IMG/VR virus record: IMGVR_UViG_3300008108_005860
From: an uncultured virus (IMG/VR IMGVR_UViG_3300008108_005860)
Lineage: Duplodnaviria > Heunggongvirae > Uroviricota > Caudoviricetes
DNA length: 37,875 bases
Strand: one strand, 5' to 3'
Shown here: in pieces, positions 1-37,875 of the stretch
Layout of the letters: the number at the start of each line of letters is the position of its first letter
How positions within the stretch are numbered: the stretch's first letter is position 1
The notes under the pieces: generated by a model
Told to the model about the DNA's origin: nothing
Databases searched by the model: none
The model's input: the letters and a program-made list of their open reading frames with translations, nothing else
Translations under genes and position numbers: made by a program

Positions 1-2
1 AA

Positions 3-2588
3 ATTATCAAATGTATTTTTTAGACTGGTCAGCCTAGACAGCGTGGCACCCAAAGGACTGTTGCTGGCAGCGCCTTGTTGATTTCTAATACCAGCTAAAT
101 TTACAGCACCGCCTGAATAATTTCTTGCACCACCGGCACGGATATAATCCACATCCGAAGGTAGACTATAGTTGAATGCGCTGAGCAAACAAGGATGTTC
201 ATTGAATTGATAAACTCCAAGGCCGTCCAAATACAGCACCGGGGGCGGTGTGCCTGCCACGGGATTGGAGTCTTGTCCGTAAAACATTTTGCTGGCGCTG
301 CGGAAAAAATGTATCACAGCCAACATATAATCAGCTTCGGCGGCGCTGTTGGCAGTGAACACACCAGTTACAGAAATTTCCTGTACGCTGGAATTTTTGT
401 AGAAATATCCTTTGTAGTTGGTATGTACCAATTCGTAAGCATCATAATTGGCGCGATAGCTTGTTGATATTGTGGGAGTATATGGAAACACCACACCTTG
501 TGTTTCTCTCAAAGGTTGTAATATGCCGGCATCGGGTGCTCGGTACAGATAGTTGGCACCCGGTGCTAGGCCAATTCGCAAACGCCAATCTTCGTTGGTG
601 TTTTTGGCACGCAGTTGTTGTAGAGCCTGTGCTTGACGCAGTGTTTCTACTTCGGCCTGTGTCTGGGCACGAGCAGTCAGTGAACCGTCGGGGCCAACTT
701 CGACTACATCGTCGCCGGTGCCTTCTTCACGTTCGCCGTAATCGCCTTCAACATCGCTGTAGGGATCCACTTCCACTTCATTGCTGTAATCAATGGGATT
801 GTCTTGTTCTTGCTGTTCTTCTTCGCTGAGTTCTCGATCTCCAATGGCTGTGTAGGGATTCTCTGCTGTTAGGTTTCCATCCTCATCTTGTACTATAAGT
901 TGATTTTCTCGTTCCAGATCAATCTGTTCATCTGTTAATTGAGCATCATCTCCGCCTTGGACATCATAAGGATTCTCTGCTGTTAGATTTCCATCTTCGT
1001 CTTGCTCAATCAGTTGATTTTCTCGCGCCAGATCAATCTGTTCATCTGTTAATTCAGCATCATCTCCGCCTTGTACAGCTGTGTAGGGATTCTCTGCTGT
1101 GAAATTTCCATCTTCGTCTACTGTGATCAGTTGATTTTCTCGTTGCTGATCGATTTCGTCGTCGGTTGCAGATTGCTGTGCAGATAATGCAGAATCTAAT
1201 TCTGGGTTTACTGTTGTGGTATTTGGAGTGGCATTGTTTATCTCCGCAGCCTGCTGATTAATAGCGTTGGCCGCGGGATCTGCGTTTCCGGTCACTGCTG
1301 GAGCCCCAGGTGCAGGTGCTGAGCCTCCCGAGGATACTCTGGCTAAGTCATCCTGACTTTGTGTCAAACTTTGTTCTTTGATGGCCAGCACGCTGTTGGT
1401 CTGGCCAATTTTGTTTTCTTGATCGGATATATCTGAGTTCAAGGCATTGCGTTTAGCCAGTATCTCTGCTTGCTCGGGGCTGCCTGGAGCAGCCGACTTT
1501 AGTTCCTCACCCAACTTAGCACGGGCCGCTTCCAATGACTTGAGCTGCGTCTGCTGAATCTCCAAGTCAGATTTTAAGTCATTGACCTGCGCTCGGTAAT
1601 CGTCTACCTGCGTCTGATACGCTCGTGACGTCGAATTGGTATCTGCCGGCCGAGTCAATTCAGGACTTATTGCCGTGTTTACTGGTGCATCTATACTCCT
1701 AGGTTGTGCTGTGTTGAAGGATGCTTGTGGAGATGCTGTGGCGGCACCTTCTACTGTGTTGGTCTGCACCAAGGTATTGTTGCCTTCGGCTCCGGCAATC
1801 TTGGTAGTGTTTACCGCGCTGTCGCCGCTGTCAAGAGCCGCCACCTGTTGGCGTGTGGCTTCGGCTTCTGTGGTTATTCTGGTCTGTGCTGTCTGGGGCA
1901 CTTGCGAATTGGTAACAGAGGATGTCACTGTAGTGCTGTTGATAGTTTCACTAACGCCAGGTTCATATGTGGTGGTAACCTCCCCGCCTTCGCCAGACTT
2001 GGCTTCAAATGCTCGATTGTTCAATGCTGTTTGCTTGGCGCTGAGTTCTCGATAGGTGGGATCTCTCAGAATCTCTCTTCCGCTTTTGCCTTGATCGCGC
2101 AGGCTCTGTGCATAAGCTTCTTTTTCCAAACCGACTGAATCGGCCTGAGTCTGCAGAGCCCGGCTGGCAGGTGTATCCTTATACACAAAATCCGCCACTT
2201 TGAAAGTGGTCACCCCGCCTCCGGATGTGGACACTTGTTCCTCGGTAAAGGTGGTAGTGGTGGTTGTTGTTTTGAGCGGGGGAGATGAAACCACCGGTTG
2301 ATTGGTAATATTGGTGGGCGGAGGATCTTCAAAGAATCGAGCGTTTTCTGCTTGTTCCTCAGCAGTTGGAGTATAAACATTATAATCTACACCCGCTTTT
2401 TTACTGCCAGTAGTATAAACTTCTACTTGGCCACGCGTGGGGCTGCCCGGCACATCGTTTAGTATCAACTCTGTGCTTTCAAGCAGCGCAGTGGCTCCGG
2501 GAACTTGTTGTTCTGCCTGTTCTAAGGTAAGACCCTGAGATGTCAGTCTGTTGAGTTCTGCGGCTATCTGTTGTGGTGTCAATGCCAT
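3..2588 (-). CDS. Baseplate/tail-tube initiator-like protein (gp48/gp54-type C-terminal domain) with a long low-complexity N-terminal extension; 3' end runs off the window
   Basis: Not in the ORF track. ATG at 2588 (MALTPQQIAAELNRL...) follows AGGA and a GCTAAATA promoter, and hand translation stays open to the window edge. The C-terminal part DWRLRIGL...GVVFPYTPTI...FFRSASKMFYG...GTPPPVLYLDGLG resembles tube-fold baseplate proteins of T4-like phages. Confidence 0.7.
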   Translation of the reverse strand, partial: MALTPQQIAAELNRLTSQGLTLEQAEQQVPGATALLESTELILNDVPGSPTRGQVEVYTTGSKKAGVDYNVYTPTAEEQAENARFFEDPPPTNITNQPVVSSPPLKTTTTTTTFTEEQVSTSGGGVTTFKVADFVYKDTPASRALQTQADSVGLEKEAYAQSLRDQGKSGREILRDPTYRELSAKQTALNNRAFEAKSGEGGEVTTTYEPGVSETINSTTVTSSVTNSQVPQTAQTRITTEAEATRQQVAALDSGDSAVNTTKIAGAEGNNTLVQTNTVEGAATASPQASFNTAQPRSIDAPVNTAISPELTRPADTNSTSRAYQTQVDDYRAQVNDLKSDLEIQQTQLKSLEAARAKLGEELKSAAPGSPEQAEILAKRNALNSDISDQENKIGQTNSVLAIKEQSLTQSQDDLARVSSGGSAPAPGAPAVTGNADPAANAINQQAAEINNATPNTTTVNPELDSALSAQQSATDDEIDQQRENQLITVDEDGNFTAENPYTAVQGGDDAELTDEQIDLARENQLIEQDEDGNLTAENPYDVQGGDDAQLTDEQIDLERENQLIVQDEDGNLTAENPYTAIGDRELSEEEQQEQDNPIDYSNEVEVDPYSDVEGDYGEREEGTGDDVVEVGPDGSLTARAQTQAEVETLRQAQALQQLRAKNTNEDWRLRIGLAPGANYLYRAPDAGILQPLRETQGVVFPYTPTISTSYRANYDAYELVHTNYKGYFYKNSSVQEISVTGVFTANSAAEADYMLAVIHFFRSASKMFYGQDSNPVAGTPPPVLYLDGLGVYQFNEHPCLLSAFNYSLPSDVDYIRAGGARNYSGGAVNLAGIRNQQGAASNSPLGATLSRLTSLKNTFDN
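850..1165 (-). repeat. Three imperfect coding tandem repeats of 114-117 bp (38-39 aa, RENQLIxxDEDGNxTAENPY...GGDDAxLTDEQIDL)
   Basis: GGATTCTCTGCTG recurs at 856, 970 and 1087 with similar flanks. Confidence 0.9.
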
Positions 2589-2607
2589 TGCTTTATCCTG
2601 TTATCTA

Positions 2608-2615
2608 TATTTAGC
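2608..2615 (-). promoter_or_regulatory. T4-type late promoter GCTAAATA
   Basis: TAAATA core 20 nt upstream of the ATG at 2588; the same motif precedes most structural genes in the window. Confidence 0.7.
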
Positions 2616-2650
2616 ACCCGTAAAAACGGCGATTTTGGAGTGATCCGCGG

Positions 2651-2683
2651 TTGACACAACGGCAATTTGTTGTAAAATAAATA
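2651..2683 (+). promoter_or_regulatory. Sigma70-type promoter (TTGACA-N16-TAAAAT) overlapping a TAAATA late core
   Basis: TTGACA 2651-2656, TAAAAT 2673-2678, TAAATA 2678-2683, upstream of gp55. Confidence 0.7.
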
Positions 2684-2703
2684 CATTCTAACAAGGATTC
2701 ACC

Positions 2704-3573
2704 ATGGCATTGGCCGCACCCAGAAACTACCTAAACAACCGCGATTTACTGAAAGAAATACACCTAAGCAAAAACACCTACTGCTATTACGCTGACAGAA
2801 CACAGGATCATCAGTATGACATCATCTTGGCCAGTGTTGCCAAGATCAATCGCAATACCATAGCCGAAGCACGCAGAAATCGTGCAGCCAGACTGACCAA
2901 GGAAACTGGCGCAGAAGTCAACGAAAAAAAGATTCCGCACACGGATTTGGTGTTTCGCATCATGACCTGGGAGCATATTCCCATGGCGCCTAAAAAAGTG
3001 CCCAAGGCACAGGCCAAGAAGAAATCCGTGGAAGAACTGTTTGGCTGGGAAGAACTGCCTGAAGAAGATCCCTTGGCCGAAATAGTGGACATCGTGCCCG
3101 AAGAAGAACCCGTGGCACAGACACATATCAGATTGAACTTTCCGCCGTTTGAACACTTCCGGCTCACGGAAGACAAAGATCCTTACATCGTGGGCCGCAG
3201 CCACTGGTCCGGAGATCTTGACACCGGAGTGTTTTGCAAAGAACACGGCAAGATGACCAACAAACTGGCACATATGTTTATCAAACTGTGCGAGCGCTAT
3301 GCCACCCGATCAAACTGGCGTGGTTATACCTACAACGAAGAAATGCGCGGCACCGCACTGCTGCAATTGAGCCAGATTGGATTGAAGTTTGATGAATCAA
3401 AATCAGACAATCCTTTTGCTTACTATACCGCGGCCATAACCAATTCCTTTACTCGTGTGCTCAACGAAGAAAAGAAAAATCAAAACATCAGAGATGACAT
3501 ATTAGAAATCAATGGACTCAATCCCAGTTGGACAAGACAAATGTCCAATCAGACTGTGAAGTACGAAGAATAA
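2704..3573 (+). CDS. gp55: Late-transcription sigma factor
   Basis: NYLNNRDLL start, NWRGYTYNEEMR and FDESKSDNPFAYYT motifs; lies directly upstream of gp47/gp46 as in T4-like phages. Confidence 0.85.
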   Translation: MALAAPRNYLNNRDLLKEIHLSKNTYCYYADRTQDHQYDIILASVAKINRNTIAEARRNRAARLTKETGAEVNEKKIPHTDLVFRIMTWEHIPMAPKKVPKAQAKKKSVEELFGWEELPEEDPLAEIVDIVPEEEPVAQTHIRLNFPPFEHFRLTEDKDPYIVGRSHWSGDLDTGVFCKEHGKMTNKLAHMFIKLCERYATRSNWRGYTYNEEMRGTALLQLSQIGLKFDESKSDNPFAYYTAAITNSFTRVLNEEKKNQNIRDDILEINGLNPSWTRQMSNQTVKYEE

Positions 3574-3591
3574 CTGCTACACTAGCACTCT

Positions 3592-4608
3592 ATGGATAAA
3601 CTTTTCAAGAAGGCTGCTGTCTTTACGGACATCCACTTTGGACTCAAGTCCAACAGCCAACTGCACAATGAAGACTGTTTGAATTTCGTAATCTGGGCCA
3701 CTGCCGAGGCAAAAAAACAAGGCTGTGAAGTGGCCATGTTCTTGGGAGACTGGCACAACAATCGTGCCAACATCAACATCGTAACACTAAATTATAGTTT
3801 ACGAGCCTTAGAACATCTCAATGACAACTTTGATGCTGTTTATTTTATTCCTGGGAATCATGACCTGTACTATCGCGATCGTCGTGATATTCAAAGCGTG
3901 GCTTGGGCTAGACACTTACCGCGAGTTAATATTGTCAACGATTGGTTTAGTGGCGGTGATGTTGCTATCTGTCCTTGGCTCGTTGGCGAGGATCATAAAA
4001 AGCTTCGTTTCCTAGACAAGCAGTATGTGTTTGGGCATTTTGAACTGCCCACATTCTTGATGAATGCCATGGTAGAAATGCCCAGCCACGGTGAACTGTC
4101 CGCAGATGATCTGGCCAGTGCAGGCCACGTGTTTTCCGGACACTTTCATATGCGGCAGACCAAAAAGAATGTGACCTACATAGGCAACTGTTTTCCGCAC
4201 AACTACGCAGATGCCGGCGACGATGCTCGCGGACTCATGATCTTGGAGTGGGGGCAACAGCCTGTGTATCATGCCTGGCCCGACCAGCCCACTTATCGTG
4301 TGATGAATCTCAGCACTGCGATTGATTCTGCGGATCAGGTTTTCCGCTCAGGTATGCACGCTAGGCTGCAGTTGGACATAGACATATCCTACGAAGAAGC
4401 CAACTTTATCAAAGAAACGTTCCACGAAAAATACAAACTTAGAGAAGTCAGTCTGATACCCAACAAGATGCAAGGCGTTGAAACAGATCTAGCACCAGGC
4501 AATGTGAAGTTTGAATCAGTGGATCAGATCGTCACACAGCAGATCACAGACATTGGCAGCGATCATTATGACAACAAGCTGCTGTTGGAAATATGGCATA
4601 GACTATGA
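3592..4608 (+). CDS. gp47: Recombination nuclease subunit (Mre11/SbcD-like)
   Basis: Metallophosphoesterase motifs DIHFG, GDWH, GNHD, GHF and SGHFH; overlaps the next gene by ATGA. Confidence 0.92.
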   Translation: MDKLFKKAAVFTDIHFGLKSNSQLHNEDCLNFVIWATAEAKKQGCEVAMFLGDWHNNRANINIVTLNYSLRALEHLNDNFDAVYFIPGNHDLYYRDRRDIQSVAWARHLPRVNIVNDWFSGGDVAICPWLVGEDHKKLRFLDKQYVFGHFELPTFLMNAMVEMPSHGELSADDLASAGHVFSGHFHMRQTKKNVTYIGNCFPHNYADAGDDARGLMILEWGQQPVYHAWPDQPTYRVMNLSTAIDSADQVFRSGMHARLQLDIDISYEEANFIKETFHEKYKLREVSLIPNKMQGVETDLAPGNVKFESVDQIVTQQITDIGSDHYDNKLLLEIWHRL

Positions 4609-6368
4609 TACGCATCAACAAACTCACTGTGAAAAACTTCATGAGTGTGGGCAATACCACACAAGGTATCGACTTTGATCGCCAGGATCTAACCTTGGTC
4701 TTGGGCGAAAATCTAGACCTTGGTGGAGATGGTTCGCGCAACGGCACAGGCAAGACCACTATCATCAATGCTTTGAGTTATGCGCTATATGGGCAGGCCC
4801 TGACCAACATACGTAAAGACAATCTCATAAACAAGACCAATGCCAAGAACATGATTGTGAGTTTGGATTTCAATGTGAACAATCAGCGATATCGCATTGA
4901 GCGTGGACGCAAACCCAATGTACTTAAATTCAGCATTGACGACGAAGTACAGCAAACCGAAGATGACAACAGCCAAGGTGACTCAAGAGAAACACAGTTG
5001 GCTATAGAACGCACCCTGGGCATGACCCACGATATGTTCAAACACATCTTGGCACTAAACACCTACACAGAACCTTTTCTAAGCCTCAAAGCCAATGACC
5101 AGCGTGCCATCATTGAACAGTTGTTAGGTATCACTTTGTTGAGCGAAAAAGCAGATCTGCTCAAGGAAGAAATGCGTGAAACCAAAGACGCCATGAGCCA
5201 AGAAGAGCATCGTATCAAAGCCATGATCGAAGCCAATCGCCGCATGGAAGAGCAGATAGAAAGTTTGAAACGCAGGCAAACTCTTTGGATCAACAAACGC
5301 GACGAAGATATCACTGCACTACAACGTCAAGTGGATGAACTTGGCCATCTAGACATAGAAGCAGAACTGCAGGCGCATCGTGACTTATTGGCCTACAATC
5401 AGCGTGCCAAAGATCTCAAAGATCTTGGTGCTGCCATTGCTCGTGGGCAAACCGACGCTGGTCGCGAGTCTCGGCTGATAGACAAGATCACCAAAGAGAT
5501 AGCCAGCCTACAGGATCATCGCTGCCACGCCTGCGGTCAGGATCTACACGATGCTGATCACGGCAAGATGCTGACCAGCAAACAGCAAGATCTATCACAG
5601 TCACAAGCAAACTTACAAAAGATCAATCAAGATCTTGCAGAGTTATCCCTGGCAGTCACAGCAGTGGGTCCGCTGGGCACACAGCCCAAGGTGTATTATG
5701 ATCAAGAAGCAGATGCGCACGAGCATCGCAGTAGACTGGCCAGTGCCGAACTGAACTTGAAAAACAAACAGGCCGAGACAGATCCTTATGCAGAACAGAT
5801 TGAAGAAATGCAGCAACAGGCCTTGGTTGAAATCGACTATGATATGGTCAATCAACTGAAACGATTGCAGGATCATCAGGACTTCTTGCTGAAACTGCTG
5901 ACCAGCAAAGATTCGTTTGTGCGCAAAAAGATCATTGATCAGAATCTCTCATATCTCAACAGCAGGCTCACACACTATCTAGATCGCATAGGCCTGCCGC
6001 ACACAGTGGTATTCCAAAACGATCTAACTGTACAGATCACAGAACTGGGCCGGGACCTGGACTTTGACAATCTTTCGCGCGGTGAGCGCAATCGCTTGAT
6101 ACTGAGTCTGTCCTGGGCGTTTCGTGATGTGTGGGAAAGTTTATACTCGCCGGTGAATGTGTTGTTCATTGACGAACTGATAGATTCTGGTATGGATTCA
6201 TCGGGTGTGGAAAATGCTCTGGCCCTGCTGAAGAAAATGACCAGAGAGCGCAACAAAAGTGTTTGGTTGGTGTCGCACAAAGACGAACTGGCCGGACGTG
6301 TGGAAAACATATTGAAAGTGGTCAAAGAAGGTGGCTTTACTTCCTATGCCACTGATGTGACCAATTAA
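4605..6368 (+). CDS. gp46: Recombination ATPase subunit (Rad50/SbcC-like)
   Basis: Walker A NGTGKTT, coiled coil with CHAC zinc hook, signature LSRGE, Walker B LFIDE, H-loop SH. Confidence 0.93.
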   Translation: MIRINKLTVKNFMSVGNTTQGIDFDRQDLTLVLGENLDLGGDGSRNGTGKTTIINALSYALYGQALTNIRKDNLINKTNAKNMIVSLDFNVNNQRYRIERGRKPNVLKFSIDDEVQQTEDDNSQGDSRETQLAIERTLGMTHDMFKHILALNTYTEPFLSLKANDQRAIIEQLLGITLLSEKADLLKEEMRETKDAMSQEEHRIKAMIEANRRMEEQIESLKRRQTLWINKRDEDITALQRQVDELGHLDIEAELQAHRDLLAYNQRAKDLKDLGAAIARGQTDAGRESRLIDKITKEIASLQDHRCHACGQDLHDADHGKMLTSKQQDLSQSQANLQKINQDLAELSLAVTAVGPLGTQPKVYYDQEADAHEHRSRLASAELNLKNKQAETDPYAEQIEEMQQQALVEIDYDMVNQLKRLQDHQDFLLKLLTSKDSFVRKKIIDQNLSYLNSRLTHYLDRIGLPHTVVFQNDLTVQITELGRDLDFDNLSRGERNRLILSLSWAFRDVWESLYSPVNVLFIDELIDSGMDSSGVENALALLKKMTRERNKSVWLVSHKDELAGRVENILKVVKEGGFTSYATDVTN

Positions 6369-6406
6369 ATTTTGAACAGACTCTAGACTCAGCTAACTAT
6401 CTGCCT

Positions 6407-6916
6407 ATGCCATCAAAAAGTAAATCCAAAGGAAGCAGTTGGGAACGAGCAGTAGCCTTGCACCTAACTGAACTCTATGGAGAAACTTTTACCCGTGTGC
6501 CCAATTCAGGCGCATACATTGGTGGCAAGAACACACATCGCAAACAAACACTACACGAAGGTCAGATCCGCGCTTTCAAAGGCGACATCATACCCGGGCA
6601 GAGTTTTCCGCGATTCAATTGTGAATGCAAGTCGTATGCAGACTTTCCATTCCATCAACTGTTCCAAGGGCAGGTTGCTGTTTTAGAAACGTGGCTTGAT
6701 CAACTGATGGACGTTGCCGATCCCGGTGACTACAACATATTGATCATGAAATTCAATCGCAAAGGCAAATACATCGCAACTCAGGCTCACAGAGACCATC
6801 TCCTATCTAGACAATTCAACTACGGCTCCATCAAACACGATCATTGGTATATCATGGATTACGATCAGTTCTGGGAAACAAACGCTGATCTAGTCCGGCA
6901 GTATTGCGCTGCCTAA
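6407..6916 (+). CDS. Holliday-junction resolvase-like PD-(D/E)XK nuclease
   Basis: SKSKGSSWER...GDI...ECK pattern of Hjc-type resolvases; adjacent to gp46. Confidence 0.75.
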   Translation: MPSKSKSKGSSWERAVALHLTELYGETFTRVPNSGAYIGGKNTHRKQTLHEGQIRAFKGDIIPGQSFPRFNCECKSYADFPFHQLFQGQVAVLETWLDQLMDVADPGDYNILIMKFNRKGKYIATQAHRDHLLSRQFNYGSIKHDHWYIMDYDQFWETNADLVRQYCAA

Positions 6917-6936
6917 CTACAGAACCCTACAATACG

Positions 6937-7300
6937 ACCTGCGCTGGCTGCTGGAATGCCAGTCTCCAAGATGGACCCTCTGGGCCCTGGGTGTGGAGAG
7001 TCACCGCAATCGATGAGTTAGCACATATCCATGCTCCTAGAGCGAAAAATGTAGCACAAAAGATGCAGGCACTGTGAAAAAGAAACAACCTGCGCTGATC
7101 CGGGATTCGTCAGATGGGTCCAGGGTCAGTACCGTTGAAATGAACGCTGAAGTAGGGGGTACCGGTCAACCGCCTCCGTGTAGTGTACCAGACTACAATC
7201 TTCTTAATCTGACGGCTCTTCCAGGTGACGGGAAAACTCTGACCATGGCAAGCGATAGTTCACCCGCCCAGGGTGAACTACGGCTCAAGGCTCTGGGAAA
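6937..7300 (+). ncRNA. Candidate large structured ncRNA with pseudoknots (family not recognised)
   Basis: At least nine local stems plus long-range complementarities 7108-7115/7207-7214 and 7000-7005/7224-7229; several G-U pairs favour the + strand. Boundaries are approximate. Confidence 0.6.
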
Positions 7301-7341
7301 TCAGTTTAAAGTAACAAAGGTTTTGACAGTAAACTTTAGGA

Positions 7342-7393
7342 TGAACTAAGTTCAGATGAGCGCAAGCGAAATCTGAAGATCACGCAGTGATCT
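7342..7393. repeat. Palindrome plus two adjacent hairpins
   Basis: TGAACT-A-AGTTCA (7342-7354); TTCAGAT...ATCTGAA (7351-7377) enclosing GAGCGCAAGCGAA; AGATCAC-GCA-GTGATCT (7377-7393). Confidence 0.8.
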
Positions 7394-7453
7394 ATAAACA
7401 GTGTGAGACTCGTGCTTGAGAAATGACATACCCTGACTTGACTGTGACCAAAA

Positions 7454-7690
7454 TTAAAAGAATGGCAATCCAGACTTCTTGGTGGTTTCCATGTGCTGTT
7501 TGGTCATGTCATTGAACAATTTGCGATCGGTGGGACTGAGATAGAATGCATCTTCGTAAGATATACCACCACGGCTAAGCCATGATATTTCCCACATTTC
7601 GCTCCTAATACCGTTGATGTCTCGATCCATTTTTGACACCAACTGTTCAATCGATTCTTGATCTAGTACTAGGAGCTGCGCCCGAAAAAA
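7454..7690 (-). CDS. Small baseplate-hub/tail-chaperone ORF, probably expressed as the -1 frameshift extension of the upstream gene
   Basis: Frame is open from the T-TTT-TTC heptamer at 7690-7684 to TAA at 7454. The WLSRGGISYEDAFYLSPTDRK motif resembles the small second part of myovirus tail chaperones. An independent start at 7642 or 7630 is possible. Confidence 0.65.
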   Translation of the reverse strand, partial: FFRAQLLVLDQESIEQLVSKMDRDINGIRSEMWEISWLSRGGISYEDAFYLSPTDRKLFNDMTKQHMETTKKSGLPFF

Positions 7691-8508
7691 TTTGATAGAT
7701 CCAACACCAGGGGTTGTTCGTAGTCCTTGCTACAGTGACTACAGGTCAACTTCAGCGGTTTGAGATTGCTGGCACTGCGTTTGGCAATGGCAGCATCTTT
7801 GATAGCATTGAAAATCTGACTGCTACAGTTGGTTAAAAATTCCAAGATCTGTGATTCATCATCTACTATGACATCATCGGTGCGTATGCTACCAATGCTG
7901 CGACTCAGTGCTTTGATGGTTCCTTCGGTTACTTTCAAAATGAGATCATTGATCTGTTGCAGTCGATCAGCATTGGTAAGATCTGCTGTGGGCATGATTT
8001 CTGCTAGTTTTTGCTCGTTGAAGTGATCTTGATTGGTTTCGTTGATTTCTTTATAGGTCAAAGGTCTGAACATGATTTCAAAGTTGCCAATCACTGTGGA
8101 TTTTTGATACTCGCTGCGGCCTATCATGGCCAGCTGATGGTTTAGATCTATCACATACTCTGATGTTTCTTGACAGTGCGTGCAGGATCCAGTGACATCT
8201 ATGTCCTTGCCGTAGGTGGCAATCTTGATGGCTATCAACATAGCGTCAAGATCGATACTGGGCACTGCCCAGGCATTTTTCACATTGGGTATGCAACTCT
8301 GTATGAGACTGATCACACTGGAGCCGTTGAACAGCGCATCAGGAGTCTTGTTCAGTATCTCATCCCGCACAGTCATGGGATACACTGGAAGTTCTCCGTT
8401 TTCAGGCATGTCAAGATCATTGGGTCCATAGTGTAGTCCGTTTGAAGGTAGTCGCAAAAATATCGTGGGCTGCCTAAAATAGCGAGTCAAAGGGTTAAAA
8501 GATGTCAT
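7669..8508 (-). CDS. T4 gp26/gp51-family baseplate hub assembly protein
   Basis: LRLPSNG...PMTVRDEI...DLDAMLIAIKIATYG, two CxxC pairs (CTHC, CSHC), ends in NFF. ATG 8508 preferred over TTG 8535 because of promoter position. Confidence 0.75.
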   Translation of the reverse strand: MTSFNPLTRYFRQPTIFLRLPSNGLHYGPNDLDMPENGELPVYPMTVRDEILNKTPDALFNGSSVISLIQSCIPNVKNAWAVPSIDLDAMLIAIKIATYGKDIDVTGSCTHCQETSEYVIDLNHQLAMIGRSEYQKSTVIGNFEIMFRPLTYKEINETNQDHFNEQKLAEIMPTADLTNADRLQQINDLILKVTEGTIKALSRSIGSIRTDDVIVDDESQILEFLTNCSSQIFNAIKDAAIAKRSASNLKPLKLTCSHCSKDYEQPLVLDLSNFFGRSS

Positions 8509-8519
8509 TTTTCTGTCCA

Positions 8520-8542
8520 ATAAATAAGGTAACACTACTTAT
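8520..8542. promoter_or_regulatory. Overlapping divergent late promoters
   Basis: ATAAATA on + (8520-8526) and ATAAGTA on - (8542-8536) between divergent ATGs at 8508 and 8555. Confidence 0.65.
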
Positions 8543-8554
8543 TGCGGTTAAACA

Positions 8555-10939
8555 ATGGATCAACAATATCTAAGAGAATTTGCCGAAGCAACCAAACGTG
8601 CCCAAGAAGAAATTCAAAAATACGGCGCAGTTACTGCTGGCACCGCACAGCAGTTAGAACAACTGCAAAAAGTACAACAAGCACAGATCCTCAACGCTAA
8701 AAAATGGAGTGTGGCTGCTGGCGCTGCTGCTGGCGCTGCTACGCAACTTGGCTCATCCTTGCTGGCCGGTGATACCAGTGCCAAAGCTTCGGCCAAGGCC
8801 TTGTCGTCATTTGCTGGGGAAATTGGTGATCTAGTCAGCGGCTTGTCTATGCTCATGCCCGGCGGCATAATCATCAAGGGTCTGACATTTGTTGGAGGCC
8901 AGCTGCTGAAACTGGGCGGCAAATACTTTGAAAAAGTAGCAGAGACCACTGACTCACTGTATACCAGTTTGTACAAATTACGTGACACAGGACTGGCCAC
9001 CGAATCGGGCATGAGCGGCCTGGCAGGTCGCATGGTAGAACTCAACTATGGTCTCAATGAAGTAGACAAAGCAGTTGCCTTGCTCAGTAGCAATGCTCAG
9101 ACTCTGGGTGACTTTGGCGGTACCGCAGAAAAAGGCGCTATCGCATTTGGTGAATTTTCAGACAATCTACGAAAAAATGCCAACAGTACCTTTGTGGGCC
9201 TGCGTAGATTGACAGGCAGCCAAGACGAACTGAACAAAAGACAAGCAGTTTACATCAATCTGCAGACTCAGTTGGGCAACAAGACCAATGTTTCCATAGC
9301 AGAGTTTGAACGCATGACCAAAGCCACTGATGCACTCAGCAAGGCATTTGGTGTCAGTACCGATGAGTTAGACAAGAATCGCAAGCGAAATCTTGCTGAA
9401 ACTGCCATGAGGTCTTTGGTACAACAGATGTCTGCTGGTGGTAAAGAAATGGCAGCACGCGGCGAGCAGATGCTAGAAGAAGTGGGTGTGCTACAAGCTC
9501 GAGGTGCAAGCAAAACAGCCGATGGTGTCAAAGCAGCACTGACAGGACAATTTGGCAGCGAAGATTATAAAAAATTACAGTTGGCAGCAGCAGCTGCAGG
9601 CGTGGATCTCAACAAACAAGTGGCCGACATCAAGACCGGCAAACAAACAGTCTTGGGTATGACGACATTGATAGCCCAAGGCGGACAAAAACTACAGGCA
9701 ACTATGGGTCGAGTGGCTCAGCAAACACCCGAGATAATGGAAGAAACTTTTGGTTCATTACCGGAACTGCTAGATCTTGCAGCAGCCGGCGATCTTAAAA
9801 ATCGCCAAGAACAAGGTGCCAAGTCCGCCGATGCCATGACCAAAGGATTAGATGCTGCCACTGAAGCCGAAAACAAAAGACGTATCGCTGCCGAACAAGT
9901 TCGTAACAGTCTACAGAGTTTCGTGGAAGCAGGCATAGTGCCTGCTACCAGTGCGTTGAAGACCATGACTGAGACTATCAACAAACTCACTGGCCAGAGA
10001 GCCGAGGCCCTGCGGGCACAAGAAAGATCGCCCAGTGGACTCGGCGGTGCGGCTGCAGGAGCTGCTGCTCTGGGGGCAGGAGGAGCTGTCATTGGATCAG
10101 TGGTACCAGGTGTGGGCACAGTTGCAGGTGGTGTCATTGGTGGCATAGTTGGCGGTATAGCAGGTGCCCTTGGTCTGATAGATCATTCCTATGTAGATGC
10201 CTTCAAGACCAATCCCGACGATGTGATTGATTTTGGTGATAAAAGTGGATCACGGCAGGCTTTTGAAGGGTTAGATCCCAAAACCAAAGAAGATTTTTTA
10301 AAAATGGCCACCGAGTACCACAAGGAGACCAAAGAAAAAGTCAAATTAACTTCGGCATTTAGAACACGCGAAGATCAAGAACGCCTCAAGGCCAATGAAT
10401 CTAAAAACGCAGGCAGGCCCGTGGCTGCACCAGGAACAAGTTTACACGAAAAAGGCAAGGCCGTGGACATTGATACTGCTCAGGCACGCAAGATCAAGGC
10501 CATGGGCCTGCACGAAAAATACGGTTTTGCCAACGACATTCCTAATGATCCTGTGCATTTCTACAAAAAAGGATACAAAGATGGCGGCATTGCCGACGGT
10601 CCCGAATCAGGTTATACAGCACTGTTGCACGGACTAGAAGCCATAGTGCCTCTCGCCAACAATCGCAGCATACCTGTGAGTTTCCGTGATTCTGCACCAA
10701 TGGGCATGAACTCGGATGCCATGTTCTCAGATACGCTGCCCAAGATCAACGAATCAATGACACAGCAAAGTCAATTTTTAGAACAACAACTGCAGAAATC
10801 CGAAGCCATGCTACAAGCTCTAAATCGTTTTGCCAGCGCAGATCAGATGCAGATCATGATAGATAAACTGCAGAACATCAGCGATAAAATGAACACCAAC
10901 AACGACATCAACTCCAAAATACTCCAGCAGCAGATGTAA
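8555..10939 (+). CDS. Tape-measure-like protein with glycine-zipper segment and C-terminal M15-type zinc peptidase domain
   Basis: Long Ala/Gln/Lys helical body; GAAAGAAALGAGG...GGIVGGIAG segment; SAFRT...AAPGTSLHEKGKAVD...DPVHF motif; DGGIADGPESGY...LHGLEAIVPL tail motif. Confidence 0.75.
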   Translation: MDQQYLREFAEATKRAQEEIQKYGAVTAGTAQQLEQLQKVQQAQILNAKKWSVAAGAAAGAATQLGSSLLAGDTSAKASAKALSSFAGEIGDLVSGLSMLMPGGIIIKGLTFVGGQLLKLGGKYFEKVAETTDSLYTSLYKLRDTGLATESGMSGLAGRMVELNYGLNEVDKAVALLSSNAQTLGDFGGTAEKGAIAFGEFSDNLRKNANSTFVGLRRLTGSQDELNKRQAVYINLQTQLGNKTNVSIAEFERMTKATDALSKAFGVSTDELDKNRKRNLAETAMRSLVQQMSAGGKEMAARGEQMLEEVGVLQARGASKTADGVKAALTGQFGSEDYKKLQLAAAAAGVDLNKQVADIKTGKQTVLGMTTLIAQGGQKLQATMGRVAQQTPEIMEETFGSLPELLDLAAAGDLKNRQEQGAKSADAMTKGLDAATEAENKRRIAAEQVRNSLQSFVEAGIVPATSALKTMTETINKLTGQRAEALRAQERSPSGLGGAAAGAAALGAGGAVIGSVVPGVGTVAGGVIGGIVGGIAGALGLIDHSYVDAFKTNPDDVIDFGDKSGSRQAFEGLDPKTKEDFLKMATEYHKETKEKVKLTSAFRTREDQERLKANESKNAGRPVAAPGTSLHEKGKAVDIDTAQARKIKAMGLHEKYGFANDIPNDPVHFYKKGYKDGGIADGPESGYTALLHGLEAIVPLANNRSIPVSFRDSAPMGMNSDAMFSDTLPKINESMTQQSQFLEQQLQKSEAMLQALNRFASADQMQIMIDKLQNISDKMNTNNDINSKILQQQM

Positions 10940-10945
10940 AACCCG

Positions 10946-10952
10946 CTAAGTA
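10946..10952 (+). promoter_or_regulatory. Late promoter variant CTAAGTA
   Basis: 22 nt upstream of the portal ATG, followed by AAGGA. Confidence 0.55.
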
Positions 10953-10974
10953 ATAGCAAGGATCCCACACACCT

Positions 10975-12711
10975 ATGTCTTGGAAAAAACACTTTAAAGT
11001 AGCCAACCCCGGCGACGGCTCCATGAGCCCCATATCAGGCAGCACAGCGCAGAGCCGTAACTATGGCGCAGATTTTGGTTTCCGTAACTATGCGTCACGC
11101 TTGCCTGAAGTGTATTCGGGCCATCCCAACCGTATTGAACGCTATAATCAGTATGAAGCCATGGACACTGATGCACAGATCAATGCCTGTTTGGACATTA
11201 TCTCTGAATTTTCCACGCAAAAAAACCTGCAAAACGGCACCAGTTTCAATGTCAAGTACAAGGAAAAAGCCACAGATCATGAAGTAAAAATCATCAAAGA
11301 ACAGCTGCAGGCCTGGGTCAAACTCAACAAGTTTGATCAGCGTATGTTCAAGATGTTCCGCAATGTGATCAAGTACGGCGATCAGGTGTTTATCCGTGAT
11401 CCACAGACTTTTGAACTGTACTATGTGGACATGACCAAGGTCAGCCGTGTAATCGTTAACGAATCAGAAGGCAAGCGCCCTGAGCAGTACATTGTGCGTG
11501 ACATCAACCCCAACTTCCAGAATCTAACTATCTCAGCCATTGCCACAGACGCTGCCTATGCCAATCAGCCGCAGCAGGGCTCCTGGGGCGGTCAGCCGGG
11601 CTATACAGTGCCTTCAAATCCGTTCAATCAAGGATCACGTTTCAGTCTCAGCCAAAACGAGTCGGCTATCGCTGCTGAACACGTGGTGCATTTGAGTCTG
11701 TCAGAAGGTTTGGATTTCTACTGGCCATTTGGACAAAGCATACTGGAAAGCATTTTCAAGGTCTACAAGCAGAAAGAACTGCTAGAAGATTCCATCCTGA
11801 TATATCGTGTACAGCGTGCGCCAGAGCGGCGTGTGTTTTACATCGACGTGGGCAACATGCCTTCGCACTTGGCCATGCAGTTTGTTGAGCGTGTGAAAAA
11901 CGAAATACATCAGCGACGTATTCCTACCTTGACCGGTGGAAGCATGAACATCTTGGATGCCACCTACAATCCACTCAGCATCAACGAAGATTACTTTTTT
12001 CCACAGACAGCAGAAGGTCGCGGATCTCGGGTAGAAATGCTGCAAGGTGGCCAGGCCGTGGGCGAGATCGACGATCTCAAGTATTTCAACAACATGATGA
12101 TGCGTGGACTGCGTGTGCCTTCATCTTACTTGCCCACTGGTCCCGATGACTCTACCACACCACTCAGCGATGGGCGTGTGGGCACAGCACTCATACAAGA
12201 ATTCCGTTTCAACGAATACTGCAAACGTCTACAGCAGTTGATACTGCACAAGTTGGATGATGAGTTCAAGATGTTCATGCGCTGGCGTGGATTCAACATT
12301 GATTCCAGTTTGTTTGATCTGGAATTCAATCCACCGCAGAACTTTGCTGCTTACCGTGAAGCAGAGTTGGATACCAGCAGGGTCAGCACTTTTACCACTT
12401 TGGAACCACTGCCTTATATGAGCAAGCGTTTCTTGCTGAAACGTTATCTGGGTCTGACCGAAGAAGAAGTGTTGGAAAACGAAGAAATGTGGCGCGAAGA
12501 GCGCGACGAGCCTGCAGCACAAGGCAGCCAAGGTTCAGAACTGCGTTCAGTGGGCATCAGTCCTGGAGGATTTGAAGCAGATCTTGCAGGACTGCCACCC
12601 GAAGGCGCGGGTGCTGGAGACCTGGGTGCAGATGATCTTGGAGCACCCGGAGCAGCAGCACCGCCTGCAGCCAGCACTATCACTGCGCCTGGTGCACCAC
12701 CAGCAGTTTGA
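10975..12711 (+). CDS. gp20: Portal protein
   Basis: LLEDSILIYRVQRAPERRVFYIDVGNMP, EDYFFP...GRGS and DDLKYF...LRVPSSYL motifs. Confidence 0.95.
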   Translation: MSWKKHFKVANPGDGSMSPISGSTAQSRNYGADFGFRNYASRLPEVYSGHPNRIERYNQYEAMDTDAQINACLDIISEFSTQKNLQNGTSFNVKYKEKATDHEVKIIKEQLQAWVKLNKFDQRMFKMFRNVIKYGDQVFIRDPQTFELYYVDMTKVSRVIVNESEGKRPEQYIVRDINPNFQNLTISAIATDAAYANQPQQGSWGGQPGYTVPSNPFNQGSRFSLSQNESAIAAEHVVHLSLSEGLDFYWPFGQSILESIFKVYKQKELLEDSILIYRVQRAPERRVFYIDVGNMPSHLAMQFVERVKNEIHQRRIPTLTGGSMNILDATYNPLSINEDYFFPQTAEGRGSRVEMLQGGQAVGEIDDLKYFNNMMMRGLRVPSSYLPTGPDDSTTPLSDGRVGTALIQEFRFNEYCKRLQQLILHKLDDEFKMFMRWRGFNIDSSLFDLEFNPPQNFAAYREAELDTSRVSTFTTLEPLPYMSKRFLLKRYLGLTEEEVLENEEMWREERDEPAAQGSQGSELRSVGISPGGFEADLAGLPPEGAGAGDLGADDLGAPGAAAPPAASTITAPGAPPAV

Positions 12712-12732
12712 CAAAATCAAGTAAATATCATT

Positions 12733-12954
12733 ATGAATTTTCTTGAATTATTTGACAAAGAGCCCGAAGGCTATCAGGACTTACAGGACGACAACAGCCG
12801 TCCTAAACTGCGCCAACTGCGTAAAACCAAACTTACCTTGACTCAGATCAATAAAATACGCCGTATGCAAGAAGTGCGCAAGTTTGAGTACGATGAGAAA
12901 TTAAAGTACATCCGCAAACAGTATGCACCGCCTCCTGCGGTGCCGGGCTTATGA
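12733..12954 (+). CDS. Small prohead-associated protein (gp67/gp68 position)
   Basis: Clean ORF between portal and core genes, directly after GTAAATA; function inferred from position only. Confidence 0.7.
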   Translation: MNFLELFDKEPEGYQDLQDDNSRPKLRQLRKTKLTLTQINKIRRMQEVRKFEYDEKLKYIRKQYAPPPAVPGL

Positions 12955-12991
12955 TACAGCCCAAGTCATAATACATAAATATTTCTACCAG

Positions 12992-13019
12992 AAAACCAGC
13001 CATAAGTGGCTGGTTTTTT
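12992..13019. terminator. Intrinsic terminator, possibly bidirectional
   Basis: AAAACCAGCCA-TAAG-TGGCTGGTTTTTT. Confidence 0.85.
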
Positions 13020-13029
13020 AATATGTGCA

Positions 13030-13036
13030 GTAAATA
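13030..13036 (+). promoter_or_regulatory. Late promoter GTAAATA
   Basis: Directly after the terminator and ahead of the AAGGA RBS of the head core operon. Confidence 0.7.
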
Positions 13037-13074
13037 ACTCTACACAAACCTTATTCTAGAAAAGGAACCAAAAA

Positions 13075-13953
13075 ATGTCAAGCAAGTTTGAAAAACTCAT
13101 TGAGTACGTCATTAACGACGAAGAACAAAAGGCTCGTGACCTTTTTCACGAAATCGTAGTGGAAAAAAGCCGTGGTATCTATGAAGACCTCATGGCAGCA
13201 GAACTCAAAGAAGAATCCGATGAGGATTTGGAAGAATCTGCAGATGAAGAAATGGAAGAGTCCATGGAAATGGAAACCATGGGCGGCGATGCAGCAGATC
13301 AACTGATGAACGATATCAGTGCCAATGTTGATGCCGATGAAACAGCCATGGAAGATGACGAAGAAGTCATGGACATGGGTGCCGAAGAAGAAATGGTTGG
13401 CGGCGATGATTTTGCCGACGAAATGGGCGCAGGCGGCGATCTCGAAGGTGATATCGCCAGCATTGACAGCAAACTAGACGAACTACTGGCCAAATTTGAA
13501 GAAGTCATTGGCGGCGACGATGGTATGGTCGACGGCGAAGAAGACGATGAAATGACCATGGGTTCAGAAGTAGAAGCCGAAGAAGAAGAAGTTGAGGAAA
13601 GCCTAGCAGAAAACGTTCAACTGCAAAAAGTTGCTGTTGACCGTGGTGATCGTTTGGCAGGTCAAGGCACAACAGGCGGTGACAAACTGCGTGTTGACTC
13701 CAAAAGCCCAAACGCTAACAATGCCGGCGCCAGTGTAACTGGTTCGGTGGCCAAACCTGCTTCCAGCAAGTTTACTGCTGAAAACCCCGATGGTACCAAA
13801 GCACCAACAACACAAAAAGCACCTGACATTGAGTCTGGCCTGCAGAACACTGCTGGTAAAAACATGGCTCCCATGAAACCTGCTACCAAGCCCACGCTGA
13901 GCCAGGCTTCGGGTGTTAACACCAAGAGTCCTTTAAAAGCAATCAAGAGCTAA
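13075..13953 (+). CDS. Acidic prohead core/internal protein
   Basis: Very D/E/M-rich with a basic low-complexity tail; between portal and protease; strong RBS. Confidence 0.7.
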   Translation: MSSKFEKLIEYVINDEEQKARDLFHEIVVEKSRGIYEDLMAAELKEESDEDLEESADEEMEESMEMETMGGDAADQLMNDISANVDADETAMEDDEEVMDMGAEEEMVGGDDFADEMGAGGDLEGDIASIDSKLDELLAKFEEVIGGDDGMVDGEEDDEMTMGSEVEAEEEEVEESLAENVQLQKVAVDRGDRLAGQGTTGGDKLRVDSKSPNANNAGASVTGSVAKPASSKFTAENPDGTKAPTTQKAPDIESGLQNTAGKNMAPMKPATKPTLSQASGVNTKSPLKAIKS

Positions 13954-13958
13954 TCTAG

Positions 13959-14609
13959 ATGTTTAAAGGGAACCGTCACTTACAAGAAGTTCTCAGTTAC
14001 GATGCTGCCAAGATCGTGGTTGAGAGCCGAGAAGAAGCTCCAGGTAAAGAGCCCTCCACTTTCATGGAAGGCATCTTTATCCAGGGTGACGTTAAAAACG
14101 CCAATGGACGAGTTTACCCAGTGCAACAGATTAGATCAGCAGTGGATCAGCTCAATGAGCAGATCAACGGTGGATTCTCTGTGTGCGGTGAAGTAGATCA
14201 TCCAGAAGATTTAAAAATTAATCTAGACCGTGTGAGCCATATGATCCAGAAAATGTGGATGGATGGCCCCAACGGCATAGGTAAACTGAAGTTGTTACCC
14301 ACACCCATGGGCAAGTTAGTTGATACAATGCTGCAGTCGGGTGTGAAATTAGGAGTTTCGAGTCGCGGATCAGGTAATGTTGATGACGCGACCGGACGTG
14401 TCAGTGACTTTGAAATAGTCACTGTCGACATCGTGGCACAGCCATCAGCACCAAACGCTTATCCTCGAACAGTGTATGAAAGCCTCATGAACATGAGATA
14501 CGGACATAGAATGTTTGATATGAGCAAGAATGCTGTGGGCGGTGACACACTTGCACAGAAACACTTGAAGAACGAGATTGTCAAGTTCATCAAGGATCTG
14601 AAGATTTAG
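13959..14609 (+). CDS. gp21: Prohead protease
   Basis: EGIFIQGDVKNANGRVYP, GEVDHP, LGVSSRGSG, DIVAQPSAPNAY. Confidence 0.95.
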   Translation: MFKGNRHLQEVLSYDAAKIVVESREEAPGKEPSTFMEGIFIQGDVKNANGRVYPVQQIRSAVDQLNEQINGGFSVCGEVDHPEDLKINLDRVSHMIQKMWMDGPNGIGKLKLLPTPMGKLVDTMLQSGVKLGVSSRGSGNVDDATGRVSDFEIVTVDIVAQPSAPNAYPRTVYESLMNMRYGHRMFDMSKNAVGGDTLAQKHLKNEIVKFIKDLKI

Positions 14610-14618
14610 GAGATCGTA

Positions 14619-15719
14619 ATGCTAGACGCAATCAAACCATTGCTAGATAGCCAACTGATCAACGAGTCAACTGGTGAAGCCATCACAGAAGCATTTGAGG
14701 CCAAACTAAATGAAGCTCGTGAGCAGGTGCGTGCAGAACTCCGTGAGGAATTTGCACAACGCTATGAGCATGACAAGTCAGTTATGGTCGAAGCCCTAGA
14801 TCGCATGGTAACCGAAGGCCTCAAAGCAGAAATGCAAGAGTTCCAAGAAGAGCGCCGTGGTCTCAATGAAGACCGTGTGCGTTTCCAAGTCAAGATGAAA
14901 GAATCAGCCGAGAAGTTTAACAACTTCATGGTTGGTAAACTTGCTGAGGAAATCAAGGAACTACGTTCGGATCGTCGCACTCATACCGAGAGCGTGGATC
15001 GTTTAGAACGATTTGTAATTGAAGCTTTGGCTCGTGAGATTACTGAATTTGCCCAGGACAAGCGTGACGTGGTTAACACCAAAGTCAAACTTGTGTCTGA
15101 AGCCAAGAAGCAACTCACAGCATTGAAACAGCAGTTTGTAAAAGAATCTGCTGCCAAGTTAGGTCAGCGTGTTGCTGAACATCTACGTTCTGAACTTACT
15201 CAGCTCAAAGAAGACGTTAAAATTGCTCGAGAGAACAATTTTGGTCGTCGTATCTTTGAAGCATATGTCACAGAGTTTGCAGGCACTCATCTCAATGAGA
15301 ATGCCGAAGTACGCAAGCTCCGGGCTGTGATTGCTGACAAAGAACAGAAATTGGCCGAAGCCATTGAATCAACTCGTACTGCCAAAGTATTGGTTGAGAA
15401 CAAGGAACGTGAAGTTCGTATGATCAAGGAGTCCACAGAGCGTAGCCGCACTATGGATGAATTGCTCTCTCCTTTAAACGAGGAAAAAGCAGAAATCATG
15501 CGTAACTTACTAGAAAGCGTGCAAACACCTCGTCTTCGCACTGCTTTTGAAAAGTATCTACCAGCAGTTCTTGAGAACGCCGCTCGGAAAGTGGCTGTTG
15601 CAAAACAGACCATTACCGAAAGCGTACACAAAGAAGTCACTGGTGATAAATCTGCCGTCAAACCCAAGTCTGATGACGCAGCAAACGTCATTGAGCTCAA
15701 GAGACTGGCAGGGCTTTAA
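14619..15719 (+). CDS. gp22: Prohead scaffold protein
   Basis: Long charged coiled coil between protease and capsid genes; GRRIFEAY motif; AGGAG RBS. Confidence 0.85.
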   Translation: MLDAIKPLLDSQLINESTGEAITEAFEAKLNEAREQVRAELREEFAQRYEHDKSVMVEALDRMVTEGLKAEMQEFQEERRGLNEDRVRFQVKMKESAEKFNNFMVGKLAEEIKELRSDRRTHTESVDRLERFVIEALAREITEFAQDKRDVVNTKVKLVSEAKKQLTALKQQFVKESAAKLGQRVAEHLRSELTQLKEDVKIARENNFGRRIFEAYVTEFAGTHLNENAEVRKLRAVIADKEQKLAEAIESTRTAKVLVENKEREVRMIKESTERSRTMDELLSPLNEEKAEIMRNLLESVQTPRLRTAFEKYLPAVLENAARKVAVAKQTITESVHKEVTGDKSAVKPKSDDAANVIELKRLAGL

Positions 15720-15746
15720 TCTTACGACAAGAAACAGGAGAGAATC

Positions 15747-16940
15747 ATGTCACAAGAACTGTTAGAAAGCCGTTGGGACGAGACCAAAGAAGCCCTACTA
15801 GAAGGACTCAATGGTTCCCGTCGCAGCACAATGGGTGTAGTTTTAGAAAACACTCGCAAGTACCTGAAAGAGTCATCTGCAGGTACCACAGTTAGCGGTA
15901 ATATCGCTACACTGAATCGTGTGATCCTTCCAGTGATCCGCCGTGTTATGCCAACTGTTATTGCCAACGAACTCGTTGGTGTACAGCCCATGACTGGCCC
16001 CGTTGGTCAGATCCACACTCTGCGTGTTCGTTATGCACAAAGCATGACAGACACATCAGCAGCAGCAACCAGCGTTACAGCTGGCCAGGAAGCACTGAGC
16101 CCGTTCTTGATTGCAACAGCATACTCTGCTGGTGCAAGCACAAGCGCAACTCAGAGCACTTACACTGGTTCCAACACAGCAGCTTTAGAAGGCGACGGCG
16201 GTCGTAAGATTTCCGTTCAAATCCTGAAGCAGGCCGTTGAAGCTAAAACACGTAAGCTCCAGGCTCGTTGGACATTTGAAGCTGCACAAGACGCACAAGC
16301 AATGCACGGTATCGATGTTGAGGCCGAAATCATGGCTGCTCTCGCACAAGAGATCACAACTGAGATCGACCAAGAGATCCTGCTGAGCCTGCGTTCATTG
16401 GCTGCAACAGAGTTCACATACAACCAGGCTACCGTTAGTGGTACAGCAACCTACGTTGGTGATGAGCACGCCGCACTGGCAGTTCTGATCAATCGTGTTG
16501 CTAACCTGATCGCTCAGCGCACACGTCGTGGTGCAGGTAACTACGCTGTAGTTTCGCCCGCTTCCTTGACAGTGCTCCAGAGCGCAACAACTTCTGCTTT
16601 TGCTCGCACAACAGAAGGCACATTTGAAGCACCCACAAACACCAAGTTTGTTGGTACACTCAACAGTGCTATGCGTGTTTATGTTGATAGCTATGCTAAC
16701 GACTCGACACCAGTTCTGGTTGGCTACAAAGGCGCCAGCGAAGCTGATGCTCCAGCATTCTACTGCCCATACATTCCTTTGATGTCAAGCGGTGTTGTTC
16801 TGGATCCCAGCACATTCGAGCCAGTCGTTTCGTTTATGACGAGATATGGCTACATAGAATTGACAAATACTGCATCGTCTTTTGGCAATGCGGGCGATTA
16901 TGTCGGCGAGATAGCCGTCCAAAATCTGTCGTTCAGTTAA
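15747..16940 (+). CDS. gp23: Major capsid protein
   Basis: VGVQPMTGPVGQI, RKLQARWTFEAAQDAQAMHG, FYCPYIPL, MTRYG. Confidence 0.96.
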   Translation: MSQELLESRWDETKEALLEGLNGSRRSTMGVVLENTRKYLKESSAGTTVSGNIATLNRVILPVIRRVMPTVIANELVGVQPMTGPVGQIHTLRVRYAQSMTDTSAAATSVTAGQEALSPFLIATAYSAGASTSATQSTYTGSNTAALEGDGGRKISVQILKQAVEAKTRKLQARWTFEAAQDAQAMHGIDVEAEIMAALAQEITTEIDQEILLSLRSLAATEFTYNQATVSGTATYVGDEHAALAVLINRVANLIAQRTRRGAGNYAVVSPASLTVLQSATTSAFARTTEGTFEAPTNTKFVGTLNSAMRVYVDSYANDSTPVLVGYKGASEADAPAFYCPYIPLMSSGVVLDPSTFEPVVSFMTRYGYIELTNTASSFGNAGDYVGEIAVQNLSFS

Positions 16941-16984
16941 TTCTTCGCTGTACATCCTTGCAATACTTCCCCGGGATGGGAAAC

Positions 16985-17016
16985 AAAGAAGGCACAGAAA
17001 TGTGCCTTTTTTTTTT
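16985..17016 (+). terminator. Intrinsic terminator
   Basis: AAGGCACA-GAAA-TGTGCCTT followed by a long T run. Confidence 0.9.
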
Positions 17017-17086
17017 GACTAGAAAATCTACCGCTAAGTATTGTTGCTCGTGTAGCACATACACATCACACAGAAAGGAGTCTATC

Positions 17087-17308
17087 ATGAGCAAAACACC
17101 TTACGAGATCCGTCTCGAACTACTCAAACTGGCCAACGAAGTGCTGGTAACACCCATCTTCCAGCGCCGCGATGCACTGATCCAGGAATTCCACAGCCGA
17201 TTTGAAAGCGACAAGTCTGCCCACTTTCCTGCACTGCCGGATTTTCCTAGCACAGACACAGTGATAGCAGAAGCCGAAAAACTCAACCGGTTTGTAAGCC
17301 AGCAGTAA
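17087..17308 (+). CDS. Small conserved-type phage protein (73 aa, MSKTPYEIRLELLK...)
   Basis: AAAGGAG RBS before ATG 17087, CTAAGTA promoter at 17034-17040, own terminator. The track's start at 16958 crosses a terminator. Confidence 0.8.
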   Translation: MSKTPYEIRLELLKLANEVLVTPIFQRRDALIQEFHSRFESDKSAHFPALPDFPSTDTVIAEAEKLNRFVSQQ

Positions 17309-17334
17309 AAGAGCCCCGCAAGGGGCTTTTTGTT
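17307..17334 (+). terminator. Intrinsic terminator
   Basis: GAGCCCC-GCAA-GGGGCTT followed by TTTGTT. Confidence 0.88.
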
Positions 17335-17373
17335 GTATTGGTAATAAATATTAGTTCATACCAAGGAATTGCA

Positions 17374-17505
17374 ATGAAGACCTATAACTTTCGCGCACAA
17401 GTTAGAATCAACGGCAACATAGAATACAGAGATTTTGTTATCACTGCTACAAGTTGGCGCGATGCAAGACAGCAACTTCGAGAAGCCATGAACACTGCTG
17501 TTTAA
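17374..17505 (+). CDS. 43-aa hypothetical protein MKTYNFRAQVRINGNIEYRDFVITATSWRDARQQLREAMNTAV
   Basis: Below the track cut-off; ATAAATA at 17344-17350, AAGGA RBS, and it fills the gap exactly. Confidence 0.7.
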   Translation: MKTYNFRAQVRINGNIEYRDFVITATSWRDARQQLREAMNTAV

Positions 17506-17516
17506 GTTTTAATCAA

Positions 17517-17795
17517 ATGTCTAATCCTCCTCCTTATACTGATATAACTGGCATCACCCGAGCTGTCATGAAAGACAATGCGCAGGTGTCTATCGTGGAC
17601 TACAATGGCAATGCCAGACCTGGAGAACTGGTAGTAGCACAAGGTACTACCAATCTTTACATAGGCAACAGCCTTGGCCAGTTGACCTTGGTTGCCAGTG
17701 GCATTGCTGTGTCCGCAGGCAATGTGGTTCCTGCAGGATCCTATCCACTGTACTATGATCCTGTGACCCAGCAAATGACTGTGGTCACTCCTTGA
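17517..17795 (+). CDS. Hypothetical virion protein (92 aa)
   Basis: ATG 17517 (MSNPPPY...); RPGELVV...NLYIGN resembles the short N-terminal motif of fibre/decoration proteins. Confidence 0.7.
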   Translation: MSNPPPYTDITGITRAVMKDNAQVSIVDYNGNARPGELVVAQGTTNLYIGNSLGQLTLVASGIAVSAGNVVPAGSYPLYYDPVTQQMTVVTP

Positions 17796-17810
17796 TTTCT
17801 ACTCCAGAAC

Positions 17811-17890
17811 GCTAAATATCTAGTCGCTCAAGACTTATGCAGGTCCCTGCGTATGACCTAGAACGTCAGCCCAATCTAAACAAGGAGAAA
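17811..17890 (+). promoter_or_regulatory. Late promoter GCTAAATA and structured 5' leader
   Basis: Promoter 17811-17818; hairpins 17836-17853 and 17854-17868; AAGGAG RBS. Confidence 0.6.
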
Positions 17891-17893
17891 TAA

Positions 17894-18385
17894 ATGGGAC
17901 GCCCACTCAAAATCGCAAAATACAACACTGCTCAATCCGTGCAGATCGACATCGGTTATCCTACATCCACGCCCAACGTTGGTGTTGTTGGTGGTAATAC
18001 ATCGGTCAGTGATACATTTTATCTCGCTGCTAATGTACTGGCCAACGTACCAGGTGCAGGCGCAGGTGAAGCATACATCATCCGCCAAAAAGGCAAGCGC
18101 AAGTTCCTGGTCACACTGACCACAGATACCACACAGGCCTATGCCAATATCTGTGTGTTGGTCAATACTGATGATGTTGCTGCATTGACAGAAAATCAAA
18201 TGGCCATTGTTGCCACAGATGCCAGTGCTGCCAATGTTACCATGCAGTATATCCAAAACAACTATGGTGTGGATTTCAGCAACGTTGGTCACTATCTGAC
18301 ATTTGCCAGCGCCAACGCTACAGTACAGCCCGACGGTTCGGGCACCAGCGGTAGATTTGACATCGTCCAGATTCCCAGCGCCTAA
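17894..18385 (+). CDS. Putative virion structural protein (MGRPLK...)
   Basis: Strong RBS, own late promoter and terminator; YIIRQKGKRKFLV motif; function inferred. Confidence 0.75.
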   Translation: MGRPLKIAKYNTAQSVQIDIGYPTSTPNVGVVGGNTSVSDTFYLAANVLANVPGAGAGEAYIIRQKGKRKFLVTLTTDTTQAYANICVLVNTDDVAALTENQMAIVATDASAANVTMQYIQNNYGVDFSNVGHYLTFASANATVQPDGSGTSGRFDIVQIPSA

Positions 18386-18402
18386 AGCACTGGTTCTACT
18401 GC

Positions 18403-18440
18403 AAAGAATCCCCGACATCGCAAGATACGGGGATTTTTTT
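18403..18440 (+). terminator. Intrinsic terminator
   Basis: GAATCCCCG...ATC-GCAA-GAT...CGGGGATTT followed by a T run. Confidence 0.8.
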
Positions 18441-18486
18441 ACATTTCCAAACTACTAAATAATACAAACTAGGATCACAAGCAGAT

Positions 18487-21006
18487 ATGCCTTCATCTAA
18501 AAGAGTTACCGGTAATTTTAATTTCTGGACCGGCGCCAGTGAAAATTGGCAATATTTTGACTCCACGTCAAATTCACTTGTCACAGTTCGCCGCGGCAAC
18601 AAAGACACTGTTTTTCAGTCTGCAAATTTAGTAGTTTATGGTAATATCGTAGGACTGGGCGGCAATATCTATGCCAACATCACAGGCAATGTTGTTTTGC
18701 CCAGCGGAACCGATTACGGAATTTTATACAAAGCCCCAGGCGGTAACGCAGCAGTATCTGATGAGTTTACTGTTGATGAAGCAAATAATGCAGTTGCAAT
18801 GACAGGCAACATTACCATAACTGGTGCAGGAAAAGGTAATCTTATAGCAAATAATGTTTCGTCAAATCGCGTGACAGCAACTTTTGCCAATATCACATCA
18901 GCCAACATTGGCTCGGCCAATATCGCAACCAACGGCAACATCACAGCTGGCAACATCCGAGCAGTGTCATATCTCAATCTTGCTGGTGCAAATGTGCTGT
19001 ACGGCAATGCCAATGTGGCAGCTTATCTACCAAGTTATCTACCAACATATACCGGTAATCTAGTGTCATTGACAGGCAATGTCACGACCACTGCTAATAT
19101 TTCTGCTGCTTATATTTTAGGCAACGGTGCTTTTATCACAGGACTATCGTCGGCATATAGTAATGCTAATGTGGCCAATTACTTGCCTGTGTATTCGGGC
19201 AATTTGGATAGTCTTGCTGGCAATGTCACTACCACAGCCAATATCTCTGCCAGTTATGTGCTGGGCAATGGAGCATTCCTGTCAGGCATCGTTACCAGCA
19301 GTTATTCAAATGCCAATGTGGCCAATTACTTGGTTTCCTACACCGGTAATATTTCTGCTGGCAATGTCTCCATCAGCGGTGCCCTAACGACGGTCACATC
19401 TAATGTCACTGGCCTGGCTGTGTTTTCCAGTGTGGCCAATCTGCGCATACCTGGAGGCAACATTGGTCAAGCATTGATCAGCGACGGTGCCAACGGTGTG
19501 GAGTTCCAAAACATATCGGCAACCCCGGGAAATTCCCCAGGGTCTTTCCAGTACAATTCCAATGGCACCGCCTTGTACGGTGTAGATGATTTTGTCTATG
19601 ACACTTCAAATATTGCAGCACCCAACATTAGAATCAGCAATCTAAGCCTTAACATCTATCAAGGAGCAAATTCAACTGACACCAATACCCTGACTGTGGC
19701 AGGCAACATCCGGCTGCAGACAGCCACTATTGGCAACACAGAACTGGCCAATAGCGGTGTGTTGATCATGGCAGGTATTGACAAATTATACTTGGAAGAT
19801 TTACAAGGCAACACCTATGATGGCCAGTTTGTTGTGGCCAACGGAGAATATCTTGGTTTTGCCAACGGCTATTCCAATGCCAATGTAGACTACTACTTGC
19901 CTACATACACAGGCAACATCTCAGCAGGCAACATCACAACCACCGGCAATGTTCGTGCAGCAAATTTCATAGTAGAAAACAGCATCGTGGCAACAAGTGC
20001 TAGTCCTGCGGCCACTCTTTCAGGATTTAGATCTATCTCTACCAGTGGCACTGCCAATGGCAATATCACTGCTTCTGGCAATATTGTGGCTGTGGCCAAT
20101 GTGTTTGGTTTATCCGGCATATTCACATCCAACATTTCTGGTGGTAATATTGCAGTGACAGATCGAATAACATTTGGTGATGGCACCTATCAGAACACAG
20201 CTTGGACAGGAGTGGCTAACAATTACATAGCTCTGGGCACTGGAGCAGGTGGGGCCACACAAAGCCAGACTGCGGTGGCCATTGGAGTGAACGCAGGCAA
20301 TGTTGCCCAAGACTATTACACAGTGGCCATTGGCATAGGTGCTGGACAAAATACACAACTGGCCGGTGCCATAGCCATTGGTGCAGAAGCCGGCGGCAAC
20401 AGCCAAGGAACCAATTCCATAGCCATTGGTTTCCGCGCAGGTCGTGTGAATCAAGCCAACAATTCCATAGTGTTGAACGGCACAGGGGCCAATCTAAATA
20501 ACACCACGGCCAATTCGTTTGTGGTAGCACCTATTAGAAACACATCGGGCAACGCAGGCATATTACAATACAACAACAGTACCAAGGAAGTCACTTACAG
20601 CACAACAGTAAACGGCAATATACAAGTCAATCAACTGGGTGTTGGTACTGCACCTTCGGGTACCAATGGCGAGATTGTGGCCACAGGCAATATCATTGCA
20701 TACTTCTCAGACGATAGGCTCAAAACAAGATTGGGCAATATAGAAAACGCACTGGACAAAGTTGATCAGTTGACCACATTCTACTTTGAGCCCAATGACA
20801 TAGCAGTCAATACCTATGGTTATACCCGACATCGCGATCTTGGTGTGTCGGCACAAGAAGTGGCCAATGTAGTGCCTGAGATCATAGCCGATGCACCCAT
20901 AGGTGACGGATATCTCACAGTCAAGTATGAAAGATTTGCTCCATTGATTATTGCTGCCATCAAAGAGTTACGTCAAGAAATCAATGATATCAAACGCAAA
21001 CTATGA
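18487..21006 (+). CDS. Tail fibre protein with YadA-head-like repeats and C-terminal intramolecular chaperone (peptidase S74 type)
   Basis: GNI/ANI repeats, five AIGxxAG repeats, SDDRLKT...IENALDKV...GVSAQEV...YLTVKYE...IAAIKEL; CTAAATA promoter at 18455-18461. Confidence 0.88.
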   Translation: MPSSKRVTGNFNFWTGASENWQYFDSTSNSLVTVRRGNKDTVFQSANLVVYGNIVGLGGNIYANITGNVVLPSGTDYGILYKAPGGNAAVSDEFTVDEANNAVAMTGNITITGAGKGNLIANNVSSNRVTATFANITSANIGSANIATNGNITAGNIRAVSYLNLAGANVLYGNANVAAYLPSYLPTYTGNLVSLTGNVTTTANISAAYILGNGAFITGLSSAYSNANVANYLPVYSGNLDSLAGNVTTTANISASYVLGNGAFLSGIVTSSYSNANVANYLVSYTGNISAGNVSISGALTTVTSNVTGLAVFSSVANLRIPGGNIGQALISDGANGVEFQNISATPGNSPGSFQYNSNGTALYGVDDFVYDTSNIAAPNIRISNLSLNIYQGANSTDTNTLTVAGNIRLQTATIGNTELANSGVLIMAGIDKLYLEDLQGNTYDGQFVVANGEYLGFANGYSNANVDYYLPTYTGNISAGNITTTGNVRAANFIVENSIVATSASPAATLSGFRSISTSGTANGNITASGNIVAVANVFGLSGIFTSNISGGNIAVTDRITFGDGTYQNTAWTGVANNYIALGTGAGGATQSQTAVAIGVNAGNVAQDYYTVAIGIGAGQNTQLAGAIAIGAEAGGNSQGTNSIAIGFRAGRVNQANNSIVLNGTGANLNNTTANSFVVAPIRNTSGNAGILQYNNSTKEVTYSTTVNGNIQVNQLGVGTAPSGTNGEIVATGNIIAYFSDDRLKTRLGNIENALDKVDQLTTFYFEPNDIAVNTYGYTRHRDLGVSAQEVANVVPEIIADAPIGDGYLTVKYERFAPLIIAAIKELRQEINDIKRKL

Positions 21007-21323
21007 CAGTGATAGTAACACAAGACGCAGCAGGTAATACTGTATGTGCTCAAGCAGATGACGGCGATGTGCTTACGTTAGCAGCACCCGCAGGTAAAAT
21101 TTTCAACATTTTAGTATTTGCCAGTTACGGCAATCCTGGGGGACTGGCACCCAATTTTGAATATGGCAACAATAACTGCCGATCCAGCCGTGCTGTAGTG
21201 GCCAATGTTTTTGCCAATCAAAATTCTGCTGCCTTGGCAGTGTCTAGTGAAATCTTTGGTGATCCGTTTCCTGGACAGCCTGGAAGATTATATCTGAGAT
21301 ATGCCTACGGGGATCCTGTATGA
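21003..21323 (+). CDS. SUEL/Gal_lectin-like (rhamnose/galactose-binding) domain protein
   Basis: LTLAAPAGK...FASYGNP...FGDPFPG...LYLRY matches the lectin pattern LxCP...ASYG...FGDPCPG...L; ATGA-coupled on both sides. Confidence 0.7.
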   Translation: MTVIVTQDAAGNTVCAQADDGDVLTLAAPAGKIFNILVFASYGNPGGLAPNFEYGNNNCRSSRAVVANVFANQNSAALAVSSEIFGDPFPGQPGRLYLRYAYGDPV

Positions 21324-22153
21324 CGCTGCCTGTGTCCGGTGCCATTGGCGCAGGAATGATCAACGTGGAGTTAGGCAATACTGCTACCACTACTTTTGCG
21401 CTTGGCAGTTCGTCGGCCAGGTATCTAGCCAATGTGTTTACTGGTCCAATAGGATATGGCAGTTTTTATGGCAAGGCATTGTCGGGCAATGTGCCTACGC
21501 CAGAATTTACCAATCCAGGATTTGAAACCGGCACTACCACTGGTTGGAATTTTGTCAATAGCCGATTTAGATTCAACAGTTCAGGTAATACTCCTACCGT
21601 GATCAATGGTGTGGCTGCACCGCCTGATCCTGATCCTGATCCTTACAGCAGTCCCGGGGATACCTGTAATCTCTTTCAATCTGGACCCACATACACCAGC
21701 AGTGTATCATTGTACAGTTCTCCAGGAGTCCCGGCTGGACCGCCAGGGGGATTATTGTACGGTGCTGTCATGCAAAGCACAGCTGACATGGATGCTGCAT
21801 TTGGTTATAACATTCTATACGGGCCTTATATCTACAGCACCAATCCCGTGATAGCCAATGTGGGTCAAACTCTATCGTTTTACTGGCGAGCCTACGATAC
21901 AGGAAACCCTTCAACTAGCGACGCTTACTGTGTAAGAGCATACGCTTTTACCTCCACAGGACAGTATATTACTCTTTTAAATCAAACTGCTTCGGCTGCA
22001 GGAACGGATTCTGGTTGGGTGCAGTCCAGCACTGTGATAGGTTCTGGGCAAGCAGGCTACTACTATTTTTGTTTTGTCTGCGGATCCTACGACGCCACGG
22101 GCGGTACAGTGTTAGGATCTACGCTGCTGCTTGATGAAGTAGTGATAACATAA
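21320..22153 (+). CDS. Putative fibre-tip adhesin with carbohydrate-binding-like domain
   Basis: N-terminal MTLPVSGAI...INVELG...SFYGK module commonly found after chaperone-bearing fibres; NPGFETGTTTGW start typical of jelly-roll CBM-like domains. Confidence 0.6.
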   Translation: MTLPVSGAIGAGMINVELGNTATTTFALGSSSARYLANVFTGPIGYGSFYGKALSGNVPTPEFTNPGFETGTTTGWNFVNSRFRFNSSGNTPTVINGVAAPPDPDPDPYSSPGDTCNLFQSGPTYTSSVSLYSSPGVPAGPPGGLLYGAVMQSTADMDAAFGYNILYGPYIYSTNPVIANVGQTLSFYWRAYDTGNPSTSDAYCVRAYAFTSTGQYITLLNQTASAAGTDSGWVQSSTVIGSGQAGYYYFCFVCGSYDATGGTVLGSTLLLDEVVIT

Positions 22154-22162
22154 ATTTTCAAT

Positions 22163-22186
22163 TATAAATAGAAATCTTAATAAATA
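22163..22186 (+). promoter_or_regulatory. Tandem late promoters TATAAATA and ATAAATA
   Basis: At 22163-22170 and 22180-22186, before a GGAGGAG RBS. Confidence 0.7.
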
Positions 22187-22205
22187 ACTCACGGAGGAGA
22201 AATTA

Positions 22206-22553
22206 ATGTCACATTTCGCTAAAATTGAAGGCGGTATTGTTACCCAAGTTATTGTAGCCGAACAGGATTTTATCAATTCTGGCGCAGTGGGCAATGCCGC
22301 AGACTGGGTACAAACCAGTTACAACACACACGCTGGGCAACACCCCGAAGGTCGCCCCTTGCGTAAAAATTATGCAGGTATTGGCTACAGTTATGATGCA
22401 GGCCGCGATGCTTTTATTCCGCCCAAACCCCACAACAGTTGGGTCTTGGATGAGGATACTTGTCTTTGGAATGCACCAGTGGCTTATCCCACAGATGGCA
22501 ATCGTTACGAATGGAACGAAGGCACTACATCTTGGGATCAGATTCCTGAATAA
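22206..22553 (+). CDS. Conserved-type hypothetical protein of fibre clusters (MSHFAKI...)
   Basis: Strong RBS; WVQTSYN...RKNYAGIGY.YD...DAFIPPKP motif. Confidence 0.85.
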   Translation: MSHFAKIEGGIVTQVIVAEQDFINSGAVGNAADWVQTSYNTHAGQHPEGRPLRKNYAGIGYSYDAGRDAFIPPKPHNSWVLDEDTCLWNAPVAYPTDGNRYEWNEGTTSWDQIPE

Positions 22554-22603
22554 CAGCAGCCAAAAAAAAAATATCTTAGGCATACTGGATACTAATTAAA
22601 AGT

Positions 22604-23347
22604 ATGCCTAAGAAACTTGCTCAAGCCGAACAAAACGGCACTATGCCGTCTAAAGAAATCAAAACAGTAAAAACTCCGCGAGTTAAAAAAACACTGGCAG
22701 TGTCCACAGAAAAAACTGCGGATAACACATCCAAGACAGAGTCTTCACCAAGTGTATTAAAAATACAACAGCCTTCTACTGTATGGCCCTTCCAGCTTGA
22801 TCACGTGGAAGATTGGGCATATTTCCAAGGCGCATTTTCACCCGAAGACTGTCAAAAAATAGTTGAGATAGGCAATAGTCGCTTGGTAGAAGATGCACGT
22901 ATCCGCGGTAATCAAGTGGATACCAAAATCCGAGACAGCAAAACTGCTTGGATCATGCCCAACGATGACAGCGATTGGATGTTTAGGCGCGTCACAGACA
23001 TTATCGTTGATTTGAATTCTAGATTTTTCAAGTTTGATCTGTTTGGCTTTATCGAAGGATTTCAGTTTACACGCTATGATGCTCCTGGTGGCAAATATAA
23101 TCAGCACGTGGACCGTGGACTCAATACCTGGACACGCAAACTAAGCTTTACACTGCAGTTATCCGACCCCAAGGACTACAAGGGTGGCGAATTGGAACTG
23201 TACTTTGGTGAAGAACCAACCAAGCCATCTAAAGACCAGGGATTTATTGCAGTGTTTCCCAGCTATGTGCTACACAGGGTAACGCCCGTGACCAAGGGCA
23301 CTAGATACAGCCTTGTGGCCTGGATCACAGGACCGTCATTTAAGTAG
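22604..23347 (+). CDS. 2OG-Fe(II) oxygenase (prolyl-hydroxylase-like)
   Basis: HVD...RKLS...YKGGEL...FPSYVLHRVTPVTKGTRYSLVAW gives the HxD...H triad and RxS. Confidence 0.92.
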   Translation: MPKKLAQAEQNGTMPSKEIKTVKTPRVKKTLAVSTEKTADNTSKTESSPSVLKIQQPSTVWPFQLDHVEDWAYFQGAFSPEDCQKIVEIGNSRLVEDARIRGNQVDTKIRDSKTAWIMPNDDSDWMFRRVTDIIVDLNSRFFKFDLFGFIEGFQFTRYDAPGGKYNQHVDRGLNTWTRKLSFTLQLSDPKDYKGGELELYFGEEPTKPSKDQGFIAVFPSYVLHRVTPVTKGTRYSLVAWITGPSFK

Positions 23348-23364
23348 CACACCTGGTACCAACC

Positions 23365-23400
23365 GCTGTTTCCGCTAAATAGTTGTAAATTGGAAACAGC
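23365..23400 (+). promoter_or_regulatory. RBS-sequestering hairpin with late promoter GCTAAATA in the loop
   Basis: GCTGTTTCC (23365-23373) pairs perfectly with GGAAACAGC (23392-23400); ATG at 23403. Confidence 0.7.
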
Positions 23401-23402
23401 TT

Positions 23403-26108
23403 ATGCCAGCAACAAAACCCCGCGCATACCAAGTATACGACATCGACTGGAAACAGGCGGTTCGTGCTTTATCTGACTCAAACATCAATCTAGCCAGCCC
23501 TGGCGCACTGGTCATTGACGCAGTGGTGTTAGATCCCTATGATCGTGTGTTGTTGACAGCACAGACCAATGCCACCGAAAACGGCATATATCAGGTCAAT
23601 GCTGCGCAGACATTGTTGGTGCCTGCACCAGACTGGGTCAATATCAATTCTGGATTGAGTTCCGCAGTGAACTCAGGATTGACTGTGGCCGTCACCGAAG
23701 GTGCAGATTATGCACAGACCACTTGGACATTGACCACGCCCAATCCCGTTGTGATTGGTGTAACGGCCATAGTATTTGAACCAGTGCCTGAAGCCAGCGA
23801 TCGCATAGGCAATATCTACTTTGATGGTGCCACCATTGAGTTGGCCAACGGCGCATCCGAAACAGCTATCGCTATCAGGCCCAACGGTGCTTCTGGCCTA
23901 GCGGGTATTACCATACCCGATGACGCAGCCGCCAACTCGTTCAGTTTAAATATTTTTAATTTTGCCAACAGAGGCAATGTCAAGATCGACACCAACAGTG
24001 GTGATTGGGTTTTTGACTACTCAGGCAATCTCACAGCCACAGGTTACATCACAGCCAATTACTTTGTTGGAGATGGCGGACTATTGAGTAACATATCTGT
24101 AGTGGATGGATATAGTAACGCTAACGTGGCCAACTATCTTCCCACTTACAGTGGCAATCTAGCATCATTGACTGGCAATGTCACTACCAATGCTAATATT
24201 TCAGGATCTTACATTTTAGGCAACGGCAGGCAACTGTCAGGCATAGACAGAATATCCAATGGCACATCCAACATTGTGATCTTAGATAACGGTAACGTTG
24301 AGATCACCAGCGGATCTGAAACTTGGTTTTTCATCAATAGCGGCGCCATGCATTGTCCCCCGGTGTCCACTATCTATGCTGAAGGCACAGGTGAAATGTC
24401 TTTGCAAGTGGCCAACAACACCATAGCAGAAGCCACGATAAATCTAGGCTACAATGGTCCAGAGAGTACCTATATTCAAATAGTCGCCGAATCAGAAGAT
24501 GAAAGACTAGCACAGTTTGAACTAACTGCTAATGACGGTTCCAATAACTTTGCTAGAATTATAACTTTTGATGGCAACAGCCAAAATTACTTTTGGAAAT
24601 TTTCGGGCGAAGGTATTTTTCTAGTTCCTGGGAAATTTTCGGGCGAAGGTATTTTTCTAGTTCCTGGCGACATCATTCCAGTGGCCAACGGTAGCCGTAG
24701 TCTGGGTAATGTAACAAATCAATGGAATGATCTTTATGTCAGTAACAATACCATTTATCTCGGCAATGTGCCACTGGCAGTTACCAGTGCCAACGGATTG
24801 ACCATTGGTGGACAGACAGTGCTATCCAACGGGTCAAATGCCGCAATCACTACCACGGGCAACATCACTGCCAACTATTTTATTGGCAACGGATCACAAC
24901 TTACAGGATTACCTGCTGCTTATAGCAATGTCAATGTTGCTGCATATCTGCCCACATACACAGGCAACATCACAGCAGGTAATGTCAGTGCCACCGGTAA
25001 CATCACAGGCGGCAACGTCAACACTGGCAAGATCACACTCACCAACGGTGCTATGATACGAGACACCGCAGGTGATGCAGTGGCCATTGGACAACAAGCT
25101 GGTGAAACATCACAAGGCAACTATGCAGTGGCCCTGGGCTTTCAAGCTGCCATAACCTCACAAGGCATTGGAGCAGTGGCCATTGGTCGAGAAGCCGGCA
25201 ACGCACAAGGTGCCTACGCAGTGGCCATTGGTCAAGAAGCAGGGTTTTCAGGGCAGAGCAGTGGTGCTATAGCCATTGGCTTAGAGGCCGGCGAGACTGA
25301 TCAAGGCGGCGATTCAGTGGCTATTGGTTACCGGGCTGGAGGGGAAAATCAAGACATCTATGCAGTGGCCATAGGCTACCAAGCTGGTAACAACACCCAA
25401 GGTGGTTCAGCAGTGGCCATTGGTGAAATGGCTGGTACCGACACACAAGGCGTCTCAGCAGTGGCCGTAGGTGACGGAGCTGGTCGAATCACACAAGGCG
25501 AATATGCGGTAGCCCTGGGTCGAGCAGCCGGCGACACCAATCAGGGCAACAATTCGATCATCATCAATGCCACTGGTGGCATACTTAATCAAACCACTGC
25601 CAATACATTCACAGTGGCACCCATACGCAATGATGTGGCCAATGTGGCTGAAGTCGTGTTCTATAATATCACATCAAAAGAAATCACCTATGGTAATGCT
25701 ATCAGTGTAACTGGCAACATCACAGGTGGAAACATTATCACCGCAGGCAACGTGTCTGGTAATATAGCAGGCTTTGCTATAGGCTACAGAGATATTCCAC
25801 AGGTCAGTTTCACAGGCAATGCAACCATAGCAGCTGCAGATGCCGGCAAGCATTTTTATTCAACAGAAAGCACCAACTATGTTCTGACCATTGCTAACAA
25901 TTCCAGTCAGGTTTTCCAAGTAGGTACGGCTATCACAGTGGTCAATCGCGGCACGGGCACTATCACTATTGCACAGGGCTCGGGCGTGAGTTTATATCTA
26001 GCAGGTAACAGCACTGCTGGCAACAGAACTATTTCTACCTATGGCATGGCCAGCCTGCTGAATGTGGCAGCGAATGTTTGGATGATCAACGGCACCGGAG
26101 TGACCTAA
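23403..26108 (+). CDS. Fibre protein with YadA-head-like repeats
   Basis: N-terminal DWKQAVR...DRVLL..Q...ENGIY attachment-type domain, GNI repeats, ten AVAIGxxAG repeats, C-terminal beta domain. Confidence 0.85.
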   Translation: MPATKPRAYQVYDIDWKQAVRALSDSNINLASPGALVIDAVVLDPYDRVLLTAQTNATENGIYQVNAAQTLLVPAPDWVNINSGLSSAVNSGLTVAVTEGADYAQTTWTLTTPNPVVIGVTAIVFEPVPEASDRIGNIYFDGATIELANGASETAIAIRPNGASGLAGITIPDDAAANSFSLNIFNFANRGNVKIDTNSGDWVFDYSGNLTATGYITANYFVGDGGLLSNISVVDGYSNANVANYLPTYSGNLASLTGNVTTNANISGSYILGNGRQLSGIDRISNGTSNIVILDNGNVEITSGSETWFFINSGAMHCPPVSTIYAEGTGEMSLQVANNTIAEATINLGYNGPESTYIQIVAESEDERLAQFELTANDGSNNFARIITFDGNSQNYFWKFSGEGIFLVPGKFSGEGIFLVPGDIIPVANGSRSLGNVTNQWNDLYVSNNTIYLGNVPLAVTSANGLTIGGQTVLSNGSNAAITTTGNITANYFIGNGSQLTGLPAAYSNVNVAAYLPTYTGNITAGNVSATGNITGGNVNTGKITLTNGAMIRDTAGDAVAIGQQAGETSQGNYAVALGFQAAITSQGIGAVAIGREAGNAQGAYAVAIGQEAGFSGQSSGAIAIGLEAGETDQGGDSVAIGYRAGGENQDIYAVAIGYQAGNNTQGGSAVAIGEMAGTDTQGVSAVAVGDGAGRITQGEYAVALGRAAGDTNQGNNSIIINATGGILNQTTANTFTVAPIRNDVANVAEVVFYNITSKEITYGNAISVTGNITGGNIITAGNVSGNIAGFAIGYRDIPQVSFTGNATIAAADAGKHFYSTESTNYVLTIANNSSQVFQVGTAITVVNRGTGTITIAQGSGVSLYLAGNSTAGNRTISTYGMASLLNVAANVWMINGTGVT
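24595..24666 (+). repeat. Perfect 36-bp tandem duplication (KFSGEGIFLVPG twice)
   Basis: GGAAATTTTCGGGCGAAGGTATTTTTCTAGTTCCTG at 24595-24630 and 24631-24666. Confidence 0.97.
25074..25548 (+). repeat. Ten roughly 48-bp coding repeats (AVAIGxxAGxxxQG)
   Basis: Recurrent GCAGTGGCCATTGG-like core and 15-16 aa periodicity in the translation. Confidence 0.9.
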
Positions 26109-26149
26109 TGTCTATTTCAGAAGCGCTGAAAGGCAGGTTCGGTGTATGA
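26108..26149 (+). pseudogene. 13-codon mini-ORF MSISEALKGRFGV, probable deletion remnant
   Basis: Start overlaps the upstream stop (TAATG) and its stop overlaps the downstream start (ATGA). Confidence 0.55.
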
Positions 26150-26853
26150 GTGGTGCACAGATGATGATCATGAACAATGTCCAGCCTGCTGCATCACCTG
26201 GCTTGAGTATTATTACTTCAAATCTGCAAATGTATCTCAATGCAGCCAGTTCGTCAAGTTATCCAGGATCGGGACTTTACTGGTATGATCTCAGCGTCAA
26301 TGCCTACACCACTGACTTGGTTGGATCTCCACCATGGAATTCCACATACTTTTCCTTCAATTCGCAGTATGTTGATACTAACCAAATTCTAAAATTTGAA
26401 AACTTTTCTGTTGGTGCTTGGTTTAGAACCAGTGCAGCAGGCAATCAAATGATTTTGAGCAAGGAACAAAGCGCCGGGTCTCCTTGGAATTATCGTCTTT
26501 ATTTGAATGGTGGCCAGATCGCGGGAGACATAGCACAATCGCCCTCGTCCAGCACCACGATCACTAGCCCACTCACAAACTACAACAACAATTCGTGGTA
26601 TTTGGCCATGTTCACAAGAGATGATTCAACGCTCACGCTTTATGTGAATGGCAGTCAAGTAAACTCAGTGTCGGATACATTGACAGGCTCCATTCTAAAT
26701 GATCAAGAACTTTGGATTGGTTTAAGCCGCTATCTAGGCGGCAGTTATGCTTTTGTAGGAGATATAGGCCAAGTTTTCATCTACGATCGCGTGTTGAATT
26801 CATCAGAGATCCTGCAAAATTTTAATGTGACCAAAGCCACATACGGCCTTTAA
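26146..26853 (+). CDS. LamG/concanavalin A-like domain protein
   Basis: FSVGAWFR...WYLAMFTRD...LYVNG...GDIGQVFIYDRVLNSSEILQNF. Confidence 0.88.
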   Translation: MSGAQMMIMNNVQPAASPGLSIITSNLQMYLNAASSSSYPGSGLYWYDLSVNAYTTDLVGSPPWNSTYFSFNSQYVDTNQILKFENFSVGAWFRTSAAGNQMILSKEQSAGSPWNYRLYLNGGQIAGDIAQSPSSSTTITSPLTNYNNNSWYLAMFTRDDSTLTLYVNGSQVNSVSDTLTGSILNDQELWIGLSRYLGGSYAFVGDIGQVFIYDRVLNSSEILQNFNVTKATYGL

Positions 26854-27284
26854 CCTCGTTCAATCACTGCCAGTTTGTCTCGTATTTCTTCAATCTTGAA
26901 TGTAGCGTATAATCCTGGATGCAGAGGTTTGGGCACTGTACCTGCGGCCACCCAGGCATAGCCAATGTGTTCGTGATTTAGTGTAGGCACAAATTCTTCT
27001 GCCACGGCACAAAAGAAAGTATGATAGTTAAAGTTATTGTCATTGCTGGTAAACTTTTCAATGGGAATAAGTTTTTGATACGCAGGAACCATGCCTAGTT
27101 CTTCCCGACATTCTCGCTCCACTGCGGCCAGTATGGATTCACCTGATTCTATCTTACCACCAGGTAGTCCCCAAGAGCCTGGGTGCTTGGGATCATTGCG
27201 CAGTAGGTAAAGATATCTATGTGTGGCAGCACTGTAAAACATGATGCCTACAGCATCAACAGATTTCAAAGCACAATGCTCCAA
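26850..27284 (-). CDS. Nudix hydrolase
   Basis: Nudix box GGKIESGESILAAVERECREELG. Confidence 0.92.
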   Translation of the reverse strand: MEHCALKSVDAVGIMFYSAATHRYLYLLRNDPKHPGSWGLPGGKIESGESILAAVERECREELGMVPAYQKLIPIEKFTSNDNNFNYHTFFCAVAEEFVPTLNHEHIGYAWVAAGTVPKPLHPGLYATFKIEEIRDKLAVIERG

Positions 27285-28681
27285 TCGCCACCGCGATAGA
27301 AACCTTCGTAACTTTTGATCCAGCCTAGCTCAATGTCAAACTTGTACTGCACTTTGGTCTTGAGATTGGTCACAAATTCTATCTGCTGGCCAGGCTGCAC
27401 TTCACTGGCATCAAAGGAGATAAACCAACGCTGACCATCATACTCAATGATGTCGTCGGCAGCGGCAATCAATGCCACACCGTTTTCAGTCCAGGCCGGT
27501 GCTGGATCTGTGTTGTTCTTGCTGCCTATGTTGTCAGTCAACAAATAACGCTGTCCTGGAGATGCCAATGGTAATCCTGATCCCGGACCTGAACGCTGTG
27601 GATTGATCACAGCAGAGATAGGCTGTAAGGTATTGGGAGGTAATGTATCTGCGTCGGCAGAGAATAACAGCACACGATCATCCGATGGATGATAAGCCAC
27701 TGTGCCAACTATTTCAGTTTCTAGATCATGATTCTGTATGCGTATCTGGCTGATGCCATTGCGCAGTGCGCCATACAAGTCAATGACATTGTGCCACAGC
27801 AGTGTGCTGGTTTCATCTTCGACAGGATCATTGAGTTCAACGTTGGGCGGTTGATGCGGCACATTACTGCGCAGGCATTGTATCTGTCCTTCCAACAGCA
27901 GGATCTGATAGCCCATGGGAGTTATCACAGCGCGGGTGCCAGCCAGTATGTCGTCGCCTGTGAGAGCATTGTTGGCATCGCCTGATTCATCAAAGATGTT
28001 GGTAATGATCTTGTGGATCACACCATACTTGGTGACTTTCACTGGCGGTGATATCCATACCGGTAGTTTAAGTGTAAAGGTCATGATGTCTATGGGATTG
28101 CCTTGCCCCACGGGCACTGTGCGGCTGCTCCACTGTAGATCAGTCTGCTCTAAAGTTGTCAAGCTGGTCCAATCGATATAGTTGTCAGTGCTTTGTATTT
28201 CTATAGCAGGATTGAACAGTGTACCAATCTGTTCGAAGATGCTTTGTTTTTGTTGTTCGTTGCTGGTCCAGAAATCCACGTTCACCGTGATGTCATATGG
28301 TACTGGCATCATGCGCTCTACAATAAACGCATTACCTTGTGTGCGTTCATATGTATTGGTCACTTCGTCGTAGGTTCTTTGGCGCACAGCGATTTTGCCA
28401 GTGAAGGTGGGATCCTGCACACGATCTCTTGCATACTTCACAGCAGAGATATAAAAGGTAATCTGCGGCGCTGCTGGCAAGTTGTTTTGTGTGTTCTTGG
28501 CTATGATGTCAGCAGCCTGTCTAGAGGCATTGCCGTACATACAAGGTATCCTGACCAATATGGGATTGCCTTCTTGATCTTTGCCGTACTCACATTGGAA
28601 GTTGCTGAATGCGCGAGCGATCTGCAGCATGAATCTGCGGATTTGTCCGTCGTAAAAGTAAGGTACGAGATTGTTGGCCAT
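27266..28681 (-). CDS. gp15: Tail sheath stabiliser/completion protein with C-terminal extension
   Basis: YFYDGQIRRF...FSNF...PCMYG...MPVPYDI...EQI..LFNP...FTL..WISPP; follows the gp14-like gene. Confidence 0.8.
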   Translation of the reverse strand: MANNLVPYFYDGQIRRFMLQIARAFSNFQCEYGKDQEGNPILVRIPCMYGNASRQAADIIAKNTQNNLPAAPQITFYISAVKYARDRVQDPTFTGKIAVRQRTYDEVTNTYERTQGNAFIVERMMPVPYDITVNVDFWTSNEQQKQSIFEQIGTLFNPAIEIQSTDNYIDWTSLTTLEQTDLQWSSRTVPVGQGNPIDIMTFTLKLPVWISPPVKVTKYGVIHKIITNIFDESGDANNALTGDDILAGTRAVITPMGYQILLLEGQIQCLRSNVPHQPPNVELNDPVEDETSTLLWHNVIDLYGALRNGISQIRIQNHDLETEIVGTVAYHPSDDRVLLFSADADTLPPNTLQPISAVINPQRSGPGSGLPLASPGQRYLLTDNIGSKNNTDPAPAWTENGVALIAAADDIIEYDGQRWFISFDASEVQPGQQIEFVTNLKTKVQYKFDIELGWIKSYEGFYRGGDWSIVL

Positions 28682-28686
28682 GACTA

Positions 28687-30006
28687 TTAGTTATCGTCCT
28701 TAGGCCGCAGTGCTTTAGATAATGATTGTTTGCGCGGAATCTCACCGCGATCCGTGGTGGAGATATCACCAGGGTTGTTGTAAAATGCATAGTGCTCAGT
28801 GTCATTGGTGTTGCTGGGCGTGATATTGGTTCTCACACGATCTTCAAACTTGACCCAGTGTGCGCCATCAAAACGGAACAGTCTATTGGGCATATAATCT
28901 AGACGCAGGCAGAAATCACCCTCTCTGGGATCGCGTGGGAATACCACGCCAGGTGTGACAGGAGCACCATTGGGCGGCAAACCGTCACCAGTGAGATAAC
29001 CCATGGTCCAAGCATTGTTTCTGGGCGTGATACTTTCAGAAGATGATGGTATGTCTGTTTGTGAACTGTTTACCAAGGTCTGATCTGCGGTGTAGGTAGA
29101 TCCCAAGGGCTCGCCGTCCACGGTGGTGGGCACGATATAAAATGGTACAGTGTCGTAGCCTGACAGCGGAACTTCTGCTTCGGCCTGCGCCAGGATAGCA
29201 TTGTTGATGTCTATGTTCTTCTGGTAAGTAGACATCATGTCTCGGAAGGTCTGGTTGGGATCTAGGCCCCAATATGGATCGTCATCTTTGCCGGTAGGTG
29301 CCACACCAGTAGGCACATCCTGTTTGGCAATGTAATTCTTGTCGCCAAATGTAACACGGTCGCCTTCAAAGTAAGCGATGGTCTTGCCCCAGGGTCCAAA
29401 GTAGTTGGTCTGATTTTCGGGCTGAGTCAATATCTGCGCAAACTCTTGGCTGTCTACCAAGGGCTCGCACTTCACACGCCACAGGTGTGGATACCAAGTG
29501 GGACTGAATCCTTCAGCAGCATTGGCTGTGTCTTGCACCACATAATATCTCTTGAGACTGGTCTGTACTTCATCGTAGTTTAGCGGAAAGAACTCACGTA
29601 GATAAGGCATTTCGATCACATCGCCTGACATCAGCAGTCGGCCAATGGTATTCACACAGTCGGTTTTGTGTACTGTGCAGAACAATGTGTCGTTGTTTAG
29701 AAATAGACCAAACTGTGTTAGATCAAAGTCTATGTTCTGCATGGTATGATGCATACGCAGTCTATACACCGTGGTATCATACTTGCGATCTCGATTTTCT
29801 AGATACAGCAGGTCTTGGATGTTGTTAACGCTTTGATTTAGATAATCAGGTTGCGTGGCATCGTTAGAGGTGCCTTGATTGATAGGCCCCACATACTTGT
29901 GTATCAATACCGTGGCACAGCCCACCGTGAATTGTTCCGAAATCCTGCGGTCAAACCATTTGTAATCGTTGGTGAAATTCTCGCGGTAAAGACTAAGTTT
30001 GGGCAT
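28687..30006 (-). CDS. gp14: Neck/head-closure protein with inserted domains
   Basis: DLLYLENRDRKYD...FDLTQFGLFL..D...GRLLMSGDVIEMP...WRVKCEP; position relative to gp13 and gp15. Confidence 0.7.
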   Translation of the reverse strand: MPKLSLYRENFTNDYKWFDRRISEQFTVGCATVLIHKYVGPINQGTSNDATQPDYLNQSVNNIQDLLYLENRDRKYDTTVYRLRMHHTMQNIDFDLTQFGLFLNNDTLFCTVHKTDCVNTIGRLLMSGDVIEMPYLREFFPLNYDEVQTSLKRYYVVQDTANAAEGFSPTWYPHLWRVKCEPLVDSQEFAQILTQPENQTNYFGPWGKTIAYFEGDRVTFGDKNYIAKQDVPTGVAPTGKDDDPYWGLDPNQTFRDMMSTYQKNIDINNAILAQAEAEVPLSGYDTVPFYIVPTTVDGEPLGSTYTADQTLVNSSQTDIPSSSESITPRNNAWTMGYLTGDGLPPNGAPVTPGVVFPRDPREGDFCLRLDYMPNRLFRFDGAHWVKFEDRVRTNITPSNTNDTEHYAFYNNPGDISTTDRGEIPRKQSLSKALRPKDDN

Positions 30007-30012
30007 AATACG

Positions 30013-30020
30013 TATTTAGC
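30013..30020 (-). promoter_or_regulatory. Late promoter GCTAAATA
   Basis: 6 nt upstream of the ATG at 30006. Confidence 0.7.
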
Positions 30021-30041
30021 GGTTTTTTGGTAGCCTACAAT

Positions 30042-30070
30042 TTGACCAAATATTCTTTTTAGTGTAATAT
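30042..30070 (+). promoter_or_regulatory. Sigma70-type promoter TTGACC-N17-TAATAT
   Basis: Canonical spacing, 6 nt before the ATG at 30077. Confidence 0.65.
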
Positions 30071-30076
30071 GGTGCT

Positions 30077-30346
30077 ATGACACAATTGGTAATTCAAAAA
30101 GCAGAAGATTGGAACAGCGTAGAACCCCTGCTACGCCAGTATCTACGCGGATTAGAGCAAGGCGCAGATGGGCATCGCATCATTAGAGCCATAGATCATT
30201 TGATCGCCGAACTCAGCAACATCGAAGTGGAACAGCGCAGGCTACATAGAGTTTTACCAAAACATCAAGAATTGGTTGACCAAATAAACACAAACCTGTT
30301 AGAATTAGAAAAGCATATATTCTTGGCTAAATTAAGCAAAAAGTGA
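30077..30346 (+). CDS. Hypothetical helical protein
   Basis: Clean ORF after a promoter; no motif recognised. Confidence 0.75.
   Translation: MTQLVIQKAEDWNSVEPLLRQYLRGLEQGADGHRIIRAIDHLIAELSNIEVEQRRLHRVLPKHQELVDQINTNLLELEKHIFLAKLSKK
30276..30305 (+). promoter_or_regulatory. Internal sigma70-type promoter TTGACC-N18-TAGAAT with extended -10 TG
   Basis: TTGACC 30276-30281, TG 30297-30298, TAGAAT 30300-30305. Confidence 0.55.
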
Positions 30347-30354
30347 GGCAATCC

Positions 30355-31509
30355 ATGGTCAGAACCAGCACAGCAAAAACCACAGCCATTAAACTCCTGA
30401 AACCACGGGACGGTGATCTCAAAAACGTAGGACCTGAGCCAGACTGGCGCACACAGCCCGAAGCAGACAAACGTTCATCTGCGGTGCTTCACGCCATCAA
30501 TTGGTACAACTACAATTTCCAACGCAAAGACAGCAAAGAATTCCTGCTGGATTATCTAGAACGCAATGGGCGCGGCACAGAAGCCAAACGCATCAAAGGT
30601 GTCAGCGACTACGAATTCAAGCACGTGACAGGCTGGCTGGCTCGCATGACCACAGTGGGCCTACAACTCAGTGAGCACGAAGAACTGCACGTCAGCGCAG
30701 AAATCACTAGACTCAAGGCATTGAAAGAACAAGTAAAGAAAGAAGTCAAAGATGATGATGTGATCAAGCCCAATATCCAGGACAGACTGCGTGACAAGGC
30801 CATAGAAGCCGCTGGCGAATTAGAAGCCATGTATGATGATTTCTGCACAGCGGGAGAAGTAAAACTGAATTTGAACAACCACAAGCCCATGACCATCATA
30901 CGCGGTATGAATGTTCAGCCCACACATATCAGTCAAGTGCGCGATCCTTTTGCCAGCAAAGTGGCAGAACTTACAGAAGCCCTGGAAGGCAAGGATGCTC
31001 AGTTGGTCGAAGGCTACAGTCGTTGGGGCAAAAATGAACTCAAGCAGATGCTGAAGTTCTGTGAGTTGGTGGTAGCCGATTGCGACAGTTATGTGCAGAT
31101 CAAAAAAGTAGAACGCAAACCCAGGGCCAAGAAAAAGCAAACGCCCGATCAGATTGTGCGCAAACTAAAATATCTGCAGTCGTTCCCAGAATTAAAACTC
31201 ACTTCAGAGTCCGCTACCAAACTGGCAGACTGCACAGAGTTCTACACCTACGATACCACCAAGCGCAAACTACAGCACTATGTGGCTGACTCACACGTGG
31301 GGTCCATGACTGTGAAAAACAACACCATCATTGGTTTTGATGCCAATCTCAGTGTGAGCAAAACTCTGCGCAAACCAGCAGATCAACTGAAAGCCCTGTT
31401 TGCCGGCGGCAAGCCCGGGGCTCGCAAGTATTTCAAAGACATCAAGGCCACCGAAATCAAACTCAACGGGCGTTTCAACGAAAATCTCATAATCCTTAAA
31501 GTTTGGTAA
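30355..31509 (+). CDS. Hypothetical basic protein
   Basis: Long ORF; GTGAGG RBS favours ATG 30355 over GTG 30343; Lys-rich linker KKVERKPRAKKK. Confidence 0.8.
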   Translation: MVRTSTAKTTAIKLLKPRDGDLKNVGPEPDWRTQPEADKRSSAVLHAINWYNYNFQRKDSKEFLLDYLERNGRGTEAKRIKGVSDYEFKHVTGWLARMTTVGLQLSEHEELHVSAEITRLKALKEQVKKEVKDDDVIKPNIQDRLRDKAIEAAGELEAMYDDFCTAGEVKLNLNNHKPMTIIRGMNVQPTHISQVRDPFASKVAELTEALEGKDAQLVEGYSRWGKNELKQMLKFCELVVADCDSYVQIKKVERKPRAKKKQTPDQIVRKLKYLQSFPELKLTSESATKLADCTEFYTYDTTKRKLQHYVADSHVGSMTVKNNTIIGFDANLSVSKTLRKPADQLKALFAGGKPGARKYFKDIKATEIKLNGRFNENLIILKVW

Positions 31510-31528
31510 ACTAACACTCACAGCAGCC

Positions 31529-31562
31529 AGCCCTGTGCTAAATACAGCACAGGGCTTTTCTT
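31529..31562 (+). terminator. Terminator-like hairpin that contains the late promoter GCTAAATA
   Basis: AGCCCTGTGCT-AAATAC-AGCACAGGGCT-TTTCTT immediately before ATG 31563. Confidence 0.75.
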
Positions 31563-32321
31563 ATGAGTGATACACTGACCAATCTTAAATCCAAAGTATT
31601 TGACTATGTGAACACCCGCTTGGGCGGCAACTTGGTTGACGTAGAACTCAATGCTCCAGACTATGAAGTGGCCTATGAACAGGCAGTATTGACCTATAGA
31701 CAACGGGCTCAAAATGCCTACGAAGAAGCCTACAATTTTATCACTCTGCAGAGTGATCTAACACACTACACATTGCCGCAGGAGATCTACAATGTGCGTC
31801 AGATCTTCCGACGTACCATTGGTTTTGCCCAAGGTCCTTTCAGCCAGAGTTTTGATCCCTTCAGCAGTGCCATCATGAACACATACCTGCTGAATTTCAA
31901 CTATTCGGGTGGTTTGGCCACATACGACTTTTACACCCAATATGTAGAGCAGGCTGCTAGAATGTTTGGTGGATTCATCAACTACACCTACAATCCGGTG
32001 ACCAAGGTGCTGCACATCATCAACTATCCCAAGGGTGAAGGCGAAGTGATCCTGCTGTGGTGCGATCAGATGCGTCCCGAAATACAACTCTTGACCGACT
32101 ATCGCATCCTGCCTTGGATACGGGACTATACCTATGCTGTGTGCAAACAGATCATTGGCGAGGCTCGTGAAAAATTCAATTCCATCGCCGGTCCGGGCGG
32201 TGGCACCACGCTGAATGGCGCACAACTCAAGGCCGAAGCCAAAGAAGACATGGCCAAGTTGATTGATGATCTACAGAAGTACGTGGATGGCAGCCAACCT
32301 TACTACTGGGTACAAGGTTAA
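31563..32321 (+). CDS. gp13: Neck/head-tail adaptor protein
   Basis: RLGGNLVDVEL...WIRDYTYAVCKQIIGEAREKF...GPGGGTTLNG..LKAEA. Confidence 0.88.
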   Translation: MSDTLTNLKSKVFDYVNTRLGGNLVDVELNAPDYEVAYEQAVLTYRQRAQNAYEEAYNFITLQSDLTHYTLPQEIYNVRQIFRRTIGFAQGPFSQSFDPFSSAIMNTYLLNFNYSGGLATYDFYTQYVEQAARMFGGFINYTYNPVTKVLHIINYPKGEGEVILLWCDQMRPEIQLLTDYRILPWIRDYTYAVCKQIIGEAREKFNSIAGPGGGTTLNGAQLKAEAKEDMAKLIDDLQKYVDGSQPYYWVQG

Positions 32322-32349
32322 ACTGCGTCAAATATTCTTGCCTAAAAAT

Positions 32350-32378
32350 TTGCACTCTCTCTAAAGATGTTATAAAAT
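32350..32378 (+). promoter_or_regulatory. Sigma70-type promoter TTGCAC-N17-TAAAAT
   Basis: Canonical spacing upstream of a GGAGG RBS. Confidence 0.65.
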
Positions 32379-32399
32379 ACATTACGCAGGGAGGCAACA

Positions 32400-32591
32400 G
32401 TGGTAGAGAAAAAAATTCCTAAATTATTTGAACGCATTGGTATATCAGCCAATGCCAACGTTGCTACAGATCAAGCAGCAACGCCAGTCTTGTCACCAAA
32501 GCCCAAGGCACCGCCTCCGCCGAAGGGACCTAAAAACTCCCGGGGTTTTGGTGGCTCCAAAGTACGCAGAACCAGCGGCAGGGGGCGATAA
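32400..32591 (+). CDS. Small basic Pro/Gly/Arg-rich protein
   Basis: GGGAGG RBS, GTG start, TAATG coupling to dNMP kinase. Confidence 0.65.
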   Translation: MVEKKIPKLFERIGISANANVATDQAATPVLSPKPKAPPPPKGPKNSRGFGGSKVRRTSGRGR

Positions 32592-33265
32592 TGTCCAAAA
32601 GAATCATTGGCGTCTGTGGTCTTATCGGCTCAGGCAAAGACACCATCGCTGACTATCTAGTGAACATACATCAGTTCCGCAGAGAATCCTTTGCCAACAG
32701 CCTCAAAGACGCAGTGGCCGCTGTGTTTGGCTGGGACAGGGAAATGCTGGAAGGTCGTAGCAAAAGCAGCAGAGAATGGCGCGAATGTGTGGATCCCTGG
32801 TGGGCAGAAAGACTGGGCATACCGCATCTGACACCGCGCTGGATACTACAGTATTGGGGCACAGAAGTATGTCGCCGGGCCTTCCACGATGACATCTGGA
32901 TTGCTGCTGTAGAGCACAAACTGTCTAAATCCCAGGACGACATCGTTATCAGTGACTGCAGATTTCCCAATGAAATTGCGGCCATCAAGCAACAGAACGG
33001 TTTGGTCATACGTGTGAAACGCGGCCCTGATCCCGAATGGTACAGACACGCTGAAGCAGTCAATGCCGGCCCTAGATTCATTGGCTGGGCGCTGAGCAAG
33101 TCCAAAATGGAAGATTACAAAATCCACCCCAGCGAAACATCCTGGATTGGCAGTGATTTTGATCATGTGATCGACAACAACAACTCCTTGGATGAGTTGT
33201 ACAGTCAGATTGATGCTTTACTCAACGTGGTCACCGCGACGCCAGACGCTCTTGTCCCAGCTTAG
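32591..33265 (+). CDS. gp1: Deoxynucleoside monophosphate kinase
   Basis: GLIGSGKDT P-loop, FANSLK, TPRWILQYWGTE, ISDCRFPNE, HPSE. Confidence 0.93.
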   Translation: MSKRIIGVCGLIGSGKDTIADYLVNIHQFRRESFANSLKDAVAAVFGWDREMLEGRSKSSREWRECVDPWWAERLGIPHLTPRWILQYWGTEVCRRAFHDDIWIAAVEHKLSKSQDDIVISDCRFPNEIAAIKQQNGLVIRVKRGPDPEWYRHAEAVNAGPRFIGWALSKSKMEDYKIHPSETSWIGSDFDHVIDNNNSLDELYSQIDALLNVVTATPDALVPA

Positions 33266-33556
33266 TTCTACCGCACAGTTATGACACACTGTGCGTAGAT
33301 TATGCAATTGGCTGTTGTTCAAATTCCCATCCAAATGATACACCATGAGTTGTCGTGCTATTTTGGCACGAAACCCGCATAGGTCACAGATTTTTTTCAA
33401 CTTGTAGCCCTGCGCAGACCAGCGTGGAGTTTGTACAGGTAGTTTTTTATGGCGCCGTTCACACTCGGTGCATCTGCTGCGATACACACACTTGTCATTG
33501 CGATAGTAAGCAATGGCTCTGGGACGGCGTTCGCAGGCTTTGCACAAGGGTCTCAT
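33218..33556 (-). CDS. Zinc-binding HNH-family protein
   Basis: CKAC, CTEC, CDLC, then HLDGNLNN...NLRTVCHNC; ATG 33556 follows GTAAATA. Confidence 0.8.
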   Translation of the reverse strand: MRPLCKACERRPRAIAYYRNDKCVYRSRCTECERRHKKLPVQTPRWSAQGYKLKKICDLCGFRAKIARQLMVYHLDGNLNNSQLHNLRTVCHNCAVELSWDKSVWRRGDHVE

Positions 33557-33612
33557 ACACATATTTACAGCAAAACCTACTTAGTAGGTTGCCATAACCA
33601 GCCAGATTTCGC

Positions 33613-33651
33613 AGTTCTTTATAAATATCTACAACTGGATATAAAGGAACT
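33613..33651 (+). promoter_or_regulatory. Late promoter TATAAATA within an RBS-sequestering hairpin
   Basis: AGTTCTTTATA (33613-33623) pairs with TATAAAGGAACT (33640-33651) with one bulge; promoter at 33620-33627. Confidence 0.7.
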
Positions 33652-33656
33652 AAACC

Positions 33657-36600
33657 ATGGCATTAATTTCACCAGGCGTAGAAGTAACAGTCATAGACGA
33701 AAGTCAATACTTACCCGCAGCAGCAGGTACTGTACCTTTCATACTTTTTGCATCAGCCCAGAACAAAATTTCTGGCACAGGTACAGGCGTAGCAGCAGGA
33801 ACGTTGGCAGTCAACGCAGGCAAGGTATATTTAATTACCAGCCAGCGTGATATGGCTACCACATTTGGTAATCCATTCTTCTACACAACCACCGCTGGTA
33901 CACCCATCAACGGTTACGAACTCAACGAATATGGTTTGTTGGCAGCTTACTCAGTACTAGGCGTCAGCAACCGCGCATTTATGATGCGTGCCAACATTGA
34001 CTTGGCAGCACTGGCTGCTAGTCTAAGTCGTCCCTTGGGCGATCCTGCTCCCAATACATATTGGCTAGATACAGATGCCAGCACATTTGGTGTATTTGAG
34101 TGGAACAGCACAGGTGGCGGCGGCTCAGGCAACTTGATACTTAAAACGCCTACAGTGATTACAGATCCTGATCAAACCACAGGTCCCAATGTGGCACCTC
34201 TTCAAAGTGTGGGCATGATCGGTGATTATGCCATCGTTGCAACCAACACAGATTTGCCTCTGTACTACAAAGCAGGTAACACTATTCCTAGCACAGATAA
34301 TAATTATAATCAGTGGGTCCAAGTTGGATCTTCATCTTGGCAAAATGTATGGCCCACAGTACAATCTGCAGCAGTTACCACAGGCGTACAGGGTTATCTC
34401 ACACTCAACGGTACCACTATCAACAGCGGTATTGACACAGACTTGTTAGATGTAGCTTATGGCGGTGGTGGCAACACTTATGTTGCTGTTGGCGCTACAG
34501 TCAATTCCTCAACCAATGAAATTTATTACGCTCCTGCTGCCAACGTATCCGGAACATGGTCAGTGGCCAATACTGCTGGCTTCTCGTATACCAGCAATTC
34601 ATTTACAGCAGTAGGAGATTCGGGCACTATCTATACCACGGCTAACTTGTTGGCAGGCTTTACAGCAGCCGGTGCTAACGCCAACGTCAGCACACAACTT
34701 TTGGGCGTTGCCTCTTTGGCCAACGCTAGTGCTCAGTTTGCAGTGGGAGCCAGTGGTCGTATGTTGTATACAGGAGATGCATGGTCAACACTGTCTAATG
34801 TGTCAAATGCAAGTCTTACCACCAACACACTCAATGCTGTGGCTTACAACGGTGGCACTACAATCGTAGTTGGTGCCGGCGGTACTGTGTTACGCAATGC
34901 TTCGGATGCAGCCAGCAACGTATCTGCATGGACCGCTGTGACTGCCAGTGCAATTGCATCAACTAAAAATCTAGTAGATGTCACATATACCAACGGACAG
35001 TTTGTGGCTATTGCTGCATCTGGAGAAGTTTATGTATCTACCGACGGTAGTACCTGGACTGCAGGCACAGCATCTGGTTTGACCAGTATTGCTGCCATAG
35101 CCGGTGGGTACAATGCCAGCACTGCTGTTATTGTAGGCGCCGATGGAGGCGTGGTAGTAGGCAATCCCAATGCTCTTTGGACAACTAATCCACAAGGCGC
35201 TACTTTATCTACTTTGGCGACATCAATAAATGCTGCCAGCATCACAGGCATCACCGCAGGCGTGGTCAATAATAGACTTAATATCTACGGCGGATACACA
35301 GCACAGCCTTCGGGTGGTGCTTATGGTACTATAGTTTTAGGCGGCGATTCCAGTATGTTGAGTTTGCTTGGTATCAACGCTGGTACGTACAATGTACCTG
35401 TCACACAAGCAGGACCGCATACCAATCCTCCACGCTGGACCAGTACACTAACTACACAGCGTCCTTCAGGATCTATTTGGAACAAGACCACAGCAGTCAA
35501 CAATGGAACACTGCTGACAGTCAGCAAATGGAGCACAACACTACTGCAATTTGTACAGCAGGCCTGTCCATTGTACATCAGTGATGCGGCTGTTAACAAT
35601 GCATTAGATCCATCGGGCGGCGGCAAAAATATTGCTGCCGGCGCTACCTATGCACAAATCCATCCCATGACAGACACCAATGTGTTTGCTGTCAACACCA
35701 CAACCAACACTGTAACCAACGGTTTGATTGGTATGCAATTATTCCAGCGTTATGCTTCGGGTCCTACCAATGCACAAGGTGTCACAGCAAATCCTACCTT
35801 TACTAGTTCTACAGATAAAACTTTCTATATCAGTGCTAGTGTCAAAGGATCCAGCGCATATGCTACTCCGGTGCAGCGCACAGTTGGGGGGACTTATAGT
35901 GCTGCAGATTTTGTCACAGCAGTGCTGAGTGCTAACCTTGATGGAGTAACTGCTGAAGTCAATGCTCAAGGATACATTATACTGTCTCATGCATACGGCG
36001 GCAGTATCCTGTTGCAAAACGGAAGCAGCAGCAGTACTATTGTAAGTCTTGCAGGTTTTGTGCCCAACGACGGTGTCGCAACCACAGTCACAGTCAATGC
36101 AAAGACCAATACTTATTTTGGCAGCACAGGCTTGGGCGGTAACGGTAGTGTTGTTGAACTCAGTAACTGGGTCGATGGCAGCACTTGGGAACTGGGAACA
36201 GAAGTTTACTATCAGCCCACAGCACCTGATCGCTTGCCTGACAACGGCACATATTGGTACTACTCGGCTGCCGATCAAGTGGACATCATGATCAAAGATG
36301 GCGGTCAATGGAAAGGTTATTATAATGTCACTGCTGATATCCGTGGCTATAATCTCAGTACAGGATTAAACACAGATGGTCCTATTATAAGTCCTACAGA
36401 GCCTACTACTATCACAGTCAACGGCAGCGAAATTCAACTGACAAGTCAAGTGGGTCAGTTGTGGATTGACACCAGCGATCTTGATAACTATCCTATCGTA
36501 AAACGCTGGCAAGAAATAGCACCCGGTGATTATCAGTGGGTGTTGATAGACAATGCTGATCAGACTGGCCAGAATGGTATTTTGTTTGCAGATGCACGCT

Positions 36601-37820
36601 GGGCTACTTCGGGTTCAGTTGATCCTGTTAATGATCCCATTCCTACTATCAAAAGTTTATTGACCAGTGATTACTTGGACTTGGATGCTCCCGATCCTGA
36701 TCTATATCCTGAAGGTATTTTGCTTTGGAATATGCGTCGTTCGGGCTTTAATGTTAAGGCCTTTACCACCAACTACTTTACAGCACAGAAATATCCCGAT
36801 GATACTTTGCCCACGTATTCGTATACCTGGGTCACAGCATCTGGTCTGCGTGACAACGGCGCTATGTATGCTGGCCGCAAAGCACAGCGTGCATTGATTG
36901 TACAGGCTCTACGTGCTGCTATTGATGTCAGTTCTGAGGCACGCGAAGATGCACGTATATTCAACTTGTTGGCCTGCCCGCAGTATCCAGAGTTGATCCA
37001 GAACTTGGTAGTACTCAACAACGACCGCAGCAACACAGCATTCATCATTGGTGACACACCAATGAGACTGCCTGCATTGAGTCAGCCGTTGCAGGCCTAT
37101 GCCACCAACGATTTGGCTGGTGCGCAGGTGTTGCCTGAAGATTATGTAACCACAGGTGATCCTTATGTGGCCACATACTATCCTTCGTGTCAGACCAACA
37201 ACACCAATGGTGCCACAGTGGTACAACCGCCCAGCCACATGATGCTGCGCACGTATGTTCGTTCAGACGAAGCCAGCTATCCATGGTTTGCTCCGGCAGG
37301 TACACGTCGTGGTGTGATAGACAATGCTGCACGCATTGGTTACATCAACGGTCAGACTGGCGAGTTTACACAAACCAATATGGGCCGCGACCTGCGTGAC
37401 ATCTTGTATGAAAACGCCATCAATCCTATCACGTTTATTCCTGGCACAGGCATCACTGCTTATGGTCAGAAGACACGTTACAATGTGGGATCTGCATTGA
37501 ATCGTGTGAACGTGGCACGCTTGATTGTTTATCTGCGTACACAGTTGGCCACAGCAGTACAACCATACTTGTTTGAGCCCAATGATGCGTTTACACGCAG
37601 CCAGGTCTTGGCCACAGTGACGACGCTGTTGAATGATTTGGTAGCCAAACGTGGTCTCTATGATTACTTGGCAGTGTGCGATGAATCAAACAACACACCT
37701 GAGCGTGTGGATCGCAATGAACTGTATGTTGATGTTGCTGTTGAACCAGTTAAAACAGTTGAATTTATCTACATACCGATCCGTGTCAAGAACACAGGGG
37801 AGATCTCGGCAGGAGCATAA
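33657..37820 (+). CDS. gp18: Contractile tail sheath protein with large insertions (1387 aa)
   Basis: LISPGVEVTVIDES start; YPWFAPAGTRRG, LYENAINPI, YGQKT, ALNRVNVARL, FEPND, CDESNNTP, EFIYIP. Confidence 0.95.
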   Translation: MALISPGVEVTVIDESQYLPAAAGTVPFILFASAQNKISGTGTGVAAGTLAVNAGKVYLITSQRDMATTFGNPFFYTTTAGTPINGYELNEYGLLAAYSVLGVSNRAFMMRANIDLAALAASLSRPLGDPAPNTYWLDTDASTFGVFEWNSTGGGGSGNLILKTPTVITDPDQTTGPNVAPLQSVGMIGDYAIVATNTDLPLYYKAGNTIPSTDNNYNQWVQVGSSSWQNVWPTVQSAAVTTGVQGYLTLNGTTINSGIDTDLLDVAYGGGGNTYVAVGATVNSSTNEIYYAPAANVSGTWSVANTAGFSYTSNSFTAVGDSGTIYTTANLLAGFTAAGANANVSTQLLGVASLANASAQFAVGASGRMLYTGDAWSTLSNVSNASLTTNTLNAVAYNGGTTIVVGAGGTVLRNASDAASNVSAWTAVTASAIASTKNLVDVTYTNGQFVAIAASGEVYVSTDGSTWTAGTASGLTSIAAIAGGYNASTAVIVGADGGVVVGNPNALWTTNPQGATLSTLATSINAASITGITAGVVNNRLNIYGGYTAQPSGGAYGTIVLGGDSSMLSLLGINAGTYNVPVTQAGPHTNPPRWTSTLTTQRPSGSIWNKTTAVNNGTLLTVSKWSTTLLQFVQQACPLYISDAAVNNALDPSGGGKNIAAGATYAQIHPMTDTNVFAVNTTTNTVTNGLIGMQLFQRYASGPTNAQGVTANPTFTSSTDKTFYISASVKGSSAYATPVQRTVGGTYSAADFVTAVLSANLDGVTAEVNAQGYIILSHAYGGSILLQNGSSSSTIVSLAGFVPNDGVATTVTVNAKTNTYFGSTGLGGNGSVVELSNWVDGSTWELGTEVYYQPTAPDRLPDNGTYWYYSAADQVDIMIKDGGQWKGYYNVTADIRGYNLSTGLNTDGPIISPTEPTTITVNGSEIQLTSQVGQLWIDTSDLDNYPIVKRWQEIAPGDYQWVLIDNADQTGQNGILFADARWATSGSVDPVNDPIPTIKSLLTSDYLDLDAPDPDLYPEGILLWNMRRSGFNVKAFTTNYFTAQKYPDDTLPTYSYTWVTASGLRDNGAMYAGRKAQRALIVQALRAAIDVSSEAREDARIFNLLACPQYPELIQNLVVLNNDRSNTAFIIGDTPMRLPALSQPLQAYATNDLAGAQVLPEDYVTTGDPYVATYYPSCQTNNTNGATVVQPPSHMMLRTYVRSDEASYPWFAPAGTRRGVIDNAARIGYINGQTGEFTQTNMGRDLRDILYENAINPITFIPGTGITAYGQKTRYNVGSALNRVNVARLIVYLRTQLATAVQPYLFEPNDAFTRSQVLATVTTLLNDLVAKRGLYDYLAVCDESNNTPERVDRNELYVDVAVEPVKTVEFIYIPIRVKNTGEISAGA

Positions 37821-37842
37821 AATAAGGGGCGACCCTTATTTT
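37819..37842. terminator. Terminator-like hairpin
   Basis: AAAATAAGGG-GCGA-CCCTTATTTT. Confidence 0.75.
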
Positions 37843-37858
37843 AGCTTCCAGACCCAGG

Positions 37859-37866
37859 GCTAAATA
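37859..37866 (+). promoter_or_regulatory. Late promoter GCTAAATA for the next gene (tail tube expected by synteny)
   Basis: Motif after the sheath terminator; the gene itself is outside the window. Confidence 0.65.
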
Positions 37867-37875
37867 ACAGTAACA

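Follow-up and report, generated by a model that had tools for sequence, protein, structure and literature searches.

The largest intergenic gap in a 37,875-nt stretch of viral DNA (the window) holds a large, conserved, pseudoknotted element on the + strand, a description that is supported and to which no full Rfam family corresponds. About 460 bases long and non-coding, the element is retained by a large group of jumbo phages from fresh water. It is real and partly known, through the RF01718 motif that forms its 5' domain in about half of the members; its core, repeats and tail are new to the literature searched. We hold the question about evenly balanced whether it is an RNA-primed replication origin, with a self-anchoring primer resembling the RNA II of ColE1. 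To our knowledge, the start of replication in T4-like jumbo phages has been little described, and large bacterial ncRNAs without a known function are few and seldom easy to test. The element offers these phages a named candidate origin and offers Polynucleobacter-1, an orphan motif for 15 years, a function hypothesis. It can be tested, since culturable bacteria hold copies and cultured phages have similar gaps, and if its 7-nt repeat were a swappable guide, it would amount to a small RNA-guided DNA-invading module.

Genomic setting and architecture

The window comes from a virus record of 99.9 kb that is about 25% complete and carries T4-like genes. The gap (6917-7453) lies between a RusA-like resolvase gene on the + strand, the final gene of a gp55-gp47-gp46 run, and a convergent 62-aa ORF followed by a gp26-like hub gene. 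The first-pass annotation, made from the letters alone, had called it the only long intergenic gap; it is the largest of the window, and a second one of 337 nt is present. No credible gene was found in 6917-7453, the overlapping 91-aa ORF at 7074-7349 being without a PHROG match. The resolvase is a neighbour rather than an obligate partner, and other genes are interposed between it and the element in many relatives. In most relatives the 62-aa ORF stands 3' of the hub gene on the same strand. Elsewhere in the record, outside the window, a 6,033-aa ORF occupies the minus strand (G000:C1:33196-51297). The features are as follows.

2651-2678, + strand: sigma-70-like promoter (TTGACA, 16 nt, TAAAAT) before gp55; read from the sequence, function predicted
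2704-6368, + strand: gp55 late sigma, gp47 (SbcD-like) and gp46 (SbcC-like) genes; PHROGs
6407-6916, + strand: RusA-like / PDDEXK_15 resolvase, the upstream neighbour; PHROGs
6937-7060, + strand: variable 5' domain; Rfam covariance model (CM) and HMM of 5' domains
7065-7093, + strand: P1 stem GCAGG/CCTGC with a purine-rich loop; two-sided changes
7094-7130, + strand: P2 hairpin, with the 5' strand of pseudoknot 1 in its loop (7108-7115); alignment and covariation
7134-7138, + strand: 5' strand of pseudoknot 2, GTTGA, partner 7166-7170; covariation
7149-7203, + strand: junction closed by GAAG/CTTC, holding P4 (7155-7177) and a variable hairpin (7179-7197); alignment and covariation
7207-7214, + strand: 3' strand of pseudoknot 1; covariation
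7230-7246, + strand: region of repeat copy 1; family parse 7240-7246 or post-hoc parse
7256-7280, + strand: strong hairpin between the repeats; two-sided changes
7295-7301, + strand: repeat copy 2, GGGAAAT; repeat parse
7302-7350, + strand: A/T-rich spacer, with an A-run in most homologues; alignment
7351-7377, + strand: tail hairpin 1, a stem with tandem GA/GA and GC-GCAA-GC, predicted to be a single-stranded DNA structure; motif
7378-7392, + strand: tail hairpin 2, with a C-GNA-G triloop, likewise predicted as single-stranded DNA; motif
7454-8535, - strand: convergent 62-aa ORF (7454-7642) and gp26-like baseplate hub gene (7669-8535); PHROGs and ORF reading

Judged from its sequence, the promoter at 2651-2678 is the likely source of a transcript running into the element; between 6300 and 7700 no promoter-like site was seen. 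The Rfam scan that had been proposed for the window gave no match at the gathering thresholds and five at chance level with E<=10. The best E-value was 1.5, to unrelated families; RNase P, group I/II introns and known self-cleaving ribozymes gave no Rfam match here or in the homologues scanned, the first two being classes to which the first-pass annotation could not assign the element. Neither Rfam nor ARAGORN detected tmRNA, the latter finding no tRNA or tmRNA in the window near the element. By blastn, the element matched none of the annotated phages and plasmids, and PLSDB plasmids gave no match either.

Core fold, matched repeats and tail

All stems and distant complements listed in the first-pass annotation are present on direct reading. 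Folding of the single sequence is near chance, with an MFE z of -1.80 and 4 of 100 shuffles equally good; the minus strand gives -0.28 and the extended interval 6937-7395 gives -2.06. Likewise, we counted 39, 10 and 1 distal perfect complements of at least 5, 6 and 8 nt, compared with 36.2, 9.1 and 0.6 in 60 shuffles. The case for the fold thus rests on homologues. In a sequence-only alignment of 16 chosen loci, a 60-pair structure shows two-sided changes at 39 pairs. Its covariation score is 0.408, against 0.185+-0.013 for shuffled and at most 0.145 for slid controls, the slid comparison favouring the structure since it was derived from the same sequences. A 109-sequence alignment analysed by MI/APC served only as a lead because it mixed subfamilies.

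Several of the stems first read by eye are borne out by this alignment. Two-sided changes occur at 4/5 pairs of GCAGG/CCTGC (7065-7093), 2/4 pairs of GAAG/CTTC (7149-7203), 6/10 pairs of the hairpin 7256-7280 and 1/5 pairs of GGGGG/CCTCC, which is 95% paired. The 7094-7130 stem changes on both sides at 7/8 pairs, and only 57% of its cells are paired because the alignment slips. The alignment contains many G-U pairs. By contrast, CGTT/AACG is 56% paired and falls away, its bases pairing with TCAAC at 7166-7170 instead. Among the three proposed loop pairings one survives covariation, 7108-7115 with 7207-7214 (two-sided changes at 5/8 pairs), and two fail: GCCCA/TGGGC is 51% paired and unsupported, and GGTGAC/GTCACC is 65% paired and kept only via G-U in L003, the sole distinct close relative. 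The remaining stems of that reading score 0.122 versus 0.093; the 5' stems at 6944-6999 and TTCC/GGAA were found only in the window's own subtype. The 3' limit of 7300 given earlier was about 90 nt short, as the element reaches about 7392.

The surviving loop pairing is pseudoknot 1, which forms a helix of at least 7 pairs, G-U allowed, in 58 of 66 parsed representatives. Its mean duplex energy is -9.7 within a sequence versus -6.2 across sequences; the own partner is the best in just 11/66, because many relatives share loop sequences. A new pseudoknot 2 joins 7134-7138 to 7166-7170, with pairs 1-4 present in 69/69 parsed representatives and pair 5 in 67 (9 of the 78 were unparsed). Its three variable positions reach a Watson-Crick mean of 2.88 versus 1.50 shuffled, and among closest relatives all 23 of 23 two-sided changes are compensatory. 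The P4 loop, TACCG-GTCAAC-CG, is the most conserved loop.

Downstream of the core, 7-nt direct repeats flank the hairpin 7256-7280, and the two copies change in step across homologues. In the 71 of 78 representatives that could be parsed, 6.6 of 7 positions are identical between copies, against 4.56+-0.11 in shuffles (maximum 4.96), and 17 different exact 7-mers occur among representatives. Comparison of 35 disjoint pairs of closest relatives yields 54 double changes, 48 of them identical, and 20 changes confined to one copy; when four doubtful parses, the window's included, are dropped, the remaining 31 pairs give 44/47 identical and 4 single-copy changes. The window is an exception in that its copy 1 by the family parse (7240-7246) matches copy 2 poorly; a post-hoc parse, GGGAAAA at 7230-7236, matches at 6/7. 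No complement of the repeats lies within 270 nt. With two identical copies and no internal complement, the simplest explanation is that the RNA of one copy pairs with the template strand of the other. A K-turn/box C-D reading of the repeats was rejected, the would-be G at 1b being A in 30/71.

To judge by its motifs, the 3' end resembles structured single-stranded DNA more than RNA. GNA triloops and tandem GA pairs are DNA-stabilising. The motif of tail hairpin 1 occurs in 56/78 representatives and C-GNA-G in 38 of 53 second hairpins; tail GNA triloops number 41 on the + strand versus 3 on the minus strand. Core loops are of the GNRA type (29 on the + versus 1 on the minus strand; GNYA 3). This split of loop types by region points to an RNA body with a single-stranded DNA tail.

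Distribution in phages and bacterial islands

We estimate that about 1,500 IMG/VR stretches match the core pattern. Among 134 distinct pattern matches, syntenic ones included, 120 still reach 10 bits or more once the pattern is masked. Three near-complete genomes of 338-347 kb carry one copy each, at the junction of gp46/resolvase and baseplate hub; five large records hold one pattern match apiece, and G001, G002, G007 and the window's own record one HMM match each. The core motif is found in 33 of 80 loci that have a relative of the resolvase. A second subfamily, with 17 aligned loci, is alike in its P1 stem, its two pseudoknots and its tail and has a TACAG-N-AACCG loop. Most of the other loci are without the element inside 3 kb. 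In the complete genome G007, the sole such locus scanned genome-wide, it lies about 4 kb off, at the hub junction. The resolvase-hub gaps of L042, L048 and L057-L080 contain a strongly diverged subfamily without HMM cross-match to the window; P1, pseudoknots, repeats and tail are as in the window's family, and the 5' domain type is common to some first-subfamily members. The upstream gene is co-oriented in 69/71 loci, though its identity varies. L090 and L097 are rearranged, the nearest upstream ORF being on the opposite strand, and a promoter-like sequence precedes the element in both (sigma-70-like in L090, TATAAGTA in L097).

By HMM, Polynucleobacter-1 (RF01718) fills the 5' slot in 58 of 120 family members; by CM it was found at 4/20 and 14/20 chosen loci. 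Conversely, 81 of 93 viral pattern matches to RF01718 have the core about 190 nt downstream, the other 12 resembling chance matches in coding sequence. Taken together, these two counts (58/120 and 81/93) indicate that the motif is the first third of the element in one subfamily. The window itself lies below the RF01718 gathering threshold (37 bits), with no match at E<=10, and its 5' domain gave no match with the HMM of 5' domains. The suggestion of an undescribed phage RNA thus holds insofar as no full Rfam family covers the element, and fails where, in about half of the members, the 5' domain is the known motif. The Rfam model of Polynucleobacter-1 spans 141 nt and is without the pseudoknotted core, repeats and tail that the element has. 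In its original description the motif is a table row marked as possible cis-regulatory, with no function and no part downstream of it given in the accessible portion of that paper (Weinberg et al. 2010, PMC2864571). The name was confined to that one paper in the literature searched, which describes neither core, repeats nor tail, the supplements of two large screens (PMC10690425, PMC5737381) being covered in part. The accessible part of PMC13282480 has nothing on such origins.

The same motif leads into bacteria: within the genus of G102, 17 of 151 genomes score above cut-off for RF01718, and within its order 4/151 do. In these loci the core is diverged, and the two pseudoknots, the matched repeats and the tail are all present. 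A divergent DUF6641 gene lies upstream in 20/21 of them and a tyrosine recombinase downstream, inside the flank, in 15/21; one DUF6641 protein at 89% identity is assigned by name to Polynucleobacter. Of 60 distinct DUF6641 loci in metagenomes, 54 carry the element, with 34 of 41 parsed repeat pairs identical, and in at least four of the remaining six the tail is kept behind a different body. At L541, L542, L543, L557, L560 and L563, the place of the Polynucleobacter-1 domain and core is taken by a small ORF together with a different, shorter non-coding body that is conserved. L479, L481-L501, L535-L537 and L541-L620 are integrase islands with divergent DUF6641, element and short tyrosine recombinase. 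L481 lies close to tRNA-Met and bears a C5 methylase block; on the bacterial chromosome, at L481:1467-19746, a palindromic 23-nt TGTCGTTTTAAACGACA-type repeat is scattered in seven copies.

No Rep family scored above cut-off among the 21 and 30 island ORFs scanned with Pfam, which may miss a small Rep. A sub-threshold Rep match (E 0.006) lies upstream at one distant DUF6641 locus that lacks the RNA, a single weak hint in the sequence that Rep and RNA might fill the same slot. The DUF6641 model (pLDDT 79) had no PDB match at E<=0.001, and in the Atlas DUF6641 meets DUF6641 clusters only. The strict core pattern, which misses the diverged island form, gave no independently supported match among 120 fetched from bacterial genomes.

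Two cultured phages, PA5oct and Sinorhizobium phage Phosso, have ORF-poor gaps of 1.0-1.5 kb at the same junction.

L538:6480-7990, minus strand: PA5oct gap
L540:6987-8000, minus strand: Phosso gap

In the gp46 direction both show, by eye, short repeats that surround a hairpin or lie close to it, a long stem bearing tandem GA, and a second hairpin. A perfect sigma-70 promoter stands upstream of the PA5oct gap, and an annotated RNase HI gene directly downstream of that of Phosso. PA5oct, Phosso and SCTP-2 gave no HMM match, and the first two no Rfam match. Among the four ncRNAs in Table 1 of a PA5oct RNA-seq study, none falls in the equivalent gap, as far as the accessible part of that source goes (PMC7318152). 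Any likeness of these gaps to the element would be by analogy only.

Function and comparison with known systems

A replication primer, one of the roles floated in the first-pass annotation, is now the best supported, from repeats, tail, single copy and islands. Matched repeats, spacer, DNA-type hairpins, single copy and Rep-less islands together suggest a ColE1-like primer origin. Transcription of the gp55-47-46-resolvase operon would run on through the element, on the + strand, as a 3' trailer, and the element's pseudoknotted core would fold so as to expose repeat copy 1 as a 7-nt single strand. The RNA of copy 1 would pair with the template DNA strand at copy 2, giving a persistent RNA-DNA hybrid beside the A/T-rich spacer. 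A 3'-OH for leading-strand synthesis could then be left by the RNA itself or by RNase H activity, be it the host's or that of a T4-type phage enzyme, and the displaced + DNA strand might form the GA/GA and GNA hairpins, loading helicase and primase. Several points weigh against this reading: T4-like phages have a replisome of their own, so that a PriA-type site may be dispensable, RNase HI was not found in five phage genomes, and the window's repeats match poorly under the family parse. GC skew changes no sign at the element in three genomes; it tracks, and is dominated by, the coding strand and is thus uninformative. Small shares are held by 12 metatranscriptome runs; among the contigs of four of these, two span 7059-7243 and 7162-7333 at a depth of about 3, like coding genes, so the discrete + strand transcript sought did not appear. 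Reverse transcriptase (PF00078) is absent from 5/5 genomes, three of them near-complete phages, on which ground a retron, DGR or DRT ncRNA was rejected.

Other readings take up parts of the same evidence. Two nested pseudoknots surround invariant unpaired residues, and a 7-nt guide is the size in group II EBS1 and HYER ribozymes. Copy 1 has just this size, no RNase HI was found in five phage genomes and no Rep in the islands scanned. The core could on these grounds be a ribozyme whose copy 1 guides, without protein, nicking of template DNA at copy 2 or cleavage of its own RNA; we hold this unlikely, since no Rfam ribozyme matched the window or 42 related sources and the invariant loop differs by subfamily (TACMG in phages versus GACAG in islands). 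Such a guide-using ribozyme may be a sub-mechanism of initiation, or may have a packaging or recombination role. A shade less probable is the fuller form of a catalytic RNA with a programmable 7-nt guide that would find and invade its own gene and make a primer end or nick, a protein-free initiator and single origin in a major freshwater jumbo-phage clade and Rep-less islands. Partnership with the adjacent nuclease, also raised in the first-pass annotation, is unlikely because other genes often sit in between. Somewhat further down in our estimation comes an RNP scaffold or tandem protein-binding site for packaging, late transcription or recombination, with the repeats as sites for one protein or trans-acting nucleic acid. 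It would suit a position between gp55/gp46/resolvase and the structural block and the similar TGAC...AYCY text 5' of both repeats; yet freely varying positions still match between copies, which protein sites rarely need, and the islands share no protein with the phage loci.

The DNA-type tail and the want of a clear transcript in the metatranscriptome contigs would also fit an element that acts throughout as single-stranded DNA, be it a recombination site or a large single-strand origin. Covariation hardly separates ssDNA from RNA motifs, according to the accessible part of PMC5737381. Against this quite improbable reading stand the core preference for GNRA over GNYA, the many G-U pairs, and an orientation that follows the co-oriented upstream gene or the element's own promoter-like sequence. 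Equally improbable, in our view, is a cis-regulatory 3' trailer or a bidirectional terminator/stabiliser at a convergent junction. Neighbours are indeed convergent in 49/71 loci, but the downstream gene is co-oriented in 20/71, the upstream gene is divergent in islands, the element has no + strand T-run terminator, and its structure goes far beyond a terminator's needs.

The ColE1-like primer origin finds its closest counterpart in RNA II, which is of similar length (555 nt) and likewise a structured transcript with an A-run and then a hairpin. The 13-nt tail motif (YGA-GC-loop-GC-GAR) occurs at ColE1 L358:1331 and at 7357-7370 of the window; of its only two matches in all of ColE1, this one stands on the RNA II-sense strand some 135 nt past the origin A-run, and its hairpin is presumably part of pas/ssiA. 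Sequence likeness is limited to this motif, the core HMM giving no match to ColE1 (NC_001371). RNA II is reportedly anchored by a G-tract/C-tract direct repeat, as Masukata and Tomizawa are said to have found in 1990, whereas the element has a variable 7-nt repeat, and its tail begins only 50-60 nt past the repeat. It further differs in its two pseudoknots, with no fold homology found, and in its host, a jumbo phage or integrase island rather than a plasmid; neither RNA I nor Rop came to notice. In the accessible parts of the ColE1 literature, RNA II forms a hybrid that RNase H cuts, and it then primes synthesis, exposing ssiA (PMC11012335, PMC3167613); the initiation steps are also given in PMC5778457. 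ARRPOF, GEBRO and PAGEV are large structured motifs of replication regions, acting as RNA or ssDNA, in the accessible part of Weinberg et al. 2017 (PMC5737381); they are plasmid-borne, and the element has no Rfam match to any of them. GOLLD and ROOL, large pseudoknotted phage ncRNAs in the same accessible text (PMC5737381), likewise show no Rfam match to the element, which has no tRNA near it in the window and stands apart from both by its single copy, its fixed junction and its DNA-type tail.
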